Source: Nitrosarchaeum sp. (GTDB lineage: Archaea > Thermoproteota > Nitrososphaeria > Nitrososphaerales > Nitrosopumilaceae). From it: a stretch of DNA of 64,000 nt. The notes beneath the pieces are model-generated. The model searched no databases, was not told the DNA's origin, and saw only the letters and a list, made by a program, of their open reading frames with translations. The stretch spans positions 1,760,001 through 1,824,000 of the forward strand of contig OZ245020.1 in the NCBI GenBank assembly GCA_965223865.1. The letters run 5' to 3'. Numbering within the stretch: position 1 is the first letter of the stretch; each line of letters opens with the position of its first letter. Both the position numbers and the translations under genes were made by a program. This document shows positions 1-64,000 of the stretch, piece after piece.

Positions 1-1705
1 ACTTTTAAGACATCGTCTCTCTGAAACAAAATCCAATCAAATGAGACCAGAACTCGAATTTCATAAGGAGATGCTTAATATTTTTAATTCCATTCGAGAT
101 CTTCATACAAATTATGTTTTGCCAAGACCATTTTCAGATCATACTGCAGCACTGCCTTTTGAAATTGGCTCATACATACAAAATAAAAAACGAAAATTCA
201 TAGTAACAAAAATTTTTTCTGACACTCTTCCTTCTTCATTCAAGCCTGGTGTTGAGATCACTCATTGGAATGGGGTGCCAATGCATCGCGCTGTTGAGTT
301 AAATGCTGACCGTAATGCGGGAAGTAACCTTGCAGCTAGATTTGCAAGAGGCCTTGAAACAATGACTTTCAGACCCATGTCTTCTTTGTTACCGCCCGAT
401 GAAGAATGGGTAACTATTACCTACAAAACCTTGTCCGGAGATCATCTGGAATTTCAAGAATCTTGGATGGTGTATTCTCCTGATAATGCAGGCACTGCAA
501 GTAATCCAGATGTGGCATTGGCAAAATATTCTGATAATTTGGGAATTGATTTTCTTGCTGATCAACTTCATAATTTAAAAAAGATTACTTTTGCCCCAAA
601 AAAATTCTTTGAGATAGAAAAACGAATGGCAAAGGCACAATCTTCAAAAGAAAAAATAAAACTTGCTCAAGGATTAGAAAGTATTTTTCCTCGTGCTTTT
701 TATGCAAAAAAAATCAATGATGATATTGGATACATTCGTATCTACGAATTTTATATTGAACAAGGCCCAATTGAATTTGTTAACGAATTTCTCAGATTAT
801 TAAAACAACTTCCAAAAAAGGGACTGATAATTGATGTTAGAGATAATGGTGGAGGCTATGTTCTTGCCTCTGAGATGATTCTGCAATTTTTAACTCCAAA
901 TGAAATTATTCCTCAGCCTTTCCAATTTGTTAGCTCCCCAGTAACCCTTGAGATTTCACGAAACTTTGCTGATGCTAAACCGTGGGAAGATTCTCTATCG
1001 CGTGCAGTTAGTACTGGAGCAATATTTTCTCAAGGCCAACCATTAACTCCTTTTGAATATGCAAACTTTTATGGACAGCAGTACTATGGTCCAGTAGTCC
1101 TGATTACAAGCGCATTATGTTATAGTGCCACAGATATTTTTGCTGCAGGTTTTCAAGATCATAATATTGGACCTATAATCGGAATAGATGCCAATACTGG
1201 TGCAGGAGGTGCAAATGTTTGGGACTATGAGATTGTCCGTAGTGCCTTAAAGGGAACTCAGTATGAATTCAAAAGATTACCTCGTGGAACAAGCATGCGT
1301 GTATCTATTAGAAGAAATGTCAGAGTTGGAGAAAATGCAGGAACTCCTATAGAAGATCTTGGGGTGATTCCAGATATCTCATATCCACTTTCTCGCAAAG
1401 ATTTGCTCGAAGGTAATGCTGATTTGATTAAAGAAGCGACTAAAATCCTTGCAGAATTACCACAAAGACAATTTGATATGACATTTGAAGATCATGAGAA
1501 TACTATCGACATAGAGCTTATCTCTCTCGGGATTTCTCGTATTGATGTGTATGTCGATGGCAGACCTGTATTGACCAAATCTGTGTCTAATGGGGTAAAT
1601 AATTTTAGCATTGAGGCTTTGAGCAGTACTACAAAGCTGCTTGAGTTTGTAGGTTTGAAAAGAAACAAAATTGTTGCTAAAAGAAAATTCAATTTTGAAG
1701 ATTAG
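1..1705 (+). CDS. S41-family (tail-specific/tricorn-like) peptidase with PDZ-like region, 5'-truncated by window edge
   Basis: Motifs IGYIRI, GLIIDVRDNGGG, CYSATDIF (catalytic Ser region), G..TGAGG and EDLGVIPD. The frame is open from base 2 (LLRHRLSETKSNQ-M41), so the true start probably lies upstream of the window. Confidence 0.8.
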   Translation, partial: LLRHRLSETKSNQMRPELEFHKEMLNIFNSIRDLHTNYVLPRPFSDHTAALPFEIGSYIQNKKRKFIVTKIFSDTLPSSFKPGVEITHWNGVPMHRAVELNADRNAGSNLAARFARGLETMTFRPMSSLLPPDEEWVTITYKTLSGDHLEFQESWMVYSPDNAGTASNPDVALAKYSDNLGIDFLADQLHNLKKITFAPKKFFEIEKRMAKAQSSKEKIKLAQGLESIFPRAFYAKKINDDIGYIRIYEFYIEQGPIEFVNEFLRLLKQLPKKGLIIDVRDNGGGYVLASEMILQFLTPNEIIPQPFQFVSSPVTLEISRNFADAKPWEDSLSRAVSTGAIFSQGQPLTPFEYANFYGQQYYGPVVLITSALCYSATDIFAAGFQDHNIGPIIGIDANTGAGGANVWDYEIVRSALKGTQYEFKRLPRGTSMRVSIRRNVRVGENAGTPIEDLGVIPDISYPLSRKDLLEGNADLIKEATKILAELPQRQFDMTFEDHENTIDIELISLGISRIDVYVDGRPVLTKSVSNGVNNFSIEALSSTTKLLEFVGLKRNKIVAKRKFNFED

Positions 1706-1741
1706 TGGATCTCAGGGAATGTAATAAAGAATATTATTGTA

Positions 1742-1760
1742 ACGGACCCAACAGGAATAG
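1742..1760 (-). repeat. Degenerate copy of the tRNA-Arg 3' end (putative att-site relic)
   Basis: acggacccaacaggaatag (1742-1760) vs acggacccgaccggattcg (3540-3558): 15/19 identical, same orientation, intergenic. Confidence 0.45.
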
Positions 1761-1811
1761 GGTAGAAATTTGTCTTGATTTTGGTTCCAGTAGATAATTT
1801 TTTTAGTTTAT

Positions 1812-3293
1812 CTAAATGACGATGATTCCATTTTCAACCATGAAAGTTATTCCTTTTAGAAAGTCATCATCGGAAATTAGTCCCTGTGACCACCAGTCAG
1901 CATTGTTCTTAATCCATGTTGGAATTACATCTTTTTCTGAAATTGAACCCTGAGTTGTAGATGAGATTTGTAATATCTTTTCTTTAATCAAAAATTGAAT
2001 TCCTTGAATAAATGCGTCATCATCAATCTGTCCTTCTGCCCACCATCCAGCATTATTCTTAATCCAAGCAGGAATTTTAGAGGCTGAAATAAAATCGTCA
2101 TTTAATTTTTCAAGTAGAGGATTTTCATCAATTTCAATTTCAATAATAGCAGATCCACTCATGGACATATCAGGTTTTTCTTGTTCTGGTCCTGTACCGT
2201 GAACAAATATGGAATAACGTACAATTCCTGCTTCTTCCTCTATTGGAATAAGATGATGAACTCGACCAAACTCAGTAAACAGTTTTTCTTCTCCTATTTC
2301 TTGTGCATATGATCTCAATTTGTTGCCTTGCTCATCTACAATCCAAATATCATAATGAATTTGATCTAGGATTTCAACATCATTATACTTGCTGATGAAA
2401 TTTATTTTCCAGTCGATACTGCAGCCTTCAATTGGGTATTCTGGAGAATAGTTGTACTGAATCATCATGGAATACGTGTCTGTAGCAGCACGTTGACTTA
2501 CATAATCATAAAATTTTGTAGGACACTCCAACAACTCTTCTTTTTGAATTGTTTCTTTTACATCCTTGAAAGGATCATTTACCACATTTTCCTCATATTT
2601 TAACAGGGTGAATTGATACTGTATTGGAGGGTTGTCGGCAGTAGTCCTGGGATAAGTCAATGCTTTAACAGGAAAAGGGAAACCATCCACTATCCACATT
2701 TCATTGTCAGTTTCAACATACCAACCAACAACCACTGCATCCACATTTCCAACAGCAGAATCTATTGTTTCTATTCGGTGTGGGATTAATGGAGCATCAC
2801 TGCCACTCCCCAAATTACCAATATTGCCCCATTTGCCAGATCTAAACTCTTGTGGCCCATGAAGTCTATCATCTTCATTTGCAGTAGCAAAAGTAGAAAG
2901 CCAATTTAATGAAGACTTGATTGCAATGACATAATCAAAAAGAGCCTCATCAAATACTATGGGTTCAGGAGTAGTTTTACCAAGACCCCATGACCCTTTA
3001 GCGACTTTATCACCATCAATAATTACAACTTTTGCATCCCACAACGTTTCACTAATATTTTGAATCTCTCCTTTTATCCACATTTTCAATTCAATAGGGG
3101 AACAATCATTGAGATTTATTTCACATAAAGAATACTCAAAATAATTTCCTACTTCTAGACCTTCACCCAGATACCAGGTACCATCAACATCAACTCCGCC
3201 TGATATTTGAGCATCCTGACCATAAGAAAGAGGGGTGAATCCAATGCTACATAAAACAACTAACAGACTAATCTGCACTATCTTATTTTTCAT
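1812..3293 (-). CDS. Exported thaumarchaeal protein with C-terminal IPxWIKNNAGWW repeats
   Basis: N-terminal signal peptide. Two C-terminal repeats (IPAWIKNNAGWW, IPTWIKNNADWW) typical of Nitrosopumilus cell-surface proteins. Confidence 0.75.
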   Translation of the reverse strand: MKNKIVQISLLVVLCSIGFTPLSYGQDAQISGGVDVDGTWYLGEGLEVGNYFEYSLCEINLNDCSPIELKMWIKGEIQNISETLWDAKVVIIDGDKVAKGSWGLGKTTPEPIVFDEALFDYVIAIKSSLNWLSTFATANEDDRLHGPQEFRSGKWGNIGNLGSGSDAPLIPHRIETIDSAVGNVDAVVVGWYVETDNEMWIVDGFPFPVKALTYPRTTADNPPIQYQFTLLKYEENVVNDPFKDVKETIQKEELLECPTKFYDYVSQRAATDTYSMMIQYNYSPEYPIEGCSIDWKINFISKYNDVEILDQIHYDIWIVDEQGNKLRSYAQEIGEEKLFTEFGRVHHLIPIEEEAGIVRYSIFVHGTGPEQEKPDMSMSGSAIIEIEIDENPLLEKLNDDFISASKIPAWIKNNAGWWAEGQIDDDAFIQGIQFLIKEKILQISSTTQGSISEKDVIPTWIKNNADWWSQGLISDDDFLKGITFMVENGIIVI

Positions 3294-3328
3294 ATCTGAT
3301 TTTCAATTAAAAAGATACCAGACTAAAG

Positions 3329-3493
3329 TTAACTGTGTCGATAAATATCAAGATAGATCTGATTTGGTATTAATTTCAAGAATCGATACAGATTATTTTT
3401 GTACCTCTTGAATGTCTCAATATTTTTGATCGAATCAACAAAGACGTGATATAGATCGTCTATCTCGTTAATACTTTTCATTGAGATTTCCAT
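3329..3493 (-). pseudogene. Truncated N-terminal fragment of a putative tyrosine integrase (54 aa)
   Basis: MEISMKSINEIDDLYHVFVDSIKNIETFKRYKNNLYRFLKLIPNQIYLDIYRHS*. Resembles an integrase core-binding N-terminus (F.dsiKn.eT...Y...L..F). Starts 48 nt downstream of the tRNA 3' end. Confidence 0.55.
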
Positions 3494-3540
3494 GTATCAT
3501 GAGCATGTAATCGGAACTATTTTAGTCCCATGATAGTATA

Positions 3541-3615
3541 CGGACCCGACCGGATTCGAACCGGCGACCTAACGCTCCGCAAGCGTTCGCACTATCCATG
3601 CTATGCAACGAGTCC
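3541..3615 (-). tRNA. tRNA-Arg(GCG)
   Basis: Reverse complement GGACTCG...AACGC-TT-GCG-GA-GCGTT...GGTTCGAATCC...CGGGTCCG forms a cloverleaf; no encoded CCA. Confidence 0.95.
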
Positions 3616-3637
3616 GAAAAAGGTGATGAATTTACGC

Positions 3638-4498
3638 TTAATTTGGATTGCTATTTCTAGATTCTGCAAAAATGTATGGAGTGTCATCAGGTTCATTAAA
3701 CGTCCACACAGTTGGGAGAATCATCGTACTGAGTACTTTAAGATCATATTTGTCAATCAGTGTTCCCCATCCAAATTCAGACATTGGATCAGGAGGATAT
3801 TTTTGAGAAAAAGTTCCTACAAAAACCATCCCAAAGTTTTCCTTTAATACAGAGTTTTGTTGAATGTTTTCAAGTACTCCAGAAGCCAATGCAGTACCTC
3901 CCATTTGAGCTAATCCACCTATGAAAAAGGTAGGATGTGTTAATCTCAAAGAAGAATAATCAAAAGAGATGGCATCAGCACAGTTGGGATAAAAATTGAT
4001 TCCAGTTGATTTTGATATGGAATTTTGCAAATCAACAAGCATGTTATCAATTTCAATGCTGTAAGAATCCAAACCTAGGATTTTGGCACAATAAGCAATT
4101 CTTCCATCTCCTGATCCAATATCAATTACTTGTTTGTAATCAAGAGTTTTTGCCATAAGTGAAGAAATGTATGCAGAAAAAATCCAAGTTGGCGAAAAAG
4201 GAGCACGACTCGAAGCATATTGAATGCTATTCAGCCAATATTTGTTAATGTCACCTTCATATATGATACAATTTACATCTGAAATTTTTTGTTCAAAGGA
4301 ATTATAGTAAATTGGATTCTTTTTTGCAAACATATGAAGAAAGTTAAAATGTTCTTCTTCAAATGGAAATTTTTCAGAATTTGATACTGGAATTACTTCT
4401 TGGATATGACTTGTTCCCTTGTAAACTAGTACAAATTCTTGCTTTAGCTTAACCAGATTTACGGCAATCTCTTCAATCATTTGATAGTCCTTTGTCAT
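3638..4498 (-). CDS. Class I SAM-dependent methyltransferase-like protein
   Basis: VIDIGSGDGRI motif I followed by SIEID; start may be the second Met (MIEEI). Confidence 0.65.
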   Translation of the reverse strand: MTKDYQMIEEIAVNLVKLKQEFVLVYKGTSHIQEVIPVSNSEKFPFEEEHFNFLHMFAKKNPIYYNSFEQKISDVNCIIYEGDINKYWLNSIQYASSRAPFSPTWIFSAYISSLMAKTLDYKQVIDIGSGDGRIAYCAKILGLDSYSIEIDNMLVDLQNSISKSTGINFYPNCADAISFDYSSLRLTHPTFFIGGLAQMGGTALASGVLENIQQNSVLKENFGMVFVGTFSQKYPPDPMSEFGWGTLIDKYDLKVLSTMILPTVWTFNEPDDTPYIFAESRNSNPN

Positions 4499-4910
4499 AT
4501 TGTTCTACGAATTCTTTAGTGCTCATCTTCTGACGCAATTCCTCGTAAAGTTTGGCCTCATCTTCAATGTCAGATTTTGATTTTGGTTCAAAGTCCTGAG
4601 ATTGTAGATTTGCAGTAGTCTCCCGAATGGCATTTGTGAGTTGAACCATTATCTTAGGATGTATTTGAGAATTAAATCTAGAGATTTTTTGTTCGATTTC
4701 CTGAATTTTATCAAATCGTTTTTGATTGTCTTCTTTGAGCTGCTGTTTTAGCATGACAATCATAGAGGAAACATTCATGATTTGGTAATACATTTCAATA
4801 ATTTCATTTATAGAAAGTTCAGATTTTTTGATTGCATTTTTGATAAAGTTTTCTAGTTTTTCAGATTCATCATTGAATATACCAGAGATATCAGAAAAAG
4901 AAGTCATCAA
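4473..4910 (-). CDS. Hypothetical helical protein
   Basis: 145-aa ORF, overlapping and co-oriented with the downstream gene. Confidence 0.7.
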   Translation of the reverse strand: MMTSFSDISGIFNDESEKLENFIKNAIKKSELSINEIIEMYYQIMNVSSMIVMLKQQLKEDNQKRFDKIQEIEQKISRFNSQIHPKIMVQLTNAIRETTANLQSQDFEPKSKSDIEDEAKLYEELRQKMSTKEFVEQYDKGLSND

Positions 4911-4956
4911 GATTAAAGAGATTGTAAATTTTTAAAAATGTTGGTATTTGAAAAAA

Positions 4957-5670
4957 TCAGTTTTCTTTTTCAGCCTTGTTTACGTAGACATAATTCATTA
5001 GTAAACCGGCAATGATACCACCAACAATTGGTCCAACCCAATAGAGCCATTGAACTTCCCACAATCCAACATCACCTGCAATCAATGCTGGAGAAAATGA
5101 TCTTGCAGGGTTCATAGATGCACCTGTAAGAGGAACACCAATTAGGTGAAGCACGAAGACCATTCCACCGATTGTAATTCCATGAATTCCTGCAGCAGCT
5201 TTCTTGTGAACTGCGACCATATAGATAACAGTGACAAGGAAGAAAGTGAAGATAATCTCAAGTGCTAGAGCTGACATCATATTATTATTGATTAAATCGC
5301 TAGGACCGCCATGTGCACCCCAGAAAACCTCTTTTCCTATCACAGGGAAAATAGCAGCAAGAGAAGCAGTTGCAATTACAGCACCAATTATTTGGAATAC
5401 AATGTATCCAATTCCATCTGTAACTCCAATTTTCTTTGTGATGATCATTGGAATAGTGACTGCTGGATTGATATGTGCACCTGAAACATGTCCAAATGCA
5501 TAAACCATTAGTGCAATAGCAGAACCGTGTCCTAAAGATATCATGATTATAGCGTCAATTGACAGTCCATCTCCAAATGCTACAACAGATAGAATTACTG
5601 ATAATGGACCAAAGAATACCAAACAGAATGTAGCAATTGCTTCAGCAAGCCAATTTCTTGGAGTAACCAT
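4957..5670 (-). CDS. Aquaporin / MIP-family channel
   Basis: Two NPA motifs (SGAHINPAVT, GASMNPARS) and six hydrophobic segments. Confidence 0.95.
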   Translation of the reverse strand: MVTPRNWLAEAIATFCLVFFGPLSVILSVVAFGDGLSIDAIIMISLGHGSAIALMVYAFGHVSGAHINPAVTIPMIITKKIGVTDGIGYIVFQIIGAVIATASLAAIFPVIGKEVFWGAHGGPSDLINNNMMSALALEIIFTFFLVTVIYMVAVHKKAAAGIHGITIGGMVFVLHLIGVPLTGASMNPARSFSPALIAGDVGLWEVQWLYWVGPIVGGIIAGLLMNYVYVNKAEKEN

Positions 5671-5772
5671 CAAGCAACAGCCACTTCAATTTCCATATAA
5701 AAGATTCGGACTAAGTTTTTGGTCATTGTAAGTAACGAAGTAATTAATTATGTAAAGAGTTTTGAAGAGATT

Positions 5773-6243
5773 ATGATTTCAGAAGGCGATACTATACCAA
5801 AATTTGAAATTAATGATTCTGAAGGGAGTATAGTAAAATCCAGTGATTTTAAGGGTAAAAAACATGCAATCTATTTTTACCCCAAGGATTTTACTCCAGG
5901 ATGTACAACTGAGGCAGATGAATTTTCAAAAGATTACAAAAAATTTCAAAAAGAAGGAATTGAAATAATTGGAATTAGTCCAGATGATGTCAAATCTCAC
6001 AAAAAATTTTGTGATAAAATGGGAATAAAGTATCCACTTTTGGCAGATGTAGATAAAGAAGTTTCAAAAAAATTTGGTGTTTGGGGAATGAAAAAATTTA
6101 TGGGTAGAGAATACATGGGAGTCATGAGAAGTACTTTTTTGGTAGATGAAAAAGGAAAAGTTTTCAAGGTGTTTCCAAAGGTAAAACCAAAAGGTCATTC
6201 AAATGAAGTCTTAGAAGAATTTTCTAAATTAAAAAATAATTAA
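5773..6243 (+). CDS. bcp: Peroxiredoxin Bcp/PrxQ
   Basis: YFYPKDFTPGCTTEA peroxidatic motif and RSTFLVD; ATG at 5773 preferred. Confidence 0.92.
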   Translation: MISEGDTIPKFEINDSEGSIVKSSDFKGKKHAIYFYPKDFTPGCTTEADEFSKDYKKFQKEGIEIIGISPDDVKSHKKFCDKMGIKYPLLADVDKEVSKKFGVWGMKKFMGREYMGVMRSTFLVDEKGKVFKVFPKVKPKGHSNEVLEEFSKLKNN

Positions 6244-6264
6244 AGGAAAAAGATGGAAGGAAGA

Positions 6265-6718
6265 TCAGAACCCTTTGGGTAAAGTGCCTCTGGATGTTTT
6301 TGGTTTTTTAGGTTCTTGTTGTGGTTCGAATCCTTTTGGAAGAGAACCTCTTGTTGTTTTAGCCTGTTGTTGAGCTTCTTTTGCAATAATTTCAGCTTCG
6401 GCTTTTTCTCTTTCGATTCTTTCCCGCTCAATTCTTTTAAGATATTCTTTTTCATATTCTTCTCGTTGTTCTTTTATTGATTTTTCTCCTTTTTCACTTG
6501 AAGGCGGTGCTTGTTGTGTTTGAGCTTGTGATTTTTCCATTCCTTTTGGTAGTGTACCTTTTGGTTTTGTGGTTGCAGCTGGTCTTTCAGCTGGTTTTGT
6601 CTCAAGCTGGTTTTGTCTCAGCTGGGGCCTCTAATTCTGTAGATAGTTTGTTTAGTTTAGCTTCTAATTCTGCAATCTTGCTTTCAAGATCTTTTTTTGT
6701 TTGCTTTTTAGTTGCCAT
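6265..6718 (-). pseudogene. Short paralogue of the PKGTLPKGF repeat protein with a +1 frameshift at 6604-6605
   Basis: MATKKQTKKDLESKIAELEAKL...PAETKPA* then continues in the next frame as ETKPAERPAATTKPKGTLPKGMEKSQ...RGTLPKGF*. The span is 454 nt (3n+1), and ctcaagctgg replaces the repeat unit ctcagctgg. Confidence 0.8.
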
Positions 6719-6842
6719 TTCTTACACTACACACAGTATTGTTTATTTACATTTTGACTAGATTTAGATGTCAAATGAAAAAATCAAAATAGATCATCCA
6801 AAACACAATCACAAAAATAAGAAATCAATACAAAACCAGATC

Positions 6843-7034
6843 TTAATCAGGTTCCCAAAATTGCATTATATACAGACAATTATTGCATCGCCATGATCGT
6901 ACATGAATGCCATTATCAATATCAGAAACATACTTACCATTTTTTAATTTGCGTACATGTGGAAGATAGGACAGATCAGGATTGTCAAGCCATTCAGTTT
7001 GTCCACAGTTGTGGCATTTGATTTGTGGAGGCAC
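6843..7034 (-). CDS. Small zinc-ribbon protein
   Basis: CHNC...CNNC pair in 63 aa. Confidence 0.7.
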   Translation of the reverse strand: MPPQIKCHNCGQTEWLDNPDLSYLPHVRKLKNGKYVSDIDNGIHVRSWRCNNCLYIMQFWEPD

Positions 7035-7101
7035 ATATAGAAAAACACAGGATTAATGAATAATTTTGTGATTAAAAATAGAAAATAAAGAAGTTAGTGA
7101 A

Positions 7102-7950
7102 TTAGAAACCTTTTGGTAGTGTACCTTTTGGTTTTGGTTTTGGTGGTGGAGGTGGTGCTTGTTGTGTTTGAGCTTTTGCTGCTACACCTTCAACAGACAT
7201 AAGTTGACCACTAAAGCCTCCAAAGAATTTACCTCCAGGATAGCTTGCAAATCTTGCTTTGGTTGCAAAGTATTGATTTGATGGAGCTGTATATCCAGGT
7301 ACTTTGGTTTTTTGTTCATTCCAATTGGATGTTGGAACTTTGCCTACGGGGGCAGTTTTTCTAACCCAGTATCTGTGTGGTGCAGGTGAATAACCAGTTG
7401 TTATTGCTCGGTATCGGTGGAAATCAGTCATTGGTGCATCATAGTATGCATTCTCTAATGCTTCATGAAAAGTTGCAGGTAGTTGTGCTTCTGCTTCAGA
7501 TGGTTTTGGTGCTTCAGCTGGTTTAGCTTCTGCAGGTTTTTCTCCAAATCCTTTTGGTAGTGTACCTTTTGGTTTTGTGGTTGCAGCTGGTCTTTCAGCT
7601 GGTTTTGTCTCAGCTGGTTTTGTCTCAGCTGGTTTTGTCTCAGCTGGTTTTTCTCCAAATCCTTTTGGTAGTGTACCTTTTGGTTTTGTGGTTGCAGCTG
7701 GTCTTTCAGCTGGTTTTGTCTCAGCTGGTTTAGCTTCTGCAGGTTTTTCTCCAAATCCTTTTGGTAGTGTACCTTTTGGTTTTGTCTCAGCTGGTTTTGT
7801 CTCAGCTGGTTTTGTCTCAGCTGGTTTTGTCTCAGCTGGTTTTGTCTCAGCTGGGGCCTCTAATTCTGTAGATAGTTTGTTTAGTTTAGCTTCTAATTCT
7901 GCAATCTTGCTTTCAAGATCTTTTTTTGTTTGCTTTTTGGCAGCTACCAT
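7102..7950 (-). CDS. Coiled-coil plus Pro/Ala/Glu/Lys-rich repeat protein with recurring KGTLPKGF motif
   Basis: N-terminal heptads (LESKIAELEAKLNKL), PAETK tandem repeats, and four KPKGTLPKGF motifs including the C-terminus. Confidence 0.8.
   Translation of the reverse strand: MVAAKKQTKKDLESKIAELEAKLNKLSTELEAPAETKPAETKPAETKPAETKPAETKPKGTLPKGFGEKPAEAKPAETKPAERPAATTKPKGTLPKGFGEKPAETKPAETKPAETKPAERPAATTKPKGTLPKGFGEKPAEAKPAEAPKPSEAEAQLPATFHEALENAYYDAPMTDFHRYRAITTGYSPAPHRYWVRKTAPVGKVPTSNWNEQKTKVPGYTAPSNQYFATKARFASYPGGKFFGGFSGQLMSVEGVAAKAQTQQAPPPPPKPKPKGTLPKGF
7513..7855. repeat. Coding tandem repeats: 15-bp ctggttttgtctcag units inside larger repeated blocks
   Basis: Directly visible; the units encode PAETK, and the block tctccaaatccttttggtagtgtaccttttggttttgt recurs three times. 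Confidence 0.9.
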
Positions 7951-8048
7951 TAGTTGAAATTTAAATCCGGGGTTTATTTACATTTGGGTTGAATTTCAGC
8001 CACAAAAAGTGATCAAGTTTTATAAACACATAGAAACTAACCATAATA

Positions 8049-8423
8049 ATGGATGATTTTGAAAAAGAGTACCCAGGATTTGATTGGAAAAATACTCCGG
8101 CATACAAGCATCCAGGTGGAAAAAATTGTCCTTGCCCAAAACATGAATACATCAGAGAGCAAATTAACTTTACAAAGCAGGTTAACGAGAAAGGGAAAGA
8201 AGCATCAAAAATCACTCTAAAGTTTTGTCCCGATCATTATCGAGTATACATGGATGAAGTCATCCCTGCAATGCCTATGAAATATAAAATTCTGACAAAG
8301 ATAGCACTAAAGCTTGGTGCAATTCAAGTTGAACAGTTAAAGTACATGGAATCAGAATTGTGTTTTTACTGCAAGTTTGGGTCCGGTGGACATGATAAAA
8401 AGACAGAACTCCCACCGATGTAG
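8049..8423 (+). CDS. Cys/His-containing hypothetical protein
   Basis: CPCPKH, CPDH and CFYC motifs; tttataaa TATA-like element about 22 nt upstream. Confidence 0.75.
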   Translation: MDDFEKEYPGFDWKNTPAYKHPGGKNCPCPKHEYIREQINFTKQVNEKGKEASKITLKFCPDHYRVYMDEVIPAMPMKYKILTKIALKLGAIQVEQLKYMESELCFYCKFGSGGHDKKTELPPM

Positions 8424-8426
8424 AAT

Positions 8427-8660
8427 TTATTCTGGGCTAAGTAAAATTTTGGGTTTATTTGGAGTATCATGATGACAATTTTTTCCACATAAGGGACAAC
8501 GTTTTCTATCAAGAAATATGCATTGACAAATATGCGAATCAAGATATGATTTTGCAGGTTTGTTTGACTCACCCGTTCCATTACAAAAAGGACACTGTGT
8601 ATCTAAAAGCTCAATAATTCCATTTCCTTTACAAACTGCACATTTGTCATCAGCCATCAT
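8427..8660 (-). CDS. Small Cys-rich protein with DnaJ-like CxxCxGxG repeats
   Basis: CAVCKGNG and CPFCNGTG plus HICQC...CPLCGKNCHH. Confidence 0.7.
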   Translation of the reverse strand: MMADDKCAVCKGNGIIELLDTQCPFCNGTGESNKPAKSYLDSHICQCIFLDRKRCPLCGKNCHHDTPNKPKILLSPE

Positions 8661-8770
8661 TCATTTCCCGAGTAGAGAGAATTAAAATGCATGTGTTAAA
8701 ATTATTTCCAAAAAAATGGTTTTTACGTAAATCTAGTTAAGCTTATACTGTATCCTAATGCAGAAAAATA

Positions 8771-10216
8771 GTGCCAATAGAAGACACACATGAGTTTATC
8801 AGAGAATTAGAAAAGAAAAATGAGTTAAAAAGAATAAAGGTTCAAGTTGATTCAGATTTAGAGATTGCAGAAATTTTAAGAAGAGGAATGTATTCTAATG
8901 GACCTGCAATTCTTTTTGAAAATGTAAAAAATTATGACATCCCAGTTTTAGGAAATGCGTTTGGATCAATGAACAGATTAGAGATTGGATTGGAGATGAC
9001 AGATTTTACAGAAATAGGTCAGAGAATTGTAGATATGACAAAGATGGACATTCCATCAGGTTTTCTAAACAAGATAAAAAAACTCCCTGAACTCTCAAAG
9101 ATGACAGAGTCTTTTCCAAAACTAGAAAACAGCGGTCCTGTTACCGAAATTACATCAAATACTGCATCATTTGACGATATTCCAATTTTAAAATCATGGC
9201 CAAATGATGCAGGCAGATTCATCACTCTTGGTCTTGTTGCTACAAAACATCCAGAAACAGGAGTAAGAAATTTGGGAGTTTTTAGAATGCAAATAGTTGA
9301 CAGTACACATGCATTGATGCATTGGCAAAAACACAAAAGAGGTGCACAACACAGTGAAATTTCCAAAGACAAGGGAGAAAAGATTCCAGCCGCAATAATT
9401 ATCGGAGGAGAACCTGCAACAGTTTTTTCATCAATTGCACCAGTGCCTGAAGGACTCGACAAGTATCTTTTTGCAGGGATTACAAGAAAGAAAGGAATTA
9501 AAACTGTAAAATGCAATACAATTGACTTAGACGTTCCTGCAAATGCAGAAATTGTTTTGGAGGGATTTGTTGATCCAACCGACATAAGAGAGGAAGGGCC
9601 ATTTGGAGATCATACTGGTTACTATACGCCTGTTGAACCATATCCAACATTCACATTAACTGGAATTATGAGGAGAAAAGATCCAATCTATCTTACAACA
9701 GTAGTTGGAAAACCAATCTTAGAGGATGCTTATATTGGCAAAGTAATTGAACAATCTTTTCTACCATTGATTAGAATGTTCCATCCCGAAGTGGTAGATT
9801 TTAGCATGCCTGCTGCAGGATGGTTTCAAGGATTTGCCATAGTTTCAATTAAAAAGAGATTCCCAGGACAGGCAAAAAAAGTCATGATGGGATTATGGGG
9901 AATGGGGCAACTTTCTCTAACGAAAATGTTTGTGGTCGTAGATGAAGACATTAATGTTCATGACATCAACGATGTGATTTGGGCAATTACAACAAGAGCT
10001 GATGCTGCCAGAGACACCATCATAATAAAAAATTCGCCAACAGATACACTTGATCCTGCATCGCCACTTGTTAACTTGGGCTCAAAATTAGGGATAGATG
10101 CCACACAAAAAACTAAAGAAGAAGGATTTCAAAGAGAGATTCAACAACAAGTTAAGGTAGACCAAGATACAAAAAATTTAGTAGATTCAAAGTGGTCTGA
10201 ATATAGATTAGAGTAA
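8771..10216 (+). CDS. ubiD: UbiD-family (menaquinone biosynthesis) decarboxylase
   Basis: EGPFGDHTGYY and DVIWAITTRAD motifs; adjacent to mqnC. Confidence 0.9.
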   Translation: MPIEDTHEFIRELEKKNELKRIKVQVDSDLEIAEILRRGMYSNGPAILFENVKNYDIPVLGNAFGSMNRLEIGLEMTDFTEIGQRIVDMTKMDIPSGFLNKIKKLPELSKMTESFPKLENSGPVTEITSNTASFDDIPILKSWPNDAGRFITLGLVATKHPETGVRNLGVFRMQIVDSTHALMHWQKHKRGAQHSEISKDKGEKIPAAIIIGGEPATVFSSIAPVPEGLDKYLFAGITRKKGIKTVKCNTIDLDVPANAEIVLEGFVDPTDIREEGPFGDHTGYYTPVEPYPTFTLTGIMRRKDPIYLTTVVGKPILEDAYIGKVIEQSFLPLIRMFHPEVVDFSMPAAGWFQGFAIVSIKKRFPGQAKKVMMGLWGMGQLSLTKMFVVVDEDINVHDINDVIWAITTRADAARDTIIIKNSPTDTLDPASPLVNLGSKLGIDATQKTKEEGFQREIQQQVKVDQDTKNLVDSKWSEYRLE

Positions 10217-11326
10217 TGTCAGAGGATTGTAGAAATTATCACGTTCCTCGGCTTGATATCCAATTTGATGAATTGCATTCACAATGATTTTATCGGTAAG
10301 CTCAGTTGAACGTGCACCAGTGCAAGATACAACTTCTTCGCCAATAAGGGTTCCACCAAAATCATCAGCACCATATTGAAGTGCCAGTTGTGCCATCCCA
10401 ATGCCATTAGTAAGCCACGAGGACTGAATATGAGGAATTAATCCATCAAAAATTAATCTGGAAATTGCAATCATTTTTAGTAATTGGATACCTCCCGTAC
10501 CATACTCCACCAAGTCTTCTTTTTGTATCAGAGTATTGTTTGGCTCAAAGTTCCAAGGAATAAATGCCATAAATCCTCCTGTCTTTTGTTGTAACTTTAC
10601 AATTTTAAAAAAATGCTCAACAATATCGTTGTTATTTTCAACATGACCATACATCATTGTTGCAGATGCAGGCAAACCAATATCGTGTGCTTCTTCCATG
10701 ATTCTTATCCAATCATCACTTGAGATTTTTTTTGGACTAATAACATCTTTAACAGAGTCAACAAGAATTTCAGCTCCTGCTCCTGGTATAGATTGCAATC
10801 CAGCTTCTTTAAGTCGAGACAGAATTTCTTTAGTTGAAGATTTTTCTACTTTAGCAATCATATCAATTTCTGAAGTTGATAATCCATGTATTCCAATTTG
10901 TGGGAATTTTTCATGAATTGTTTTAAAGGCATCTTCATAGTATTCAATTTTCAGATTGGGGTTATGTCCACCTTGAATCAGAACCTGTCTTATTTTAAAC
11001 ATCTCCCAAGCAGTCTTTACTCTTGATTCAATTTGGTCTAGTGTCAGAGTGTAAGCATCTTCTGCTCCAGGAGAACGATAAAATGCACAGAATTTGCAAT
11101 CAGTAATACAGACATTAGTATAATTCAAAATAATGTTATTGACAAAAGATGCTTTTTTTCCAAATTGTTTTCTTGTCAGATATCCAGAGGCCAATCCCAT
11201 CAAATGAACATCATTGGATTCTAATAATCTAAGACAATCTTCTTGACTAGGTCTTTGTCCATTTAGAGAATTTTCAAGAATATCTCCAATGTCACTTTTG
11301 TAAAGCTGCTCGGTAGTTTGACTCAA
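10208..11326 (-). CDS. mqnC: Cyclic dehypoxanthine futalosine synthase (radical SAM, MqnC/CofH family)
   Basis: NYTNVCITDCKFCAF, QGG.NP, PGAGAEIL, ATMM.GH and GADDFGG. Confidence 0.85.
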   Translation of the reverse strand: MSQTTEQLYKSDIGDILENSLNGQRPSQEDCLRLLESNDVHLMGLASGYLTRKQFGKKASFVNNIILNYTNVCITDCKFCAFYRSPGAEDAYTLTLDQIESRVKTAWEMFKIRQVLIQGGHNPNLKIEYYEDAFKTIHEKFPQIGIHGLSTSEIDMIAKVEKSSTKEILSRLKEAGLQSIPGAGAEILVDSVKDVISPKKISSDDWIRIMEEAHDIGLPASATMMYGHVENNNDIVEHFFKIVKLQQKTGGFMAFIPWNFEPNNTLIQKEDLVEYGTGGIQLLKMIAISRLIFDGLIPHIQSSWLTNGIGMAQLALQYGADDFGGTLIGEEVVSCTGARSTELTDKIIVNAIHQIGYQAEERDNFYNPLTLL

Positions 11327-11751
11327 TTAACTTGTCCTCATTCATTTTCGAATTCTATTTATTCCTTGAGAGTAAAAATAATTAAAACAAAAACAGAAGT
11401 TGCCATAAAACAATCGAATCAAGAAACTATGTCATCACCCATCAAAATAGTCACGAATAATAGTGGAGTGCAATCAATTTTTCTCTGCATATTTACAGTT
11501 CTTTAGCCGCTCAATCTGCGTTTTTGAATTGGATTCCGCGGTGAATTTTGACAATTTCTTGATGAATTTTTAAAATATAATTTAGATGAACAGCATGTAT
11601 GCCTAAGTAAATTGTAATACATTTCTAGGTATACATTTTCTATATTTCTTAAGATCAGCATAGATAATATTAACAAAATACAATATCAGCACACCAAGAC
11701 AAACAACAGATCTCGTTATTTTTAAGTAGGGCACCAAAAGGAGATTGTTTC

Positions 11752-12534
11752 ATGGTCTCAGGTCTTCAAATTAGATTAAACAGAATTCTTAGAAAAGGCA
11801 AGATGTTGTGTATCCCAATGGATCATGGGATTTCCAATGGACCCATTGAAGGTCTTGAGGATCCGGCTTCAATTATTTACAAATGTGAAGGGCATGGTCT
11901 CACAAGTGTCATTATTAACAAAGGAATTATCAAAACTCTACCAAAACCACCCAAAGTGGGAATTTTAGTTCACTTTTCAAGTAGCACATCATTATCATTA
12001 TCACCTAATCGTAAAATGCTTACAGGTAGTGTAAAAGAAGCAGTTGCACTCGGAGCAGATGGAGTATCTTTGCACATTAACATTGGCGGAAAGGAAGAAC
12101 CAGAGATGCTAGAACAGTTAGGAATGACAGCAGATCAGTGTCACAAATGGAATATGCCATTATTGGCAATGATGTATCCTAGAGGAGAAAATATCAAAGA
12201 TCCACATGATCCAGAAATTGTCGCACATGTTGCAAGGATCGGAGCAGAGTGTGGTGCAGATATTGTAAAAACAGTATATACTGGTGATGTTGATTCTTTT
12301 GCAAGAATTGTAAAAAGTACACCAGTTCCCATTGTAGTAGCTGGAGGACCAAAAGCTGAAACAGATTTAGATATTTTACAGATGACTGAAGATGTAATGA
12401 ATGCAGGTGCGAAGGGAGTAACCTACGGTAGAAATATTTTTGCTCATAAATCCCCAGAAAAGATGACAGAAGCATTAGCATCAATTATTTTCAGAAAAGA
12501 ATCCGTAAAGGAAGTAATGAAAAAAATTGAGTAA
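11752..12534 (+). CDS. aroA': 2-amino-3,7-dideoxy-D-threo-hept-6-ulosonate synthase (DhnA-type aldolase)
   Basis: PMDHG, LLAMMYPRG and GADIVKT motifs; heads the shikimate cluster. Confidence 0.88.
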   Translation: MVSGLQIRLNRILRKGKMLCIPMDHGISNGPIEGLEDPASIIYKCEGHGLTSVIINKGIIKTLPKPPKVGILVHFSSSTSLSLSPNRKMLTGSVKEAVALGADGVSLHINIGGKEEPEMLEQLGMTADQCHKWNMPLLAMMYPRGENIKDPHDPEIVAHVARIGAECGADIVKTVYTGDVDSFARIVKSTPVPIVVAGGPKAETDLDILQMTEDVMNAGAKGVTYGRNIFAHKSPEKMTEALASIIFRKESVKEVMKKIE

Positions 12535-13585
12535 GAATAGAGAATTAATAATTTCGCCAAAAGTTTCAACGGCACAATTAACAAAATTCCTACAACAATT
12601 AGAATCAGAAGGAATCAAAATGGTGTATTTGGATCCAAAAAAAATAGGAAAGAAAAAAACAAAGCTTGAAACTGTTTATCCATCAACTTTAGCAAGCAAT
12701 GTTATTCTTGAAAAAGAAATTAGTAAACCTAAAGGAAAGAAAGTAGGAAGAAAATTCCAAGTTTTATCAAACGAAGATATAGAGAATATATTGATTGTGG
12801 CAAAAAAAGGCCTTGATTTTGTTATAGTGGAGGTAAAAGACTGGAAAATTATTCCACTAGAGAATATTATAGCAAAATTGCACAAAATTCACACCAAAAT
12901 ATTTGCAATTGCAAGAACGCCTGAAGAAGTAAGAAAAATGTTCTCAATTTTAGAAGTGGGAGTCGATGGCGTGATCTTTAGTACATCATCAATTAATGAG
13001 GTAAGAGAAGCTATGGTATACCTAGGTACCAGAAGTTTTGATTTAGAACCAGCTAAAATTGTTGAGATTAAAGAAGTTGGTGATGGAGAAAGAGTCTGTG
13101 TAGACACAGCATCTATGCTACATAAAGGAGAAGGAATGTTAATTGGAAGTAGATCAAACTTTCTATTTCTAGTTCACAACGAATCAGTGGGTTCCTCATT
13201 TACATCACCAAGACCATTTAGAGTAAATGCAGGGGCGGTTCATTGTTATACATTATCACCAGATGGAACAACAAATTATCTCTCAGAAATCGAAACAGGA
13301 TCAGAAGTTTTGATTCTAAATTCAAAAGGAAAGGCAAGAAGAGTAACTGTAGGAAGATCAAAAATTGAAAGGCGACCCATGTTGATGATAAAGGCGAAAG
13401 TCAAAGAGGAGATAGGAGGAATTATAGCTCAAGATGCAGAGACTATCAGATTTGTAAAACCAAATGGACAACTAGTTTCAGTAACACATCTAAAAAAAGG
13501 AGACAGGGTCATGGTTCATGCAAAGACTGCAACAGGAAGACATTTTGGAATGGAAGTTTCAGACGAATATATTTTAGAAAAGTGA
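12527..13585 (+). CDS. aroB': 3-dehydroquinate synthase II
   Basis: WKIIPLEN, GERVCVDT, RPFRVNAGAVH and GRHFG. Confidence 0.92.
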   Translation: MSKNRELIISPKVSTAQLTKFLQQLESEGIKMVYLDPKKIGKKKTKLETVYPSTLASNVILEKEISKPKGKKVGRKFQVLSNEDIENILIVAKKGLDFVIVEVKDWKIIPLENIIAKLHKIHTKIFAIARTPEEVRKMFSILEVGVDGVIFSTSSINEVREAMVYLGTRSFDLEPAKIVEIKEVGDGERVCVDTASMLHKGEGMLIGSRSNFLFLVHNESVGSSFTSPRPFRVNAGAVHCYTLSPDGTTNYLSEIETGSEVLILNSKGKARRVTVGRSKIERRPMLMIKAKVKEEIGGIIAQDAETIRFVKPNGQLVSVTHLKKGDRVMVHAKTATGRHFGMEVSDEYILEK

Positions 13586-13586
13586 A

Positions 13587-14255
13587 ATGCAATACAAAAC
13601 ATGTGTGTCAATTGCAGAAAATACTCCTAACAAAATAAAAAAGGCGGTAAATGCAGCATTAAAAAAATCGGATTATGCTGAAATTAGATTTGATTTTCTA
13701 AAATCAGAACAGATTCCAAAAACTTTAGAAATTATAAAAAAAGATCTTAAGAGGATAGTATGTACTCTTCGACCAAAAATAGAAGGAGGGGAATTTCAAG
13801 GAGGTGAAAAAGAAAGAATTACAATATTAAAATTAATTGCAGAATATAATCCATTTTTTTTAGATGTAGAATTTAACACAATTAGAAAAAACAAAGATTT
13901 AGCAAAATACCTAAAATCAACAAAGACAAAATTGCTAATATCATGGCATGATTTTAAGAAAACGCCTAATTTCTCAGATTTGAAAACGCAAATGAAAAAG
14001 ATGAGAAAATTTGCACCAACAGTAAAAATAGTAACTACTGCAAAAACGATGGATGACAGTACTAGAATACTTCAATTATATAGTAAGAAGGAAAAAACAG
14101 ATCTAATTGCATTTGCAATGGGAGAGGCAGGAAGAATTTCTAGAATTTTATGCCTTAATTTAGGCAGTCCATATACGTATGTATCGCTAGGAAAGCCAGT
14201 AGCACCTGGCCAATTCAGTATAGATGAAATTAAGAGAATTGTCAATCTAAAATAA
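13587..14255 (+). CDS. aroD: Type I 3-dehydroquinate dehydratase
   Basis: EIRFD, ISWHDF, AFAMG..G..SR and APGQ. Confidence 0.92.
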   Translation: MQYKTCVSIAENTPNKIKKAVNAALKKSDYAEIRFDFLKSEQIPKTLEIIKKDLKRIVCTLRPKIEGGEFQGGEKERITILKLIAEYNPFFLDVEFNTIRKNKDLAKYLKSTKTKLLISWHDFKKTPNFSDLKTQMKKMRKFAPTVKIVTTAKTMDDSTRILQLYSKKEKTDLIAFAMGEAGRISRILCLNLGSPYTYVSLGKPVAPGQFSIDEIKRIVNLK

Positions 14256-14362
14256 AGGTAATTTAGAAATTCAAGAATCCAAATTGTAACACATATCCAA
14301 TTAGATATTTGTGTATATAGTAATTGAGAGTTTAAATCAATCATATAATTGATGAAAATTAC

Positions 14363-15181
14363 ATGTCAACTTATGCTGTAATTGGAGACCCAATTGATCA
14401 TTCATTGTCTCCAAATATTCATAGTGCAGTATTTAGGGAATTGAATTTAGATCATTCATACATTGCATATAGGATTCCAAAAGGAGAACTAAAAGAAGGA
14501 ATCGAGTCACTCAAAAAAATAAATATTGCAGGATTCAATGTTACAATTCCACATAAAATTGAGATGATGAAATTCTTAGATAGAATGGATGAATCATGTA
14601 GTGTTATTGGCGCAGTAAATACAGTATCAAACAACAAAGGAATTCTGAAAGGATATAATACAGATATGGATGGATTTTTGGATCCAATTAAGAAAAAAAA
14701 ATTAAAAATAAAAGATCGTAATATTTTGCTTCTTGGTGCAGGAGGTGCTGCAAGAGCTATTGTCGCAGGATTTTCAAAAGAACATGCAAAATCAATCACC
14801 ATTGCCAACAGAACTTTAAAAAATGCAAAGACATTATCAGAGTTTTCAGAAAAAATAGGATTAAATTCCAAATTTATTAAAATCGAAAATGTTAGAAATT
14901 CTGCAAAAGATTATGATATAATTGTAAATGCAACCTCAGTAGGATTGAAAAATGAATCTAGCCCAATTGCACTTGATGAAATCGACAAAAAAACTATTGT
15001 TTACGATATTGTCTACATGCCATTGAATACAGACTTTTTAAAAAAAGCAAAAGAAATGGGTGCTGAGATAATTTATGGATACGAAATGCTTTTAGGACAA
15101 GCTGGAAGAGCTTTTGAAATTTGGCATGGGATAGAAGCACCTTATAATGCTATGAAACGAGCATTGTTAGGAGGAGCATAA
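14363..15181 (+). CDS. aroE: Shikimate dehydrogenase
   Basis: HSLSP, NVTIPHK, GAVNT, NTD and GAGGAARA. Confidence 0.95.
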   Translation: MSTYAVIGDPIDHSLSPNIHSAVFRELNLDHSYIAYRIPKGELKEGIESLKKINIAGFNVTIPHKIEMMKFLDRMDESCSVIGAVNTVSNNKGILKGYNTDMDGFLDPIKKKKLKIKDRNILLLGAGGAARAIVAGFSKEHAKSITIANRTLKNAKTLSEFSEKIGLNSKFIKIENVRNSAKDYDIIVNATSVGLKNESSPIALDEIDKKTIVYDIVYMPLNTDFLKKAKEMGAEIIYGYEMLLGQAGRAFEIWHGIEAPYNAMKRALLGGA

Positions 15182-16035
15182 TGACTAAAGTAAAAGCAAC
15201 AGTTCACGGGGCAGTTTCACTAGTAAATGCCATTGCGAATCAGAAAGGAGCAACTCTAGGAATAGAACTTAAAGTAGAAGTGATAGTCAAGACAAGTTCC
15301 GGAAAGGGAATAAACATTCAATCAGAGAACAAGAGTGTTAGTTCACGTTTGATAAACAAAACAATAGAAAAAATTGTTCCAAAAAAAGATTTAGAAAAAA
15401 ATAAAATTGAAGTTATTCTTAATTCTGAAATTCCATTAGGGTACGGTTTAAAGAGCTCAAGTGCAATTTCTTCTGCAGTTGCATTAGCATGTGCAAAGAT
15501 TTTCAGACCAAACATGTCAGATCAACAGATATTGCTTGCAGGAATAGATGCATCAATAGAAACCAAGGTAAGCATAACAGGAGCATATGATGATGCATGC
15601 TCATGTTATTTTGGAGGATTTAATGTTACAAATAACAAAAAGAAAATAAGAGTGCATTATGAAAAAATTCCTCCAAACCTAATTGCAGTAATATTTATTC
15701 CAAAAAATAGGAAACGTGGAAACCTAAAAAATCTAAAACTACTATCTATAGTTTTTGAAAATGCATGGAATCTTGCCAAAAAGTCAAAGTATTGGGATGC
15801 CATGATAATTAATGGGTTAGCAACATCTGCATTACTAAACTCGGAGCCTAAAATAATTACAGGATTACTGGAGAAAGGTGCATTAGGAGCATCAGTTTCA
15901 GGAAATGGGCCTTCAATTGCAGCCATCACTAAAAAAGAAAATGAAGCAAACATCAAAAAGGTATTTTCAATATTAGAAGGGACTATTATTGTTTCCAAAG
16001 TAAATAACAAAAAGGCAGAAGTTCATGAAGTGTAA
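15181..16035 (+). CDS. aroK: Archaeal (GHMP-type) shikimate kinase
   Basis: IPLGYGLKSSSA, TGAYDDA and SGNGPS. Confidence 0.92.
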   Translation: MTKVKATVHGAVSLVNAIANQKGATLGIELKVEVIVKTSSGKGINIQSENKSVSSRLINKTIEKIVPKKDLEKNKIEVILNSEIPLGYGLKSSSAISSAVALACAKIFRPNMSDQQILLAGIDASIETKVSITGAYDDACSCYFGGFNVTNNKKKIRVHYEKIPPNLIAVIFIPKNRKRGNLKNLKLLSIVFENAWNLAKKSKYWDAMIINGLATSALLNSEPKIITGLLEKGALGASVSGNGPSIAAITKKENEANIKKVFSILEGTIIVSKVNNKKAEVHEV

Positions 16036-17296
16036 AGTAGAAAAATCAAAGGTGTCAGGACAGATTGTTTGTCCTCCAAACAAAAGTTATACTCACAGAG
16101 CAATTTTTTTGGCCTCACTTGCAGGGAACAATAGTCAAGTAAAGAACGTCTTATTTTCGGATGATACAAATGCTACAATTGAAGCATGTAAAAAATTTGG
16201 GGCAGAAATTATACAAGAGAATTCATCAATAATAGTAAAAAATTCGATAACAACAAACATTTTGGTGCCTGAAATTAACGCCGAAAATTCGGGTACAACA
16301 ATCAGAATTGCTTCAGGAATAGCAAGTTTATTTCCAAATGAAATTACACTAACGGGAGATTCTAGTCTTCAAAAAAGACCTATGCAACCATTATTAGATG
16401 CCTTAGAAAGTATTGGAGCAAAATGTATTTCAACTAACGGTAAACCTCCAATAAAAATAATTGGAGCGATTTCTGGAGGAGACGTCACAATACCTGGAAA
16501 CTTTTCTAGCCAGTTTATTTCATCTCTGTTTATTTGTGCACCATTAACGGAAAAAGGGATCAATTTACTAATTGAAGGCAATCTGGTTTCAAAACCATAT
16601 CTTGATGCAACTATTGCAACAATGAGAAAATTTGGAGTTATTGTTCAAACATTAATTCCATATAAAAGATACAACATAACACCACAGGTTTACAAATCTA
16701 CAATATTTAATGTTCCAATTGATTTTTCAAGTTTGGCATTACTTCTTTCTGCAGCAGTTCTAAATGGAGAAAATTTTACAATCAAAGGAGATATTGGAAA
16801 TTTACCACAAGGAGATGAGGTTTTTATAGATATTTTAGAACAATTAGGAGTCAAAGTATCTATTAATCAAGATGAGACTGCAATTCAATCTCCGGAAAAA
16901 CTAAAGGGAGGAAAATTTGATTTAAGCAACTCACCTGATCTTCTTCCACCACTTTCAATATTGGCACTAAAGACAACAAATCCAATTGAGGTTGTAAATG
17001 TAAAGCATGCAAGATTAAAAGAAACAGATAGAATAGCAATCATCTCACGAGAATTATCAAAATTAGGAATCAGAGTTCAGGAAAAAGAAGACGGATTTAT
17101 TTTAGAATCACCATACAGTCTAAAACCTGCAGAATTAAATTCAGAAAATGATCATAGATTGTTTATGGCGTTTTGTATTGCCGGAATGTATGTGGGAGAT
17201 TGCATGGTAACTGATCCTGAATCAGTTTCTGTATCATATCCAGATTTCATTAATAGAATGAATAGTTGTGGAGCAAAAATTCAAGTCCAAAATTAA
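16025..17296 (+). CDS. aroA: EPSP synthase
   Basis: KSYTHRA, NSGTTIR, SSQFIS, KETDRI and DHR. Confidence 0.95.
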   Translation: MKCKVEKSKVSGQIVCPPNKSYTHRAIFLASLAGNNSQVKNVLFSDDTNATIEACKKFGAEIIQENSSIIVKNSITTNILVPEINAENSGTTIRIASGIASLFPNEITLTGDSSLQKRPMQPLLDALESIGAKCISTNGKPPIKIIGAISGGDVTIPGNFSSQFISSLFICAPLTEKGINLLIEGNLVSKPYLDATIATMRKFGVIVQTLIPYKRYNITPQVYKSTIFNVPIDFSSLALLLSAAVLNGENFTIKGDIGNLPQGDEVFIDILEQLGVKVSINQDETAIQSPEKLKGGKFDLSNSPDLLPPLSILALKTTNPIEVVNVKHARLKETDRIAIISRELSKLGIRVQEKEDGFILESPYSLKPAELNSENDHRLFMAFCIAGMYVGDCMVTDPESVSVSYPDFINRMNSCGAKIQVQN

Positions 17297-17326
17297 ATTT
17301 AAAAAATTAACTAAAAGAGGCAAAAG

Positions 17327-17410
17327 GCGCGATCCTGTATAGAGTGAAAAGCATTCTCTTCACTCATAACGCTTTTGCGCTGATAACATGTCTTTTTCGC
17401 AGGATCGCGC
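17327..17410 (-). ncRNA. Candidate structured non-coding RNA
   Basis: Perfect 11-bp GC-rich closing stem (gcgcgatcctg/caggatcgcgc) enclosing two hairpins. G-U pairs favour the minus strand, followed by pyrimidine/T-rich tracts. Confidence 0.5.
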
Positions 17411-17621
17411 AAATTATTCGTTAAAATTTGCACTTTTTTCCATGAATCATGTATGTTATTGTGATATTTAAGAATTATTTGAAAATATTACATAGATTAT
17501 CCTAAAATTTTTAAAATTTTTTGTTTTTTTAATCAATGATCGAAAATAACTATCAAACAAATTATGAGATTTCCTTTAACAGAATGAGTAATTATAAGCA
17601 GCATCTGATACTCATAATGTA

Positions 17622-18716
17622 TTGCCTGGAAGTTCAATCGGTCATCATCTTGTTTTAACTAGTTTTGGTGAAAGTCACGGAAAGTCTATTGGTGCAGTAT
17701 TAGAAGGATGTCCTGCAGGATTAGAAATTGATGAAAAAGATATTCAAAAAATGTTAGATCAAAGAAGACCAGGACAATCATTAATTTCTACACAAAGAAA
17801 AGAAAAAGACGTTGTTGAATTTATTTCAGGTGTGTTTAGAGGATTTACAACGGGTTCGCCCATCACAATGGTAATTTGGAATAAGGATCAAAAATCAAAA
17901 GATTATGAGAATCTAAAGACATTGTTGCGTCCAGGTCATTCTGATTATCCTGCAATGATAAAGTACAATAACTTTAATGATTATAGGGGAGGGGGAAGAT
18001 TTTCTGGAAGATTAACTGCAACACATGTTATGGGAGGTGCTATTGCTAAGAAATTACTCAAAGTAACATTAGGAATTGAAACAAATTCGTATACATTACA
18101 AATTGGCAAGATAAAGATGAAAACAGGAATAAATAAAAAAAATATGAAAAATATTTACAATAATGAAGTTAGATGTCCCGATAACAAAACTGCAATGAGG
18201 ATGAAAGAATCTATTCTGGATGCAAGAAAGAAAGGTGATTCATTAGGAGGCATAATTGAATCAGTTACAACAAATGTTCCAGTAGGTTTAGGTGAGCCAA
18301 TTTTTAATTCATTAGAATCAGATTTGAGTAGAGCAATGTTCTCAATTCCTTCTGTTAAGGGTGTAGAATTTGGCTCTGGTTTTGAGGGTTCAAAATTATA
18401 TGGATCAGAAAACAATGACCTTTATGCCATCCAAAAAGGAAAGATTGTCACAAGAACGAATAATTCTGGAGGAATTTTAGGAGGGATTTCAAATGGCATG
18501 CCAATAACAATGAGAGTTGCATTCAAACCTGCATCATCAATATCACAAAAACAAAAGACAATAAACATCAAGACAAAAAAATCTGAAGAATTGCAAGTTA
18601 AAGGGCGACATGATCCATGTGTTATTCCAAGAGCACCACCCGTAGTAGACTCACTAGTATCACTAACATTAGCTGATCATGCTCTGATAACAGGAATAAT
18701 CAAGCCAGTATTGTAG
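17622..18716 (+). CDS. aroC: Chorismate synthase
   Basis: FGESHG, RPGHSD, GGGRFSGR and GRHDPC. Confidence 0.95.
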   Translation: MPGSSIGHHLVLTSFGESHGKSIGAVLEGCPAGLEIDEKDIQKMLDQRRPGQSLISTQRKEKDVVEFISGVFRGFTTGSPITMVIWNKDQKSKDYENLKTLLRPGHSDYPAMIKYNNFNDYRGGGRFSGRLTATHVMGGAIAKKLLKVTLGIETNSYTLQIGKIKMKTGINKKNMKNIYNNEVRCPDNKTAMRMKESILDARKKGDSLGGIIESVTTNVPVGLGEPIFNSLESDLSRAMFSIPSVKGVEFGSGFEGSKLYGSENNDLYAIQKGKIVTRTNNSGGILGGISNGMPITMRVAFKPASSISQKQKTINIKTKKSEELQVKGRHDPCVIPRAPPVVDSLVSLTLADHALITGIIKPVL

Positions 18717-20089
18717 TGAAAATGACAGAGATCAGCGAACTTCGCAATAGAATGGAAGAGATTACAATTGACATGTTAAAATTGTTAAAAAAAAGGACAG
18801 ATATTGCAAAAGAGATAGGTAAGGTGAAAGAAAACATTGGAAAGGGAGTAACTGATGAATCAAGAGAGAGGAATCTCAGAATCAAAGTCATCAGAATATG
18901 TAAAGAACTTAATTTTGATGAATCGATTGCCACAAAATTTTTAAATTTTTTATTAAATGAATCAATAAAAGTTCAATCAACAAATAAACAAACACATCTC
19001 TCAATTTTTCTTAAAGCAAAATCACTTGAACAAGAAGGAAAAAATATCATCCATATGGAAGTGGGTGAACCAGACTTTTTACCACCAAAAATAGTCAAAG
19101 ATGCACTGGAAGAAGTATTTGACAAAGGATTTTTAAAATATGGTCAAGCTAAAGGGATGCCTACCTTTAGAGATGCGTTGGCAAAGTATGTTTCAAAAAA
19201 ATTCGCAGTTGATGTTTTAGATGAAAACATAATAGTTAGCCCTGGAGCAAGATTTTCAATATTTACAGCAATTACAACACTTCTAAATCCAGGAGATGAA
19301 ATGATCGTAATAGAACCTTCATGGCCTGCTTACAAAGACTGTGCATTAAATTCAGGAATCAAAGTAAGAACCATAAATACAACTTTGGAGAATAAATGGG
19401 AGCCATCTATTGAACAAATTCAAAATATGATTAATTCAAATTCAAAAATGATAGTTCTAAACTATCCAAATAATCCAACTGGGAAAATTCTTCCAGAAAA
19501 ACTTCAAGATCAAATTGTAGAATTGGCAAGAAAAAATAGCCTTTACATTTTAAGTGATGAAATCTATTCAGAGTATGCATTTGATAATTGGAAAAGCATT
19601 CTTTCATACAATTATGAGAAGAGCATAGTTACTCAATCTTTTTCAAAATCACACGCTATGACAGGATTTAGGGTAGGGTACGCTATTTCCAGTCCAAAAA
19701 TAATAGAAAAAATGGCAAAATTGGAAGCACTTTGCTTAACAAATGTTTCTGAGCCTACACAATATATTGCAATGAGGGCTTTGGAGGCAGATACCACAAA
19801 CAATTCCAAAAAAATAAAAACCAGACTAGAATTACTGGCTCATGAAAGTAAAAAAATAGACTTAGAATTTGTTATTCCGGATGGTGCCATGTATATTTTT
19901 GCAAAGATAAATCAAGAGGGGTTTGACGGCGTAAAATTTGCAAATGAACTACTAGAGAAAGGACTTGCTGTTGCACCAGGAGAAGGATTTGGAGATTATA
20001 GGAATTTTATCAGAATTTCTGCATGCCAAGACGAAAAGACACTAAAAGAAGGAATGAATATACTTAGCAGTGTAATGAGGAAGAAATAA
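18716..20089 (+). CDS. Chorismate mutase (AroQ) - class I/II aminotransferase fusion
   Basis: N-terminal ELR.......KR....K..G..K......D..RE AroQ pattern, then NYPNNPTG, SDEIY and SFSKSHAMTGFRVG. Confidence 0.88.
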   Translation: MKMTEISELRNRMEEITIDMLKLLKKRTDIAKEIGKVKENIGKGVTDESRERNLRIKVIRICKELNFDESIATKFLNFLLNESIKVQSTNKQTHLSIFLKAKSLEQEGKNIIHMEVGEPDFLPPKIVKDALEEVFDKGFLKYGQAKGMPTFRDALAKYVSKKFAVDVLDENIIVSPGARFSIFTAITTLLNPGDEMIVIEPSWPAYKDCALNSGIKVRTINTTLENKWEPSIEQIQNMINSNSKMIVLNYPNNPTGKILPEKLQDQIVELARKNSLYILSDEIYSEYAFDNWKSILSYNYEKSIVTQSFSKSHAMTGFRVGYAISSPKIIEKMAKLEALCLTNVSEPTQYIAMRALEADTTNNSKKIKTRLELLAHESKKIDLEFVIPDGAMYIFAKINQEGFDGVKFANELLEKGLAVAPGEGFGDYRNFIRISACQDEKTLKEGMNILSSVMRKK

Positions 20090-20943
20090 TGAAAAAGAAA
20101 GTAACAATTATCGGTGCAGGTGGTCAAATGGGTCAATGGTTTGCAAAATATTTTTTAGCCAATGATTATGAGGTAACAGGCTATGATGCGGAAAATAAGA
20201 TTTCTAATAAAAATATCATTAAAGCTGATTCACTTGTAGGTTCAATTCTAAATGCAGATTATGTTGTTTTATGTACTCCTACTAGGAGAACACCAGAAAT
20301 TATCAGATTGATAGCAAAAGAGATGAAACGAGGAACATTTCTGATAGAAATTTCCTCTGAAAAATCTAAAGTGGTGTCATCATTATCAAAAATGCCTGCA
20401 AAAATTAATCCAATATGCATTCATCCTATGTTTGGTCCAGGAGTAAAAACCCTCAAAGGACAAAATATCATTTCAGTTCCAGTCAAAGATGCTAAAAAAG
20501 AATTAACTGTAGCCAAATCTCTTTTTGCAGGTGCAAATTTTGTTACGATAGATGCAATCGAGCACGACAAAAAGATTGCAGTCATTTTAGGACTAACTCA
20601 TTTGATGAACCTCGTTTTTGCAAATATAATTTCAAAAGACGACAAAATTTCTTTAACAGAAAAAATGTCAGGGACTACTTTTAGGATTCAAAAAACATTG
20701 GCAGAGAGCATTATGACTGAATCACCAGAATTAATTGAAACAATTATAGCAAATCCTGAAATCAGAAGAGTGGCAGAAGAGTTATGGAAAGACATAGGAA
20801 GGTTGCTTACAGCAGTTCAAGAATCAAAGACAGAAGAAGTGATCAATTATGTAAAGTCTTGCCAAGAAAGATTATCTGAGAATACAGATTTGAGAGAATC
20901 CTACAAGAAATTGGCAAAGATGGCAAAAACTGTCGAAAAATAA
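20089..20943 (+). CDS. tyrA: Prephenate/arogenate dehydrogenase
   Basis: IIGAGGQMG, HPMFGP and EHD....ILGLTH. Confidence 0.9.
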   Translation: MKKKVTIIGAGGQMGQWFAKYFLANDYEVTGYDAENKISNKNIIKADSLVGSILNADYVVLCTPTRRTPEIIRLIAKEMKRGTFLIEISSEKSKVVSSLSKMPAKINPICIHPMFGPGVKTLKGQNIISVPVKDAKKELTVAKSLFAGANFVTIDAIEHDKKIAVILGLTHLMNLVFANIISKDDKISLTEKMSGTTFRIQKTLAESIMTESPELIETIIANPEIRRVAEELWKDIGRLLTAVQESKTEEVINYVKSCQERLSENTDLRESYKKLAKMAKTVEK

Positions 20944-20948
20944 CTGCA

Positions 20949-21353
20949 ATGCGCTCAACTAAGATAGTTACTTCATTTATCAAAGATAATGAAAAATTAT
21001 TACTTCTAAAAAGAAGTGATAAAGTAAAATCTATGAAAGGCTTGTGGGCAGGCATTAGTGGAATTATTGAAAAAAACGAAGATCCATTAACTAGAGCAAA
21101 GACAGAGATTTTCGAAGAAGTAGGTATTTCAGAAGACAAAATCAAACTAATTAAAGCAGCTCAAGAGATGAGAATAAGTTCTCCTCAATACGAAAATCAC
21201 GAATGGATGATTTTTCCATTTTTATTTGAATCAAAAGAACCTAAAATAAAATTGAATTGGGAAAATTCAGAATATACATGGATAAATTCAAATGAATTAA
21301 CAAATTTCAAAACAGTTCCTAGTCTTGAAAAAGTTCTATTCAATCTTTTGTAG
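20949..21353 (+). CDS. NUDIX hydrolase
   Basis: Variant Nudix box GIIEKNEDPLTRAKTEIFEEVG. Confidence 0.85.
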   Translation: MRSTKIVTSFIKDNEKLLLLKRSDKVKSMKGLWAGISGIIEKNEDPLTRAKTEIFEEVGISEDKIKLIKAAQEMRISSPQYENHEWMIFPFLFESKEPKIKLNWENSEYTWINSNELTNFKTVPSLEKVLFNLL

Positions 21354-22664
21354 ATTCTCGGTTTCTTTAACATATTTTTTCTGTTGTGGCAACATCATAT
21401 AGACACAAGCACCACCACACATAGTACAAGGAACATTGTTTCCCGGATGTTGACCTGTTCTACTATGAATTCTTGCAGCCTCTTCTGGATCAATTGAGAG
21501 AGCAAGTTGTTTTTCCCAATCCAAAGTACGACGGGCCTCAGTCATTTCCATATCCCATTTTATTGCTTTTTCACGAATCTTCACAAGATCACCTGCGTGT
21601 GCAGCAATTCTGTAGGCAATCAATCCAGCCTTTACTTCTTCAGGATTAGGTAATGCAAGATGTTCAGAAGGAGTAAGATAACATAAAAGATCGACTCCTT
21701 CAGATGCCGAAACTGCAGCACCAATAGCACTTGCGATATGATCATGACCAGACGCGATGTCAGTAACAAGTGGACCTAAAACATAGTATGGAACATCGCC
21801 AATTAGAGATTTTGCCAATCTTACATTTGCTGCAATTTCGTTAAGAGGAACATGCCCAGGACCTTCTACCATTACTTGAATGTCTTGCTCATGTGCTCGT
21901 TTTGTCAATCTAGCCACATTAATCATTTCTTGAATCTGTAATTCATCATGAGAATCCAAAATGGAGCCGGGTCTAAGAGCATCACCTAAACTAAACGTTA
22001 CATCATATTTTTTAGCCATCTCCATAAGATAATCATAATGAGTAAGATATGGATTTTCTTTATCATGTTTTAACATCCAAGCAGCAGTGATTGTCCCTCC
22101 CTTACTAACGACTCCTCCATACCTTTGTACTTTCAAAATTTGTTTTGCAATTTCTTTTGTAATTCCACAGTGAATAGTGGTATAATCAACTCCATCTTTT
22201 ACATTATTTTCAAATGCATTAAGATAATCATCTTCAGTTAAATTCAATGGATTTTTGTGAACTTCAACACCATAGTTGTAGGCTTCATAAATTGGAACAG
22301 TTCCAAAAGTAATTGGTGCAACATCTAAAAGAGTTTGGCGTATTTTTCTAACATCACCACCATCACTCAAATCCATCATAGTATCTGCATGATATTTTAC
22401 TGCAACTTTTGCTTTTTCAATTTCTTCTTCAAGATTTACATTTAGAGTAGAAGTTCCAATGTTAACATTGACTTTTGTCTTAAGCCCTTTACCTATTCCA
22501 ACATTGTGAATATTTTGAGGTCTTACATTATTACTTGGAATTATAATAGAACCTTTAGCAATTTTGGATACTAACCAGTCAAGCGTAACATCCTCATCTT
22601 TGGCGACTTGTTTCATTTCATCAGTAGCTACACCCCTCCGAGCTGAATTCATTTGAGTACTCAT
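21336..22664 (-). CDS. thiC: Phosphomethylpyrimidine synthase
   Basis: KVNVNIGTS, SLGDALRPG, EGPGH and C-terminal CTMCG..C. Confidence 0.96.
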   Translation of the reverse strand: MSTQMNSARRGVATDEMKQVAKDEDVTLDWLVSKIAKGSIIIPSNNVRPQNIHNVGIGKGLKTKVNVNIGTSTLNVNLEEEIEKAKVAVKYHADTMMDLSDGGDVRKIRQTLLDVAPITFGTVPIYEAYNYGVEVHKNPLNLTEDDYLNAFENNVKDGVDYTTIHCGITKEIAKQILKVQRYGGVVSKGGTITAAWMLKHDKENPYLTHYDYLMEMAKKYDVTFSLGDALRPGSILDSHDELQIQEMINVARLTKRAHEQDIQVMVEGPGHVPLNEIAANVRLAKSLIGDVPYYVLGPLVTDIASGHDHIASAIGAAVSASEGVDLLCYLTPSEHLALPNPEEVKAGLIAYRIAAHAGDLVKIREKAIKWDMEMTEARRTLDWEKQLALSIDPEEAARIHSRTGQHPGNNVPCTMCGGACVYMMLPQQKKYVKETENLQKIE

Positions 22665-23238
22665 TATGATAAAATATGTCCTTACCTGATTTAAACAATC
22701 GCGAATGTAGAAAGATGATCGCTAAAATAATCAGTAACATGAAAAGAAGAGGAGATCTTATGCCAAGAAGAACTTCTAAAGATCTAATGAGAACAATAAG
22801 ATAAGGCATTCATTGTTGTTGTGAATTCCAAAGTATGAAAGATGAATTCTGTTCCGCCTAATGTTTCAAACAAGAATCATCATAACTTATCAAGATTTCT
22901 CAGATTTAGAGGGATTAGATAATTTGTATTTCCAATCTAATCTTAATGACCTTATTCAAAAAAAGCACACAATATGCTTAGAATAAAGAGTTTACAAAAA
23001 TTTTTTTACACTTGAAACATTTCTAAACAAAATTTTTTTTAATGGATATTGTGTCGAGAGTAAACACACTGTACAAACTAATTTCTTCGGAGGATTCTTT
23101 ATCAAAGACATTTTTTATCATTCAGCAAGGAAAAAAAATTGTTTACGAATTAAAAATTTAGAACTAGGATTTTTTTCTAATAAAAATTCTTCAGAGTATA
23201 GAAAAATAAATTAGGATTGATTCTTGTGAAAGAATATA

Positions 23239-24537
23239 ATGAATTTACTATCCATTGGAGGTTCAGATCCAACCGGTGGAGCCGGAATTCAAAGCGATAT
23301 TAAAACTTTTGAAGAATTAAAAGTACATGGGTTATCTGTCATTACAGCAATTACTGCTCAGAATACATCTAGAGTAAGTTTAACTCAACCAGTATCACAA
23401 AAAATATTGAAAGAACAACTAAATGTAATTTTTTCAGATTTTAAAATTGAAGGCATAAAAATTTCTATGGTATATAATTCATCAACAATCAAAACGATTT
23501 ATCGCGAATTAAAGGATAAAAAAATCCCAATAGTAATTGATCCAGTAATAAAATCTACTACAGGAGGAATGCTTTTAAAAAAAGAAGCAATAAAGGATTT
23601 TAAAAAATTCTTAATTCCATTGGCTACAGTTATCACTCCCAACAAACATGAAGCTGAAATTTTAACACAAATGAAAATACAATCAAAAAAGAATCTAAAA
23701 GAAGTTGCAGAAAGAATTCGATCATTAGGAGCAAAAAATGTAATTATTACAGGAGTAGAAGAGGGCAGAAAAATGTTAGACTATATTTTTGAAGAAGAAA
23801 AACAATATTTCCATTCAGGTACAAAAATTGTCAGAATTAATCACGGAAGTGGATGTAATTATTCTTCAGTTATGATTTATGAATTGGCTAGTGGAAAATC
23901 AATTAACGAATCAGCAAAAAATGCAAAAAAATATACCTATGATTCTATAAAAAATGCAAAAAAAATAGGAAGAGGTATCGCAATTGTTCAAAGTGAAAAT
24001 CAAGACATCATAGTAAAAAAATTGGATGAAGTCATTTCGAATTTAATATCAATTAAAAATATTTACAAACTAATTCCAGAATGTCAGACAAATTTTGTCT
24101 TTTCAAAAAAATCACCTAAATCAATCAAAGACATATTGGGAATCGAAGGGAGAATTGTCAAGACAGGAAAAAGAATTACTATTGCAGGAAATTTGGAATA
24201 TGGAGGCTCAAAACATGTTGCATCGGCACTTTTTGCAATGAATAAAAAATTTCCAAGTATTTGTTCTGCAATTAATTTAAAATATCAGTCAGAGACTTTA
24301 TTAAAGTTAAAAAGGAAAAACTTCAAGATTTCTAGTTATGATAGAAATAAAGAACCAAAGGGAAATAAAAAGAAAGAAGGAGCATCCATAACATGGGGAA
24401 TAAAATTAGCAATAAAAAATTCAAAGGTTCCACCAGATTTGATTTATCATAAAGGAGATTTTGGTAAAGAACCCATGATCATAATTTTTGGCAGGACACC
24501 ATCAGAGGTCTTGGAAAAGATTTCCAAAATTACATAA
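23239..24537 (+). CDS. thiDN: HMP/HMP-P kinase fused to ThiN thiamine-phosphate synthase
   Basis: GSDPTGGAGIQSD and HGSGC; C-terminal IPECQTN, GGSKH and GKEPM. Confidence 0.9.
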   Translation: MNLLSIGGSDPTGGAGIQSDIKTFEELKVHGLSVITAITAQNTSRVSLTQPVSQKILKEQLNVIFSDFKIEGIKISMVYNSSTIKTIYRELKDKKIPIVIDPVIKSTTGGMLLKKEAIKDFKKFLIPLATVITPNKHEAEILTQMKIQSKKNLKEVAERIRSLGAKNVIITGVEEGRKMLDYIFEEEKQYFHSGTKIVRINHGSGCNYSSVMIYELASGKSINESAKNAKKYTYDSIKNAKKIGRGIAIVQSENQDIIVKKLDEVISNLISIKNIYKLIPECQTNFVFSKKSPKSIKDILGIEGRIVKTGKRITIAGNLEYGGSKHVASALFAMNKKFPSICSAINLKYQSETLLKLKRKNFKISSYDRNKEPKGNKKKEGASITWGIKLAIKNSKVPPDLIYHKGDFGKEPMIIIFGRTPSEVLEKISKIT

Positions 24538-24744
24538 CATAAAAAAATCATATTCAACGAAACAAAAGGATATAGTTTAAATGAATTTAGAAAATAGTAT
24601 TACTTAGATAGGAAAGATAAAAAAAAAGGGAAAAGTAAAAACAAGAGAGGAAAATTATAACAAAGTCCAAAAAATATCAGATAATATTCAGGATAAATAT
24701 AAAAATAAATGTTGAATTTCTAAAAATTAAGTGAGTATTAAAAA

Positions 24745-25182
24745 ATGAGTGAGATAATAATACGAGAATTGGAAAAAGAAGATTTGTGGAATGGTTTTTT
24801 AAAAGCACTAGATTCTCTTCGCGAAGCAAGCAACATTGAAAAAAGCAAAGCAGAAGAAATTTTTAAAAAAATTGATGCAAACGAAGATCACATTGTAGCC
24901 GTTGCTGAATTGGATGGAAGAATCGTAGGCTCAACTACGCTTCTAATAGAATCCAAATTTATCCATAAAGGAGGAATGGTAGGCCACATTGAAGATGTGG
25001 TTGTAGATAACAATTACCAAGGAAAAGGAATAGGAGAAAAAATAGTCAGATTTTTGTTAGAATATGCAAAAAACAGAGGATGTTACAAAACTATTCTTGA
25101 CTGCAATGATGATGTAAAGAAATTTTATGAGAAGATTGGTTTTAAACACAATGCAAATGCTCTAAGATTTGATCATGTCTAA
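24745..25182 (+). CDS. GNAT acetyltransferase (glucosamine-6-phosphate N-acetyltransferase-like)
   Basis: KFIH.GG.VGHIEDVVV...YQGKGIG, CYKTILDC and FYEKIGF. Confidence 0.85.
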   Translation: MSEIIIRELEKEDLWNGFLKALDSLREASNIEKSKAEEIFKKIDANEDHIVAVAELDGRIVGSTTLLIESKFIHKGGMVGHIEDVVVDNNYQGKGIGEKIVRFLLEYAKNRGCYKTILDCNDDVKKFYEKIGFKHNANALRFDHV

Positions 25183-25621
25183 AAATATTCTTTTTTTGGA
25201 CGCTTCTTTTTTGTTTTTAACAAAATCACCCCAACAATAATTACTGGTGCAGAAATTACCATGAAAAGCAATGGAACCAATTTAACTGATTCAGTAATGT
25301 ACTCTTCTGGGATTTGATCTATAAGAGAATAACAAATGGCCATTCCCACTAACATGATAATCCCTCCTCCAATTATCATCAAACCAATAGGTTTTGAACC
25401 ATACCGTCTTGACATTAGAAATGAAAGTGCTGCCAATATAGATGCAGGAGCAACTCCAATTGAGATAAACTGCAAAAGCTTTGGATTAGCTTCAAACTCA
25501 ATTCCAAATTCAAAATCATCAGGAACATTAATCATGAAATAGTAAATTGAGATCATCTCACCAGAAAACATTGCAAATAGACCAATACTAGCTACTGCAA
25601 CCCATTTTTCTAATGCCATAG
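25179..25621 (-). CDS. Four-helix membrane protein
   Basis: Four hydrophobic segments and a basic tail; start probably at or just before MALEKW. Confidence 0.7.
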
Positions 25622-25662
25622 TGTTAAAAAATCCAGTTGATAAATAAACCATTCAGAAAAAG

Positions 25663-26679
25663 TCACATAATACCAACAAGATTGGCTAATTCTTTTCTAC
25701 ATGCAGCACCAAGTTTCTCAGCAGCCTGTTCAGGAGAGAGATCGTTTAGAAATATCCCATAACCACGTTCAAGACCTGACCAAGACTTCGTTATTGGATA
25801 AACTTCAACATGCCAATGAATTTGTCGGCTATTTTTCTTTTCAGGAGATAAATGAAATACTAGATTGTATGAGATATTTTTGATGGTCTTGGATAGCCCC
25901 CCAAGTGTAGCTCTTAAAATTAAAGACAAATCATTGATTTCCTTTTGTGTAATTTTTGAAAAACTTGTGATATGTTTTTTTGGAGAAATCCAAAATTCAT
26001 ATGGATATGAAGGAGCCCATGGACAAAATGCAATAAAACCTTCTGTTTGAAGAACTTGTCTTGGACCACCAATCTCTTCATTTATTGTTTGACACATAGG
26101 ACATACGCCTTTTTCATTGAGTATTTTATGTGATGCCTCTGCTTCTTCATCTATAATTGGCGGAATTGTTGAGAAAGTTAAGATGTTTAAGTGAGGATGA
26201 GGATTCTCGCTCCCTGCAAGGTCACCTTGATTAGCATAAATAGAAACATAGGTTACACCTTTTTGGGAATATAGCCATCTTAGTCTGTCTTGGACCACAA
26301 CTAGAACATTAGACCATTGTTCAGCATCAATTGTTGCAAGAGTATCTTTTTCTTTTGGAGATGCAACAACAATGTAATGATAACCATAAGCAGGTTCGCT
26401 GTAATGGGGTCGATCACTGTAAGAATTTTTAGTATCAACTGACACAATAGGATTCTTGCTTTCAAAAACTCTAATTGACCAACCTTTAACATACTCATCT
26501 TCGCTGTCTTGAAGACGTTGTAGCATTCCATCTTTTGCAACTAGTGAAAGTATAGAGGGATTTGTCATGGATTCATTACCAGGAGCATAAGGAGATTTTT
26601 TTGGATCAACAATTTTGTCATCTTTTTTTGAGACGATCATAAAACGTTCAGAGACATAATCTTTACGCATATCCCCCAT
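25663..26679 (-). CDS. GalT/HIT-family nucleotidyltransferase
   Basis: GSENPHPHL, CPMC and HWHVEVYP. Confidence 0.85.
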   Translation of the reverse strand: MGDMRKDYVSERFMIVSKKDDKIVDPKKSPYAPGNESMTNPSILSLVAKDGMLQRLQDSEDEYVKGWSIRVFESKNPIVSVDTKNSYSDRPHYSEPAYGYHYIVVASPKEKDTLATIDAEQWSNVLVVVQDRLRWLYSQKGVTYVSIYANQGDLAGSENPHPHLNILTFSTIPPIIDEEAEASHKILNEKGVCPMCQTINEEIGGPRQVLQTEGFIAFCPWAPSYPYEFWISPKKHITSFSKITQKEINDLSLILRATLGGLSKTIKNISYNLVFHLSPEKKNSRQIHWHVEVYPITKSWSGLERGYGIFLNDLSPEQAAEKLGAACRKELANLVGIM

Positions 26680-26882
26680 ATTTCATATTGACAGTTAAAG
26701 GATGTAAAAATGTTTACGAAGATACAAAAAAAGGAAAAATTTAAAATAATAAATTATTAATTTAATTAAAACATAAAATAATTATCAAAGTCCAATTGTG
26801 GATTATGTTTGTAACAAGGATCGCCAAATTATGATGAAAGCTTTAAACTAGACAGATAAATGTTCAAAAACAGGTCGCAATA

Positions 26883-28169
26883 ATGGACAATTCTAATACA
26901 CATATGGTTTACGTATTATTAGATGGAGTTGGAGACCTTCCTCATCCTGATTTAAATGGAAAAACCCCACTAGAAGCTGCAAATACTCCAAACCTAGATA
27001 AATTAGCAAAGAACGGAGTTATCGGAGAAGTAATTTCAGTAGGTAAAGGAATTGCTCCAGAATCAGATATTGCAGTTTTTAATATGTTAGGATATAAATT
27101 TCATCATGCAGATTATGCAGGACGCGGAGTTATTGAAGCAATTGGAGTAGGTATTGATTTTAAAGATGGAGACTTGGCATTAAGAGGAAATTATGCAACG
27201 CTTGATGAAAAAGAAGTCATCATTGACAGAAGAGCAGGAAGACATATTGAAAAAGAGGACGCAGTAGGAGTTGCAAAAGAAATTGAAAACCAAGTAGAAT
27301 TTTCTGAACCAAATACATCAGTAGTAGTATCTCCAACAATAGGACATAGAGTAACTGTAAGAATTAGAGTAGATTCAAAGAAATTATCATCAAAAATTAC
27401 CAATACTGACCCAGCATACAGCAACATTGGAGGTATGGGAGTGGCAAAAGCAGTAGGGGATTTCTTAAAAATAGAAAAGTGCCAGCCTCTAGAAGAAAAT
27501 GAAGATGCCAGATTCACCTCAAAACTGGTTAATGAGTTTAATGAACAATCAATTAAAATCATGAAAGAAAGTCAAATCAACAAGAAACGTAAAGAGCAAG
27601 ACAAAAAATTACTAAGTTGTATCCTATTAAGAGATGCAGGAAACAAATATCCAGATGTTATTCCAATAAACGAAAAATACTCTATGAATTTTTCATGTAT
27701 TGTTGATATGCCTGTTGAACTTGGAATTTCTGAAGTTCTCAAAATGAAAGCTTTTGAAGCTGGAGGACTAACAGATTATGAAGAAAAGGCAAGAGTAGCT
27801 GCAGAAGCAATGGATTCTCAAAATGCAATATATGTACACCTTAAAGGACCAGATGAATTTGGTCATGATGGAGATGCAATAGGAAAAATGAAAAATATTG
27901 AAGAAATTGATCAGAGATTTTTTAAAACACTTCTTGAAAATATTGACTCTAGTAAAGTTGCAGTTGTAATTTCAGCAGATCATTCAACACCATGCATCAA
28001 TAAGGGACATAGCGATGATCCAGTTCCAGTTTTAGTTTCAGCAGATTTTATCAAAAATGATGGGACAACAAGAATGACTGAAGAGCAAGCAAAGAAAGGA
28101 AGCATAGGTCTTATTCAAGGCGCAGAAGTTATTGAAACATCTTTGAATTTAATTAAATCTCAAATATAA
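26883..28169 (+). CDS. apgM: 2,3-bisphosphoglycerate-independent phosphoglycerate mutase (archaeal)
   Basis: LDGVGD, TPLEAANTP, HLKGPDEFGHDG and ADHSTP. Confidence 0.93.
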   Translation: MDNSNTHMVYVLLDGVGDLPHPDLNGKTPLEAANTPNLDKLAKNGVIGEVISVGKGIAPESDIAVFNMLGYKFHHADYAGRGVIEAIGVGIDFKDGDLALRGNYATLDEKEVIIDRRAGRHIEKEDAVGVAKEIENQVEFSEPNTSVVVSPTIGHRVTVRIRVDSKKLSSKITNTDPAYSNIGGMGVAKAVGDFLKIEKCQPLEENEDARFTSKLVNEFNEQSIKIMKESQINKKRKEQDKKLLSCILLRDAGNKYPDVIPINEKYSMNFSCIVDMPVELGISEVLKMKAFEAGGLTDYEEKARVAAEAMDSQNAIYVHLKGPDEFGHDGDAIGKMKNIEEIDQRFFKTLLENIDSSKVAVVISADHSTPCINKGHSDDPVPVLVSADFIKNDGTTRMTEEQAKKGSIGLIQGAEVIETSLNLIKSQI

Positions 28170-28713
28170 TTAATGTATTTTTTTCCTGCATTTCTTTAAT
28201 TTTTTCTCGAATTCTATCAACATCTATGGTAGTGTACATTGATGGCGAATCACCAAGTTTTTCTAGTGTCCGCTTGAGCATACCTATTCCAATGCTGTTT
28301 TCATTTTTTTGTGCATGAGCAAATGCTACTGCTAAAAGTATTATGCCTTGGACAAGTTCTTTCTCACGTCCAAAACACTTTTTCCAGACGCCCTCAAATG
28401 CTTCATGACTTTCCCAGAATCGTTCGTTGTTAAAATAAAAAATTCCATCTTTAATCCCCTTCTCTTTAGCAATTTCTTCTTCAAATACATGTCTGGCATT
28501 ATCTAAAGAGCCAATAGGACTAAGTTTTTCGACTAAAAATTTCATTTTATTTTGATCTACTGAAACATCAAATTCCACAAAATCACTTGCAACACGCGCA
28601 ACTCTAATTGATGCTTCCATATCAGAGCACAGATCTCTTGCTTTATGAACAAGTTCTTGGGAATTTTTAGGAAAATATCCCTTATTTTTCAAATGTAGCA
28701 TATAGCGCTCCAT
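28153..28713 (-). CDS. DUF309 domain protein
   Basis: FNNERFWESHEAFEGVW...VQGII. Confidence 0.85.
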   Translation of the reverse strand: MERYMLHLKNKGYFPKNSQELVHKARDLCSDMEASIRVARVASDFVEFDVSVDQNKMKFLVEKLSPIGSLDNARHVFEEEIAKEKGIKDGIFYFNNERFWESHEAFEGVWKKCFGREKELVQGIILLAVAFAHAQKNENSIGIGMLKRTLEKLGDSPSMYTTIDVDRIREKIKEMQEKNTLIIFEI

Positions 28714-28796
28714 GGTTCAAATTGAACGCAATTTCTTAAATTTCTTATCTAATTACAATCAAGGTTTATATGAAATATCCAAAGGATTTTGGATAC

Positions 28797-29180
28797 ATGT
28801 CTATTATTCAGACCATAACTGACGTAAATAACACCTTTCTATCTAGAAGAGAGATAACCTGTAATTTTGCAGGATTAGGCGGAAAACTCCAAAAAGTTGA
28901 AGCAATAGATATGATTTCAAAAGAATTCAAACTTGATGGCAAAGTCGTAATTCCAATGAGATTGCAATGTCATGTAGGAAAACCAGAAGTTACAGGAACA
29001 TTCTATGTTTATGAGGATGAAACTTTAGCAAAAAAACATGTCAATCCAACAATATTTTCAAGATTAGAAAAATCCAAAGCAAAAGTAGTTGAAGCAGAAA
29101 AACCAACAGAAGCTGGAGATATAGAAGTCAAAGCAGAAGAAGCAACACCAGAAACAAAAGAAGAGGGTAAGTCTGAATAA
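28797..29180 (+). CDS. rps24e: Ribosomal protein eS24
   Basis: [10 protein letters not shown]-terminus; directly upstream of eS31. Confidence 0.85.
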
Positions 29181-29353
29181 TGGCCGGAAAAAAAGGGTCG
29201 AGTCCTAATGTATACAAGTATTTCAAAGTAGATGGAGACAAGGTCTCAAGAATTAGAAAAATATGTTCAAGATGTGGAAAAGGTGTTTTTATGTCAGAGC
29301 ACAAAGATAGACATACATGCGGCAAATGCGGATTAACAGAGTTTAATCGATAA
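29180..29353 (+). CDS. rps27ae: Ribosomal protein eS31 (S27ae), not in ORF track
   Basis: [57 protein letters not shown] (57 aa); ATG overlaps the eS24 stop. Confidence 0.95.
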
Positions 29354-29454
29354 TTTTTGGAAAAATTTATCTTTGTTCTACGTATTTTCAGATTAAATTT
29401 TGACAAACAATCAAAAGATAATAATAGTATTAATTCACAGTAAACAAAGTTATC

Positions 29455-29943
29455 ATGAACTATGAAAAACTGTGTAATGAGGTTCTAGATTCAGACTCAA
29501 AAATAAGATTTGCAGGAGTCTTAAATTCACGAGGAGAGTTAACCACGCAAAAAAGTAAATCCAGTTCATCTTTGTTATCTGAGGATGAAGTGAGAATGTC
29601 AATTCACTACACATTTGAACATTGGAATCGAGTTAAAAATCTCGAACATAAACTTGGAAAAGAAAAATCATTTGTAACAGAACATGAGAATGTCACTCTT
29701 TTTAGCTTATTTTTTGATGGAAATCTACTCTTACTAAGTACAGATCCAAACTCTAATTGCTCAAAAATAATTTCAAATGTAAGAAAAATAATAACAAAAA
29801 GTGTAACCGAGAATAAAACAGAACCAAAAATATCTAAAATAAAAACTAGTCCAAAAACAAAACTAACTAAAAAAAATATTTCAGAATTAAAAACTAGGTT
29901 AGAAATGTTAGAAAAACAAATAGATACACTTTCAAAAATGTAA
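29455..29943 (+). CDS. Roadblock/profilin-like thaumarchaeal protein with coiled tail
   Basis: KIRFAGVLN..G and LLS.DE pattern common in Nitrosopumilus. Confidence 0.65.
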   Translation: MNYEKLCNEVLDSDSKIRFAGVLNSRGELTTQKSKSSSSLLSEDEVRMSIHYTFEHWNRVKNLEHKLGKEKSFVTEHENVTLFSLFFDGNLLLLSTDPNSNCSKIISNVRKIITKSVTENKTEPKISKIKTSPKTKLTKKNISELKTRLEMLEKQIDTLSKM

Positions 29944-29944
29944 G

Positions 29945-30652
29945 TCAATACAATTTTTTCTTGTGAATTTTATTGCTTTTTTGTTCTAATTCGTCTAGTT
30001 TTTTTAGAAAAACTGGATCCAATTTAATCTTCGAGATAGATTCTGCAGATAATTTTATTGTATTTGCATCAAGAGAAATATTGAATTTAGGTAGATCCTT
30101 GTCTATCCAAAATTTTATTGCTTTATCTTCTAATTTATAATCTCGAAATCCGGCTGGGAATCGTTTGGTTATATGATTAAGTAATGTTCTATCCCTAAAC
30201 ACCGCTTTTGGTTCAAAAAGTCTTGTCTCATCAGCATAAATATTTTCAAAAAGATTACCAGATATTTCATCAGAAAGTAATTCCATTTTCGATATTTTCC
30301 TAATTAATTCTAAAAAATGTAAAAATTCATGCGCTAATATAGCGTGAATTGTGCCTTTTAATCCATAAGCAACAAGAGGAGCAGAAATTTGAATCACTAC
30401 TTGAAATTGATCCTCAAATGTTACAGGAATGGTTCTCGCAAATAAAATCCCAAATGAATAAGGATTGGAGCTAGGAGAAGAAACAATAATCGAGGGTTCA
30501 ACATATGCAATTGGAAAACGAATTCCAGATGCTTTCTCTATTCTATTGATTCCTTCAACCGTTATGGGAAAACGTTTTAACACAAGATCATAAATTTTGT
30601 TAGGAATCAATCCCTTATTGTGAGCATCTTTAATTCGGATTAATGGATCCAA
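29945..30652 (-). CDS. Hypothetical protein with HExxH motif
   Basis: ILAHEFLH; TTG start. Confidence 0.7.
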   Translation of the reverse strand: MDPLIRIKDAHNKGLIPNKIYDLVLKRFPITVEGINRIEKASGIRFPIAYVEPSIIVSSPSSNPYSFGILFARTIPVTFEDQFQVVIQISAPLVAYGLKGTIHAILAHEFLHFLELIRKISKMELLSDEISGNLFENIYADETRLFEPKAVFRDRTLLNHITKRFPAGFRDYKLEDKAIKFWIDKDLPKFNISLDANTIKLSAESISKIKLDPVFLKKLDELEQKSNKIHKKKLY

Positions 30653-30691
30653 TGTACCACTTCCAATATATTGAATGTAAAAAGGTTAAAT

Positions 30692-30793
30692 CTATCTGGA
30701 TTTGGGTTTTCCTGATTTTGATTGTTTTTTTCTTCGTCTTTCAGCACGTTGATCTGCATGTCGTTGATGCTTACCTTTTTTTCTAATTGGCAT
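30692..30793 (-). CDS. Small, very basic protein (33 aa), not in ORF track
   Basis: MPIRKKGKHQRHADQRAERRRKKQSKSGKPKSR*; fills the gap in a minus-strand gene string. Confidence 0.6.
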   Translation of the reverse strand: MPIRKKGKHQRHADQRAERRRKKQSKSGKPKSR

Positions 30794-30829
30794 GATCAAT
30801 CTAGAAAATCAGCTGTTAGTTATTTGTTG

Positions 30830-31981
30830 TCATTCCAATTCAACTTTATGAAAATCAAATTTTGTGCAATAACATGGATTGTGAAGAGTTTGACTTATTC
30901 CAGGATTAACATTATCAGATTCTACAAAGCGTTTTATAGGAAGTCCACCTTCAGCCTTAATTAATAAAGTAAGATTCTTTTTTGAGGTCTTCTTGTATTT
31001 TAAAGTAAAAATTTTCTTTTCAGATCTTTTTCCAGATTTTTCATAAACTACCACAGGATATTTGACAATATTTTTTAATTTTTTTAGATTCTTAGAGTCA
31101 ATTTCATCCTGAAAATTAATTTGAAGTTCAATGAGAGAAGTAAATTTTGGGTTTTTTTTTGGGATTTCAGAAATTATTTTTAAATTGTTAATATGAATTG
31201 AATCGAGGTTTATTTTTTTTGGAAGAATAATTCTTCTTTTGAGAGGGTTTTGGATTTTAACAAAAAAAGGTCTTCCAGAACCTAACACCAGGCTTGATTT
31301 GTCATCTCCTCCAATCCATGTGAATTTTGCAATAGTTCCACCAAATTTTGAAAATAGATACTGAGAGATTTTTCCTTCTACACTATCAAATTCAAAAATT
31401 CCATGAAAAGAACAAATTCTACAACCTTTTCCAGAACAATTTGAACAAGATTTCTGTTTTTGAGAAAGGCCTCTTTTTGTTTTATTATATCTTCCTTGTA
31501 GCAAAATGGATTTTGAACGAATATGACAGGACTCATCTTTGAAATTGATTGTAAAGGTAATCTCAGGATCTAGAAAATCAATTCTTTTCTTGGTCTTTCT
31601 TGAAAACTTTTTTGTTAATTCCTTTGCGATACCCGTTTTAACACCATCAATTCCACGAAGTTTGTATTTTGAACGAATGTAATCATCTCTATCAATAACA
31701 GATGGCTTTATCATTACACCAACAATCATAGTAGAGTACTCATATTTCAGATGAGATTCCAACATTAATTTTAGATAAGGTTTGAGATTAGAAAGCAAGT
31801 TTTTACAAATATAACATTTTGTTAATGAAGAATTGAATTTTTTTCGGATTTTTTTACCTAATAAATCATTTGAAGATAAATGGAGTTGTTTCGAAAATAA
31901 TCTGCCTAAACAGTGATCACATAAATCATATTTTTTAATAATTTGATCAGCAATAGGAAGAATTTCTTTAAGAGTAGTCAT
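30830..31981 (-). CDS. pus10: tRNA pseudouridine synthase Pus10 (degenerate form)
   Basis: LCDHCLGR, CYIC, GRY.K..RG.SQ, LGSGRPF and GGL.IK. The catalytic GREDxD region reads GGDDKS. Confidence 0.85.
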   Translation of the reverse strand: MTTLKEILPIADQIIKKYDLCDHCLGRLFSKQLHLSSNDLLGKKIRKKFNSSLTKCYICKNLLSNLKPYLKLMLESHLKYEYSTMIVGVMIKPSVIDRDDYIRSKYKLRGIDGVKTGIAKELTKKFSRKTKKRIDFLDPEITFTINFKDESCHIRSKSILLQGRYNKTKRGLSQKQKSCSNCSGKGCRICSFHGIFEFDSVEGKISQYLFSKFGGTIAKFTWIGGDDKSSLVLGSGRPFFVKIQNPLKRRIILPKKINLDSIHINNLKIISEIPKKNPKFTSLIELQINFQDEIDSKNLKKLKNIVKYPVVVYEKSGKRSEKKIFTLKYKKTSKKNLTLLIKAEGGLPIKRFVESDNVNPGISQTLHNPCYCTKFDFHKVELE

Positions 31982-32013
31982 AATTTAATTTCTGTTTTGA
32001 TTAATGGAAAAAT

Positions 32014-33339
32014 CTAGCCAAAACCCATACGTCTTAAAGTACCTTGCATTTGTCTTCCTTTTGATGCCTTCATCATATTTTTTGAATTTTTATAATTTTT
32101 GAGTAGCTCTTTTACTTCATGTTCTGGCCATCCAGATCCCCGAGCTATTCGTTTAATTCTAGAAGAGTTTAATAAATCAGGATCTGCTTTTTCATCTTTT
32201 GTCATGCTTTGAATAATAAACCTCCATTTGGAAACTCTATCTTCCATTTGATCAAGTTGATCATCTTTTACCATTCCAGAAAGTCCAGGCATATTATCAA
32301 GTAAGCCTCGAAGTGATCCAACTTTAGTTACTTCTTCTAATTGATAAAAAAAGTCATCCATATTCATTTTACCACTGGAAATTCGTTTTAATCTAACTTC
32401 ATCACCTTCGTTTTCCAATCTTTTTGCAAGATCTAAAACAGCTTGAATATCTCCCATCCCAAGCAATCTTCCGACAAATCTTGTGGGAGAAAACTTTTCT
32501 AAATCATCAATTCTTTCACCTGTTCCAATGTACATGATTTGAGCTCCAGTAGCTGCAGAAGCTGCAATGGCGCCACCTCCTTTTGCAGAGCTATCTAGCT
32601 TTGTAATTATAATTCCTCCAACTGGAACTGTCTTATGGAATGCTTCTGCTTGATTGAAACATTGTTGTCCTATGGTTCCGTCAATTACCAATAAAGCAAG
32701 ATCAGGATTTGCAACCTTGTTAATTTGTCCCATTTCTGCTAGAAGATCTTGTTCTTCTTTATGCCGTCCTGCAGTATCAATAAGAATTACATCAAAAGGC
32801 ATTCCTTCAAAATGTTTTAGTCCATTTTTCACAATACTGGGAGAATCTTTGTTATTCTCTTCACCGTATACTTCAATGTTTGATTTTTCACACATTGTTC
32901 GTAGTTGTACTAGGGCTCCAGGGCGGTATGTATCAGCACCAATAACTCCTACTTTGTACCCTTGTTTCATCAAAAATTTTGCTAGTTTTGCAGTAACAGT
33001 GGTTTTGCCACTACCTTGAATACCCAACATGATTATCCTATTTTGTTTTCCGGGTTTAAAATCAAAATCAGTCTCTTTTCCAAGTAATTTTGCTAATTCA
33101 TCATAGAGTATCTTTACAATGTGATCCTTTCGGGATAAACCTGGTGGAGGAGTTTCATTCAGTGATCTTTCTTCTAATTGCTTTGTTATTTCAAGAACTA
33201 ATCTAACATTTACATCAGATTGGAGTAATGCTCTTTGAACGTCTTTAGATAGTTCTTTAATTAATTCCTCATCGATGCCTGAGGATTTTACAATCTTCTT
33301 TATGGCACCACGTAAATTGTTTTTGAGGTTATCAAGCAT
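32014..33339 (-). CDS. srp54: Signal recognition particle protein SRP54
   Basis: GIQGSGKTT, DTAGRH, TKLD and M-domain SRIKRIARGSG. Confidence 0.97.
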   Translation of the reverse strand: MLDNLKNNLRGAIKKIVKSSGIDEELIKELSKDVQRALLQSDVNVRLVLEITKQLEERSLNETPPPGLSRKDHIVKILYDELAKLLGKETDFDFKPGKQNRIIMLGIQGSGKTTVTAKLAKFLMKQGYKVGVIGADTYRPGALVQLRTMCEKSNIEVYGEENNKDSPSIVKNGLKHFEGMPFDVILIDTAGRHKEEQDLLAEMGQINKVANPDLALLVIDGTIGQQCFNQAEAFHKTVPVGGIIITKLDSSAKGGGAIAASAATGAQIMYIGTGERIDDLEKFSPTRFVGRLLGMGDIQAVLDLAKRLENEGDEVRLKRISSGKMNMDDFFYQLEEVTKVGSLRGLLDNMPGLSGMVKDDQLDQMEDRVSKWRFIIQSMTKDEKADPDLLNSSRIKRIARGSGWPEHEVKELLKNYKNSKNMMKASKGRQMQGTLRRMGFG

Positions 33340-34021
33340 TATAATTTAACCTCGCTTCCATTATTTCAAACCTTCCTCTATATCCATCCCATTCTTTTTT
33401 ACTTTTCACAATTTTTATAGGATTGGAAAACAATGGGCAATCTAAAACAAATGTTTCTGCTTCACCACCTTCAAAATTCAAATTAAACCCAAATTTTTCA
33501 GACAAAGAGATCAGAGTATTAATATCATTTTTAGTAATTACTTTCCCTAACCATGAGTCATCAAGGCCATCCGAAGAAACACTTGTGATAATGAAAACAA
33601 ATTTTGAAGAAATTAAATCATTCATGTATTGTTGAGGATTACTTTTCCACAGAGGTGCAATCGATTTTAGATTTAATTTATTACAAATATTTTCAAATTT
33701 TTGTTTTTGGTATTGGCTGTTTATTCCACCATGAAGTAATCCTTCAATTCCAAATTCATCCTTTGCCTTTTTTAAGATTTTTCCCAATACAGATTCCTCT
33801 AGTTCTGGATCATTGGATTCAGAACTCCACATTAATTGCGGAATTTCCATAGATTCTGATTGTAAATAAGTCCAGTGTAAATTTGGGTAATGAAGTAAAT
33901 GACTTTCTTCAGATTTTGGAAAAATACTTAGAAGACATTTTATCTCATGTCCCTTCTTTTTTGCTAAATAAATTGAATAAGTGCTATCTTTTCCACCAGA
34001 AAAAAGGACACCTAATTTCAT
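33332..34021 (-). CDS. dph6: Diphthine--ammonia ligase
   Basis: LFSGGKDS, PLW and EGGEAET; start at MKLGV. Confidence 0.88.
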   Translation of the reverse strand: MKLGVLFSGGKDSTYSIYLAKKKGHEIKCLLSIFPKSEESHLLHYPNLHWTYLQSESMEIPQLMWSSESNDPELEESVLGKILKKAKDEFGIEGLLHGGINSQYQKQKFENICNKLNLKSIAPLWKSNPQQYMNDLISSKFVFIITSVSSDGLDDSWLGKVITKNDINTLISLSEKFGFNLNFEGGEAETFVLDCPLFSNPIKIVKSKKEWDGYRGRFEIMEARLNYNA

Positions 34022-34081
34022 AATCTTAGACAAATTTAGCCAAAACAAATCTGTTGGGATTTGTTAGGAGTAATAATAACA

Positions 34082-34146
34082 GGATGCTTCATTACTCATA
34101 ATCCTCATCAACACTCAGACGGCTTTTCCGCTCATCATCAGCATCC
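34082..34146 (-). ncRNA. Box C/D guide sRNA, predicted guide for Cm34 of a CAU-anticodon tRNA
   Basis: GGATGCT-G-ATGATGA(C)-GCGGAAAAGCCGT-CTGA(D')-GTGT-TGATGA(C')-GGATTATGAGTA-ATGA(D variant)-AGCATCC; 7-bp terminal stem. Confidence 0.8.
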
Positions 34147-34149
34147 ATA

Positions 34150-34560
34150 TTAACTTTTGATACGCATTATTTTAGTTCTGTCCATTACTTTCCAATATTC
34201 GACATTTTGACCATTTTCTAATTTACCTTTTATTTCGTCATCCACCATTGTAACATCAATTGTTTCAAAGGTTTCTGAATCCATAATTTGGATTGTTTCT
34301 CCAATAATAGAGATAATTTGACCAGTTCTTTTATCGATTAAAGGTACATGAATCTGCATACTAACAGGTCCAACATGTGGTCTTTTTTGGTCATCAAAAA
34401 CTCCCACGCCAACAATTCTTGCTTTGGCGGCTCCATGTTTTCCTGGTTTCGAGGTGTCATATTCAACTATTCTACATGGTTCTCCAGTCACTTGATCACC
34501 CACTGGGAGTAGGATATAAGATCCAATTTTTAATGAACCAAGGTCTGCAGGTTTACTCAT
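34150..34560 (-). CDS. eif5a: Translation factor aIF5A
   Basis: SKPGKHGAAK hypusine motif. Confidence 0.97.
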   Translation of the reverse strand: MSKPADLGSLKIGSYILLPVGDQVTGEPCRIVEYDTSKPGKHGAAKARIVGVGVFDDQKRPHVGPVSMQIHVPLIDKRTGQIISIIGETIQIMDSETFETIDVTMVDDEIKGKLENGQNVEYWKVMDRTKIMRIKS

Positions 34561-34987
34561 GAAAAAACAGTTTTCTGTCGAATATTTAACTTGTACGCAT
34601 ATAAAATGTCAAGAAAACAATTGTAAAATTTTCCTGTATTTTATTTTCTAAAATTATTAACTACCATAAATGATAAATCAGATTTTTGTTAATACATTTC
34701 TGATCTTTAGATAGAATTAGAATTTTAACATGAGAACCTTTAGAAGGATAAAATGTAATTTTTGATATGAACTTTCTAGAATAATTTCCTCTAAAAGGAA
34801 AACTTGATTTGCTTCATTTACCAATTGTTTCATTTTTTCATATTTCAATTTGAAACACTTATGCTCTCAGAGTAGTTTTTTGATAATTTATTCAAATTGT
34901 TTTTAATTAAAAATATACTTTGTTATTTTTATGAAACAGTCTGGGAAAATTATAACTTAGCCTTTTTAAAATACAAAATTTTTGGAA

Positions 34988-35599
34988 TTACTTGATATTA
35001 TCTAAAATAGAAAGACTCATCAAATTAGTCATTATCAAACCTTTTCTATTAACATCTCGCCTTGTTTTTTCACAATATTTCTTTACACTTTGATGACTCT
35101 TTTCACTTGCTACTTCAATAATTACAATATTATCAGCATAAGGAAAAGTAAATTTGGATGGGATTTTACAAAAAGTGTCCATATAACCTAGTCCGGCAAC
35201 ATAGATTTTATCTCGCTTTAAGAGAAGATTTGCAATTTCTTGCAGGTCCTCATCAGATTCTGCATATTCTAAATAATAAATTGAAATAAAATTTGTGTCT
35301 CCTTGGAACTCTCTCTCAAATAGATCATCTTTTACATTGAAGACAAATGATGTCTTTTCTTGATTGTATTTTTTTAGATCTTGTGTAATATTATATCCAT
35401 CCTTGAATTTTGCCAAGAGGTAATGATTTGTAGAGTCCGAAAAGTAAGGTTTGCTTTCGCCAGAAAAAGTACCGGTTACAAAATATAATTTTTCAATATT
35501 TTCGGATTGCAACCATTTATCTTTTAATTCAACAGATTCGTGGTTATGAAGATAAGAAGCACACACATAACCTGAAAAAGCTAGTTCGAGTTTATACAC
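34988..35599 (-). CDS. Hypothetical protein
   Basis: 203-aa ORF; start uncertain. Confidence 0.65.
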   Translation of the reverse strand: MYKLELAFSGYVCASYLHNHESVELKDKWLQSENIEKLYFVTGTFSGESKPYFSDSTNHYLLAKFKDGYNITQDLKKYNQEKTSFVFNVKDDLFEREFQGDTNFISIYYLEYAESDEDLQEIANLLLKRDKIYVAGLGYMDTFCKIPSKFTFPYADNIVIIEVASEKSHQSVKKYCEKTRRDVNRKGLIMTNLMSLSILDNIK

Positions 35600-35710
35600 A
35601 GTGCCAATTCTTGAAAAATACTATTTATGCCTATTTGAACTAGGTCTGATCTGCTTGAAAATTTGATATCTTCGATAGTTTTTTAATACTAGAATGTTTC
35701 GAAATTTTGT

Positions 35711-35836
35711 CCCAAGCTAGCTCAGCCTGGTAGAGCTTCCGGCTGTAGTTGTCGGCTTTGATGGCTGACCGAATAACAGCATATCAGGCATACAGAAACC
35801 GGGTTGTCGAAGGTTCAATTCCTTCGCTTGGGACCA
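35711..35836 (+). tRNA. tRNA-Tyr(GTA) with 49-nt intron (35749-35797) at 37/38, encoded CCA
   Basis: CCCAAGC/GCTTGGG acceptor stem and TCCGG-CT-GTA-G[intron]A-CCGGG. Intron TACAG pairs with CTGTA (BHB helix). Confidence 0.95.
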
Positions 35837-35929
35837 CAAGCCTTTGAATTTATTTAAACATTAGAAATAAAAAATGAATTAATTTAAGAAAACAAAAATT
35901 ACTCTTAAATTATAAAAAATATCTTTTGC

Positions 35930-36121
35930 CTATGCTGATTTTTTGACTTTTTGAGCAGCTGGTCCTTTCTTACCTTCGCCTACTTCGAACTCAACTTTAT
36001 CGCCTTCATTGATGAATCCATCAACATCTGATTTGTGAACGAATAGATCGTCACCAGATTCTCTTTCGATAAAACCAAAGCCTTTTGTACGGTTGAACCA
36101 TTTTACTGTGCCTTGTTCCAT
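35930..36121 (-). CDS. csp: Cold-shock protein
   Basis: [16 protein letters not shown] and DLFVH (RNP1/RNP2); start at 36121. Confidence 0.95.
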
Positions 36122-36206
36122 TTGACTTGGGGTAATATCAACCCGTATATTAAGTAGGCACTTAAAACGAGAGGACAGGAAAATTACCTTCAAAAAAAGA
36201 TTGAAT

Positions 36207-36518
36207 TTAGAAATCTTTTGGAATATGATTATTTGTTTTAAGCCACTCTACTTGAGGTAAAGTAAATCTCCAAACAATATCTCCTTTTTCTGATTCATTA
36301 AAGTCCCAAGGTGCAATTATCACGATATCATTATCACGTATCCAAACACGTCTCTTTAATTTTCCACGAATTCTACCACGTCTAGTAATACCATCAGTGC
36401 ATTTTATCAGGACATTTTCTCCACCTAGCATTTTAAGAACTCTACCAAATAATTCTCCCTCTTCTGGTAATCGAATTTCTTTTAAGTCGCTTTCATTTTT
36501 TACTTGACGTTTGCCCAT
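36207..36518 (-). CDS. eif1a: Translation initiation factor aIF1A
   Basis: MLGG...[22 protein letters not shown]. Confidence 0.95.
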
Positions 36519-36523
36519 ACTAA

Positions 36524-37186
36524 TTGTTCACATCATCATCATATAACTGTGGGGATTTTGAAAAAGATTTCATTAATTTTGCAAAATTACAAAGAGATTT
36601 TATTTATACCCAATTAGATTTCAATGTGGAATTCAAATGTATTCAAGATTGCTCCCAATGTTGTATTGAGAGAGAGTATTACCCTAATAAAAAATTTGGA
36701 AAAATAGGAGTATTGATACTGCCAGAAGAAAAACAAAAAATAGAGAATTTGGCAAAAAAATATAGAATAAAGATTACTATCTTACCAAGAATAGGAGTAT
36801 CCTTTAAGGAAAATGAAAAGCCAAAAGTATTAGCATATCAAATGATGGGAATAGAAAAAAATGGAAATACATGCCCGTTTCTTGACACTAAAACAGAAAA
36901 CAGATCACCACATGGTGGTTATCCATGCAAAATTTACACAGATAGACCATTAGCATGTATGACATACCCATTGACTCAGATTAATCCAATTGAGCTTGAT
37001 CAAAAATGCAAATTTTGTAAGGAGCATGGTACTGCAGACAAGAATTTAAATTCAGAAATAGAATCCCTGTTAAAAATTAAAAACAAAATGAATACCAATG
37101 CACCTTTCATATGGAGGTATGCAACGGGAATTGGAGAAGAATCAGATCAAGATCAAATCAAGTCAGGTTGGATTCCTGATGATTGA
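36524..37186 (+). CDS. YkgJ-family Cys-cluster protein
   Basis: C..DCSQCC, CPFLD and CKIY.DRP..C..YP; true start probably near 36625. Confidence 0.8.
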   Translation: MFTSSSYNCGDFEKDFINFAKLQRDFIYTQLDFNVEFKCIQDCSQCCIEREYYPNKKFGKIGVLILPEEKQKIENLAKKYRIKITILPRIGVSFKENEKPKVLAYQMMGIEKNGNTCPFLDTKTENRSPHGGYPCKIYTDRPLACMTYPLTQINPIELDQKCKFCKEHGTADKNLNSEIESLLKIKNKMNTNAPFIWRYATGIGEESDQDQIKSGWIPDD

Positions 37187-37196
37187 TAAAAATCAA

Positions 37197-38249
37197 CTAT
37201 GGATTGATTACAGCACGACCAAGAATCTTTCTTGCCTTCAAGTCCTCCAAAGCTGTATTAGCCTCGTCAAGAGAATATCTTTTGGATATCATCGGATTAA
37301 TAACTCCCTTCCTTGCAAGATCCAGTAATTCAACCATATCATTGTAATTTCCAGTGTAAGCACCTTGAATTATGATAGATTTTAGAGGAATAGTAACTAA
37401 TGACATTTCGATAGAGCCCCCAAACAATCCAACTAAAACTAGATTACCTCTTTTTCTTAGAACTGCCAATCCTAATTTTGCTGTTGGTGGTGCATTAACA
37501 AAATCAACAACACTATCTGCACCTTTGTTGTTACAGATAGAAATTATCTTTTGAGAAGTTTCAGGATCTTTTGAATTGAGAATAAAGTCTGCACCCATTT
37601 CTTTGGCAGTCTCTAATTTTTGATCATCAAGATCTACACAAATGATTTTGGCTTTTGTTATTGCTTTTGCAATCTGAACTCCCATCAAACCTAAACCTCC
37701 AGCTCCAATAACTACAAGAAATTCCGGAGAATTTTGATTAGATTTTTTGATAGCGGTATATGCAGTTAGACCAGAACATGCCAAAGAAGTAGCAGATTCA
37801 GGATCAATACCATCTAATTTTGCCAAGTATTTGTAATGAGGAATAAGAGAGTAATCAGAATAACCACCATCTTGAAAAACTCCAAGAGATTTTGGTGCAT
37901 CACACAAATTTTCATTTCCAACCTTACAAGCAGGACATTCACCACAACCAATCCAAGGATAAACTAAAACCTCATCATCTTTTGAAAAACCAGTAACACC
38001 ACTACCTACATCAACAACAGTTCCAACAATTTCATGTCCTGGAGTAACAGGATATTTTACACCCCTATCAGTGACTTTCATAAATTGGCCATCTCCCAAA
38101 TCATAACCCCCTTCCCACAGATGAAGATCACTATGGCATACGCCTACTGCCTTTACCTTTACTAGAACCTGATTATCTTGAGGTTGAGGGTTTTCAGATT
38201 CTGAAATTTTCAATGGTTCATTTGGACCTGTAATTCTAGCAGATTTCAT
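37197..38249 (-). CDS. Zinc-dependent alcohol dehydrogenase
   Basis: GVCHSD, GHE, CGECPAC...C and GAGGLG. Confidence 0.95.
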   Translation of the reverse strand: MKSARITGPNEPLKISESENPQPQDNQVLVKVKAVGVCHSDLHLWEGGYDLGDGQFMKVTDRGVKYPVTPGHEIVGTVVDVGSGVTGFSKDDEVLVYPWIGCGECPACKVGNENLCDAPKSLGVFQDGGYSDYSLIPHYKYLAKLDGIDPESATSLACSGLTAYTAIKKSNQNSPEFLVVIGAGGLGLMGVQIAKAITKAKIICVDLDDQKLETAKEMGADFILNSKDPETSQKIISICNNKGADSVVDFVNAPPTAKLGLAVLRKRGNLVLVGLFGGSIEMSLVTIPLKSIIIQGAYTGNYNDMVELLDLARKGVINPMISKRYSLDEANTALEDLKARKILGRAVINP

Positions 38250-38345
38250 AAATTAGTAATTCAACCTTAACAATATAAGAGTTGACTGGATGTGAGAAAA
38301 AAATAGAGCCCTTAGATATTATTGAATAAAAATTGAAATCAGGAT

Positions 38346-39020
38346 GTGAGTGAAGAACAAAATCTAAGTATATCTTCCGCGCCGGTAAACGTTTTATTTA
38401 ATCCGCTTTCAGATACAAAAAAAGAGGTTTGGGAAATTGATCTTATTCAAATTTTGAATTTACTAATTAAGATTCTTGAAAAGAGTGGAAAAAAGGATCT
38501 AAGAGTTGCTGGAATGGCAGCTTTATCATCTTCTTTAATATACAGAATGAAGGTTGAAAGTATTTTTGCATTACAAAGGGCTGCAATAGAAAAAAAACCA
38601 TTAAAACAACGAACAGATGTAGACATAGAATTAGTCGATATTCCTTATAGACATGAATCTACATATCCAGTGTCATTAGATGATTTGTTAGGATTATTAC
38701 AGAATCTAATTGGAACAATGGCAAATCCACAATCTAGAAGAAATAAACAAGTTGAAATTGAACCAATTGAACCACCAGATTTTCAAGAATATTTCATTTC
38801 ACTTGAAAGTATAATTGGAAAATATGAAGATTTGATTATTAGAAAGATTACTCCAGAAGGAGGAGGATTGCTTCAAAACATCATAATAGATCTTGACGAA
38901 GTTGATTCCATAAGATGTTTTTTCGCAATTTTATTTTTGGCAAGAGACCAGAAGATAGAATTAGAACAAGTTGAAGACGACATTAAAATTACTTTGATAA
39001 ATGAGAAGTTTACAAACTGA
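38346..39020 (+). CDS. scpA: Segregation and condensation protein A (kleisin)
   Basis: VWEIDL N-terminus, FFAILFLA...IEL.Q C-terminal winged helix; precedes scpB. Confidence 0.85.
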   Translation: MSEEQNLSISSAPVNVLFNPLSDTKKEVWEIDLIQILNLLIKILEKSGKKDLRVAGMAALSSSLIYRMKVESIFALQRAAIEKKPLKQRTDVDIELVDIPYRHESTYPVSLDDLLGLLQNLIGTMANPQSRRNKQVEIEPIEPPDFQEYFISLESIIGKYEDLIIRKITPEGGGLLQNIIIDLDEVDSIRCFFAILFLARDQKIELEQVEDDIKITLINEKFTN

Positions 39021-39054
39021 TCAAAAATGGAGAAAGAATTTCTTTAAGTAATTT

Positions 39055-39651
39055 TTGAGGAGAAAAAGAGAATTGGCGAAAATAGACGATATGAATAAAG
39101 CAACAGCAAGAATAGAAGCTGCTCTTTATTCGGCGGGACGACCATTAAGAATAGAAGAATTAATTCGAGCTTCAGGCACAGAATCACGTACTAAAACACA
39201 AGAATGCCTCAACAACATTATGAAAAGGGCAAGAACCGCATTTAGAGCAATAGAAATAGCCATACTTCCAGATGGGTCTTATGTCTTTCAATTAAAACCA
39301 GAGTATAGTTCAACAGTAAAAAAATATGCATCAAAACCAATTTTACCAAATGCAACTTTAAAGACGTTATCCTACATTGCATACATGCAACCAATATCAT
39401 CAAAACAACTTGTAGAAACAAGAGGTTCAGGGGTTTACGCGCATCTTAAAGAATTAAAGCAATTAGATTTTATCAGTAATCAAAATGTAGGAAGATTGAA
39501 GATTTACAGCACTACTGAAAAATTCCAAAAATATTTTGGAATTCAAGGAGACGTAGAAAATCTCAAACAAAGATTATTTTCAAAAATAAGAAAGACTGCA
39601 GCTAGATCACTTAAGAATACTACAAACTCTATCATAACAGAAATCAAATAG
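39055..39651 (+). CDS. scpB: Segregation and condensation protein B
   Basis: IEAALY, TLSYIAYMQPI and Y.TT.KF..YFG. Confidence 0.92.
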   Translation: MRRKRELAKIDDMNKATARIEAALYSAGRPLRIEELIRASGTESRTKTQECLNNIMKRARTAFRAIEIAILPDGSYVFQLKPEYSSTVKKYASKPILPNATLKTLSYIAYMQPISSKQLVETRGSGVYAHLKELKQLDFISNQNVGRLKIYSTTEKFQKYFGIQGDVENLKQRLFSKIRKTAARSLKNTTNSIITEIK

Positions 39652-39718
39652 ACATAATTTTTAGCATAAGCCTATTTCTTTGCGTTTTGTATAAATTAGA
39701 GTAAACAAGAAGAAATAT

Positions 39719-40099
39719 GTGAGAAAATCTGTTGAGAACCTTGCAACCAGTAAAACAACTGGTGGAAGAAGACATCCATTGAGAATTAGACGCAAATATG
39801 AAACGGACAGATATCCAAATGAAGCTGTAAATGAAGTTCAAGTAACCATTACTAGGAGAATTCGAGGCAAAAATAAAAAAACAGCTTTAAAGTCAATAGA
39901 TTTTGTAAATTTAGCAACTGAGGGTCCTAAAGTAAAGAAAACAAAAATTCTCAAAGTTTTAGAAAATGCTACAAATAATGATTATCAAAGAAGAGGCATC
40001 ATAACCAAAGGCGCAATATTAGAAACACAAGAAGGAAAATGTAAAGTGGTTTCTAGACCTGGACAGAACGGAATAGTTAACGCAATTCTCTTAAAGTGA
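39719..40099 (+). CDS. rps8e: Ribosomal protein eS8
   Basis: TGGRR, RRKYE, IITKGA and SRPGQ.G.VNA. Confidence 0.95.
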   Translation: MRKSVENLATSKTTGGRRHPLRIRRKYETDRYPNEAVNEVQVTITRRIRGKNKKTALKSIDFVNLATEGPKVKKTKILKVLENATNNDYQRRGIITKGAILETQEGKCKVVSRPGQNGIVNAILLK

Positions 40100-40103
40100 T
40101 TTC

Positions 40104-40403
40104 ATGAAGGATTACGAACATATCGTAGTCTGGTTGGATTATTTCAATAAAACATTACCAAGAGTTAAAGGCAGAAAGCTTGGAAAAGAAAAATGTGTTT
40201 TTGATCCTTCACTAAAAGAATTAGCAGATGCAGCAACAGCAGCAGGTTTTGAAATCACAGAAACTGATGACAAAGTAAGATTTCCAAGAAGACCATATGT
40301 TAGGTCGGGGTACATTGTGTTACCAAAAGGATCTTCAAAGACAAAAATTCTTAACAAAATTTCAGAAAAATTAGTTTCAAAACGTTCCAAACAATCAAAA
40401 TAA
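40104..40403 (+). CDS. srp19: SRP19
   Basis: VVW..YF....R..GRK......DP motif. Confidence 0.9.
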   Translation: MKDYEHIVVWLDYFNKTLPRVKGRKLGKEKCVFDPSLKELADAATAAGFEITETDDKVRFPRRPYVRSGYIVLPKGSSKTKILNKISEKLVSKRSKQSK

Positions 40404-40477
40404 AATCAATTCTAGCTGTTAGCTAAAGTAAAGTTGACAGAAGTCTATGAAAAGAATATGATGCTTATTGTTTTTAA

Positions 40478-40744
40478 TTGCAGGAGGTAGGCGAAATAAT
40501 GCACCTAGCCGGTAGTGGCAGAGTAATTATTCAACTATCAAACAAATTAGTTGAAGGGCAAATTCTCTGTGACGAGAAGGGAACTAGAATTGCAAAAGTA
40601 ATGGAATTAATTGGTCCAGTAAAAAGACCGTTTGCATCAGCAACTCCATTAACAAATAACATCAAAAAATACATTGGCAAAAGTGTTTTCGCAACTGAAT
40701 ATTCTCCTGCTAAAATACAAAAAAATAGGAGAAGAAAAAATTGA
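40478..40744 (+). CDS. gar1: H/ACA RNP protein Gar1
   Basis: IAKV.E.IGPV.RPFA; upstream of tfb as usual in archaea. Confidence 0.85.
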   Translation: MQEVGEIMHLAGSGRVIIQLSNKLVEGQILCDEKGTRIAKVMELIGPVKRPFASATPLTNNIKKYIGKSVFATEYSPAKIQKNRRRKN

Positions 40745-41697
40745 ACATATTACAAACACAAAACTGTCCTGAATGTCAATCATCATTAGTTGATGACATT
40801 CAGAATGGAGAAGTTATCTGTTCTGGTTGTGGCGTAGTTGTTGCAGATCAGATTGCAGATTATGGTCCAGAAACCAAAAGCTCAAATCTCGAAGACAAGA
40901 TGAAGCTTGCAAGAGCATCCGGACAAACGACATATTCACAACATGACTTGGGAATTGCAACTGAGATATCAATTAGTTCTAAAGACTTCAGTGGAAAAAC
41001 AATCAATCACGACGTTGCAAATCAAATGCACAATCTCAGAAAATGGCAACAAAGAGTAAGAGTTTCCTCACCAAGAGAAAGAAGACTAGCAAATGTGTTA
41101 TCAAAAATGGGTGAAACATGTGACAGTCTAAATCTTTCAAAAAATGTTTTGGAAACTGCATCAATGATTTACAGAAACTTGGATGGACATGTTGATGTAA
41201 AGGGAAAATCAGTAGCAAGTATTACAGCTGCTACAATTTACATGGCATGTAAGCAATGTGATGTAGTAAGATCACTTGAAGAAATTTGTCGAGGAATATG
41301 TGCACCAAAAGATGTTAAATCAAAAACAAAACTTGCAGCAAGGTACTATAGAACTATGGTAATGGAAATGGGACAACTTACAGCACCAGTAGTTACCATG
41401 GACAAGTACATCTCAAAAATTGCAAATATGACGCAAACCGAAGTTAGAGTTGAAAGATTAGCTTTGGAAATTGCTGAAAAAACCAAAGACAGCAGTATTG
41501 CTGATGGAAAGGCACCAAACGGAATTGCAGCAGCATATCTGTATGTAGCCTCGGTGTTATTGGGACAAAATGTCCTCCAAAGAGATGTATCCAGTATTGC
41601 AGGCGTCACTGAGGTAACCATCAGAAATAGATGTAAAGAGATTCTAACAAATTACAAACTCAAAATTACTTTGAGACCATCTCTGGCCAAATACTAA
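40741..41697 (+). CDS. tfb: Transcription initiation factor TFB
   Basis: CPEC...CSGCG zinc ribbon, LRKWQ.R.R, two cyclin folds and VTEVTIRNR. Confidence 0.95.
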   Translation: MNILQTQNCPECQSSLVDDIQNGEVICSGCGVVVADQIADYGPETKSSNLEDKMKLARASGQTTYSQHDLGIATEISISSKDFSGKTINHDVANQMHNLRKWQQRVRVSSPRERRLANVLSKMGETCDSLNLSKNVLETASMIYRNLDGHVDVKGKSVASITAATIYMACKQCDVVRSLEEICRGICAPKDVKSKTKLAARYYRTMVMEMGQLTAPVVTMDKYISKIANMTQTEVRVERLALEIAEKTKDSSIADGKAPNGIAAAYLYVASVLLGQNVLQRDVSSIAGVTEVTIRNRCKEILTNYKLKITLRPSLAKY

Positions 41698-41799
41698 TCC
41701 AAATCCCCTTTTTCATTTTATTAGAGTTTATTTACAAGACTTGGTTAGGATCAACTAATTTTCGTGGGCATTATATATAGAGAAACAAAATAATCACAC

Positions 41800-42573
41800 A
41801 TGGCAGTATTAGAAATAAAAGATCTTCATGTAACAAGAGAAGGAAAAGAAATTCTCAAAGGTGTAAATTTGAAAACAGGTCCTGGAGAAGTTCATGCCAT
41901 AATGGGACCCAATGGATCTGGAAAGAGTACATTAGCATACACATTACTTGCACATCCTAAATACGAAGTTACTCAAGGAGATATTTTGTTAGACGGAGAG
42001 AGCATTTTAGAATTAACAGCAGATGAGCTGGCAAAGAAAGGATTATTCTTAGGATTTCAATATCCAACTGAAGTTGCAGGTGTTGGCTTTTCTCATTTCC
42101 TTAGAACATCCTACAACTCCCTTAGTAAAGCATTGCAAGGTGAAGATAGAGAAGTATTCATTACAGTTAGAGAATTCCAAAAATATCTCAAAGACAATCT
42201 TAACAAAGTTGGTTTAAAAGAAGAATTTCTATCAAGATATCTAAATGAGGGATTTTCTGGAGGAGAGAAAAAACGTGCTGAAGTTTTACAAATGGCAGTG
42301 TTAAAACCAAAAATTTCGATTCTAGATGAACCTGACTCGGGGCTAGATATCGATGCGGTACAATCAGTCGCAAAGGCAATTAGCCAAGTCTCAGGAAAAG
42401 ATGCCACTGTAATTGTAATTACACACTATGCAAGAATTTTGAAATTCCTAGATAAATTGGACTTTGTGCATGTTTTTGCACAGGGTAAAGTGTTGAAGAC
42501 AGGAGATGCATCACTTGCAGATAAATTAGAAAGTGAAGGCTATGACTGGGTTTTAGAACAACAGGTGCAGTAA
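41800..42573 (+). CDS. sufC: Fe-S assembly ATPase SufC
   Basis: MGPNGSGKST, FQYP, NEGFSGGEKKR and LDEPDSGLDIDA. Confidence 0.95.
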   Translation: MAVLEIKDLHVTREGKEILKGVNLKTGPGEVHAIMGPNGSGKSTLAYTLLAHPKYEVTQGDILLDGESILELTADELAKKGLFLGFQYPTEVAGVGFSHFLRTSYNSLSKALQGEDREVFITVREFQKYLKDNLNKVGLKEEFLSRYLNEGFSGGEKKRAEVLQMAVLKPKISILDEPDSGLDIDAVQSVAKAISQVSGKDATVIVITHYARILKFLDKLDFVHVFAQGKVLKTGDASLADKLESEGYDWVLEQQVQ

Positions 42574-42734
42574 AAATACAAACTAAAGTTTTATTCAAAT
42601 CACTTCAATAAAGTCAATTATTTTCAGTTGTAAAAATTTGTTCAGGGAAAAAATCCTGACAAAAAAATATTGAAATTCAAGATCAGATAATCCAGTTTTT
42701 TGTTTAAATAGGGCAACTCAAAAAAATAAAATTA

Positions 42735-43412
42735 ATGGAACCTAATGATGATGAAAAATATTATTTTAATTTCTCATTCTTCCAAATAGATCCCAAATGG
42801 AGATGGATGGCAGACCTTGCAAAAGAAGAATCTGCAAGAGAAGTAGAGAATGTTATAAAAAATTCAGGAATTAAATTTAGATCTTATTCAACATTAGGAT
42901 TACGTTCAGATGCAGACTTTTTGTTTTGGTTTGCTGCAAAATCAATTGAAGAAATTCAAAATGCCATTTCTAAACTGTATCTTACGGTTTTTGGAAAGTA
43001 TGTAATTCCCACACAAACATACATTTCATGCACAAGACCATCAATTTATGCAAGAAAAGGAAGGATAATCTCATTTGTTGCAGGAAATGAATCAAAAAAA
43101 TATGTCATTGTTTATCCTTTCACTAAGACAAGGGAATGGTATCTATTACCACAAGAAGAAAGACAAAAAATGATGGATGAACATATTGATGTCAGTCAAA
43201 AATATCCAGATATTGTTCTAAATACAACATACTCTTTTGGAATCGATGATCAGGATTTTATGTTAGCATTTGAAACTGACGAATTAAGAGATTTTCAGGA
43301 TCTAATAATGGATTTGAGAGAAACAAAAGTATCCAAGTACGTTAAAGTAGACACCCCAATGATTCCTTGCGTAAAAAGAGACATCATGCCTCTAATAGCC
43401 AGTTTAGGCTAG
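42735..43412 (+). CDS. Chlorite dismutase / coproheme decarboxylase (ChdC/HemQ) family protein
   Basis: GLR.DADFLFW, YPF.K..EWY.L..EER..MM.EH and YSFGIDDQDF. Confidence 0.85.
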   Translation: MEPNDDEKYYFNFSFFQIDPKWRWMADLAKEESAREVENVIKNSGIKFRSYSTLGLRSDADFLFWFAAKSIEEIQNAISKLYLTVFGKYVIPTQTYISCTRPSIYARKGRIISFVAGNESKKYVIVYPFTKTREWYLLPQEERQKMMDEHIDVSQKYPDIVLNTTYSFGIDDQDFMLAFETDELRDFQDLIMDLRETKVSKYVKVDTPMIPCVKRDIMPLIASLG

Positions 43413-43521
43413 AAATTGAAACTCACTGATGCAAATATTGGATAAACATAAATGAAGAAATTTTATTGAAAAATTAGTTTGGAAGAACTAAGTCTTTCAA
43501 AATGAAATCAAACGATGTAAA

Positions 43522-44520
43522 ATGAAATACAAAAAACTAGGTAAAAGTGGAATTAAAGTATCAGAGATAGGATTTGGAGCATGGACTATTGCTCTAGATT
43601 GGTGGGGCAAGAAAATTGAAGAAGATGAAGCAAAACGTATGCTAAAAAAAGCCTATGATTTAGGAATTAATTTCTTTGAGACTGCAGATATGTATGGAAA
43701 GGGCAAAAGTGAAAAATTAATTGGCGAAGTATTCAATGGAATGAGAGATGAGATTGTAATATCTACAAAATATGGATATGATTTCTCAGAAGCAGATCAG
43801 ATTGGTCATGCAGAGCTTCCTCAAAATTTTGATAAAGAATTTACACGAAAAGCACTCAATGCATCACTTGAAAGACTACAAACAGACTATTTAGACTCTT
43901 TTGGATTACACAATCCTAAATTAAATCATATTAGAAATTATTCAACTTTTGATACTCTTGATGAGTTAATCAATGAAGGTAAAATAAAATCATCACAGGT
44001 TGCATTAGGTCCCGCTATTGGATGGACACAAGAGGGTTTGGAGGCAATGGACAGAAAAAGTGTTTCTGCAGTTCAAACAGTGTACAATATTTTAGAGCAA
44101 ACACCGGGGAATGAATTGATTGAAAAAGCTGAAAAACAAGATGTTGGGATTTTAGTTAGAGTTCCAGATGCATCAGGTATTCTTACTGGTAAAGTTAAAG
44201 CAGAAACTATCATTCCAAGTAATGATCATAGAAAAGACAGAAAAGTTGAATGGAGAAAATCTGCATTACAAAAAGTAGAACAGTTCAGACCAATTGCTGA
44301 ACGGAATGGATTAAACATAACTGAATTTGCAATAAAGTTCATACTCTCAAAAAAGTCAATCGCATCAGTATTACCTACAGTTATTAACGAAGAAGAGATT
44401 GAAACATTTGCGTCTATCTCTGATGGAAACTATCTTAGTTCCTCAGACATGAAAGAGATTGATGATTTGTATAATACATGGCCTCCATACGAATTAAAGG
44501 CTACGCCTCAAGCTAATTAA
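43522..44520 (+). CDS. Aldo/keto reductase
   Basis: LGKSG.KVSEIGFG, ETADMYG.G.SE and SL.RLQTDYLD. Confidence 0.9.
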   Translation: MKYKKLGKSGIKVSEIGFGAWTIALDWWGKKIEEDEAKRMLKKAYDLGINFFETADMYGKGKSEKLIGEVFNGMRDEIVISTKYGYDFSEADQIGHAELPQNFDKEFTRKALNASLERLQTDYLDSFGLHNPKLNHIRNYSTFDTLDELINEGKIKSSQVALGPAIGWTQEGLEAMDRKSVSAVQTVYNILEQTPGNELIEKAEKQDVGILVRVPDASGILTGKVKAETIIPSNDHRKDRKVEWRKSALQKVEQFRPIAERNGLNITEFAIKFILSKKSIASVLPTVINEEEIETFASISDGNYLSSSDMKEIDDLYNTWPPYELKATPQAN

Positions 44521-44526
44521 TCGCTA

Positions 44527-44865
44527 ATGGACAAATCAATGGATAAAGAAAAGACAATAGAAATCATAGAAAGACTCAAGCTAGCAAAGATAGGAGATTA
44601 TAAAAAATGGGAATTAATAATTAAAAAAATTAAAACGGATATTCCATTAAATTTAGGAGAAATTGAATATTTTTCAAACTTGACAAGAATTTACAAAGAA
44701 TCAACGATTTCAAAAAGAACAAGAATTTATCACACAAAATTATCAGAATACGATAAAAAACCACCCTGCCAGACTTGTGGGGATTTTTCAGAATATTATT
44801 GCAACATGAATGACCAATACTTTTGTTTAATTCATGTAGTAGGGCATGACGATAATGAAATTTAG
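44527..44865 (+). CDS. Hypothetical protein with C-terminal B-box-like zinc finger
   Basis: CQTC....YYC..D..FC..H...H. Confidence 0.65.
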   Translation: MDKSMDKEKTIEIIERLKLAKIGDYKKWELIIKKIKTDIPLNLGEIEYFSNLTRIYKESTISKRTRIYHTKLSEYDKKPPCQTCGDFSEYYCNMNDQYFCLIHVVGHDDNEI

Positions 44866-45878
44866 GAAGCAGGAATTGTTTCTTCTAGGTTAAAATCATT
44901 TTCAACAAAGTATTCGACTCTAGTTTTTTTGAATTCACGAGAGCTAAACAATATCTTGTAGTCATCAACATTAATTTGATTTTGAATAGTTTGAGCCATC
45001 TCTTTAGCTTCCTCATGGGTTTTACAATGAATCATAGAAAATACATTGTATGGCCAATCAGGATACGTTGGTCTCTCATAGCAATGACTTACTTGAGGAA
45101 ATGCTCCAAGTTTTCCTCCAACTTCAGAAATTCTATCTTCAGGAACCTTCCATACAATCATTCCGTTTGCAGTAAAGCCAACTTGCCTATGTCGAAGAAT
45201 TGCGGCAAATCTTCGCATTACTCCAATACTTTCATAGTATTTCATTTTTTCAAATAGATGTTCTTCAGTTATGCCTAGATTATTTGCAGCTTTTACAAAG
45301 GGTTCATCAATAATTTCCATATCTTTTTGAAGTTCACGAATGAATTTTTTGTCAGTTTCATTAGGTTCAAATTTTATGTTTTGAATTTCTTTTTTCTGTT
45401 CAGTTGGTGCAACTTGATGTTTTTTTTCATCAACCATATCTAGTTTTACACCTATTTTGAATAATTGAAGAGTTGGTAGCATTCGGACTTTTTTTATTCC
45501 TTTTAGCACATTGAATTTTTCAAGTTCTGTTTTCAAATCAGAACCAGGTGGTACAGCTAAAGTAAACCATAGATTAAACTGATGGTCACGCTCATAATTA
45601 TGACTCACACCAGGATGTCGATTAATTTGACTTGCTACATATTCTAATTTTTTTGGCTCAATCTCCATTGCGACAAGAGAGCTGGTATAACCTAATTTTC
45701 TTGTATCAAAAATAGCGCTTAGTTGTCGCAATACACCTGATTTTTTGAGGTCATTCATACGTTCTTTAATAATTTCTGGAGTCGTTTCAAATTTTTTTGC
45801 TATAGCTTCAAAGGGTCTGGTAACAAGTGGAAAAGTCCATTGAATTTCGTTTAGGATTTCTTTATCCAACTCATCCAT
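44862..45878 (-). CDS. ahbAB: Siroheme decarboxylase, fused AhbA/AhbB (NirDL-like, Lrp/AsnC fold)
   Basis: Two halves with VSHNYER.H.FNLWFT and VSHCYERP....W.YN.FSMIH; start at MDELD. Confidence 0.88.
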   Translation of the reverse strand: MDELDKEILNEIQWTFPLVTRPFEAIAKKFETTPEIIKERMNDLKKSGVLRQLSAIFDTRKLGYTSSLVAMEIEPKKLEYVASQINRHPGVSHNYERDHQFNLWFTLAVPPGSDLKTELEKFNVLKGIKKVRMLPTLQLFKIGVKLDMVDEKKHQVAPTEQKKEIQNIKFEPNETDKKFIRELQKDMEIIDEPFVKAANNLGITEEHLFEKMKYYESIGVMRRFAAILRHRQVGFTANGMIVWKVPEDRISEVGGKLGAFPQVSHCYERPTYPDWPYNVFSMIHCKTHEEAKEMAQTIQNQINVDDYKILFSSREFKKTRVEYFVENDFNLEETIPAS

Positions 45879-45981
45879 TGAGGCCAATAAGTCAGTAACT
45901 AGTCTATTCAATTAAAAACTTAGCTAGAATTTTACGCCTCAGTTTTTAATACATAAATAGAAACTGTCGTCTTTTTGATCG

Positions 45982-46635
45982 ATGATAGTTGATCTGAACC
46001 TCCAAGGTAAAAAAGTAATTATCATCGGAGGCGGAAATGAAGCACTAAAGAGAATAAATTCATTGTTAAAACAACAATGCGATGTATTTGTAATTAGCAG
46101 TAAAGTAAATTCTCAGATTATCAAACTAGCCGAATCTAAAATAATAAAATTAAAAAAAATGAATATGGCTAATGTATCTATTCTTTCTAAATACAAACCA
46201 CATGTAGTAATTACTACTACAGATGACAGAAAATTGAATCAGGAAATAATAGAGTATGGGAAAAAAAATAAAATTATTACGTATAGTTCAGATAATCCAG
46301 ATGATAGTGATTTTGCAAATCCTGCAGTAATAGATATTGAAAACATCATACAAATTGCAATTTTTACTGGTGGAAGGAGTCCAGTAATGTCAAAAAAGCT
46401 GAAAATAAAATTTGAAGAGATTTTTAAAAAATCCGTAACAAAGGAGGAAATTGATCAAATTAAAATTCAAAAGATCGTCAGGGAGTTAGCCAAAGACAGA
46501 ATATCCACTCAAAAAAAGAGAAAAGAAGTTCTAAGCAATATTATGGCTGATAATGAGATTGATCAGTTAATAAAAGACGGAAAATTGAAAAAAGCTGAAA
46601 AACGGGCAATTACAATATTGAGAGATTGGGAATGA
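45982..46635 (+). CDS. sirC: Precorrin-2 dehydrogenase / sirohydrochlorin ferrochelatase
   Basis: IIGGGNEA, DNP..SDF..PA and TGGRSP. Confidence 0.88.
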   Translation: MIVDLNLQGKKVIIIGGGNEALKRINSLLKQQCDVFVISSKVNSQIIKLAESKIIKLKKMNMANVSILSKYKPHVVITTTDDRKLNQEIIEYGKKNKIITYSSDNPDDSDFANPAVIDIENIIQIAIFTGGRSPVMSKKLKIKFEEIFKKSVTKEEIDQIKIQKIVRELAKDRISTQKKRKEVLSNIMADNEIDQLIKDGKLKKAEKRAITILRDWE

Positions 46636-47894
46636 AGCAAAACATCATAAATGCAAGGGTAACTTTTCGTGGATCTCCAATTCATGTTTTAGAAAGATTT
46701 ACAATTAGAGATTTAGAGGGAGCATATGAACAATTTAAGAAACACTCAGGATTAGATGAGTGTGTAATTATTCAGACGTGTAACCGAATTGAATTGTTTG
46801 GAAAATCAAAGGAATGTAATGCTGAAAAGATCAAAAAGACATGGGCATCATTGACGGGTTTAGAGGAAGAAGCATTCAAAGATAATTTAGAATTAGTTGA
46901 AAATCAACAAGCATTTCATCATCTTCTAAAACTCACATCAGGATTAGATTCAATGGTACTTGGAGAAGAACAGATTTTAGGCCAAATTAAAAATTCCATC
47001 ACAGAGGCAAGAAGTATCAAAGCATCAGGTCAGCATCTCAATACTCTTTTTGACAAAGCAATTAGAATAGGAACACGAATTAGAAATACCAGCGGTATTG
47101 GGCGAGGAGGAATTTCTGTTGGTTCTATGGCAGTAAAATTAGCAGAAGAAAATATTGATGAGTTAAAATTTAAAAAAATATTACTGATTGGAACAGGAGA
47201 AGTTTCAACTCTTGTTGCAAAATCCCTTCAAAGAAGAGGATATGGTTTTTCAGTAACTAGCAGAACTCTTGAAAGATCGAAGGCATTTTGTGAAACAATG
47301 GGAGGAAAGCCAGTTAAATTTGAAGATGTTTTATCAGGATTTGAAAATTATGATGTACTTTTTGTAGCAACTACTGCACCATACTTTCTTGTAACATATG
47401 AAAGGATTACAAATGCCATGAAGGAAAAGAAAACAGGTATGATGATTTTGGATTTGTCAAACCCTAGAACAGTAGATGAAAAAGTAGCAACTATTGGAGG
47501 TATTAAATTAATGAATCTTGATCAAATTGCTGAAATGGTTGAAAAGAATATGAATGCACGATTAAACAAGGTAAAAACCGTTGAAAATATAATTAATGAA
47601 GAAGTATCAGTTCTAGAAGCCTCAATGAAAAGACTAGATGCCGAACCACTCGTTAAAGATGTTTTCAAAAACATAGACTCTCTTAGAATAAAAGAATTAC
47701 AAAAAGCACTGCATATGCTTGATGAAAAAGATGAGAAAAAAATCAAGATAATTGAAGAGTTAACAAAGGCAGTAGTAGAAAGTATAGTATCTACTCCCAT
47801 GAACAATATTAGAAAGGCATCTGAGCAAGGAGATCCTTATGTTATTGAAATGGCAAGCAAATTATTTGACTATAAAAAGAGTCAATTAGACTAG
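46632..47894 (+). CDS. hemA: Glutamyl-tRNA reductase
   Basis: QTCNRIE, GLDSMVLGE.QILGQ and DLSNPR. Confidence 0.95.
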   Translation: MKQNIINARVTFRGSPIHVLERFTIRDLEGAYEQFKKHSGLDECVIIQTCNRIELFGKSKECNAEKIKKTWASLTGLEEEAFKDNLELVENQQAFHHLLKLTSGLDSMVLGEEQILGQIKNSITEARSIKASGQHLNTLFDKAIRIGTRIRNTSGIGRGGISVGSMAVKLAEENIDELKFKKILLIGTGEVSTLVAKSLQRRGYGFSVTSRTLERSKAFCETMGGKPVKFEDVLSGFENYDVLFVATTAPYFLVTYERITNAMKEKKTGMMILDLSNPRTVDEKVATIGGIKLMNLDQIAEMVEKNMNARLNKVKTVENIINEEVSVLEASMKRLDAEPLVKDVFKNIDSLRIKELQKALHMLDEKDEKKIKIIEELTKAVVESIVSTPMNNIRKASEQGDPYVIEMASKLFDYKKSQLD

Positions 47895-47919
47895 GATTAT
47901 ATTTTACCCTAAAGGATTT

Positions 47920-48906
47920 TTGAGTATGTCTTTTCCTATGAGACGACTTCGTAGATTAAGAACTTCTTCAAAAATGAGGGAGTTGGTACAAGAGACTAGT
48001 TTATCACCAAGAGATTTCATTTGCCCAGTTTTTGTTCAAGAAGATCTAAAGACAAGAATTAAAGTAGAATCAATGTCAGAGATAGAACGATTGCCTCTTG
48101 AAGACATTAATGATGAGGTAGGAACAATTTCAGATTTAGGCATACCTGCAATTATGTTATTTGGAATTCCAAGTAACAAAGATGAAGCTGGTTCATCAGC
48201 ATTTGATGATAATGGAATTGTTCAAAAGGCAATTTCCCAGATTAGAAAAAACTTTGGAGATAAAATGGTGATTATGGCAGATGTATGTCTGTGTCAATTT
48301 ACATCAACAGGACACTGTGGAATTATTCAAGGAAATAAAATCGATAACGATACTAGTTTGGACACTTTAGCAAAAATAGCCGTAAGTCAGGCAAAAGCAG
48401 GTGTTGATACTGTCTCACCATCTGCAATGATGGATGGTCAAGTAGCTGCGATTAGAGAAGCTCTAGACGGTGAAGGGTTTACTGATGTATCTATAATGTC
48501 ACATTCAGCAAAACATCGTTCTGGGTTTTACTCACCTTTTAGAGATGCTGCGGAATGTGCACCAAAATTCGGAGACAGAAAAACATACCAAGTTCCTTTC
48601 ACAAATGCAAGAGAAGCCATGTTGGAAGTTCAAACTGATATCAATGAGGGGGTAGATATTGTAATGATTAAACCAGCTTTATCATATCTAGATCTTATTT
48701 CAGAAACTAGAAAGAGATTCGACGTTCCAGTTGCAGCATACAGTGTTTCAGGAGAATATGCATTAGTTAAAGGAGCAGCAAAACAAGGTTGGATTGATGA
48801 AAAGAACATCACAGAAGAAATACTATATTCCATTAAAAGAGCAGGTGCAGACATGATTGTGACATACTTTGCAAAATCAGCAGCAACATTTCTTCAAAAA
48901 TCATGA
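47920..48906 (+). CDS. hemB: Porphobilinogen synthase
   Basis: RRLRRLR, DVCLC....GHCG, MMDG and MIKP. Confidence 0.96.
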   Translation: MSMSFPMRRLRRLRTSSKMRELVQETSLSPRDFICPVFVQEDLKTRIKVESMSEIERLPLEDINDEVGTISDLGIPAIMLFGIPSNKDEAGSSAFDDNGIVQKAISQIRKNFGDKMVIMADVCLCQFTSTGHCGIIQGNKIDNDTSLDTLAKIAVSQAKAGVDTVSPSAMMDGQVAAIREALDGEGFTDVSIMSHSAKHRSGFYSPFRDAAECAPKFGDRKTYQVPFTNAREAMLEVQTDINEGVDIVMIKPALSYLDLISETRKRFDVPVAAYSVSGEYALVKGAAKQGWIDEKNITEEILYSIKRAGADMIVTYFAKSAATFLQKS

Positions 48907-49214
48907 GAAATGATGAAAGATTTGAGATAGAAAGGGCTTTTGACTTATTGCCTCATGTGGTTGGTTGTAGTTGGGCTACAATTTGGTTTAGAATGAATGG
49001 AAACAAAAGACCCACAAGAGAAGAATTCCGAGAAAAGACAATAGAATACTTCAAAGTAATTGATCCTATCTTTGATTCATACCCAAAAGAGGAAAAATTT
49101 CAGGCAATTCAAAAATACATTAATTTTAGAAGAGATGAAGAAATCAAAAAGATTACGAACGGATTAAACAAAGAGGTCGAAAAGAGATATGACAGATATG
49201 TGGATTATGGTTGA
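48903..49214 (+). CDS. Hypothetical protein
   Basis: ATGA overlap with hemB. Confidence 0.7.
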   Translation: MRNDERFEIERAFDLLPHVVGCSWATIWFRMNGNKRPTREEFREKTIEYFKVIDPIFDSYPKEEKFQAIQKYINFRRDEEIKKITNGLNKEVEKRYDRYVDYG

Positions 49215-49257
49215 TTTACTGAAATTTTTGATTAAAAATAAAAGAGAAAAGAGTGAT

Positions 49258-50166
49258 CTATTGCTCCAAGTTTAATGGAATAGATGCACTTCCATACGGT
49301 TCAGAGATTCTAAAGACATAATCTTTTGAAGAATCATAGATGAATTGTGTTCCACCATATCCAATATTTGGACCAAACAACATGTTGAATATTGCAGACT
49401 CTCCAGATTTCAGAACAATTTGCCCATTTGTAAAATCCATGCCAGAATACTTGAATGCCTTTTCACCATTCCAAACATCATAGTTACATACAGCAGGACC
49501 AGTACACATCATGGAAATATTATCTGATGAGCCATTATTTTCAGCTAGCATTCTAATTGAAAGAATTGCCTGACCAGATGGAGAAATTTCAAATGAATTT
49601 CCTTCACTTCCAAGATCGGCCCAATAATAAGTCAATGGTCCTACTTGGAAAGACTGACCATTTGTTTTTATTTTGTAAGCTTCAATTTGATGCTCAGCTG
49701 CTTTTTCACAGTTTAGTCTAGGATATGCTTTAGTAATCTCAGAACATTTTTCAAGCTCTGTTTCAAGGGAAGCTAATTTTGAATCATTAGTTGCTGATTG
49801 CATTGGAGCTTCAACTACAGGTTCAGAAGTTGAAACAGAGACAATACCAGTTTTTATCAGATGTTGAATTCCGTTAACAAATTCACCATCAGAAATTGTT
49901 CCATCAGCCCACCATCCTGCATTGTTTTTTACCCAAGCTGGTACACCTTCAGACGATTCAGCAGATACTGTTGTTGGAGGAACTACAATAATACCATCTT
50001 CTATAAGGAATTGAATCCCTTGTACAAATTCTGATTCAGAAATTGTTCCATCAGCCCACCATCCTGCATTGTTTTTTACCCAAGCTGGTACTTCTTCAGC
50101 ACTTGCAAAAGAAGTAATTGATCCTACTAAGAGAATTGCTGCAATTGTGGTTATTGTGGTTTTCAT
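49258..50166 (-). CDS. Exported protein with two N-terminal VPAWVKNNAGWW repeats and a C-terminal beta-rich domain
   Basis: Signal peptide; the two repeats are identical at DNA level over about 55 bp (about 49889-49944 and 50036-50091). Confidence 0.8.
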   Translation of the reverse strand: MKTTITTIAAILLVGSITSFASAEEVPAWVKNNAGWWADGTISESEFVQGIQFLIEDGIIVVPPTTVSAESSEGVPAWVKNNAGWWADGTISDGEFVNGIQHLIKTGIVSVSTSEPVVEAPMQSATNDSKLASLETELEKCSEITKAYPRLNCEKAAEHQIEAYKIKTNGQSFQVGPLTYYWADLGSEGNSFEISPSGQAILSIRMLAENNGSSDNISMMCTGPAVCNYDVWNGEKAFKYSGMDFTNGQIVLKSGESAIFNMLFGPNIGYGGTQFIYDSSKDYVFRISEPYGSASIPLNLEQ

Positions 50167-50214
50167 TAACGTGTTTTTCCATTCATAATATTTAAGCTGG
50201 TGCCAATAATTTGT

Positions 50215-50259
50215 CTAGTGCTAAATTTTAAAAGAAATTGTAAAAATATCTAGTGGTAA
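50215..50259. promoter_or_regulatory. Two regulon boxes serving divergent promoters (ctagtgctaa 50215-50224; ctagtggtaa 50250-50259)
   Basis: Each lies 20-21 nt from a TATA-like element (50189-50195 on minus; 50281-50287 on plus). Confidence 0.7.
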
Positions 50260-50310
50260 ACAAAATTTTCCATATTGGGCTTTTTATGTAATCAACATCA
50301 AATTTGAAAA

Positions 50311-50868
50311 GTGAAGGAAAAGCAAGAATATTCCAATGTAGGATTGCCTGTTATTTCTGAGGATGATGTTAAAAATTATGTATTTGAGAGATTTGAAGAC
50401 GTTAAAAGGTTAAAAAAAATCAAAAATCTCGTGAATTTTCAGGCTATGAATAAGTACATGATAATGGCCCATAACCAAGAGCAACTCAAAAAGCTAGGAA
50501 ACATTGTAGCTAGTTATAAAAAAATCCCCTTTTCAGAAATTTTAGAGAGTTATGAAGAAAATCTAAGAATTGCTCTAAAGAAAAAACCAACCAAGAAAAT
50601 GCATACAAATGTAATTATGCATATTTTTGGACATTTTTCAAAAAAATTGAATCAATCTGATAAAGAATTGTTTTTTCAGTTATTAGAAGAATATAGAAAA
50701 GAAAAGATCAGCTTAGGAGATATTCTTGTAGAAATAAATCCAGTCATATTTAGATTCAACAATACCTATCTAGCTAGTCAGACCTACTTTTTATTATATT
50801 CAAACATTATTCCAGGAATTCCATTTCAATCTCTCAATAATGAAAACGTCATAAAGGATCTAAATTAA
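50311..50868 (+). CDS. DUF1722 (YbgA-like) protein
   Basis: FQA.NKY.IMAH....K.LG, H.NV.MH.FG.F.K.L and YLASQTYF. Confidence 0.85.
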   Translation: MKEKQEYSNVGLPVISEDDVKNYVFERFEDVKRLKKIKNLVNFQAMNKYMIMAHNQEQLKKLGNIVASYKKIPFSEILESYEENLRIALKKKPTKKMHTNVIMHIFGHFSKKLNQSDKELFFQLLEEYRKEKISLGDILVEINPVIFRFNNTYLASQTYFLLYSNIIPGIPFQSLNNENVIKDLN

Positions 50869-50893
50869 AAAAAATAGCAAAAAATAAAATCCA

Positions 50894-50929
50894 TTAGCAC
50901 TATAAAATATAGTTAGCATTAGTTATATA
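50894..50929 (+). promoter_or_regulatory. Regulon box, second half-site and TATA upstream of the B12-binding regulator
   Basis: TTAGCACTA (50894-50902), TTAGCATTA (50913-50921) and TTATATA (50923-50929). Confidence 0.7.
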
Positions 50930-50950
50930 GTTTAATGAAACAAAAAATTC

Positions 50951-51793
50951 ATGGTATACATTAGAGCAAAGAAAGTAAAATCTGATCAATATCTTTATCT
51001 TGTCAAAAGTGTGTGGGATTCTCAGAAAAATACATCAAAACAAGAAATAATCAAGTATTTAGGAAAAGCATCTGATGTTGTAAAAGATGATATTCCTTCA
51101 GATTACAGAAATGATTCTAAAATATTATCTGTGTTGGCAAAATTTAATCCTAAAGATATTAAAAAAAGAGAAGATGCATCAAAAAAATCAAAACAGCAAC
51201 TATTTAAAAAATTAACAGAAGGAGATATTCAGGCTTCACTAAAGATCTATCAGGAATATACCAAAATTTTTGATACTCCAGATTTTTTTGATAAAATTCT
51301 AAAACCAGTAATGTATAAGATTGGAGACGATTGGGCTACTGGTAAAATCAGTATTGCAACAGAGCATGTAGCAAGTAATGTTGCACAAACCCTTGTTAAA
51401 ATTATAATGGATCAAGTTACTGGAAATGCCAACAAAAAGAAAGTCTTAATTTGTGTTCCTCTTGGAGAGGAACATCATCTTGGTTGTGACGTACTAGAAA
51501 CATATCTTTCAATTAAAGGATTCAAAGTATACAACATGGGAACATCAATGCCCACGGAATCTATTTTGAATTTCATCGATAACAACAATCCTGATGTAGT
51601 ACTATTATCAATAACCTTGGAGGATAATCTATCAGCAGGACAACGACTTGTAAGAAAGATCAAAGAACGATTTAACATTCCAATTTTGGTTGGCGGTTTT
51701 GCAATAGAGGGAGAAAATATCCCAAAGTTTGATGCAAAAATAATACCAAAATCATCACTAGAAGAAATCCCCAAGTTGATTAGAACAGCATAG
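50951..51793 (+). CDS. Cobalamin-binding (CarH/LitR-like) putative regulator with non-MerR N-terminal domain
   Basis: W-x9-EH (WATGKISIATEH), GEEHHLG, G..V.N.G...P and VGG Rossmann motifs; basic beta-rich N-terminus. Confidence 0.85.
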   Translation: MVYIRAKKVKSDQYLYLVKSVWDSQKNTSKQEIIKYLGKASDVVKDDIPSDYRNDSKILSVLAKFNPKDIKKREDASKKSKQQLFKKLTEGDIQASLKIYQEYTKIFDTPDFFDKILKPVMYKIGDDWATGKISIATEHVASNVAQTLVKIIMDQVTGNANKKKVLICVPLGEEHHLGCDVLETYLSIKGFKVYNMGTSMPTESILNFIDNNNPDVVLLSITLEDNLSAGQRLVRKIKERFNIPILVGGFAIEGENIPKFDAKIIPKSSLEEIPKLIRTA

Positions 51794-51801
51794 TTTATTT
51801 C

Positions 51802-53136
51802 TTATTTTTTTAAATAAGATTGTATTTTAGGCATGCAAAGAATAGAGCTATGGGCTGCTGAATCAGTACCTATTCCGTAACTAATAGTAGAATCCCCTAC
51901 AAAAAACAACCCCTTAATGCTAGGAATTTCATGTGGCATTTTTGATTTCCATACCAATCCAGGTTCTTTTACAACTGATTCCACAAGATTCCAAGCCATT
52001 GGGCGTTCCCAAAGTAGTGATTCCTCAAATTGAGGGTAAATCGAAGAGATTTCTTTTTTCATTGTATTTACGATCATACGTATTTGTTTTGGATCATCAG
52101 TGACAGAGGGATCTACTGGAGTTCCAGCAATTATCAAATGTTCTCCCGGAGGAGAAACTGATGAAGTAATGTTTGAAATGAAAAAAATTCCTTTTGTAGT
52201 ATAATTATCACCGACTGGAAAAACTACTTGTCTTGTATCAAGTTGAGATTTTAAGGCAAAATGAACCTCTACTACTGCAGTTTTTTTGTTTAACTTGTTT
52301 ATCTCTTTTACAAATTTTTCATCAAATACATCTCTGTCAAACAATTGATTAATTGCCATGTAAGCAGGGTAAGAAATCACAACACAGTTTGTCGGAATAA
52401 AATCATTACTGTTTGTTACTATTCCTGTTACTTTAGAATTTTCAATAATAATTTTTTTTACAGAGCAGTTTAGCTCAACATTACCATCATTTTCTTCAAT
52501 GTATTGGGCCAAAATTTTTGAAATTGAATCATATCCACCGTCTTCAGGATAAGCAAATTCACTTGTTCCTCCTTTGAAAGGATTGGCACGGATTATTGTC
52601 CTTGCAAATTCACCTAAAGAAATATGATCAACAGTATCAGCAAAAGCCAACATGCATACTGCCTCAAAAAATGCATTTGTTTCAGGATCTAATTTGGAAG
52701 TTATTTCTTTTAGAGAAAGGTTATCCCATTCTTCTGTTTTTTCAATGGAGGTAAAAGCCATCGGGAGAAGTACTTTCAAAAGTTTGATTCTACTTTTTAA
52801 TGGAATCAGAGAAAGGCGTAAAAGGTCATTCATTCCTTTAGGATATTTGTGAAATCCTGAATCAGAATGAAAGGCAATATTGTCAACTTTGGCAAGTTTT
52901 AGTTTTGATTCAATTTCTAATGATTTTAAAACAGTGAAAATTGCAGATTTTTTGTAAAAGGGCATAATATGAAAGCCATTATCTAGAATATGGTTTTTAA
53001 ATTTCATAGAGGCAGTTCTGCCACCTAATTTTGAGGATTTTTCAATAATTCTTACAGGATGTCCTTTTTGTGCAAGCATAGCACCTGTGGTTAGTCCACC
53101 CACTCCTGCTCCAATAATGTAAATGGGTTCCCTCAT
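51802..53136 (-). CDS. FAD-dependent oxidoreductase, phytoene desaturase/amine oxidase superfamily
   Basis: IIGAGVGGL, EK...LGGR, LDNGFH, YP.GG and GLFFVGD. Confidence 0.85.
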   Translation of the reverse strand: MREPIYIIGAGVGGLTTGAMLAQKGHPVRIIEKSSKLGGRTASMKFKNHILDNGFHIMPFYKKSAIFTVLKSLEIESKLKLAKVDNIAFHSDSGFHKYPKGMNDLLRLSLIPLKSRIKLLKVLLPMAFTSIEKTEEWDNLSLKEITSKLDPETNAFFEAVCMLAFADTVDHISLGEFARTIIRANPFKGGTSEFAYPEDGGYDSISKILAQYIEENDGNVELNCSVKKIIIENSKVTGIVTNSNDFIPTNCVVISYPAYMAINQLFDRDVFDEKFVKEINKLNKKTAVVEVHFALKSQLDTRQVVFPVGDNYTTKGIFFISNITSSVSPPGEHLIIAGTPVDPSVTDDPKQIRMIVNTMKKEISSIYPQFEESLLWERPMAWNLVESVVKEPGLVWKSKMPHEIPSIKGLFFVGDSTISYGIGTDSAAHSSILCMPKIQSYLKK

Positions 53137-53157
53137 GAATAATTTTTTATTTTTTTC

Positions 53158-53194
53158 TATTTATGCAGGTGCCAAATAATTTACATAGTGCTAA
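53158..53194 (-). promoter_or_regulatory. Regulon box, half-site and TATA upstream of the flavoprotein gene
   Basis: Minus strand TTAGCACTA-N10-TTGGCAC-CTGC-ATAAATA. Confidence 0.7.
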
Positions 53195-53644
53195 CTATTT
53201 GGACAAATTATAAGAATTAAATTTCTCAGTAGATTTAATAAACTGATCCATTACTGAACTCATCTGATTTGCAAGATAATCTTCTAAGAATCCAAATAAC
53301 TTGAAAAATCCATTTAATCTTAATCTTACATCAATTGAAATAACTGTTCCATCATCAGATTTTACATATGACTCTACAAATACAGTCCCCTTAGTAGGCC
53401 CACTAAGAATATAGATTTCGTGATTTGAGGGTTTTTTAATTACATGTTTTGTTTTTATTTTTAGGGGAATTCCAAGAAATTTTATTTTTTCTAAAACAAT
53501 TTTTTCATTCTTTGTTTGTCTAATGATTTTTAATGATTTAAAATAATCAGGCATTACCTGATGAAAATTTTCGACATCAGTACTTAAATGAAATATTCTT
53601 TCTTGAGATAATGAAGAATTTCTCGTTAGAGTAAAATGTTTCAT
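53195..53644 (-). CDS. SRPBCC / polyketide cyclase-like (START fold) protein
   Basis: IF.L.TDVENF.QVMP.YF.S..I N-terminus and a C-terminal amphipathic helix. Confidence 0.8.
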   Translation of the reverse strand: MKHFTLTRNSSLSQERIFHLSTDVENFHQVMPDYFKSLKIIRQTKNEKIVLEKIKFLGIPLKIKTKHVIKKPSNHEIYILSGPTKGTVFVESYVKSDDGTVISIDVRLRLNGFFKLFGFLEDYLANQMSSVMDQFIKSTEKFNSYNLSK

Positions 53645-53647
53645 ATC

Positions 53648-53824
53648 TTAATCACTATTTTCAGATAATGAGAAATTTGTTTGTATATTTTCAAGGTTAT
53701 TGTAATTACTTTTTTTGATTTTCAAGCGAACTAAGGATGAAAGACAAACGTTCAGTTTTTTTGGATTTTCATCAGAATTCAAATTTTTTGTAGATTGGGA
53801 CAGGAAAGACAATTCAGTAATCAT
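53648..53824 (-). CDS. Small ORF (58 aa) leading the SRPBCC gene
   Basis: MITELSFLSQSTKNLNSDENPKKLNVCLSSLVRLKIKKSNYNNLENIQTNFSLSENSD*; follows a boxed promoter and stops 3 nt before the next ATG. Confidence 0.45.
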   Translation of the reverse strand: MITELSFLSQSTKNLNSDENPKKLNVCLSSLVRLKIKKSNYNNLENIQTNFSLSENSD

Positions 53825-53866
53825 ACTTTTTTGTTTTTAGTATTTATGAAGAAAAGAAATTATTTC

Positions 53867-53919
53867 ATAGTGCCAATAATTTGTTATTGTATTAATATTT
53901 AGGAGCGAATTAGCACTAG
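53867..53919. promoter_or_regulatory. Two regulon boxes serving divergent promoters (atagtgccaa 53867-53876; ttagcactag 53910-53919)
   Basis: 19-20 nt from TATA-like elements at 53841-53847 (minus) and about 53938-53945 (plus). Confidence 0.7.
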
Positions 53920-53967
53920 ATTATAATTTTTAGGACATTAAAATATCTTAAAAAAGAAAAACAAGCT

Positions 53968-54123
53968 ATGGAAGAAAATCTTTCAATTTCATATGGAGTT
54001 GAATCAGGTTATGCGATGATTGAGAATAAAGAGTTTGGTTTGATTGAAAACATCTCAAAGGTGTTATCTAAAGTAAGAGAACTTGAGAGCCAAACAGCAA
54101 TAGTAATTCAAGTCTCAGGATAA
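53968..54123 (+). CDS. Small ORF (51 aa)
   Basis: MEENLSISYGVESGYAMIENKEFGLIENISKVLSKVRELESQTAIVIQVSG*; ATG about 22 nt after the TATA-like element. Confidence 0.55.
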   Translation: MEENLSISYGVESGYAMIENKEFGLIENISKVLSKVRELESQTAIVIQVSG

Positions 54124-54132
54124 AAAACTAAA

Positions 54133-54363
54133 ATGAGTAAATTAAAACCATATAGACCAAGCATCATAACAGCATTTGGAGTAATCTTTTTGATTTCAGC
54201 AATAATTATTCCAATTCAAAATTTGATTGTGTGGGGTCCAGATTTTGTGATGGAGTTTTACACATCGTCTCAAATAACTTCAGAGAAAATATCAATTGGA
54301 GTGATTGCATTTGGTCTTGCATTAATTTTGATAGGTTATAAAAAGCAAGTCTATGTTGAATAG
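54133..54363 (+). CDS. Small two-helix membrane protein
   Basis: Two hydrophobic segments in 76 aa. Confidence 0.7.
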   Translation: MSKLKPYRPSIITAFGVIFLISAIIIPIQNLIVWGPDFVMEFYTSSQITSEKISIGVIAFGLALILIGYKKQVYVE

Positions 54364-54374
54364 AAGTTTAATAA

Positions 54375-54410
54375 TTACCACTAGTTACAAAAACAAATCT
54401 GGCTTAAATA
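54375..54410 (+). promoter_or_regulatory. Regulon box and TATA upstream of the uORF-tfb unit
   Basis: TTACCACTA (54375-54383), N20, then TTAAATA (54404-54410). Confidence 0.65.
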
Positions 54411-54431
54411 ATTTTAAAACCAAATTTAATT

Positions 54432-54596
54432 ATGATAGTAAAATCATCTTACCAAGAAAAAAACAGAAATTCATTAGTATATGTAAATTCTAAAATCAAA
54501 ATTTGTATTAATTATAGTAATTACAAAATAAAATTTCATGAGTTTGGAGTATCCTGTAAATATTATGGAGAACCATTTTGGAGGATAAAATGTTAA
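54432..54596 (+). CDS. Small ORF (54 aa) whose stop overlaps the tfb start
   Basis: MIVKSSYQEKNRNSLVYVNSKIKICINYSNYKIKFHEFGVSCKYYGEPFWRIKC*; ATG 21 nt after TATA, ATGTTAA overlap with tfb. Confidence 0.4.
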   Translation: MIVKSSYQEKNRNSLVYVNSKIKICINYSNYKIKFHEFGVSCKYYGEPFWRIKC

Positions 54597-55495
54597 CCGA
54601 ACTTGTGCATCAACAAAATTGCAACAAAAATAAAATAATTACAGATTTAGATACTGGGGAAATTGCATGTAGTAATTGTGGTGCAGTATCACATGAAAAA
54701 CCAATTGAATTTGGACCAGAAATTTCTGGAATTACAAAAGAAGAATATCTTAAAACATCTCGAGTTGGAAGGAAAATTTCATTAAAAATAGCCGATATGG
54801 GCTTATCGACAATAATAGAGTCACAAGATAAGGATGCTACTGGAAAGTACTTATCAAAAGAGAATCGTAGAATGTTTTATCGCCTTCGTATGTGGGATAG
54901 AAATAGTCGTTCTGCAAATACTGTAAAATCATTGCAAAAAGCATTTCTTTTACTTGATGGAATTAGAGCAAAACTTAATCTTCCTGAACCAGTTGTAGAA
55001 CATACAGCCTATCTTTTTAGAAAAATTTCAGCAAAAAAAATTCTTAGCGGCAGAACTACTTCAGGAATTCTTTGTGCTACAGTGTACATTGCATGTAGAT
55101 TAACAAACACACCTAGAACCATACAAGATGTTGCCGATGCTGGAAATATCAAAAGAAAAAACTTACAGAGAATTTACAGATTTTTAATAAAAGAGCTAAA
55201 CATCTTTCCTAATGCATATAATCCACATGAATTTATTACAAGAATTTCAAAAACTATTAGCATTTCAGAAAAAACAGAAAGACTTGCATTTAACATTGTT
55301 TTGTTGACAGAAAAAATAGGAATATCTACAAGCAAGAATCCAATGGCAATGGCAGCAGCATCTATTCATTTGGCATCCTTGAAAAATAATGAAAAAGTTT
55401 CACAATTAAAAATTTCAGAGGCATCAGGTATAAGTGCTGTAACAATTAGGGATCGAGCAAAAGAGATCAAAGAAAGATTAGGAGGTGAAATTTAG
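54590..55495 (+). CDS. tfb: Alternative TFB paralogue
   Basis: ITD..TGEIACSNCG, DMGLST.I...KD..G, RLR.W, two cyclin folds and ISAVTIRDR; GGAGG precedes the ATG at 54590. Confidence 0.9.
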   Translation: MLTELVHQQNCNKNKIITDLDTGEIACSNCGAVSHEKPIEFGPEISGITKEEYLKTSRVGRKISLKIADMGLSTIIESQDKDATGKYLSKENRRMFYRLRMWDRNSRSANTVKSLQKAFLLLDGIRAKLNLPEPVVEHTAYLFRKISAKKILSGRTTSGILCATVYIACRLTNTPRTIQDVADAGNIKRKNLQRIYRFLIKELNIFPNAYNPHEFITRISKTISISEKTERLAFNIVLLTEKIGISTSKNPMAMAAASIHLASLKNNEKVSQLKISEASGISAVTIRDRAKEIKERLGGEI

Positions 55496-55677
55496 TGGGA
55501 AGAACATGTAGAGGTATTTGCCAAATGCACAAAGCCGAACCTGTTCCAAATAAACTCAGATATGAAGTTGGTCAGAAGCGATGTACGTTTTGTGGAATAT
55601 TTATGTCAGTTGAAGATACTAGATGTATTTGTTGCAAGGCAGTCCTAAGAACAAAGGCAAGAGGGAAAAAGAATTAG
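55495..55677 (+). CDS. Small Cys-rich zinc-finger protein
   Basis: CRGIC, CTFC and CICC; GGAGG upstream, coupled to tfb. Confidence 0.8.
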   Translation: MGRTCRGICQMHKAEPVPNKLRYEVGQKRCTFCGIFMSVEDTRCICCKAVLRTKARGKKN

Positions 55678-56294
55678 ATTTCGTTTTTTAGTTCAGAGAG
55701 AAAATTTTTCATAATTCTAGTTCTCCTTTTGGCCTCAATTTTAGCAGATTTTGTGTTCATTAAAGATTCTAATTTCAATAGTTTCTGATAGAAATGATCC
55801 AGAGTCCAATTTTTGTCATCAGCTGTCCGTTTTTTACAAAATGGGTCTTTTTTGTTGTAAAATGATCGTTTTTCTGATCCTCCAACGGCAAAAACTCTAG
55901 CAATTCCTATTGCACCAATTGCATCTAGCCTATCTGCATCTTGAAGTATTTTTCCTTCTAAAGTTTGCGGAGTTTTTCCTCTAGAAAAACTATGATCACG
56001 AATTGCATCTGAGATTATTCTAAGTTCTTTAGAAGAATAGCCTAAATTTTTTAGAATCTTTTTTGCTTCTTGGGCACTCTTTATTGATGAAAGTTTTGAG
56101 CGCGGGTCTGATTTAGGGTAGGAGATGATATCATGTAATAATACTGCACTTAGCACAAGTTTTTCATTTGCTTTTTCTTTTTTGCATAATTTCTGTGCGT
56201 TTTTGTATACTCTCATAACATGATTAAAATCATGGGCAGAATCATTTTTCATTCTTTGCTGCACTTGTTTTTGTAGTAAATCAACAGAATCCAT
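55674..56294 (-). CDS. HD-domain phosphohydrolase
   Basis: AHD..HV.RV, LLHD and QDADRLDAIGA. Confidence 0.9.
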   Translation of the reverse strand: MDSVDLLQKQVQQRMKNDSAHDFNHVMRVYKNAQKLCKKEKANEKLVLSAVLLHDIISYPKSDPRSKLSSIKSAQEAKKILKNLGYSSKELRIISDAIRDHSFSRGKTPQTLEGKILQDADRLDAIGAIGIARVFAVGGSEKRSFYNKKDPFCKKRTADDKNWTLDHFYQKLLKLESLMNTKSAKIEAKRRTRIMKNFLSELKNEI

Positions 56295-56930
56295 TTAGAA
56301 TCTCCAGAGTTTTGGTTTGACAAATTTGATTTTTCTTTGTGTTATTAAGAGCGACCAGTTAATGGATGCAAAAAGCACTATTACTCCAACACCAACTCCA
56401 TCTACAAGTAAAATTCCTGTAAGTCTATCTTCAAAAATTTCGAGGAATGGTTGTAAAACGGCATTTCCAAAATATATCATTACAATATATGACAAGAATC
56501 GTCCAAACCAAAATCCAATGTAAATACCAATACTTTTTGCCCTCATTAAACCATATGTGATAAAAAGCATGTTACTGGGAAGAGGAGTTGCACCAAAAAG
56601 AAAAGATGCAATCAAATATCCAAATTTTTTTTGATTTAGGTAATCTCCAATAATATCAAGATTTGATTTTTGTTCTTTTCCTACAAATCTTCTAAAAAGA
56701 CTACTAATTCTTTTCAGCAAAAATCTACCTATTGTTGCAGCAGTAGCTCCAACCATTGCAAGTGAGATAATATTCAAACTAGGATCAAGTAGGTAAAAAG
56801 AAGTCAATATGATCCAGCTTGGTGGCATCAGAATTGGGGCAACATTTACTCCAAATAATACAAGAAAAATACCTACATAGGACCATTCTGCAAAGATTTC
56901 AAAAATATCTGCCATCTTTTGATTAATCAA
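56295..56930 (-). CDS. DedA/VTT-like membrane protein
   Basis: Multiple TM segments, GA.AAT.GR and TPLPS. Confidence 0.7.
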   Translation of the reverse strand: MINQKMADIFEIFAEWSYVGIFLVLFGVNVAPILMPPSWIILTSFYLLDPSLNIISLAMVGATAATIGRFLLKRISSLFRRFVGKEQKSNLDIIGDYLNQKKFGYLIASFLFGATPLPSNMLFITYGLMRAKSIGIYIGFWFGRFLSYIVMIYFGNAVLQPFLEIFEDRLTGILLVDGVGVGVIVLFASINWSLLITQRKIKFVKPKLWRF

Positions 56931-57100
56931 ATAGATTTTTGTTTCTAAACCCTTGGATTCTGCTTTACTTGTGAAAAAATTTTGTTTTTATCACAAAACC
57001 TCAAAAAATCTCAAGATTATGAAAGTATTGATGACGATTTTTAAAAAAATTGGATCAATTATTCAATATCCTTATAAGGAAAAAATACCTATAAATACAC

Positions 57101-57223
57101 ATGTCTGAGGTAGTCTGGAAATGTTATAGATGCAATCTTTCTTTTAACGATGAGGGCATCGCAGAAATGCATAAAAAAATTGAAAAGCATTCAGTAAGCA
57201 AAGTAAAGCCAATAACTGCTTAA
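57101..57223 (+). CDS. Single C2H2 zinc-finger microprotein (40 aa), not in ORF track
   Basis: MSEVVWKCYRCNLSFNDEGIAEMHKKIEKHSVSKVKPITA*: C-x2-C-x12-H-x5-H with the conserved F. Confidence 0.75.
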   Translation: MSEVVWKCYRCNLSFNDEGIAEMHKKIEKHSVSKVKPITA

Positions 57224-57270
57224 TTTATAGAAAAAATTTACAATTTATCAAAATTTTACATAAAGGATAG

Positions 57271-57371
57271 TGCAGAGGGTGGGATTTGAACCCACGAACT
57301 CCTGAGAGAAGGGATTTCCTATTTTGAGGATCTTGAGTCCCTCTCGGTTGACCGGGCTTCGATACCTCTGC
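57271..57371 (-). tRNA. tRNA-Leu(CAA) with 16-nt intron (about 57316-57331)
   Basis: GCAGAGG/CCTCTGC acceptor stem, AGGGA-CT-CAA-G[ATCCTCAAAATAGGAA]A-TCCCT, long variable arm and GGTTCAAATCC. Confidence 0.93.
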
Positions 57372-57504
57372 AAGGAGATTTGATATCGACCGATATTTTT
57401 CGATTACTATTGGATTGTTTTGAAAATGAGATCGGCATATTAAAAAAATCAAAAAGCTATTTTTAAAAAAGCTTTTAATTGTGTGAAATTGAGTCAAAAT
57501 CAGA

Positions 57505-57819
57505 ATGGCTGAATTTATCCCAATTTCACAAGTAAAAAAAATGCGAAGTGGAATCAATGCAAAAGCTGAAGTAAAGAGTAAAGGAGATCCAAGAACGGTT
57601 AATCTCAAGACTGGTGGAACCGTTGATGTATGTGATGCAATCATTGCAGATGGTGAAACTGAAGATGATCAAATGAAATTAACATTATGGGGAGATGACA
57701 TCAAAGCAGTAAATGTAGGAGATGTAGTAGTAATAACAAATGGATACACCAATGAGTTCAAAGGAGAGGTTTCCTTAACAAAAGGCAAGTATGGCCAAAT
57801 GGAAATAAATCCTCAATAA
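57505..57819 (+). CDS. ssb: Single OB-fold ssDNA-binding protein (crenarchaeal SSB-like)
   Basis: D......LTLWG....V..GDVV.ITNGY..EFKG...L..G.YG. Confidence 0.85.
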   Translation: MAEFIPISQVKKMRSGINAKAEVKSKGDPRTVNLKTGGTVDVCDAIIADGETEDDQMKLTLWGDDIKAVNVGDVVVITNGYTNEFKGEVSLTKGKYGQMEINPQ

Positions 57820-57840
57820 ACTAATTTTGAAAATTAGTTT
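57818..57840. terminator. Perfect 11-bp inverted repeat between convergent genes
   Basis: aaactaatttt-g-aaaattagttt followed by T-rich sequence. Confidence 0.4.
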
Positions 57841-57894
57841 TTCATTGTTTTAATTATCTTTTAAAATAGTTCAGAAATTAAATTGTAGTAAAAA

Positions 57895-58845
57895 TTATTT
57901 TCGAGTTTTTTTCTTTGTAGCTACTTTCTTTGCTGGTTTCTTTGTAGCTACTTTCTTTGCTGGTTTCTTTGTAGCTACTTTCTTTGCTGGTTTCTTTGTA
58001 GCTACTTTCTTTGCTGGTTTCTTTGTAGCTACTTTCTTTGCTGGTTTCTTTGTAGCTACTTTCTTTGCTGGTTTCTTTGTAGCTACTTTCTTTGCTGGTT
58101 TCTTTGTAGCTACTTTCTTTGCTGGTTTCTTTGTAGCTACTTTCTTTGCTGGTTTCTTTGTAGCTACTTTCTTTGCTGGTTTCTTTGTAGCTACTTTCTT
58201 TGCTGGTTTCCTCTTAAGATAATCTTGAAGCCGTTTTGTGGCTCTTTCGAGAGCCTTTTTAGCAGATTCCTCTGCTCTTGACCTTCTTTCAAGTTCTACT
58301 GCAAGTTTTTGGACCTCTTTATGACTTGAGGCCATTTTTTCTCTCAAAGCAGGTTTTGAATGAGTCTGTTTTTGGATTTTGGAAGTAATTGTCGATTTTA
58401 TATTACTGAATTTGGCAATATCATCAGAAATCTTTTTAGCAGTTTTTGTTCTATTTTTTATCTCAAGTTCTAGTTCTTGAACATGATCTTTGAGGGATCT
58501 TAATCTCGATTCGGCATACCCTTTTTCTTCAGGATTATCAGCAAATTCAATTTCTTGTTCGGCTTGAGCGATTGCATCTTTTTCAAGGGTTAATCGTTCC
58601 TTAGCAGTAGAGATTAATCTTTCAATGCTTTCTATTTGAGCATTTTTTTGAACAAGAGTTTCAGAAACATCTGATGCATCTTCTTTTTGAGATTCAATTT
58701 TTTTCTCTATGGTGTTTAATCCTGAGGATGATCTTCTTTCAAGAGATTTGTATTCTTTTAATTGCTTTTCAGCTTTATTTTTTAATCTAGTAGCTTCTCG
58801 TTTCTTTTTTCTTAGATCATTAACTAATTTTTCTAGAGTTACCAA
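57895..58845 (-). CDS. Long coiled-coil protein with histone-H1-like KKPAKKVAT tail
   Basis: About 210 aa of heptad pattern followed by 11 copies of KKPAKKVAT. Confidence 0.85.
57910..58210. repeat. Perfect 27-bp tandem repeat, 11 copies
   Basis: Unit tttctttgtagctactttctttgctgg with no visible substitutions. Confidence 0.95.
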
Positions 58846-58981
58846 TGTCTAAACCAAAGCCTGAGACTCGGTTAAGTTGTTATTATAATCAGGATTTGAC
58901 TTACCAGTTAAGAAAATTAACATAATTTGATCCTATTGGACATTTTTAAAAAATATTAGTCAAAGCGTCTTAGAAAAATTA

Positions 58982-59293
58982 ATGGATTTTCATCCAAAGG
59001 ATTTACCAGTTGCCAAGACATTTGATCTAAAAGACGTCAAAGACGCAAACGATGCAGTTGAGGAGATGGTAAAGATGGGTTTCAGTCAGAGAAAAGAGGG
59101 ATTCAGGGTATTTATGCCAAAAGAAACAAAATTAGCAAAAAGAATAGGATTCACTATTACCACCGGAGTGACAGCAGGTCTTAGAGAGAAAAACGAAATT
59201 AGAGATGTCAAGTACTGGACATATCACCATGACAAAGAACATTATGCCATAGTTTTGATTAGCAATACAGCTCTAACAGAGTTAGGATTTTGA
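58982..59293 (+). CDS. Hypothetical protein
   Basis: 103-aa ORF with upstream TTTTTAAA. Confidence 0.7.
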   Translation: MDFHPKDLPVAKTFDLKDVKDANDAVEEMVKMGFSQRKEGFRVFMPKETKLAKRIGFTITTGVTAGLREKNEIRDVKYWTYHHDKEHYAIVLISNTALTELGF

Positions 59294-59950
59294 TTTTTCA
59301 AATATTTTATACAATTTTGTTCTTTTTGCCATGACACCGGTAAGCATTATACCTAGAATTGCACCACCAAGAACATCCATAGGATAGTGTTGAAGAACAT
59401 AGACCCTGCTTATTGATACAAGTATTGGATAGAGGAAGAGCAAATAGGCACCTCTCGGGAATCGTTCAGATAAGGCATACCCAAGAACAACTCCAAATAT
59501 TACAGATCTTGCTGCATGGCCTGATGGATAAGAGGCATTAAAACCGCCTTCACAAAATAGCGCAAATGTATCACGGCTAATATCAACTGGAAAAGGTACA
59601 CCTTCATATTCAAAATCAGGTCTGTCCCTATCAACCCCACATTTGATGTATCCTGTAAGGAGAGTTGATAGTACTATCAATATCATAAGAGTTATCCCGA
59701 TCCTCCTAGTCTTTTTTAGTGCAAGCATTAAGATTCCAAATCCCAACATGTAAAAAGTATCTCCAGTTTCAGTAATTATCTGCATAATTAGATCAGCAGA
59801 GTCATTTCCAGAACTTTCAATAACAAACGAAACGATTGATTGATCAAATTCTTCAGTAATTTCATAGATTACTAACAGGGATACAAAAACAAAAGCTCCA
59901 ACCAGTAAAACAAAGGAACGTGATCTGATATCAAAAATCCAATTTTTCAA
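59282..59950 (-). CDS. PAP2-family membrane phosphatase
   Basis: K....R.RP, SYPSGH and SRVY...HYP.DV.GG. Confidence 0.92.
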   Translation of the reverse strand: MKNWIFDIRSRSFVLLVGAFVFVSLLVIYEITEEFDQSIVSFVIESSGNDSADLIMQIITETGDTFYMLGFGILMLALKKTRRIGITLMILIVLSTLLTGYIKCGVDRDRPDFEYEGVPFPVDISRDTFALFCEGGFNASYPSGHAARSVIFGVVLGYALSERFPRGAYLLFLYPILVSISRVYVLQHYPMDVLGGAILGIMLTGVMAKRTKLYKIFEKSKS

Positions 59951-60012
59951 TTAACCAAACCTCAAGTATGTTACGTTTAATTTTTCTCAATTGGTAAAGC
60001 TTTGGAAATAAG

Positions 60013-60360
60013 CTAGATACTAGATTTGCAAGATTCATTTGGACAAGTTCTAGATTCTGAAGCCCCTAGATAAACATCAAAATTACAAGTGTTACAATGA
60101 TATTTTTCAATAGGATCAAAGAGCTTTAGCCATATCGTAGTAAAATTCTGAGCGATGTTTCTTGTAAGACCAGAATCACAAATTTCTTTAATATATGGTT
60201 CAATATCATCAACAATCCAGGATGGATCTAAATCTCCATTTTGTTTTAATTTTTCAAAAATTTCATCATTTGTAAATCTTGCATCAACATCGTTGTGTTG
60301 TTCAAAAATTATTTTTCTAATTTGAAGTGAAATTGGAGTTGAAGGAGTAAAATCACCCAT
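60013..60360 (-). CDS. Hypothetical protein, winged-helix-like with C-terminal zinc ribbon
   Basis: CNTC...CPNESC; last gene of the suf string. Confidence 0.65.
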   Translation of the reverse strand: MGDFTPSTPISLQIRKIIFEQHNDVDARFTNDEIFEKLKQNGDLDPSWIVDDIEPYIKEICDSGLTRNIAQNFTTIWLKLFDPIEKYHCNTCNFDVYLGASESRTCPNESCKSSI

Positions 60361-60361
60361 A

Positions 60362-60805
60362 CTAGTATAGGCTCGCTGCTTCTTCTTTTAACTTATCTAC
60401 ATCCTCAGAATCTTTCATGTGTTTTCCAAGATAAGAATAGAGGGCTGATTTGAGTACTTTTAGTGACAGTAGTGCACATTTTATTCGGACTGCCTGTAAA
60501 TTCTCCAATCCAAGTTCACCCAAAACATCATTTTTTTCAATTTGTCTTACCTCATCAATTTTTTTTCCCTTTGTTATTTCAGTTAGAACTGAAGAGCATG
60601 CCATGCAAATGGCGCAGCCTTTGCCGTGAAACTTGATATCAGTAACGGTACTATCGTCAATTTTCATATCAATGTCAATGCTATCCCCACATAGAGGGTT
60701 AGAGTCATGAAATGTAACATCAGGATTTTCAATCTCACCATAGTTAACAGGGTTTCTTGAATAATCAATTATCATCTCATGGTAAATGTCTGCATTACTG
60801 CTCAT
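60362..60805 (-). CDS. sufU: Fe-S scaffold / sulfur transfer protein SufU (IscU family)
   Basis: NPLCGD, GCAIC.A and RIKCALL. Confidence 0.92.
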   Translation of the reverse strand: MSSNADIYHEMIIDYSRNPVNYGEIENPDVTFHDSNPLCGDSIDIDMKIDDSTVTDIKFHGKGCAICMACSSVLTEITKGKKIDEVRQIEKNDVLGELGLENLQAVRIKCALLSLKVLKSALYSYLGKHMKDSEDVDKLKEEAASLY

Positions 60806-62043
60806 AATTTGAATAACCTCGCTACCTTATTTAATGAATTTACCAAGGCATCAACATCTTCTTTGGTATTGTAAATATAGAAACTTGCTCTTGATGTTGC
60901 AGCAACATTTAGTCTTTCCATCAAAACCTGAGCACAGTGGTGTCCTGACCTGACAGCAATTCCTTCCTCATCGATAATTTGTGCAACATCATGGGGATGA
61001 ACATCTGCAAAATTAAAAGAGATCACCCCTCCTCGTTTTGAAATATCCTTTGTTCCATAGATTTGAAGACCATTTACTTGAGAAAGTTTGTCAATAGCAT
61101 ATTGAGTTAGTTCAATTTCATGATGTCTAACATTTTCCATTCCAATAGAGTTCAGATAATCTATTGCAGCCCCCAATCCAACAACATCTGCAATATTTGG
61201 GGTGCCAGCTTCAAATTTGTATGGTAAATCATTCCATGTAGTTTCATACTTGTGAACTTCTCTTATCATATCACCACCGCCATGAAATGGATTCATTGTT
61301 TCTAGAACTTGTTTTCTTACCCAAAGGACACCAATTCCAGTAGGTCCAAGCATTTTATGCCCTGAGAACGCAAAAAAGTCGCATTCTAATTTTTCAATAT
61401 CTACTTTCATGTGAGGAACTGCTTGTGCCCCATCAACTAGAGTTAAAACTCCTTTTGCTTTACATTTTGCAATAATTTTTTCAGCATCAGTAATTGTTCC
61501 CAAAACATTAGACATTAGGCTAAAAGTCACTAGTTTTACCTTTCCTGTATCAAGTAGCTTATCTAAATCTTCTAGGATTAGCTCACCATTGTCATCCATT
61601 CCAATGTACTCTATCTTTGCATGTTTTTCCTGTGTAAGAAGCTGCCATGGGACAATGTTGCTATGATGCTCATATTCAGTTGAAACTATAATGTCATCCT
61701 CTTTTACATGAGTTCTGCCCCATGCATAAGCCACCAGATTAATTGCCTCTGTTGTTCCTCTAACAAAGATTATTTCCTCTCGGTTTTTGATATTGACAAA
61801 ATTTGCAATCTTGTCTCTCGTAGATTCAAAAGCCTCTGTTGCTTCTTCTGCTAGGGCATACACTGCTCTGTGAATATTTGCATTGTGGTTTTGATAGTAA
61901 TCGGTAATTGCATTGATTACTTGATTTGGTTTTTGTGTAGTTGATGCATTATCAAGATAAACAAGGGGTTTGTTTTCTCGTACCTTTCTTTTTAGGATTG
62001 GGAAATCATTTCTTAAATTTTCAAAAGTTTGAGAGCTTTGCAA
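60802..62043 (-). CDS. sufS: Cysteine desulfurase SufS
   Basis: YLDNASTTQKP, SGHKMLGPTGIG and RSGHHCA. Confidence 0.96.
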   Translation of the reverse strand: MQSSQTFENLRNDFPILKRKVRENKPLVYLDNASTTQKPNQVINAITDYYQNHNANIHRAVYALAEEATEAFESTRDKIANFVNIKNREEIIFVRGTTEAINLVAYAWGRTHVKEDDIIVSTEYEHHSNIVPWQLLTQEKHAKIEYIGMDDNGELILEDLDKLLDTGKVKLVTFSLMSNVLGTITDAEKIIAKCKAKGVLTLVDGAQAVPHMKVDIEKLECDFFAFSGHKMLGPTGIGVLWVRKQVLETMNPFHGGGDMIREVHKYETTWNDLPYKFEAGTPNIADVVGLGAAIDYLNSIGMENVRHHEIELTQYAIDKLSQVNGLQIYGTKDISKRGGVISFNFADVHPHDVAQIIDEEGIAVRSGHHCAQVLMERLNVAATSRASFYIYNTKEDVDALVNSLNKVARLFKL

Positions 62044-62047
62044 ATCT

Positions 62048-62365
62048 TTAAACCTCCACGTAAATCTCGTTTTGCTCTATTTTAACATTGTATACTCTAA
62101 GAGGAGTTTCTGCAGGAAGATTTTGTGGTTTACCATTCTCCAAATTAAAAACAGAAAGATGTAATGGGCAACGAACACCTTCATCACTTAGAAATCCGGT
62201 AGAAAGATCAGCTTCTGCATGAGTACAAATCAGATCAGTGGCATGAATTTTTCCTTTTTGGTTTGCAATGAGAATTTTTTTATCATCATGATTTAATCCA
62301 AAAAGTTGACCTTCTTGTACTTGATCTAAATTACAAGCTTTAATCCACTGAACCAGGTTAATCAC
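62048..62365 (-). CDS. Rieske [2Fe-2S] ferredoxin
   Basis: CTH...CPLH.S.F.L..G. Confidence 0.92.
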   Translation of the reverse strand: MINLVQWIKACNLDQVQEGQLFGLNHDDKKILIANQKGKIHATDLICTHAEADLSTGFLSDEGVRCPLHLSVFNLENGKPQNLPAETPLRVYNVKIEQNEIYVEV

Positions 62366-63762
62366 CTATACTTGTAGTGTTGTTCTATTTCAGAATCTTC
62401 GTTATAACGAGTTTCTTCAACTTCAACAAATTTTGCAAGCTCTTCATCTGTATTGATGGTAAGTTCTCTTTCTTCCCATTTTGATTCAATAAGATATGCA
62501 ATCCAGGCTCTTACCTGATAGGACATTTTTCTAGAAAGTGGTTCTAAGAAGCCTTCAACAATTGTTCTTTCTGCTTCTTCTTTTGAGAGACACCTTGACT
62601 GTAAGTAGAATATTTGTTCTTCATCAATTTGTGCAACTGAGGCAGAGTGTGTTGCTTTTACATCATTTGTGAAAATCTCAAGGCCTGGAATTGCATCTGA
62701 TTTTGCATCTTTATCAAGAAGAATAGAGCGTCCAGACAAAAATGAGTTTGATTTTGATGCATTTTCTTTGATTCTAATCATCCCTTTGAAAAGGGATTTT
62801 GCCTTATCTTTTAGTATGGATTTTTCAACCACTCTACCTTCCGTAGCTGGACTTTGATGGTTCACATTTGTTTGAATATCAAAGTCTTGGTTGTTGTTTC
62901 CAAATACAACCTCAGAGTCATTAGCTGATGCTCCTGTTCCATTTAGAAAATATTCAATCTTATATCTAGATAAAAGGGAGCCAAATAAACCAGAATACCA
63001 GTTTACTTTTGCATCTTGCCCCAAATCAGTTCTTCTAGTTGAGAAATTAACAGTACTTTGATCCATTACCTGTAGCGTAGTAATATCTATTTGTGAATTT
63101 GCAGCAGCTGTTGTGTTGAGTAATTCAAGATATGCTTGTTGTTTTTCTGCTTTTGGAGAGTATAGTTCTTGAACAATTGTAGCTTTGCTATTCTCATCTG
63201 CAAACAATACATTTCTTGAAATGGTAGAAATACCGTCTTCACTTAAACAAGAAACAACATGAATTGGATTATCTAAAATTACATTTTTTGGAATGTGAAT
63301 AAATATTCCAGAGTTAAATGCAGCATTATTTAATGCAGTAAATTTATCTTCATTTGAGGTTGATGATTCAAGTGCCTTTTTGACCAGGTCCTGGTTATTT
63401 TGAATTGCATCTGCAATAGAACTAATTACAACTCCTTTTGATTTTACATCATCAGCAATGTTGATTTTGTGAATGTTTGTACCAATTTGAATAATACATG
63501 TTTGGTTTTCTAGCTCACCTAATCTTTTTTGCAAAAATGAGGGAACAGAATCAGTAGTCTTTGTTGCAAATGAGACTTGTTCAGGATCCATCTTTTTTGC
63601 ATCAGTGTATTTGTTGTATAATGGAGATGTTTCAATTGGCAAAGTCTCATATATTGAAAGAGAGTTCTTTCGATATTCCTTTAACCAATCAGGTTCATTT
63701 CTTGAAGAGGAAATTTCTTCAATGTGACTAGGATTAATTTTTGATAATGTTTGTTGAGACAT
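62362..63762 (-). CDS. sufD: SufD
   Basis: DAIPGLEI..NDVKATHSASV and FYLQSR; follows sufB. Confidence 0.92.
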   Translation of the reverse strand: MSQQTLSKINPSHIEEISSSRNEPDWLKEYRKNSLSIYETLPIETSPLYNKYTDAKKMDPEQVSFATKTTDSVPSFLQKRLGELENQTCIIQIGTNIHKINIADDVKSKGVVISSIADAIQNNQDLVKKALESSTSNEDKFTALNNAAFNSGIFIHIPKNVILDNPIHVVSCLSEDGISTISRNVLFADENSKATIVQELYSPKAEKQQAYLELLNTTAAANSQIDITTLQVMDQSTVNFSTRRTDLGQDAKVNWYSGLFGSLLSRYKIEYFLNGTGASANDSEVVFGNNNQDFDIQTNVNHQSPATEGRVVEKSILKDKAKSLFKGMIRIKENASKSNSFLSGRSILLDKDAKSDAIPGLEIFTNDVKATHSASVAQIDEEQIFYLQSRCLSKEEAERTIVEGFLEPLSRKMSYQVRAWIAYLIESKWEERELTINTDEELAKFVEVEETRYNEDSEIEQHYKYR

Positions 63763-63783
63763 GTCTTTTTAAAATTAATGTGG

Positions 63784-64000
63784 TTAGCCTACAGAGTCAT
63801 CCATTTCTAGCTTTATGAGTCGGTTTAGCTCAACTGCGTATTCCATTGGGAGTTCTTTTGTAAATGGCTCCATGAATCCATTAACAATTAGAGATAGTGC
63901 TTCTTCTTCAGTAAATCCTCTAGTCATAAGGTAGAAGATTTGTTCATCGCCAATTTTTCCTACAGTTGCCTCGTGAGTAATTGTGGCATCTTCTTGATTA
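63784..64000 (-). CDS. sufB: SufB, C-terminal part (gene continues beyond window)
   Basis: [20 protein letters not shown]...VNGF...[24 protein letters not shown]. Confidence 0.93.

Follow-up and report, generated by a model that had tools for sequence, protein, structure and literature searches.

Among tRNAs, tRNA-Tyr is, to our knowledge, the one that most often carries an intron, and the reason for which that intron is retained is an old question. The window analyzed here, a stretch of 64,000 nucleotides from Nitrosarchaeum sp., contains a tRNA-Tyr(GUA) gene whose intron an earlier note had read as an H/ACA-like guide aimed at its own U35, and the locus raises the question of whether this intron does more than present its own splice sites.

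A splicing intron with extra conserved sequence

The gene lies at 35711-35836 on the forward strand, as do all features described below, and includes an encoded CCA. The Rfam tRNA model matches it with 47.4 bits across 35711-35833, the anticodon loop containing a long insertion, and ARAGORN, run with introns allowed, reports tRNA-Tyr(gta) with an intron (37,49), that is, 49 nt after position 37. The 5' exon (35711-35748) and the 3' exon (35798-35833) therefore enclose an intron at 35749-35797, between G37 and A38; the range given earlier, 35741-35798, does contain this intron and the letters quoted from it are all present, but that range also takes in G30-G37 and A38. The predicted fold pairs CUGUA with UACAG, in which C32-U35 (35743-35746) and ACAG (35792-35795) are the two strands of a 4-bp central BHB helix, flanked by a 5' bulge A36-G37-U (35747-35749) and a 3' bulge A-A-A38 (35796-35798); a spacer AU (35790-35791) precedes the ACAG strand. 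Related introns were parsed from the loci of 38/41, 173/201, 147/151, and 208/251 genomes with a match and were aligned at the class level (A1, 73 distinct sequences) and at the phylum level (A2, 106 distinct sequences). In A1 the central helix is 94.9% paired. The genome encodes two PF01974 proteins (101.6 and 84.4 bits), EndA alpha and beta. The position at 37/38, the two 3-nt bulges, the 4-bp helix, and the two EndA genes are those of a canonical archaeal BHB intron, and they show that the tRNA-Tyr(GUA) intron belongs to this class, with the splice sites predicted to lie in the bulges. In addition, the stretch that separates the 5' bulge from the central helix carries a hairpin that covaries and a 13-nt module with complementarity to both the D-loop and G31-G34; we found no description of such a module in the literature searched.

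The intron and its own D-loop

The 13-nt module occupies the 3' half of the intron as a cis-antisense sequence, CAGC-N-UAYYRGGC, and its UAYYRGGC part is complementary to G15-A21 of the same tRNA. In the window this part is the 8-nt anti-D element UAUCAGGC (35782-35789), which pairs with A21 back to G15 of the D-loop, G15-C16-C17-U17a-G18-G19-U20-A21 (35725-35732). The whole tested structure is 89.0% paired in A1, as compared with 24-50% when the partners are slid, and none of 500 shuffles reached the observed value on any measure. For the anti-D:D-loop helix in A2, 85.6% of 1055 cells are paired versus 28-55% with slid partners, and both sides have changed in 17 cells: C17-G to U-A (4), U20-A to C-G (6) or to A-U (6), and G15-C to A-U (1). 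Neither this count nor the covariation score was reached by any of 500 shuffles. The D-loop haplotypes of 138 parsed loci match the 8-mers of their own introns, and further compensated D-loop variants occur outside the alignments, at the excluded loci L090, L095, L070, L075, L212, L215, and L216. The agreement is not complete: one locus (L161) retains a C facing A15, and 88/105 cells have the A21-U pair and 81/105 the G22-N pair. The window sequence taken by itself is less telling, with 2.0% of shuffled introns (BHB strand fixed) giving an 8/8 D-loop complement. Taken together, the covariation in both alignments indicates, on comparative grounds, that the anti-D element of the tRNA-Tyr intron base-pairs with its own D-loop at G15-A21. 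Because the D-loop is occupied by the T-loop in the folded tRNA body, this helix needs a precursor that is not L-shaped. No comparable element was found in the six other intron-containing tRNAs of this genome; the Ser-GGA tRNA has a 6-bp UUACCA match, which 16/300 shuffles also reach.

We considered whether this is simply an ordinary BHB intron, whose conserved 3' half would do no more than aid intron folding or the endonuclease, or which would act on D-loops in trans once excised, with no role for an alternative fold. Archaeal EndA is known to need only a BHB, and here the BHB is canonical and both EndA subunits are encoded; moreover, RNAalifold on A2 returns the D stem and the anticodon stem, and no anti-D helix. 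Covariation with its own D-loop in several lineages is, however, unexpected for an element that folds only locally, and a role in trans on other tRNAs would not follow changes in the D-loop of tRNA-Tyr. A local mini-hairpin, GCC-UAYYR-GGC, was tried as the reason for the conservation and rejected; it is 68.7% paired, shuffles do equally well, and it is broken in the clade of the window (GCA..GGC). We regard the ordinary-intron explanation as improbable.

The remainder of the module, CAGC (35777-35780), is complementary to G31-C32-U33-G34 (35742-35745), as the earlier note had observed, and the comparison bears this out, with CAGC almost invariant and 99.8% of 418 aligned cells paired. Since both sides are almost invariant, the pairing lies outside the reach of covariation testing, and we infer from conservation and complementarity that CAGC pairs with G31-G34. 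The following A35781 may stand opposite G22 or G30; it is variable, with a C in most lineages. Two other partners for CAGC were rejected. Pairing with G24-C25-U26, in the 3' strand of the D stem, meets an uncompensated change of U26 to G26, and many lineages have no GCUG (GGCUAAC, GCCGAGG) with which a conserved pairing between CAGC(C) and the GGCUG of the first intron hairpin could form.

The distance from CAGC to ACA (35792-35794, within ACAG) also stood up: it is 15 nt, start to start, in the window, and among 129 distinct introns it is 15 nt in 94, 14 nt in 11, 16 nt in 5, and 13 nt in 5, so that 115/129 fall at 13-16 nt. When the window intron is shuffled with the BHB strand fixed, CAGC appears anywhere in 11.3% of cases and at 14-16 nt before ACA in 0.9%. 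CAGC is missing in L051/052, L164/165, L162, and L169, and ACA is missing in L156, L168, L162, and L137. The caution attached to the original claim, that ACA could be only part of the BHB helix, was well placed, because in the window ACA is the complement of U33-G34-U35 in that helix and is therefore forced by the anticodon and is no independent motif. Among 34 introns whose working BHB strand lies further 3', 31 keep an ACA 0-2 nt after the anti-D element, as in an example from family f15 with the ACA outside the BHB (UUACAU...AACAGUA).

Hairpin 1 and two predicted competing folds

The first part of the intron forms a hairpin at 35751-35769 (hairpin 1), with a stem of GUCGGCU (35751-35757) and GGCUGAC (35763-35769), a loop of UUGAU (35758-35762), and, on its 3' side, a linker CGAAUAA (35770-35776) that is variable and single-stranded in the alignments. 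This hairpin had been described as capped by a K-loop-like GA/GA motif, which in the model as first written would bind L7Ae at the apex and, with CAGC and ACA, make the intron a self-contained H/ACA guide. The letters GAU-GGC-UGA, with a possible 4-bp C-stem, are indeed in the window, and the layout recurs in nine further distinct introns of its subclade, where the linkers CCGA, CCAA, CUGA, and UCGA can all pair with UYGG; these linker changes are uninformative about pairing because all are transitions opposite G or U. The bulge, however, would be 4-5 nt instead of 3 nt, and the plain 7-bp stem is predicted at -9.6 kcal/mol versus -2.7 kcal/mol for the 4-bp C-stem that a K-loop requires, an advantage of ∼7 kcal/mol. 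The G and the A of the 3' GA lie inside the stem and covary in A1 as Watson-Crick partners (C-G 29, U-A 23, and U.G 16 for the one; U-A 58 and C-G 8 for the other), and L019, L047, and L050 have CUAA at this site. Both sides change in 7/8 pairs of the hairpin in A1. A K-loop-like layout is present in 13/125 distinct introns, 10 of the 13 from the subclade of the window, and absent in 112/125; the loop is variable among relatives, those outside the subclade have no GA in it (CU, UUUA, UUUU, CAUC), and the GA/GA loop is thus not conserved beyond the subclade. The intron also contains no lower stem of its own. This comparison shows hairpin 1 to be, by its pattern of substitution, a plain covarying hairpin near the 5' end of the intron, the supposed K-loop being its variable loop; a K-loop or L7Ae feature is not part of the conserved design, and the model as first written appears to us barely tenable.

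Two further pairings touch this region. A helix h', UGUC/GGCA, adjoining the BHB would form at the expense of the covarying hairpin 1, and the GG with which it would pair does not vary. The window fold can also pair UGAUGGCUG with CAGC-AUAUCA, and one change in L019, L047, and L050 fits CAGC:GGCUG, suggesting that CAGC may pair with hairpin 1 as a third, masking fold in the subclade of the window.

The pairings of the antisense module and the splicing fold are predicted to exclude each other. For the window sequence, conformer I (cloverleaf plus BHB) is predicted at -37.1 kcal/mol, or -39.4 kcal/mol with an A36-U pair, and conformer II, built on the module, at -39.7 kcal/mol. At -47.1 kcal/mol, the minimum-free-energy fold of the transcript corresponds to neither of the two, and nearest-neighbor energies are therefore only a rough guide, by which the two conformers are mutually exclusive and approximately iso-energetic. 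The earlier proposal that a fold using CAGC competes with the BHB is thus supported.

We favor, with a probability of roughly 60%, a bistable precursor in which the alternative fold, built on the anti-D:D-loop and CAGC pairings, would act as a maturation checkpoint. The anti-D:D-loop and CAGC:G31-G34 pairings would together give one long interrupted helix at the cost of the D and anticodon stems, releasing the ACAG strand and so dissolving the BHB; U35 (35746) would be the first unpaired base atop this helix, with ACA 15 nt downstream on the other strand. Folded in this way, the precursor would be withheld from the L-shape and from the splicing endonuclease, and the hold would end once the anticodon had undergone a further step, for which the formation of pseudouridine-35 is the most plausible candidate. 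Against this reading, its pairings come from comparison of sequences, and the cloverleaf stems are all that RNAalifold returns from A2. Expression was followed in Logan contigs, among which a 148-nt contig from a size-fractionated metatranscriptome covers 35707-35834 with the intron included, a weak hint that the unspliced tRNA-Tyr precursor exists as RNA. No Logan contig is joined across the intron, and runs X7 and X18 yielded no placed contig; both results are uninformative on splicing.

Pseudouridine-35 and related guide systems

The more specific alternative is that conformer II is itself a cis H/ACA-like device, in which Cbf5-Nop10-Gar1 would make pseudouridine-35 with neither a trans guide nor L7Ae, and refolding to the BHB would then allow splicing. 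The anti-D:D-loop helix (8-9 bp) would serve as the lower stem, CAGC(C) paired with G(30)31-G34 would be the 3'-guide/substrate helix stacked on it, and the ACA, which follows this stem at a distance of 1-2 nt, would be bound by the PUA domain of Cbf5, with the target U35 ∼15 nt from ACA. Because the anti-D:D-loop helix would supply the lower stem that the earlier model did not have, a Cbf5-dependent route in cis stays in consideration; we nevertheless hold it to be doubtful, and we give similarly little credence to the wider proposal that the precursor is a self-contained, K-turn-less H/ACA substrate-guide chimera across Thermoproteota. The CAGC-ACA spacing of 13-16 nt in 115/129 introns and the retention of ACA after the anti-D element in 31/34 introns with a displaced BHB strand speak for such a device, and the spacing compares with the archaeal rule of 14 nt between target U and ACA stated in the available part of Muller 2009 (PMC2651775). 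Genes for Cbf5, Nop10, Gar1, and L7Ae are all present in this genome.

When held against the H/ACA class, the intron shares little else. By the rule in the available part of the same source, the upper stem has a K-turn or K-loop that lies 5-6 bp above the pocket (PMC2651775); here the K-loop-like layout is confined to the 13/125 introns noted above. The intron offers no partner for 35781-35791, a helix of lower-stem length forming only with the D-loop and leaving a 1-2 nt spacer before ACA. No two-sided pocket, with guide strands on either side of the target U and one further base, can be drawn, since only the 3' element CAGC(C) exists and the strand 3' of U35-A36 enters hairpin 1; the 5' guide strand and the second substrate helix are absent, and the guide helix is just 4-5 bp. 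The 15-nt distance to ACA fits the expected 14-16 nt, a match confounded by ACA being the BHB strand in most introns, and the exceptions without ACA or without CAGC listed above also weigh against the device. None of the 12 Rfam matches over 35400-36100 (E up to 10) is to an H/ACA family. Of the claim that the intron encodes a pseudouridylation guide, what stands is CAGC, its spacing, and the fold competition; the K-loop, the 5' guide, a lower stem within the intron, and an Rfam H/ACA match do not. A box C/D guide, which calls for C and D as well as C'/D' boxes and for a 10-12 nt guide whose end lies 5 nt before box D or D', was also rejected: UGAUGG and CUGA touch, and do so only in the subclade of the window, no CUGA follows the antisense module, and the weak C/D Rfam matches lie outside the tRNA-Tyr gene.

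The stand-alone enzyme Pus7/TruD bears directly on the cis device. The earlier note had suggested looking for it, and this genome encodes it, as do 214/251 genomes of the phylum sample, which counts against a guide in cis, as does the good Pus7 consensus around U35 (G-C-U-G-U-A-G). Speaking for the device, the encoded protein has Ala-Ser after the catalytic Asp, as compared with Arg-His or Lys-Arg in active enzymes. The available portion of Muller 2009 describes the same substitution in N. maritimus and C. symbiosum and, within that portion, reports no trans H/ACA guide for U35 in either (PMC2651775). Also in its favor, Pus7/TruD was found in the phylum sample in 0/3 genomes of family f29, 0/12 of f33, 0/3 of f41, 0/2 of f47, 0/3 of f50, and 1/10 of f36; the CAGC/anti-D/ACA intron persists in each of these six families, and Cbf5 is present in 4/5 tested genomes of the Pus7-less type. 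The association between Pus7 loss and the motif is not significant at the family level (a rough estimate of about 0.08) and may reflect few independent events, which further weakens the case for the device. When Sulfolobales-like and other Pus7-positive families were searched by BLAST for tRNA-Tyr, most matches were to tRNA-Phe, Ile, Met, Lys, and Thr; the only tRNA-Tyr among the matches were L180 and L241, with unrelated introns, and L236, with the full motif, and a motif frequency drawn from them for Pus7-positive families would therefore be biased.

Known systems resemble parts of this arrangement. Euryarchaeal pre-tRNA-Trp introns, with their C, D', C', and D boxes, guide 2'-O-methylation. 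As far as the available text of PMC4090602 describes them, they form a box C/D guide (Cm34 and Um39), are likewise complementary to their own anticodon arm, and have a guide fold that excludes the BHB, so that modification would precede splicing. In the tRNA-Tyr intron, by contrast, UGAUGG and CUGA stand side by side with no guide between them. The trans-acting H/ACA sRNAs Sso1 and sR115 of Sulfolobales and Aeropyrum address the same target nucleotide and, in the accessible parts of PMC2651775 and PMC11077068, act on the intron-containing precursor; in Sulfolobales, an H/ACA RNA acting in trans forms pseudouridine-35 in pre-tRNA-Tyr across its intron (PMC11077068). As in the intron, their 3' guide base-pairs with the 5' strand of the anticodon stem-loop and ACA lies ∼14 nt from the target, but Sso1 and sR115 are independent RNAs that contain their own lower stem and carry a K-turn at 5-6 bp above a two-sided pocket (PMC2651775, PMC11077068), whereas the intron would act in cis, lacks both a conserved K-turn and a 5' guide, and would use the tRNA D-loop for its "lower stem". 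The guide-independent substrates of Cbf5 (tRNA U55, 23S U2603/2607, and uridines within atypical H/ACA RNAs, the last documented in the consulted part of PMC11077068) also resemble it in part, with the target U just past the end of a helix, a single-stranded 3' tail at a set distance, and no L7Ae (PMC6138745, PMC11077068, available sections). Conformer II would offer a helix of 13-14 layers that ends at U35, with ACA in the tail; those targets, however, lie in T-loop-like loops, and here U35 is followed by A-G-U-U and the hairpin, with no T-loop motif. Eukaryotic intron-dependent formation of pseudouridine-35 by Pus7 shares the tRNA-Tyr intron, the pairing of U35 with the intron, and the Pus7 gene, and differs in that pairing with the D-loop is not described. 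The yeast intron is reported, in the part of PMC12168002 available, to affect m1A58, which is distal from the intron.

A helix between an intron and the D-loop that is backed by covariation at the scale of an archaeal phylum would represent a new type of long-range contact in a tRNA precursor, and it implies a precursor built to avoid the L-shape for a time. If Cbf5 does use the alternative fold, the intron would be the first cis-acting, intron-borne pseudouridylation guide and would link stand-alone, guided, and guide-independent pseudouridine synthesis. In that event a self-guiding precursor would explain how whole families could lose Pus7, and it would suggest where the tRNA-specific H/ACA RNAs of Sulfolobales came from, of which sR115/Sso1 could be a descendant freed from such an intron.

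Gene architecture, splicing motif and first hairpin

The tRNA-Tyr(GUA) gene lies at 35711-35836 on the forward strand of the window, with CCA encoded. The Rfam tRNA model aligns to it (47.4 bits) with a long insertion within the anticodon loop, and ARAGORN, with introns allowed, calls a tRNA-Tyr (gta) with a 49-nt intron following position 37. Our numbering from the sequence places C1 at 35711, G15 at 35725, U35 at 35746, G37 at 35748 and A38 at 35798, with the intron at 35749-35797. The earlier note had described this intron as a possible H/ACA-like guide aimed at its own U35; the range given there, 35741-35798, contains the intron but also takes in G30-G37 and A38. The letters it quoted are correct, with CAGC at 35777-35780 and ACA at 35792-35794, 15 nt apart from start to start. 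In the computed fold of anticodon arm and intron, CUGUA is paired with UACAG, and the resulting BHB has the textbook form, a 4-bp helix between the 3-nt bulges A36-G37-U and A-A-A38. ACAG (35792-35795) is the complement of C32-U33-G34-U35, the central helix is 94.9% paired across 73 related sequences, and two EndA subunits are encoded in the genome. Because U33, the GUA anticodon and a canonical BHB together force an ACA, the trinucleotide is not independent evidence here; what had been taken for a separate H/ACA motif is explained by the BHB helix, as the complement of U33-G34-U35.

The hairpin at 35751-35769 had been assigned a K-loop cap. It folds as a 7-bp stem, GUCGGCU/GGCUGAC, with the loop UUGAU (-9.6 kcal/mol), and the 4-bp C-stem required by a K-loop uses the same bases at only -2.7 kcal/mol. 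In the class-level alignment (73 distinct sequences), seven of the eight pairs change on both sides, and the 3' GA covaries as Watson-Crick pairs: its G is found as C-G in 29, U-A in 23 and U.G in 16, its A as U-A in 58 and C-G in 8. The loop varies freely (CU, UUUA, UGA, UUUU and CAUC, among others). A scan for K-loop-like layouts (C-stem of at least 3 bp, bulge of 3-5 nt, GA, 2-10 nt, GA) recovered 13 of 125 distinct introns, 10 of them from the window's subclade, always with a bulge of 4-5 nt, and the remaining three in a different place and in unrelated lineages; CUAA replaces CUGA in three members of the subclade. We conclude from these comparisons that the K-loop lies outside the conserved design of the intron. 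L7Ae might still bind within the subclade of the window, but nothing favours it.

Three other tRNA calls were noted. ARAGORN reports a tRNA-Phe with the unusual anticodon AAA at 10431-10510 on the reverse strand, perhaps a mis-call or else a gene with an intron. At L126, a locus of another genome (G237), ARAGORN misread a tRNA-Phe(GAA) as tRNA-Phe(aaa) and gave its intron as 5 nt; the intron is 26 nt long, contains the hairpin GGCC-UGAU-GGCC and is unrelated to the tRNA-Tyr intron. The "tRNA-SeC" with a 278-nt intron that ARAGORN, introns allowed, places elsewhere in the window's genome (G000:C1:297493-297868) is most likely a false call.

Pairing of the intron with the D-loop

The search for relatives, with a 127-nt query, gave a match in 38 of 41 genomes of the relatives sample, 173 of 201 of the order sample, 147 of 151 of the class sample (one unpublished genome, G273, included) and 208 of 251 of the phylum sample. 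The 241 loci fetched include 161 candidate tRNA-Tyr sites (L001-L170 minus L031-L037, L129 and L130, which served other purposes), of which a script parsed 138, yielding 129 distinct sequences. Nearly everywhere the intron follows one plan: 1-2 nt and the hairpin come first, a variable linker leads to CAGC, and a single variable base separates CAGC from a block of 8-9 nt, after which 0-2 nt, ACA(G) and 2 nt complete the intron. In the alignment of tRNA-Tyr introns that the earlier note had called for, CAGC and the ACA spacing are widely kept and the GA/GA loop is not. Many relatives (L026, L030, L029, L086, L028, L058 and others) carry one or two extra tRNA-Tyr introns, located behind G22/A23 of the D arm, around positions 29-31 of the anticodon stem or within the T loop; the canonical intron keeps the antisense module in all of them.

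The proposed complementarity of CAGC to G31-C32-U33-G34 holds in 99.8% of 418 cells, and since both partners are almost invariant, this is evidence of conservation rather than covariation. Two other partners for CAGC were ruled out, the 3' strand of the D stem, where a change from U26 to G26 is uncompensated, and GCUG of the hairpin, which many lineages do not have.

The block after CAGC (35782-35789; hereafter anti-D), UAYYRGGC, is the reverse complement of D-loop G15-C16-C17-U17a-G18-G19-U20-A21, and among the parsed and further loci D-loop changes are matched by changes in the block. Most lineages combine the D-loop AGCCUGGUAG with UAYYRGGC or UGCCAGGC. The D-loop AGCCUGGCAG is accompanied by UGYYAGGC in family f23 and by UGUUCAGGC in f10, AGCCUGGAAG by UUCCAGGC in f41 and at L212 of f50, AGCUUGGAAG by UUCCAAGC in f29, AGCUUGGCAG by UGCCAAGC at L106, AGCUUGGUAG by UGCCAAGC or UAYCAAGC at L167, L090, L095, L215 and L216, and AACCUGGUAG by UACCAGGU at L113.

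The phylum-level alignment holds 106 distinct sequences from the 138 parsed loci; 31 were omitted (9 as identical, 17 in which a further intron separates D arm and anticodon stem, 5 with a mis-parsed end) and L158 was dropped. In it, 85.6% of 1055 cells of the helix are paired, versus 28-55% after the partners are slid by 1-3 columns. Both sides change in 17 cells; none of 500 shuffles reached this count or the covariation score and 14 of 500 reached the observed number of doubly changed pairs, tests that are inflated by kinship among the sequences. Core pairs are held in 95-104 of about 105 cells, except A21-U (88/105), and the base opposite G22 is paired in 81/105. L161 keeps C opposite A15, uncompensated, and L125 and L170 have no anti-D; L180 and L241, tRNA-Tyr genes that were not among the parsed loci, carry unrelated introns. 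A rival local hairpin, GCC/GGC, finds no support: it is 68.7% paired and is equalled by shuffles. Because the compensations span at least nine families, with three different states at position 20, we regard the intron:D-loop pairing predicted from these alignments as real.

At 35758-35786, in the computed fold of anticodon arm and intron, a GAU loop insertion found in the window's subclade makes UGAUGGCUG complementary to CAGC-A-UAUCA, possibly a third fold in which the antisense module would be masked. A U-to-C change at L019, L047 and L050 weakens the D-loop pairing and strengthens that with the UGAUGGCUG region.

A predicted alternative fold and putative pseudouridine-35

Pairing of 15-21 with anti-D and of 31-34 with CAGC forms a single long interrupted helix (conformer II), incompatible with the D stem, anticodon stem and BHB of the cloverleaf (conformer I). 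For the window sequence, acceptor and T arms retained, we computed -37.1 kcal/mol for conformer I (-39.4 with A36-U) and -39.7 kcal/mol for conformer II; the computed minimum, -47.1 kcal/mol, is neither, and RNAalifold on the phylum-level alignment returns the D and anticodon stems only, so these energies are no more than indicative. The earlier suggestion of a fold competing with the BHB is right as modelled, in that conformer II would exclude the BHB at about equal energy. U35 would then be the first unpaired base atop the helix, and the ACA would be single-stranded.

Expression evidence comes from assembled contigs. A 148-nt contig from a size-fractionated metatranscriptome (run X10, depth 113) spans 35707-35834, intron included, with loose, adapter-like ends on both sides that are complementary to each other; a single substitution and one extra base set it apart from the window, and so it derives from a close relative. 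It hints weakly that an unspliced, end-trimmed precursor is an abundant RNA.

Could Cbf5 act on conformer II to make pseudouridine-35 in cis? We consider this rather unlikely. CAGC and ACA lie 15 nt apart in 94 of the 129 distinct introns, 14 in 11, 16 in 5 and 13 in 5 (one artefact, 13 without a value). Muller 2009 (PMC2651775) gives as rules for H/ACA guides 14 nt from target U to ACA, a pocket with two sides and a K-turn 5-6 bp above it, and a stable 3'-guide duplex. The H/ACA likeness extends to target-ACA spacing, but not to the K-turn, the 5' guide strand or a lower stem inside the intron. In favour of Cbf5, the D-loop helix would stand in as the lower stem; by our own count, ACA lies 0-2 nt past anti-D in 31 of 34 introns with a working BHB strand further 3', being lost in L156, L168 and L162. 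The genome encodes Cbf5, Nop10, Gar1 and L7Ae, and the Gar1 gene (40481-40693, forward strand; PF04410, 32.5 bits) is probably only by coincidence ~4.7 kb downstream of tRNA-Tyr. PMC11077068 describes a Sulfolobales trans H/ACA RNA that makes pseudouridine-35 across the intron, and a Cbf5 able to modify uridines inside H/ACA RNAs without a guide.

The competing enzyme, Pus7/TruD, which the earlier note had asked to be sought, is present: its gene (398 aa) lies outside the window at G000:C1:954301-955437 (L031, 1477-2673), with motif IIIa GGRIK and motif II G-L-K-D-A-S. Here the catalytic Asp is followed by Ala-Ser in place of Arg-His/Lys-Arg, Arg-His being found in active enzymes; Muller 2009 (PMC2651775) reports the substitution in Pus7 of N. 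maritimus and C. symbiosum. No homologue was found in 32 of the 33 phylum-sample genomes of f29, f33, f36, f41, f47 and f50 (the exception is one of ten in f36), nor in one genome each of f22, f23 and f28. All these groups keep the anti-D/ACA module and, the f22 genome excepted, CAGC. Against a role for Cbf5, Pus7 occurs in the window genome and in 214 of 251 phylum-sample genomes overall, the U35 context is good for Pus7, and in the BHB, U35 would be displayed much like U13 in the D stem. Moreover, the Pus7 losses are possibly few events, the sampling of motif-less lineages is biased, and pseudouridine-35 is putative in these organisms.

Among the openly accessible full texts that we searched, none was found to describe a helix between intron and D-loop, or an H/ACA-like element acting in cis within a tRNA-Tyr intron. 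The sequence stands as first observed, with two of the three motifs explained away. Judged from sequence comparison, the intron holds a cis-antisense module that is conserved to great depth and whose helix with the D-loop covaries, and use of this module by Cbf5 would be an attractive, testable possibility.

Follow-up and report, generated by a model that had tools for sequence, protein, structure and literature searches.

Bacterial photoreceptors of the CarH/LitR type (class I LitR, from Thermus, Myxococcus and Bacillus) join a MerR winged-helix domain to a sensor module in which a four-helix bundle is combined with a Rossmann-fold B12-binding domain. Their operators consist of three or four tandem 11-bp direct repeats overlapping sigma-A promoters, that of their own gene among them, and their regulons include photolyase, DUF1722 and CrtI-like genes. 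According to the available text of PMC8156234, CarH homologues are defined by a Wx9EH motif together with a B12-binding motif; Wx9EH, which forms a cap over the adenosyl group, is the hallmark that parts light-sensing CarH from MetH-type binding, MetH being described there as devoid of it. For Pseudomonas, the accessible part of PMC11417400 reports DUF1722/RudS genes within LitR-photolyase operons. The photocobilins (SasPcob, 8j2w/8j2x, and the SignatureFinder set) and other non-MerR B12 photoreceptors set a precedent for reuse of the sensor module with other output domains, the photocobilins having a C-terminal biliverdin-binding region and a role in enzyme control. The signature of a light-responsive cobalamin-binding domain is given, in the portion of PMC11796333 that is available, as GxxW, EH, GxxH and GxxxP. 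Finally, light sensors control an alternative sigma factor in the LitR-LitS system of Streptomyces (as far as the accessible text of PMC11519972 describes it) and in CarQ-type cascades.

The window analysed here is a stretch of 64,000 nt from Nitrosarchaeum sp. (contig OZ245020.1), within which we examined the block at 49258-55677. Checking of the ORFs and Pfam matches bore out the gene content given in the preliminary description; the shared upstream box is confirmed too, and the observation reaches past the block. As with CarH/LitR, a DNA element of direct repeats overlaps promoters, including the one before the regulator's own gene, binding by the regulator being predicted, and the candidate regulon has photolyase, DUF1722 and a CrtI-like gene. 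We found no published description of such a circuit in ammonia-oxidising archaea (AOA) in the literature.

Sensor module and N-terminal head of the putative B12 regulator

The candidate sensor, B12reg (280 aa; 50951-51793, plus strand), is recognised by the Pfam models B12-binding_2 and B12-binding. Residues ~78-156 form a four-helix bundle with the motif G125xxW128x9E138H139, and residues ~160-280 a Rossmann B12-binding domain with E173xH175xxG178 x41 S220xT222 x25 G248G249, the module and both motifs being common to CarH/LitR. Wx9EH and ExHx2Gx41SxTx25GG occur together in 29/30 orthologues, the window protein among them, and G..W.{9}EH is present in all 30. Regulators from two other families keep W.{9}EH in 10/10 cases; the CarH/LitR form ExHx2Gx41SxV/Tx22-27GG is matched by residues 173-249 of the window protein, and its strict spacing by only 2/10 of those other-family regulators. 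All four SignatureFinder elements, shared with the photocobilins, can be located in the window protein (G125-W128, E138H139, G172-H175 and G197-P201), GxxxP being retained in only 12/30 orthologues. A profile search of the PDB likewise placed photocobilins on top (2.8e-21), followed by a MerR B12 domain, with CarH/LitR third at about 1e-13, level with MetH. The AF2 model of B12reg (pLDDT 87.6) has CarH/LitR proteins among its best structural matches: all 25 Foldseek matches listed are B12 photoreceptors (CarH, LitR, photocobilin, CtMerR), with a best E of 2e-12, to 8c36 and 5c8a, at a probability of 1.00 over about 200 aligned columns, and with TM-scores of 0.37/0.51 that are low because the domains are posed differently. 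The genome codes for an AdoCbl-dependent methylmalonyl-CoA mutase and a PduO-type adenosyltransferase, and the AdoCbl chromophore is therefore made. These sequence features suggest that B12reg binds AdoCbl and is sensitive to light.

The N-terminus departs from the CarH plan. Where CarH has its MerR domain, residues 1-40 of B12reg are modelled as a three-stranded beta-sheet (strands 2-9, 12-23 and 28-39; pLDDT about 90 in AF2), and residues 1-80 gave no match to MerR or any other Pfam family; there is likewise no bilin domain of the photocobilin kind, the putative DNA-binding part being N-terminal. The earlier assignment to a CarH/LitR-type B12 sensor accordingly holds for the photoreceptor-specific motifs and fails for strict membership of CarH/LitR. 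Fold comparison of the head returned no clear match (best Z 5.1, to ribosomal protein PSRP-3), the integrase arm-binding, PC4 and Pur-alpha folds reaching only Z 2.5-2.8; the lack of a recognised DNA-binding fold counts against a reading of B12reg as a DNA binder. No other part of B12reg is as well conserved as the head, whose mean column identity is 79% vs 66% for the whole protein. A profile of the head matches 424 cluster representatives, among them a 526-aa DDE_Tnp_1, a 176-aa HNH and a 362-aa AbiEii protein; in these IS1634-like DDE transposases and further proteins of mobile elements the module sits at residue 1 and is joined to a nuclease or transposase and not to a sensor. A role in DNA binding may be inferred for the head throughout, that of B12reg included. 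B12reg would then be a putative AdoCbl photoreceptor and transcription factor with CarH's sensor on another DNA-binding head, which we regard as moderately probable as part of the whole explanation by a light-released dark repressor.

A bipartite operator at the promoters of the block

The upstream box of the block had been taken for a single element 19-21 nt before the TATA box. This location is right for the 10-mer TTAGCACTAG, which ends about 19 nt before TATA; the box is actually a bipartite direct repeat, TTAGCACTAG-N9-TTAnCAC(TAG), whose second, looser copy abuts TATA. It has two 10-bp units 19 bp apart, as against the three or four 11-bp repeats of CarH, and lies on an archaeal TATA/BRE promoter. 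The strict pattern GTGCYAA-N10-12-GTGCTAA matched the window twice, vs 0 matches in 100 shuffles. A 46-nt matrix trained on 86 sites from other genomes only found six sites of 20.5-34.5 bits, all between 50182 and 54417, and no further site in the rest of the 64 kb; across the whole genome 16 sites exceeded 18 bits, vs maxima of 13.5-14.1 in three Markov-2 random genomes. The box is not a product of chance. Its distance to TATA is fixed, the ATG follows 14-15 nt past the matrix window at 6 promoters, and the TATA sequences come close to the consensus (TTTAAATA/TTTATATA).

Six promoters of the block are boxed. The strongest site (50182-50227, minus strand; PWM 34.5, strict match, repeats at 50200-50224) precedes exp302 (49258-50166, minus strand), a 302-aa protein that is probably secreted, judging by eye from a signal-peptide-like N-terminus. 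It comprises two repeats of ~35 aa along with a C-terminal domain, gave no match in a Pfam search, and belongs to a cluster of 2244 members from Nitrososphaerota only. Found in 18/20 loci, and as first gene directly behind a box in 14 of these 18, exp302 is the regulator's most constant boxed partner in the loci compared. Its box lies in an intergenic region common to the divergent gene of a stand-alone DUF1722 (YbgA-like) protein (50311-50868, plus strand; 122.9 bits), which matches PF08349 profile positions 1-116/117 and carries neither TudS/DUF523 nor any other family. An extra copy of the 10-mer, TTACCACTAG (50250-50259, minus strand), is found 21 nt ahead of the TATA box of DUF1722; it runs in the direction of the exp302 box, opposite to the DUF1722 gene, and scores only 12.2 in the matrix. 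The preliminary claim of a box at every promoter of the block is therefore correct for six promoters and not for DUF1722, which has none in its own orientation, the copy belonging to the exp302 region; its gene, found in 13/20 loci, is first behind a box in just 1.

The box of B12reg itself (50891-50936, plus strand; PWM 29.7) reads TTAGCACTAT-N9-TTAGCATTAG-TTATATAG, with the ATG 14 nt past the matrix window. The motif upstream of B12reg is kept in 23/30 loci, and a box directly before the gene in 16/20; in the remaining 4, a boxed gene leads the operon to which the regulator belongs. The autoregulatory layout proposed for the sensor is upheld. On the minus strand, a site at 53152-53197 (PWM 30.5, strict match, repeats at 53169-53194) precedes the gene of a CrtI-like FAD amine-oxidase flavoprotein (444 aa; 51802-53136, minus strand), which is found in 7 loci and is first behind a box in 4 of them. 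Pfam identifies it only in general terms (Amino_oxidase, 103.5 bits, and NAD_binding_8), its placing in the CrtI subfamily being a matter of resemblance; a carotenoid synthase gene was noticed neither in this island nor in the second one described below, and no carotenoid pathway is evident here, in distinction to CarH. A weaker site (53834-53879, minus strand; PWM 22.1) faces s58 and then the gene of an SRPBCC-like protein (149 aa; 53195-53644, minus strand; Polyketide_cyc at 20.6 bits, under the 23.4 cut-off), with orthologues in 4/20 loci. The 58-aa s58 (53648-53824, minus strand) is a doubtful ORF call, since tblastn found no match in any of the 20 loci. Two small ORFs on the plus strand, s51 (53968-54123; 1/20 loci) and tm76 (54133-54363; 4/20 loci), follow the site at 53907-53952 (plus strand; PWM 20.5).

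The last site (54372-54417, plus strand; PWM 24.8) heads a unit of a small ORF, a TFB paralogue and Znf60, all on the plus strand, in a layout that recurs in five other loci (L032, L033, L037, L039 and L040) with scores of 22-38. The TFB gene had been described as boxed; a box is indeed present, 160-170 nt before the TFB start and ahead of the small ORF. The 54-aa ORF (54432-54596), an ORF call, overlaps the TFB start; its orthologues are CxxC...CxxC zinc ribbons, 2 of whose 4 cysteines are missing from the window copy. The island-type TFB paralogue (54590-55495; TFIIB x2, 101.2 bits) has the two cyclin-like TFIIB repeats and N-terminal zinc ribbon of TFB/TFIIB, the ribbon scoring 28.0 bits against a Zn_Ribbon_TF cut-off of 29, with a first knuckle that reads by eye as H..NC and not CxxC. 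Orthologues share its start ATG at 54590, with a TTG at 54578 open as well, and it is 45% identical to the closest intact paralogue of the genome and 58-64% to an island pseudogene. Znf60 (55495-55677) is a Cys-rich 60-aa protein with no Pfam match, its clusters being confined to Nitrososphaerota; it occurs in 15/20 loci and in 7/30 immediately precedes the regulator, the order in such genomes being exp302-Znf60-B12reg. Given this company, it could be the DNA binder or a co-factor.

Distribution, second island and the question of stimulus and binder

We surveyed 121 genomes, 52 with and 69 without the regulator, which in this sample is limited to three families of AOA. The box pattern gave 135 matches, vs 14 for the reversed control, and occurs in 41/52 regulator-positive vs 10/69 regulator-negative genomes, an association that the 2x2 table overstates because related genomes are not independent; the strict pattern is missing from 11/52 regulator-positive genomes. 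In the two other AOA families (f2, f3), whose regulators have 30-46% protein identity in genomes of 28-51% GC, a box stands directly upstream of the regulator in 7/10 loci. Box and cluster are kept across genera and families. No box precedes the flanking housekeeping genes (hemA, hemB, p103, an HD protein and a 211-aa membrane protein) in any of the 4-5 loci examined for each.

The genome scan that had been suggested as a way to further members such as photolyase uncovered six more high-scoring boxes in an 11-kb island of the same genome (G000:C1:1430812-1441758), which encodes a photolyase, two Usp proteins and PNPOx-like proteins. The photolyase operon itself (B12bd2_91-Usp-PHR) showed no canonical box in its own orientation in the matrix scan of this genome; elsewhere, photolyase follows the regulator within one boxed unit (L044) or follows a boxed p121 (L040). 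Photolyase was found in 13/121 genomes, 11 of these 13 being regulator-positive. The label of photoprotection rests on few members, because most members of the regulon are without known function.

These distributions bear on what is sensed. It is rather improbable, in our estimate, that B12reg responds to cobalamin supply or to a redox or ligand state in place of light, tuning a stress or B12-economy regulon by the AdoCbl level. By every sequence criterion its module is predicted to bind B12, the block lies directly downstream of the tetrapyrrole genes hemA and hemB in 5/20 loci, and photolyase was not found in 41/52 regulator-positive genomes, all as this alternative would have it. Against it, the Wx9EH motif, a light hallmark in the available text of PMC8156234, is kept in 30/30 and 10/10 regulators, hemA and hemB are boxed in 0/5 loci, none of the boxed genes seen in the loci and genome sites inspected serves B12 synthesis or transport, and light is the stimulus indicated by photolyase, DUF1722 and Usp.

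The same survey bears on which protein binds the box. We infer that this is B12reg and not a neighbour, with repression in the dark. The converse, in which Znf60 or the TFB paralogue binds the box as an extended BRE and B12reg is a light-controlled partner or anti-factor, like AerR on CrtJ, draws on the recurrence of Znf60 near the regulator, on the position of the proximal repeat at the BRE, on the unclear fold of the B12reg head, and on a 99% complete genome (G073) in which boxes, island-type TFB and photolyase are present and the regulator was not found. We nevertheless consider it about as improbable as a cobalamin-supply sensor: a TFB would not reach as far upstream as the distal repeat, the island-type TFB is present in only 14/52 regulator-positive genomes, and the B12reg head, its most conserved part, is homologous to the N-termini of transposases and HNH nucleases. 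Further, in L041 and L045 the regulator is the only gene of the query set with a box, which it keeps with no Znf60 within 9 kb, and families f2 and f3 retain box and regulator with a Znf60 match in 0/10 loci.

A proposed light-released circuit

With motifs, sensor fold, operator and its location, conservation and operator-regulator co-occurrence established, we consider it reasonably likely that B12reg represses in its dark state and is released by light, a CarH-type sensor acting on a two-repeat operator at about 16 promoters. In the dark, AdoCbl-loaded B12reg would oligomerise through its B12 module, and the beta-sheet heads would then occupy both direct repeats; with the promoter-proximal repeat abutting TATA, the contact site of TFB on the BRE would be covered and assembly of the pre-initiation complex blocked. 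UV, blue or green light would cleave the Co-C bond and dissolve the oligomer, opening the promoters of B12reg itself, exp302 with DUF1722 divergent from it, the CrtI-like and SRPBCC genes, the small proteins and TFB with Znf60, as well as those of the second island with its photolyase, Usp and PNPOx-like genes.

Archaeal activators usually sit upstream of BRE/TATA, as does the distal, best-conserved repeat, and the fixed orientation and TATA distance are what a recruiting factor would need. The same sensor and box might on these grounds serve an activator that recruits TBP/TFB from upstream repeats, its light or dark form being the active one. The second repeat, however, reaches TATA and would clash with TFB on the BRE, near-consensus TATA boxes typify promoters that work unaided, and the CarH precedent, as given in the accessible part of PMC8156234, is repression; we judge activation slightly less probable still than either alternative above.

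Under the preferred reading of a light-released repressor, the boxed TFB paralogue recalls LitR-LitS and CarQ-type cascades, TFB being the archaeal counterpart of their initiation factors and not a sigma factor. Of the earlier proposal of a genome-wide relay through an alternative TFB, which would be a further step, only the position of the TFB gene behind a box is borne out; as its presence in 14/52 regulator-bearing genomes indicates, this TFB is accessory and not core.

The regulon would explain light sensing in light-sensitive ammonia-oxidising archaea. A bolder possibility, which we put forward tentatively and think unlikely on present evidence, is that of an ancient, AOA-wide, dedicated light-sensing circuit in which a B12 photoreceptor with a novel beta-sheet DNA-binding domain gates archaeal promoters at BRE/TATA and, in some lineages, turns on a TFB paralogue along with small zinc-ribbon partners, the TFB in turn reprogramming a second tier of promoters. 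If true, this would be an archaeal equivalent of the photoreceptor-to-sigma-factor cascade, and would offer a molecular handle on photoinhibition and on the depth niches of marine nitrifiers.

The putative regulator and its genomic setting

The block extends over window positions 49258-55677, and the genes first described there are borne out by ORF listing and Pfam searches. These genes encode a 302-aa protein with a signal-peptide-like N-terminus and no Pfam match (exp302; 49258-50166, minus strand), a stand-alone DUF1722 protein (50311-50868, plus), a 280-aa protein with B12-binding_2 and B12-binding domains, henceforth the regulator (50951-51793, plus), a 444-aa flavin amine-oxidase/CrtI-like protein, a protein with a weak SRPBCC match, small ORFs including the s51-tm76 pair (53968-54123 and 54133-54363), a TFB paralogue (54590-55495, plus) and the Cys-rich 60-aa protein Znf60 (55495-55677, plus). 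For exp302 and Znf60 the Atlas returned Nitrososphaerota clusters only, without Pfam families. The flanks are ordinary genes by Pfam: hemA (glutamyl-tRNA reductase), hemB (ALAD; together 46626-48906, plus) and a 103-aa protein upstream, and an HD-domain protein and a 211-aa membrane protein downstream. The tetrapyrrole and B12 precursor genes hemA/hemB adjoin the block upstream here and in 5/20 related loci, and in the related loci examined they are never preceded by the box described below. At 57895-58845 (minus) the window also encodes a 316-aa coiled-coil-like protein with roughly a dozen KKPAKKVAT copies in tandem at its end, and whose sole Pfam match, MscS_porin, is sub-threshold.

In an alignment of 30 orthologues of the regulator (47-97% identity) the residues W128, E138 and H139, which form a Wx9EH motif, are invariant, as are E173, H175, S220, T222, G248 and G249. 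The full motif pair that defines CarH, in the definition given in PMC8156234, is present in 29/30 orthologues. The window regulator further displays the four-element light signature of PMC11796333, with GxxxP being kept in only 12/30 orthologues. A profile search of the PDB placed photocobilins at the top (2.8e-21) with CarH/LitR at ~1e-13, level with MetH, and all 25 listed Foldseek matches of an AF2 model (pLDDT 87.6) are B12 photoreceptors. The regulator is best described as a variant of the CarH kind that is conserved across ammonia-oxidising archaea. The public record names these proteins variously as 'cobalamin-dependent protein', 'response regulator receiver', 'histidine kinase', 'MtbC1' or 'methionine synthase'. 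AdoCbl is both made and used by this organism, whose genes include those for methylmalonyl-CoA mutase and for an adenosyltransferase of the PduO type. A rival reading is that the protein is a sensor of B12 status. A homodimer prediction with two full-length copies scored 0.02 against a mark of 0.42, and speaks neither for nor against oligomerisation.

The first 40 residues of the regulator (the head) are its best-conserved part and form three long beta strands in the AF2 model (pLDDT ~90). The head is not a MerR domain, and it has no Pfam match. Foldseek found nothing in the PDB at E <= 0.001, and VIA-align gave no convincing relative: its best Z was 5.1, for PSRP-3, and the folds of integrase arm-binding, PC4 and Pur-alpha reached Z 2.5-2.8. 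A profile of the head matched 424 cluster representatives, and the same module stands at the N-terminus of an HNH endonuclease, of an AbiEii nucleotidyltransferase and of a DDE transposase (P0216, P0242, P0256). Many proteins of 170-190 aa likewise begin with it and have C-termini of no known type. We infer that the head is a portable nucleic-acid-binding module; the rival at this point is that another protein of the island is the real DNA binder.

A bipartite box adjoining the TATA box

The intergenic regions of the block share a common layout on the coding strand, namely TTAGCACTAG, a spacer of ~9 nt, TTRGCAY or TTAnCAC and then TAG or CAGC, the TATA box, and an ATG ~20 nt on. The box is hence a bipartite direct repeat; with its 29 bp it is also the presumed operator of the regulator. 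The first 10-mer ends ~19 nt before the TATA box, in agreement with the 19-21 nt spacing proposed in the preliminary description, and the second unit adjoins the TATA box itself. The strict form of the pattern has 2 matches in the window as opposed to 0 in 100 shuffles. For the genome as a whole, a 46-nt matrix was trained on 86 sites in 19 loci, all from other genomes so as to guard against circularity; it recovered 16 sites above 18 bits, while three Markov-2 random genomes peaked at 13.5-14.1. A relaxed scan, allowing one mismatch per half-site and requiring an AT-rich tail, was dropped in favour of the matrix, having yielded 32 genome matches against 21-33 in random genomes. That the box is a repeat or mobile element was rejected because it keeps a fixed spacing from both the TATA box and the ATG and persists where its flanks have diverged.

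Six matrix sites lie in the window (50182, 50891, 53152, 53834, 53907, 54372), with none elsewhere in the 64 kb, and they precede exp302, the regulator itself, the CrtI-like gene, the SRPBCC gene (via a doubtful 58-aa ORF), s51-tm76, and a small ORF with TFB and Znf60 behind it. The earlier statement that every apparent promoter of the block is boxed hence holds for six promoters and fails for DUF1722, which has no box in its own orientation; this gene shares the divergent region of exp302, where a third, inverted copy of the box lies 21 nt from the DUF1722 TATA box.

Phyletic spread, the second island and the TFB paralogue

Conservation of box and cluster in related genomes, on which the original proposal had staked itself, is seen across the family and two further families; since the genomes are related and not independent, the figures for conservation and co-occurrence are description, not test. 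With regulator-positive defined as encoding a full-length orthologue (E < 1e-50), 52/121 sampled genomes of the family qualify, the remaining ones matching only MetH. The box is visible upstream of the regulator in 23/30 loci, and in the other 7/30 the regulator lies behind Znf60 in a unit of the order exp302-Znf60-regulator, with a box before the first gene. In 20 loci of ~20 kb each, a box is followed first by the regulator in 16/20, by exp302 in 14/18, by an NmrA-like gene in 11/12, by PNPOx in 4/4, by p121 in 4/4, by TFB in 5/9 and by the CrtI-like gene in 4/7, whereas for flanking housekeeping genes the count is 0 of 4-5 loci. Since the matrix was trained on these loci, such counts reflect association with genes, not significance. 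A gapped form of the pattern matches 135 times in the 121 genomes, its reversed control 14 times, and the pattern is present in 41/52 regulator-positive versus 10/69 regulator-negative genomes; the negatives include two unpublished genomes (G077, G092) that bear only on that tally. The exceptions include G038, with a regulator pseudogene, G019, a tandem-repeat artefact, and G073. In G038 (C1:1499973-1502839) a regulator fragment with an in-frame TAG, 54% identical over residues 21-135, adjoins two boxes and is probably a recently decayed copy. In G073 (C89:83902-85465; C69:8705-10039), which belongs to the same genus and is 99% complete with 120 contigs, an island-type TFB is flanked by two good boxes and a photolyase is present, and no regulator was found in it with the query used; the 72% complete G009 has the same TFB and photolyase pattern.

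At the class level the regulator occurs in three families of one order (62/114, 4/5 and 8/14) and in 0/67 genomes of the other eleven families. In 10 loci from the two further families that have the regulator, with regulators 30-46% identical and GC of 28-51%, the box lies directly upstream of the regulator in 7/10 and before a same-strand NmrA-like gene in 2/10, with only a degenerate copy, recognised by eye, in 1/10.

The suggestion that a genome scan would reveal further members such as photolyase led to a second island, where six more matrix sites fall within 11 kb (G000:C1:1430812-1441758, locus L001). Its genes specify a photolyase of class-I type, two proteins each of the Usp and PNPOx-like kinds, a membrane protein resembling NmrA/SDR, a stand-alone B12-binding_2 helical bundle of 91 aa and several unknown proteins, and it also has a frameshifted TFB copy. 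The last four of the 16 sites are scattered; one precedes the gene of a 132-aa protein, and another is upstream of one for 200 aa. The photolyase operon of this genome (91-aa protein, Usp, photolyase) has no canonical box in the matrix scan; elsewhere photolyase lies behind the regulator in one boxed unit (L044) or behind boxed p121 (L040), and in several genomes (L037, L039, L040, L049) the two islands are joined as one. Earlier reports record photolyase in epipelagic AOA (PMC4839502) and DUF1722/RudS in LitR-photolyase operons of Pseudomonas (PMC11417400).

The 91-aa protein (L001 5956-6231, minus; G000:C1:1432956-1433231), a four-helix bundle with a 22.3-bit B12-binding_2 match, is the first gene of the Usp-photolyase unit and is 51% identical to regulator residues 78-157, with EH kept and the W of Wx9EH replaced by L (by eye). 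A similar gene in G102 adjoins a second regulator paralogue, and the protein could be a decoy for the dimer interface of the regulator. A lone TTAGCACTAG at L001 6952-6961 (minus), shortly beyond the end of a Usp gene (6450-6884, plus) and antisense into that gene, has no good second repeat or TATA box at the usual distance (PWM below 12). The photolyase matches G027:C1:282489-283850 and G102:C53:13270-14616 each contain one in-frame TAA, which may reflect either a broken gene or run-through of the alignment.

Besides the island pseudogene, the genome has 11 TFB paralogues that are intact, and the window TFB shares no more than 45% identity with any of the others. The box 160-170 nt upstream of it stands before a small ORF (54432-54596, plus). 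In L032, L033, L037, L039 and L040 the orthologues of this ORF are CxxC...CxxC zinc ribbons that overlap the start of TFB; in the window copy the motifs are CINY and CKYY, so that two zinc-ligand cysteines are lost. The island pseudogene (L001 13247-14121, minus; G000:C1:1440247-1441121) is of the same type as the window TFB (58-64% identity), with its halves in different frames owing to a frameshift and the second half bearing TGA and TAG; in G067 and G102 both island-type copies are intact. Because island-type TFBs (E <= 1e-85) are found in 16/121 genomes, 14 of them regulator-positive, we regard the TFB as a lineage-specific regulon member. A relay of the signal through it is unproven.

A candidate light circuit on an archaeal promoter

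At the level of sequence, the core of the preliminary description, i.e. a B12 photoreceptor-type regulator, its autoregulation, a shared operator and a photoprotection island, is supported. The candidate circuit is best read as CarH-like logic working at a promoter of archaeal type. In the dark, an AdoCbl-loaded oligomer of the regulator would sit on both direct repeats, with the proximal repeat covering the BRE position beside the TATA box, and light would dissolve the complex. The arrangement as direct repeats agrees with the head-to-tail assembly of CarH (PMC8156234), and the near-consensus TATA boxes fit repression, the rival here being that the regulator acts as an activator.

The literature searched, taken without supplements, subscription journals or the SignatureFinder sequence network, which may hold these proteins, describes no archaeal B12 photoreceptor regulator and no light sensor or light regulon of ammonia-oxidising archaea. 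If true, the CarH-like reading would provide the first B12-based photoreceptor transcription factor in archaea, show the coupling of a B12 sensor to a TBP/TFB promoter, and give a role in DNA binding to a small beta-sheet domain, found also at the head of transposases and nucleases. Sensor and operator make a compact pair that could become a green-light switch for archaeal or eukaryote-like promoters in optogenetics. The CarH-like reading also suggests a candidate inducing signal for one TFB paralogue among the many thaumarchaeal ones. In the ocean and in lakes, inhibition of ammonia-oxidising archaea by light shapes the distribution of nitrification, and for these organisms there is now a directly testable candidate light circuit, comprising one protein, one operator and a defined gene list that includes photolyase.

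Follow-up and report, generated by a model that had tools for sequence, protein, structure and literature searches.

Does the product of this locus allow an ammonia-oxidising archaeon to sense light? Light inhibition of ammonia-oxidising archaea has been widely reported. Epipelagic lineages are set apart from deep ones by their photolyase (Luo et al. 2014, cited in PMC4839502), and no light sensor for ammonia-oxidising archaea was described in the literature searched. In the window (the whole stretch of 64,000 nucleotides analysed here), one gene encodes a protein of 280 aa in which a B12 module follows an unannotated N-terminal domain. The answer reached, inferred from sequence and genomic context, is that this protein probably switches photolyase-linked genes through a repeated 10-base site. 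The repeated 10-bp operator and its regulon are new here, as is the finding that the operator occurs together with the gene, and the gene with photolyase.

Gene and protein architecture

The gene and the parts of its product lie as follows.

50951-51793, forward strand: gene for the N-domain plus B12 module, 280 aa, stop included (ORF list)
50951-51115, forward strand: N-domain, residues 1-55, proposed as a sequence-specific DNA-binding domain from AF2, conservation and hhalign, without binding data
51116-51226, forward strand: basic linker helices, residues 56-92 (AF2 helices 56-65 and 67-89; pI 10.0)
51227-51412, forward strand: four-helix bundle (B12-binding_2, PF02607, 1.4e-10), residues 93-154, with helices 93-106, 109-129 and 135-154
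51332-51367, forward strand: W-x9-EH motif within the four-helix bundle, in register with CarH
51428-51790, forward strand: Rossmann-type B12-binding domain (PF02310, 3.5e-13), residues 160-280
51467-51484, forward strand: E-x-H-x2-G motif, with H175 as presumed lower axial ligand

The full-length AF2 model has a pLDDT of 91.7. Only B12-binding_2 (residues 82-152) and B12-binding (164-250) exceed Pfam cut-offs, and Response_reg does not (18.2 bits vs a cut-off of 30.2). The protein has 2180 homologues at E<=1e-3, with source names that include Nitrosopumilus and Nitrosarchaeum, and a search for longer homologues (query P0221) gave one match. Homologues are also named as response regulator, histidine kinase, "methanogenic corrinoid protein MtbC1" or "methionine synthase protein"; the MtbC1, response regulator and histidine kinase labels represent a widespread misannotation of the family, which is corrected here. 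A two-copy complex prediction of the full-length protein scored 0.04 without controls, and is no evidence on oligomerisation in either direction.

The cobalamin module is of photoreceptor type

The initial annotation had read a W-x9-EH and an E-x-H signature in this ORF, and the ORF, both signatures and the quoted N-terminus, which is the start of the 280-aa product, all held (ORF list, Pfam, phmmer register). The two motifs correspond to WATGKISIATEH (residues 128-139) and GEEHHLG (residues 172-178). In the phmmer alignment to Thermus CarH (5c8a, 8c31), W128, E138, H139, E173 and H175 stand opposite the W, E, H, E and H of CarH. The classic motif, searched as the regular expression D/E-x-H-x2-G/P-x41-S-x-T/V-x22-27-GG, is complete at residues 173-249 in the form E-x-H-x2-G-x41-S-x-T-x25-GG. 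Among 41 diverse full-length relatives, W128 is conserved in 37, E138 in 39, H139 in 38, and E173 and H175 in 40 each. Since the motifs are in register with CarH and kept across these relatives, they do not arise by chance. AdoCbl-dependent CarH proteins are recognised by the classic motif in combination with an intact Wx9EH (PMC9304148).

Comparisons of sequence and of predicted fold agree with this assignment. The best PDB sequence matches are photocobilin 8j2w/8j2x (~1e-12), then CarH (1e-11 to 1e-10), with MetH ranking below both (~1e-9 and weaker), and the 25 Foldseek matches inspected (ranks up to 49) consist of B12 photoreceptors only. The best NCBIfam model for the protein is the CarH equivalog, though it stays below its cut-off (67.6 bits vs 400 bits) and is matched at model positions 81-269 only. 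The motifs, the predicted fold and the homology of the module are established, and the module is of the photoreceptor (CarH) type by sequence and fold, photoreception and cofactor binding themselves being inferred. The claim that this is an AdoCbl photoreceptor module, not a methyltransferase corrinoid protein, held to the same extent, at the level of motif and fold (phmmer register, Foldseek). The position after W128 is Ala129, not His as in TtCarH, and His occurs there in none of the 41 relatives; as the His of the bis-His light state is absent, the photochemistry or the light state may differ from that of TtCarH.

The N-terminal domain is related to transposase N-termini

Conservation within the protein is highest in the N-domain, which is predicted to form a basic three-stranded beta sheet (residues 1-39) followed by a conserved D-I-P-x-E-Y-R stretch: AlphaFold2, run with 97 sequences, places strands at 2-9, 12-23 and 28-39, with a block pLDDT of 93-95. 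Residues 1-39 hold nine K+R vs three D+E (pI 9.85), and R5, K7, Y14, Y16, V18, W22, Q31, Y36, G38 and P49 are invariant in 41 sequences. A MerR-type winged helix-turn-helix was not found at the N-terminus, where Pfam gave no family on residues 1-80 even at E<=10 and AF2 predicts three strands. The proposal of a basic, three-stranded, non-MerR N-terminus was therefore upheld.

Searches for a known relative of this sheet were negative in several collections and assign it to no fold family. No PHROG family matched the N-domain; the best that its profile found among PDB sequences was a viral rhodopsin, matched by chance (E 0.97); the ESM Atlas feature search returned unnamed clusters with a best score of 0.83, below the usable level; and Foldseek against BFVD gave at best a Holliday-junction resolvase (E 0.057, 36 columns). 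No solved DNA-binding fold was matched by Foldseek against the PDB (best E 0.52) or by VIA wide, whose top matches were ribosomal proteins (Z 4.6). The AlphaFold and Foldseek check that the initial annotation had named thus gave a predicted beta sheet without a solved counterpart, and the suggested likeness to integrase arm-binding domains is not supported, with no integrase arm-type or Tn916-type sheet among the Foldseek PDB or VIA wide matches; small sheets are hard to match.

The likeness to IS1634-type transposase N-termini, also suggested there, held. In hhalign, the N-domain profile matched the extreme N-termini of IS1634/DDE transposases at 97.7% (E 1.4e-12, 43 columns), and a local hmmsearch recovered four IS1634 proteins at 3.8e-7 to 1.3e-3 vs 0.77 for the best decoy. 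An unbiased genome search also matched the N-termini of DDE_Tnp_1 transposases. The matched stretch is the extreme N-terminus in all four plasmid transposases examined and in three archaeal DDE transposases. The window's own N-domain gave no match to plasmids in tblastn at E<=10, so that the link to transposases depends on profiles and an intermediate sequence. At profile level, the N-domain is homologous to IS1634-type transposase N-termini. It is also fused to HNH endonucleases (P0210, P0227).

A repeated operator abuts the gene's own TATA box

Two 10-bp direct repeats of TTAGCACTAG, 19 bp apart, abut the TATA box of the gene.

50894-50903, forward strand: distal operator repeat TTAGCACTAT of the own promoter, PWM 14.2 bits, at -29..-20 from the TATA box, conserved in 75 promoters
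50913-50922, forward strand: proximal operator repeat TTAGCATTAG at the BRE position, PWM 15.3 bits, at -10..-1 from the TATA box, conserved in 75 promoters
50923-50929, forward strand: TATA box TTATATA, 28 nt before the ATG, columns 0-6 near-invariant in 75 promoters

The module of two repeats and a TATA box is kept in 75 of the 80 related loci. From this arrangement the transcript of the gene is inferred to be leaderless, without RNA data. The 80 loci contain 282 operator-promoters, and the start codon lies 57 or 58 nt away in 224 of them. Over the whole genome we found 11 operator-promoters (about ten besides that of the gene itself) vs none in each of ten shuffles. Eight of the nine exact copies of TTAGCACTAG in the genome fall in two regions.

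An effect of composition on the enrichment of the 10-mer was considered, nine exact copies vs about four expected being weak alone; it was dropped because the positional rule, the shuffles (0/10) and the co-occurrence carry the argument. The 19 bp between the repeats do not amount to complete helical turns, a point against the repressor model favoured below.

Neighbouring genes preceded by the operator

Further copies of the operator precede genes on both sides of the locus.

50197-50259, reverse strand: three operator copies (50250-50259, 50215-50224 and 50197-50206) then a TATA box, promoter of the gene for a secreted 302-aa protein
49258-50166, reverse strand: secreted 302-aa protein, putative target, with two ~45-aa repeats and no Pfam family
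50311-50868, forward strand: DUF1722 (YbgA-like) gene directly upstream of the B12-protein gene (PF08349, 1.1e-35)
53166-53194, reverse strand: operator pair before the CrtI-like gene, at 53185-53194 (14.2 bits) and 53166-53175 (9.5 bits), ATG 58 nt downstream
51802-53136, reverse strand: FAD amine-oxidase / phytoene-desaturase-like oxidoreductase, putative target (Pfam Amino_oxidase, 2.1e-29)
53867-53876, reverse strand: operator copy before a 58-aa ORF (53648-53824) and an SRPBCC gene (53195-53644), PWM 13.7 bits
53910-53919, forward strand: exact TTAGCACTAG before small ORFs 53968-54123 and 54133-54363, PWM 17.0 bits, with TATA box and ATG at 58 nt
54375-54384, forward strand: operator copy before a 54-aa ORF (54432-54596), PWM 14.5 bits, with TATA box and ATG at 57 nt

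The three copies before the secreted-protein gene score 14.5, 17.0 and 14.4 bits, with the ATG 58 nt from the distal repeat, and the set lies 50-110 nt upstream of the divergent DUF1722 gene; an operator-promoter precedes the secreted-protein orthologue in 55 of the 80 loci. The DUF1722 gene is found upstream on the same strand in 63/80 loci, and DUF1722-photolyase pairs occur in relatives; genes of this family are often located within light-responsive operons (PMC11417400). The FAD oxidoreductase gene is convergent with the B12 gene, within 100 nt of it in 45/80 loci, and its orthologue is preceded by an operator-promoter in 19/80; all NCBIfam matches of the oxidoreductase are under cut-offs. 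A TATA-like box accompanies the copy at 53867-53876, with 52 nt to the start codon. The 54-aa ORF overlaps the start of a gene for a TFB paralogue (54578-55495), which neighbours the B12 gene in 53/80 loci. The operator-promoter heads the TFB orthologue directly in 29/80 loci and the 54-aa ORF in 15/80.

Also in the window, a short way upstream, is a cluster of tetrapyrrole genes (hemA, hemB, SirC-like, AhbA/B-like); the hem genes are not preceded by an operator copy, none being present between window positions 48000 and 50190. One relative examined (L013) has a Peripla_BP_2 (BtuF-like) gene within its variable insert. Operator and regulon are shown here at the level of sequence. Most genes of this regulon have no known function, and no proven photoprotection gene is among them.

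Co-occurrence across genomes and linkage to photolyase

The survey covered 401 genomes of the class, 168 gene-positive (by N-domain) and 233 gene-negative. The operator pattern is present in 116/168 gene-positive vs 5/233 gene-negative genomes, so that 116 of the 121 pattern-positive genomes have the gene, and a reversed-pattern control matched in five genomes. The same association is seen within single genera, where the pattern is found in 14/14 gene-positive vs 0/10 gene-negative genomes (genus g2) and in 9/9 vs 0/7 (genus g5). The strict pattern is missing from 52 of the 168 N-domain-positive genomes, at least five of which carry other architectures. Related genomes are not independent, and Fisher values for the co-occurrence therefore overstate the case.

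Photolyase was found in 51 genomes, 47 of which have the gene, and lies within 5 kb of it in 20 of the 36 pairs examined; 121 gene-positive genomes have no photolyase match. Operons coding for p194 and photolyase stand behind the operator in 4/20 loci fetched. In the present genome, the operator cluster adjoins the only photolyase, directly upstream of which no operator is recognisable. The co-occurrence of the operator with the gene, and of the gene with photolyase, is shown by these counts. Moreover, the DUF1722, SDR and FAD oxidoreductase neighbours belong to the same general annotation classes as bacterial LitR gene sets (PMC9758184, PMC11417400).

Proposed mechanism and alternatives

By a modest margin, we favour an AdoCbl-dependent, light-released and autoregulated repressor of a light-stress regulon in Nitrosopumilaceae, in the absence of any cofactor, light, DNA-binding or RNA data. 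The protein would be an archaeal counterpart of the CarH/LitR photoreceptor-repressors of bacteria. Its C-terminal two-thirds would be a CarH-type module binding 5'-deoxyadenosylcobalamin, with H175 beneath the corrin and the adenosyl group capped by W128/E138/H139, and its N-terminal 55 residues, a sheet of the IS1634/DDE transposase type, would stand in for the MerR helix-turn-helix and read the 10-bp site. In the dark, the cofactor-loaded protein would assemble on two direct repeats 19 bp apart, the proximal one exactly where TFB needs the BRE, beside the TATA box, and initiation would be blocked. In light, cleavage of the Co-C bond would cause the assembly to disintegrate and the promoters to open. 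The regulon would comprise the gene itself, the secreted protein, the CrtI-like FAD oxidoreductase, the SRPBCC protein and the small ORFs, and in relatives also the TFB paralogue, a membrane SDR and photolyase-holding operons. The model rests on inference for its operator binder (this protein), its ligand (AdoCbl), its signal (light) and the repressing action of the dark form; the genomic context (operator, regulon and photolyase linkage) speaks for photoreception and for DNA binding, both without direct data. The initial annotation had proposed a new photoreceptor architecture with a DNA-binding domain co-opted from a mobile element, and the parts of this that could be tested here held, light sensing and DNA binding remaining inferences.

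A bolder reading, which may as well prove wrong as right, is that this is the first archaeal light-sensing transcription factor, with a DNA-reading head domesticated from an IS1634-type transposase. With no greater confidence, it would govern a light regulon in marine and soil ammonia oxidisers, made of photolyase-linked operons, membrane SDR, CrtI-like oxidoreductase, secreted protein and TFB paralogue.

Among the alternatives, the protein could sense cobalamin status instead of light, binding the operator only when loaded with (adenosyl)cobalamin and tuning expression to B12 supply, as a protein counterpart of the B12 riboswitch. The same B12 module and operator evidence fits this reading, ammonia-oxidising archaea make cobalamin (PMC6908642), and the adjacent tetrapyrrole cluster, the BtuF-like gene of L013 and the 121 gene-positive genomes without photolyase are in its favour. 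However, no operator-headed gene codes for cobalamin biosynthesis, transport or B12-dependent/independent isoenzymes, and the hem genes lack the operator (none between window positions 48000 and 50190). In addition, the Wx9EH cap is a feature tied to photoreceptor activity (PMC9304148), and the linkage to photolyase and DUF1722 points to light. We consider this alternative unlikely.

It is also possible that a factor other than the B12 protein binds the operator. The reader would be, for example, the TFB paralogue encoded beside the cluster, for which the proximal repeat is a special BRE; the B12 protein would then work by contacting other proteins, either as a light-dependent partner of the AerR kind or as an antirepressor, and the N-domain would not bind DNA. 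The proximal repeat does coincide exactly with the BRE position, 53/80 loci have a TFB paralogue as neighbour (operator-headed in 29), no solved DNA-binding fold matched the N-domain (Foldseek, VIA), and AerR (7te2) is an example of a B12 photoreceptor known to lack a DNA-binding domain. Nevertheless, the same 10-mer recurs 19 bp upstream, with a third copy in one promoter, as in a repeated factor site and not a BRE. Furthermore, the N-domain, where conservation within the protein is highest, is common to transposases and HNH endonucleases, enzymes that must find DNA, and the operator precedes the gene even where no TFB was found in the fetched flanks (e.g. L012, L026, L028). This reading appears improbable.

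Finally, a corrinoid carrier for methyl transfer, suggested by source names ("methanogenic corrinoid protein MtbC1", "methionine synthase protein") and by weak NCBIfam matches to corrinoid proteins (2e-12 to 4e-11), is very unlikely, as these scores are far under the curated cut-offs (46.8 vs 215.3 bits; 42.9 vs 350 bits), the neighbours (DUF1722, FAD oxidoreductase, SRPBCC, TFB) include no methyltransferase partner, the N-domain, the operator and autoregulation are left unexplained, and photoreceptors rank above corrinoid proteins by sequence and by fold.

With a B12-based switch and a 10-bp site defined as its operator, light sensing in these archaea can be put to the test using a single protein, a single DNA probe and a lamp. 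If the bolder reading is true, nitrifiers would have a direct molecular light switch, and a compact new operator-repressor pair would become available for light control of archaeal promoters. The favoured model would also indicate, DNA binding being inferred, that the photosensory module of CarH is able to function when joined to a DNA-binding head that has no relation to MerR, and alongside archaeal TBP/TFB. In the same way, it points to site-specific DNA binding as the first assigned function of the unannotated IS1634 transposase N-terminus.

Comparison with known systems

The transposase N-terminal region has no Pfam model and, as far as searches show, no assigned function. About 43 residues of the IS1634/DDE_Tnp_1 N-termini align with the N-domain, with the common pattern Y-x-Y-L-V-(E/K)-S ... 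(R/K)-Q ... L-G. Unlike these transposases, the archaeal protein has no DDE_Tnp_1 catalytic domain, its strand 2-3 loop is two residues longer, and a conserved W22-D23 replaces their R.

For the B12 module, the AerR-type photoreceptors (7TE2) share the same superfamily with much weaker similarity (E 2.3e-3). AerR is not known to carry a DNA-binding domain and acts on CrtJ. The photocobilin of Saccharothrix syringae (8J2W/8J2X) is the best sequence match (8.8e-13), and the B12 domain of a Chloracidobacterium MerR-family protein (8JBS) matches at 5.6e-10; both are among the best fold matches. Photocobilin has a further C-terminal domain of its own and lacks a DNA-binding domain at the N-terminus (chain lengths 329-341, alignment starting at residue 7).

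Also among the closest known systems are the MerR-family CarH/LitR proteins, such as Thermus thermophilus CarH (PDB 5C8D/5C8E). The present protein is not a member of the CarH family, because it has no MerR domain: a three-stranded sheet takes the place of the helix-turn-helix, and the target in the archaeal host would be a TATA/BRE promoter, not a sigma-70 one. It also lacks the His after Trp that forms the bis-His light state in TtCarH. TtCarH binds tandem 11-bp direct repeats as a tetramer, whereas the operator repeats are 10 bp long and 19 bp apart here. Nevertheless, both follow the same two-part plan, an N-terminal DNA-binding domain (putative here) then a B12 module, in which a four-helix bundle holds Wx9EH and a Rossmann domain holds ExHx2G..SxT..GG, and the fold match to CarH reaches a TM of ~0.6 over ~200 residues (E ~4e-13). 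As in CarH/LitR systems, direct repeats lie over the core promoter, autoregulation is probable, and photolyase and oxidoreductase genes are linked to the locus.

The cobalamin module of the B12 gene product

The B12 gene (50951-51793, +) is present as earlier described and codes for a protein of 280 residues, here called the sensor, in which Pfam recognizes B12-binding_2 at residues 82-152 (1.4e-10) and B12-binding at 164-250 (3.5e-13). Homologue names assign the organism to the Nitrosopumilaceae, and the closest named locus to the window belongs to a Nitrosarchaeum MAG (97% identity). The sensor harbors W128-x9-E138-H139 and E173-x-H175-x2-G178, both of which face the Trp, Glu-His, Glu and His of Thermus thermophilus CarH (TtCarH) in a phmmer alignment, and the full classic motif E-x-H-x2-G-x41-S-x-T-x25-GG spans residues 173-249. 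These motif residues are retained in 37 to 40 of 41 diverse full-length relatives. The Wx9EH motif touches the upper axial adenosyl group, is crucial to photoreceptor activity and, together with the classic motif, distinguishes AdoCbl-dependent CarH from B12-independent CarA (PMC9304148).

Among solved relatives ranked by sequence, photocobilin comes first (8j2w/8j2x, 8.8e-13), followed by CarH entries (1.3e-11 to 2.2e-10), with methionine synthase and methyltransferase corrinoid proteins behind (3e-9 and weaker). An AlphaFold2 model of the full-length protein (pLDDT 91.7) retrieved B12 photoreceptors with Foldseek in all 25 rows shown (ranks up to 49), including photocobilin, TtCarH in its dark and light states and a Chloracidobacterium MerR-family domain. 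Motifs, sequence ranking and predicted fold place the B12 module in the photoreceptor type, on sequence and model evidence alone. The initial annotation had read W-x9-EH and E-x-H as a photoreceptor signature, and this held, the motifs being in register with TtCarH and photoreceptors being the best solved relatives. One difference concerns the residue following the Trp, a His that becomes the upper ligand after photolysis in TtCarH, whereas the sensor has Ala129; none of the 41 relatives has His there.

A predicted beta-sheet N-terminal domain shared with transposases

Residues 1-80 have no match in Pfam (E<=10) or PHROGs. AlphaFold2, run on a 97-sequence alignment, predicts strands at 2-9, 12-23 and 28-39 (block pLDDT 93-95), then helices at 56-65 and 67-78. 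The sheet is basic (9 K+R versus 3 D+E, pI 9.85) and the N-domain is the best-conserved region of the protein, with R5, K7, Y14, Y16, V18, W22, Q31, Y36, G38 and P49 invariant in 41 sequences that go down to 23% overall identity with the query. Searched exhaustively with phmmer, 1.84 billion representatives yielded only 120 proteins at E<=1e-3, nearly all of which carry the domain N-terminally and either measure about 280-310 aa or are fragments. Other architectures join it to an HNH endonuclease (P0210, P0227) or to an unidentified domain some 130 aa long (P0217, P0225, P0234), or present it in tandem (P0221, whose cluster includes a Woesearchaeota-named protein). This assortment of fusions and tandem copies depicts a mobile, unannotated family worth a model of its own.

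A tblastn search with P0221 against plasmids matched 25 records, with an "IS1634 family transposase" beneath the match in 12; the remainder were seven hypothetical proteins, four featureless matches, one unannotated record and one methyltransferase. In all four plasmid records inspected, the match sits at the extreme N-terminus of the encoded transposase, which reads Y-L-Y-L-V-E-S-V-R...V-R-Q-R-T-I-K-x-L-G-R, a region for which there is no Pfam model. Profile-profile comparison of the N-domain alignment (A4) with these four transposases gave 97.7% probability (E 1.4e-12); the 43 aligned columns take in all three strands. When A4 was searched locally with hmmsearch against the four transposases pooled with 10,624 ORFs of the genome, the transposases came next after the sensor itself (3.8e-7 to 1.3e-3; best decoy 0.77). 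The four had been found via an extended-family member, one domain of which is included in A4. This circularity is largely lifted by an independent six-frame search of A4 in other Nitrososphaeria families, which found the N-termini of 452-464-aa DDE_Tnp_1 proteins (8.5e-18, 1.6e-20 and 4e-8).

The N-domain, the proposed DNA-binding head, belongs to a domain common to IS1634/DDE transposases and HNH endonucleases. The initial annotation is supported on a basic three-stranded sheet in place of a MerR helix-turn-helix and on its resemblance to IS1634-type transposase N-termini. Its further suggestion of a resemblance to integrase arm-binding domains lacks support, since the structure and PDB-sequence comparisons made yielded no convincing solved relative of the N-domain.

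A rigid operator in the B12 gene promoter

Alignment of the 130 nt preceding the start codon in the window and 74 related loci revealed a rigid module: TTAGCACTAG at -29..-20, a non-conserved 9-nt spacer, TTAGCA(T/C)TAG at -10..-1, and a TATA box, TTA(A/T)ATA, that starts 28 nt before the ATG. The proximal repeat takes the position of the TFB-recognition element.

Elements of the B12 gene promoter (promoter alignment)
50894-50903: distal repeat
50913-50922: proximal repeat
50923-50929: TATA box

A weight matrix built from the related loci, window excluded, was scanned over the whole genome, requiring a site of >=11 bits, a TATA box and a start codon at 53-62 nt opening an ORF of >=40 aa. Eleven operator-promoters were obtained, against none in each of 10 block shuffles, and the 10-mer occurs in 9 exact copies, of which 8 fall within two regions of the genome. 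Besides the B12 gene, five units of the window have this module at their head.

Further operator-headed units of the window (weight-matrix scan)
50197-50259 (-): three operator copies, secreted 302-aa protein gene (49258-50166, -)
53166-53194 (-): operator, CrtI-like FAD oxidoreductase gene
53867-53876 (-): operator, 58-aa ORF and SRPBCC gene
53910-53919 (+): operator, two small ORFs
54375-54384 (+): operator, 54-aa ORF that runs into the start of a TFB paralogue

Across 80 related loci (743 kb) we counted 282 operator-promoters; in 224, 57 or 58 nt separate the distal repeat from the start codon. The B12 gene has one in 75 loci and, second in consistency, the secreted protein gene in 55, followed by the CrtI-like gene (19), p61 (15), p134 (14) and an SDR gene (13). 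The TFB paralogue is headed in 29 loci, plus the 54-aa ORF in 15. The surroundings of the B12 gene keep a stable synteny: in 45 of the 80 loci the CrtI-like gene converges on it at <=100 nt, and in 63 DUF1722 precedes it on the same strand. DUF1722 genes are often found within light-responsive operons under AdoCbl-dependent LitR (PMC11417400).

The secreted protein has no Pfam family and contains two copies of a repeat of about 45 residues (VPAWVKNNAGWWADGTIS..EFV.GIQ.LI). The TFB paralogue, in the stretch 54375-55495 (+) that includes its operator, is part of the cluster, the operator-promoter lying directly before it in the 29 loci; in the window, as in the 15 others, the operator-headed 54-aa ORF overlaps the TFB start in a different frame, and a second TATA-like box is present about 31 nt ahead of the TFB ATG at 54590. 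A light-controlled paralogue of a general transcription factor would be of interest. In most relatives, DUF1722 and the sensor gene are separated by a variable insert of 2-4 kb. Both examples examined (L013:1035-4776 and L054:2860-4667) carry an SDR gene of 459-475 aa oriented divergently to the sensor gene, together with Nre (archaeal, repair-related) and Peripla_BP_2 (BtuF-like) genes in the former and a 125-aa ORF without Pfam family in the latter; in the window's genome the SDR lies in the other island instead. Just upstream (42735-48906) is a tetrapyrrole gene cluster coding for a chlorite-dismutase-like (HemQ-type) protein, a fused AhbA/B-like siroheme decarboxylase, a SirC-like NAD-binding protein, glutamyl-tRNA reductase and ALA dehydratase, with no operator before any of its genes.

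A second operator region with the only photolyase

The second region, a putative "light island", lies on contig C1 of the same genome at 1430.8-1441.8 kb (G000:C1:1430800-1441800, locus L081). Four more operator-promoters head proteins without Pfam family there, and it harbors the only photolyase of the genome (PF00875, 3.2e-41). Also present are two 144-aa genes which we take to be USP-like on our own reading, without a Pfam run, a 458-aa SDR whose C-terminal region appears hydrophobic by eye only, without membrane prediction, and two PPOX-like proteins, one with Pfam support under the cut-off and the other by reading only. The TFB paralogue of the island is broken into 177-aa and 68-aa pieces (L081 9248-10125, -). 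Its p194 paralogue is likewise split, into 98 aa and 67 aa (L081 8144-8689, +).

Upstream of a USP-like gene and the photolyase, on the same strand, is a 91-aa protein paralogous to just the four-helix bundle (G000:C1:1432957-1433232, -; L081:1957-2232), with B12-binding_2 at 1.5e-4 and 51% identity with sensor residues 78-157. It lacks the Trp and keeps the E-H, and might possibly modulate or decoy the sensor.

Co-occurrence of gene, operator and photolyase

Among 401 sampled genomes of the class, the N-domain profile matches 168, and the strict pattern TTRSCACTAK-N8-10-TTRNCAYYAK occurs in 121 (reversed control, 5), 116 of which have the gene. Only 5 of the 233 gene-negative genomes have the pattern. 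Any such test is inflated by kinship of the genomes. The gene is patchy inside genera, and the pattern tracks it: 14/14 gene-positive versus 0/10 gene-negative genomes in genus g2, and 9/9 versus 0/7 in g5. In a second family, it likewise lies about 59 nt ahead of the gene (G130, G134, G167, G276). One of the five exceptions, G135, is an artefact: its match stems from the periodicity of a tandemly arrayed 9-mer, TTACCACTA (G135:C1:1200558-1200621), a repeat that is curious in its own right.

Photolyase is present in 51 of the 401 genomes, 47 of which also have the gene. The other four are G189, with the operator present and 120 contigs; G241, where the gene scores under the cut-off; G009, where it is broken by a stop; and G158. 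In genus g14 (32 sampled genomes, same family), the gene was found in one, and the pattern and photolyase in none. Photolyase lies <=5 kb from the gene in 20 of 36 pairs with comparable coordinates. In 4 of 20 fetched neighbourhoods it comes after the p194 gene, which is itself operator-headed; several others place it behind DUF1722, in a unit that diverges from the secreted protein gene and its operator-bearing promoter.

A putative light switch and its alternatives

We favor, with moderate confidence, a CarH-like light switch. The analysis documents the motifs, predicted folds, homologies, operator, regulon and co-occurrences, and from these the ligand, light response, binder and sign of regulation are all inferred in the absence of experimental or expression data. 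In the dark, the AdoCbl-loaded sensor would oligomerize and bind the direct repeats via its beta-sheet heads, covering the BRE/TATA junction and excluding TFB and TBP. Light would strip the adenosyl group and loosen the assembly, and the promoters, that of the sensor among them, would fire. Provided the remainder of this model is right, repression is slightly favored over activation.

The sensor could instead report B12 status; with its photoreceptor-type motifs and the recurrent company of photolyase, we consider this unlikely. We also consider it unlikely that another factor, for example the neighbouring TFB paralogue, reads the operator while the B12 protein acts in an AerR-like manner. A corrinoid methyl carrier, given the rank of such proteins behind photoreceptors, is very unlikely.

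Comparison with CarH and LitR

In the literature searched (subscription journals and supplements outside scope), no B12 photoreceptor or other light-sensing regulator is described for ammonia-oxidising archaea, and matches for archaeal B12 light sensing were unrelated or mere reference-list mentions. The LitR region of Pseudomonas contains photolyase, a short-chain dehydrogenase, an FAD-dependent oxidoreductase and hypothetical proteins (PMC9758184); the archaeal locus shares an oxidoreductase and an SDR with it, although orthology is not established. The proposed switch resembles CarH/LitR in its working, yet the sensor lies outside that family, because it lacks the MerR domain of CarH/LitR and its score with the CarH equivalog, the top NCBIfam model (1e-18, model positions 81-269 only), is far below the cut-off.
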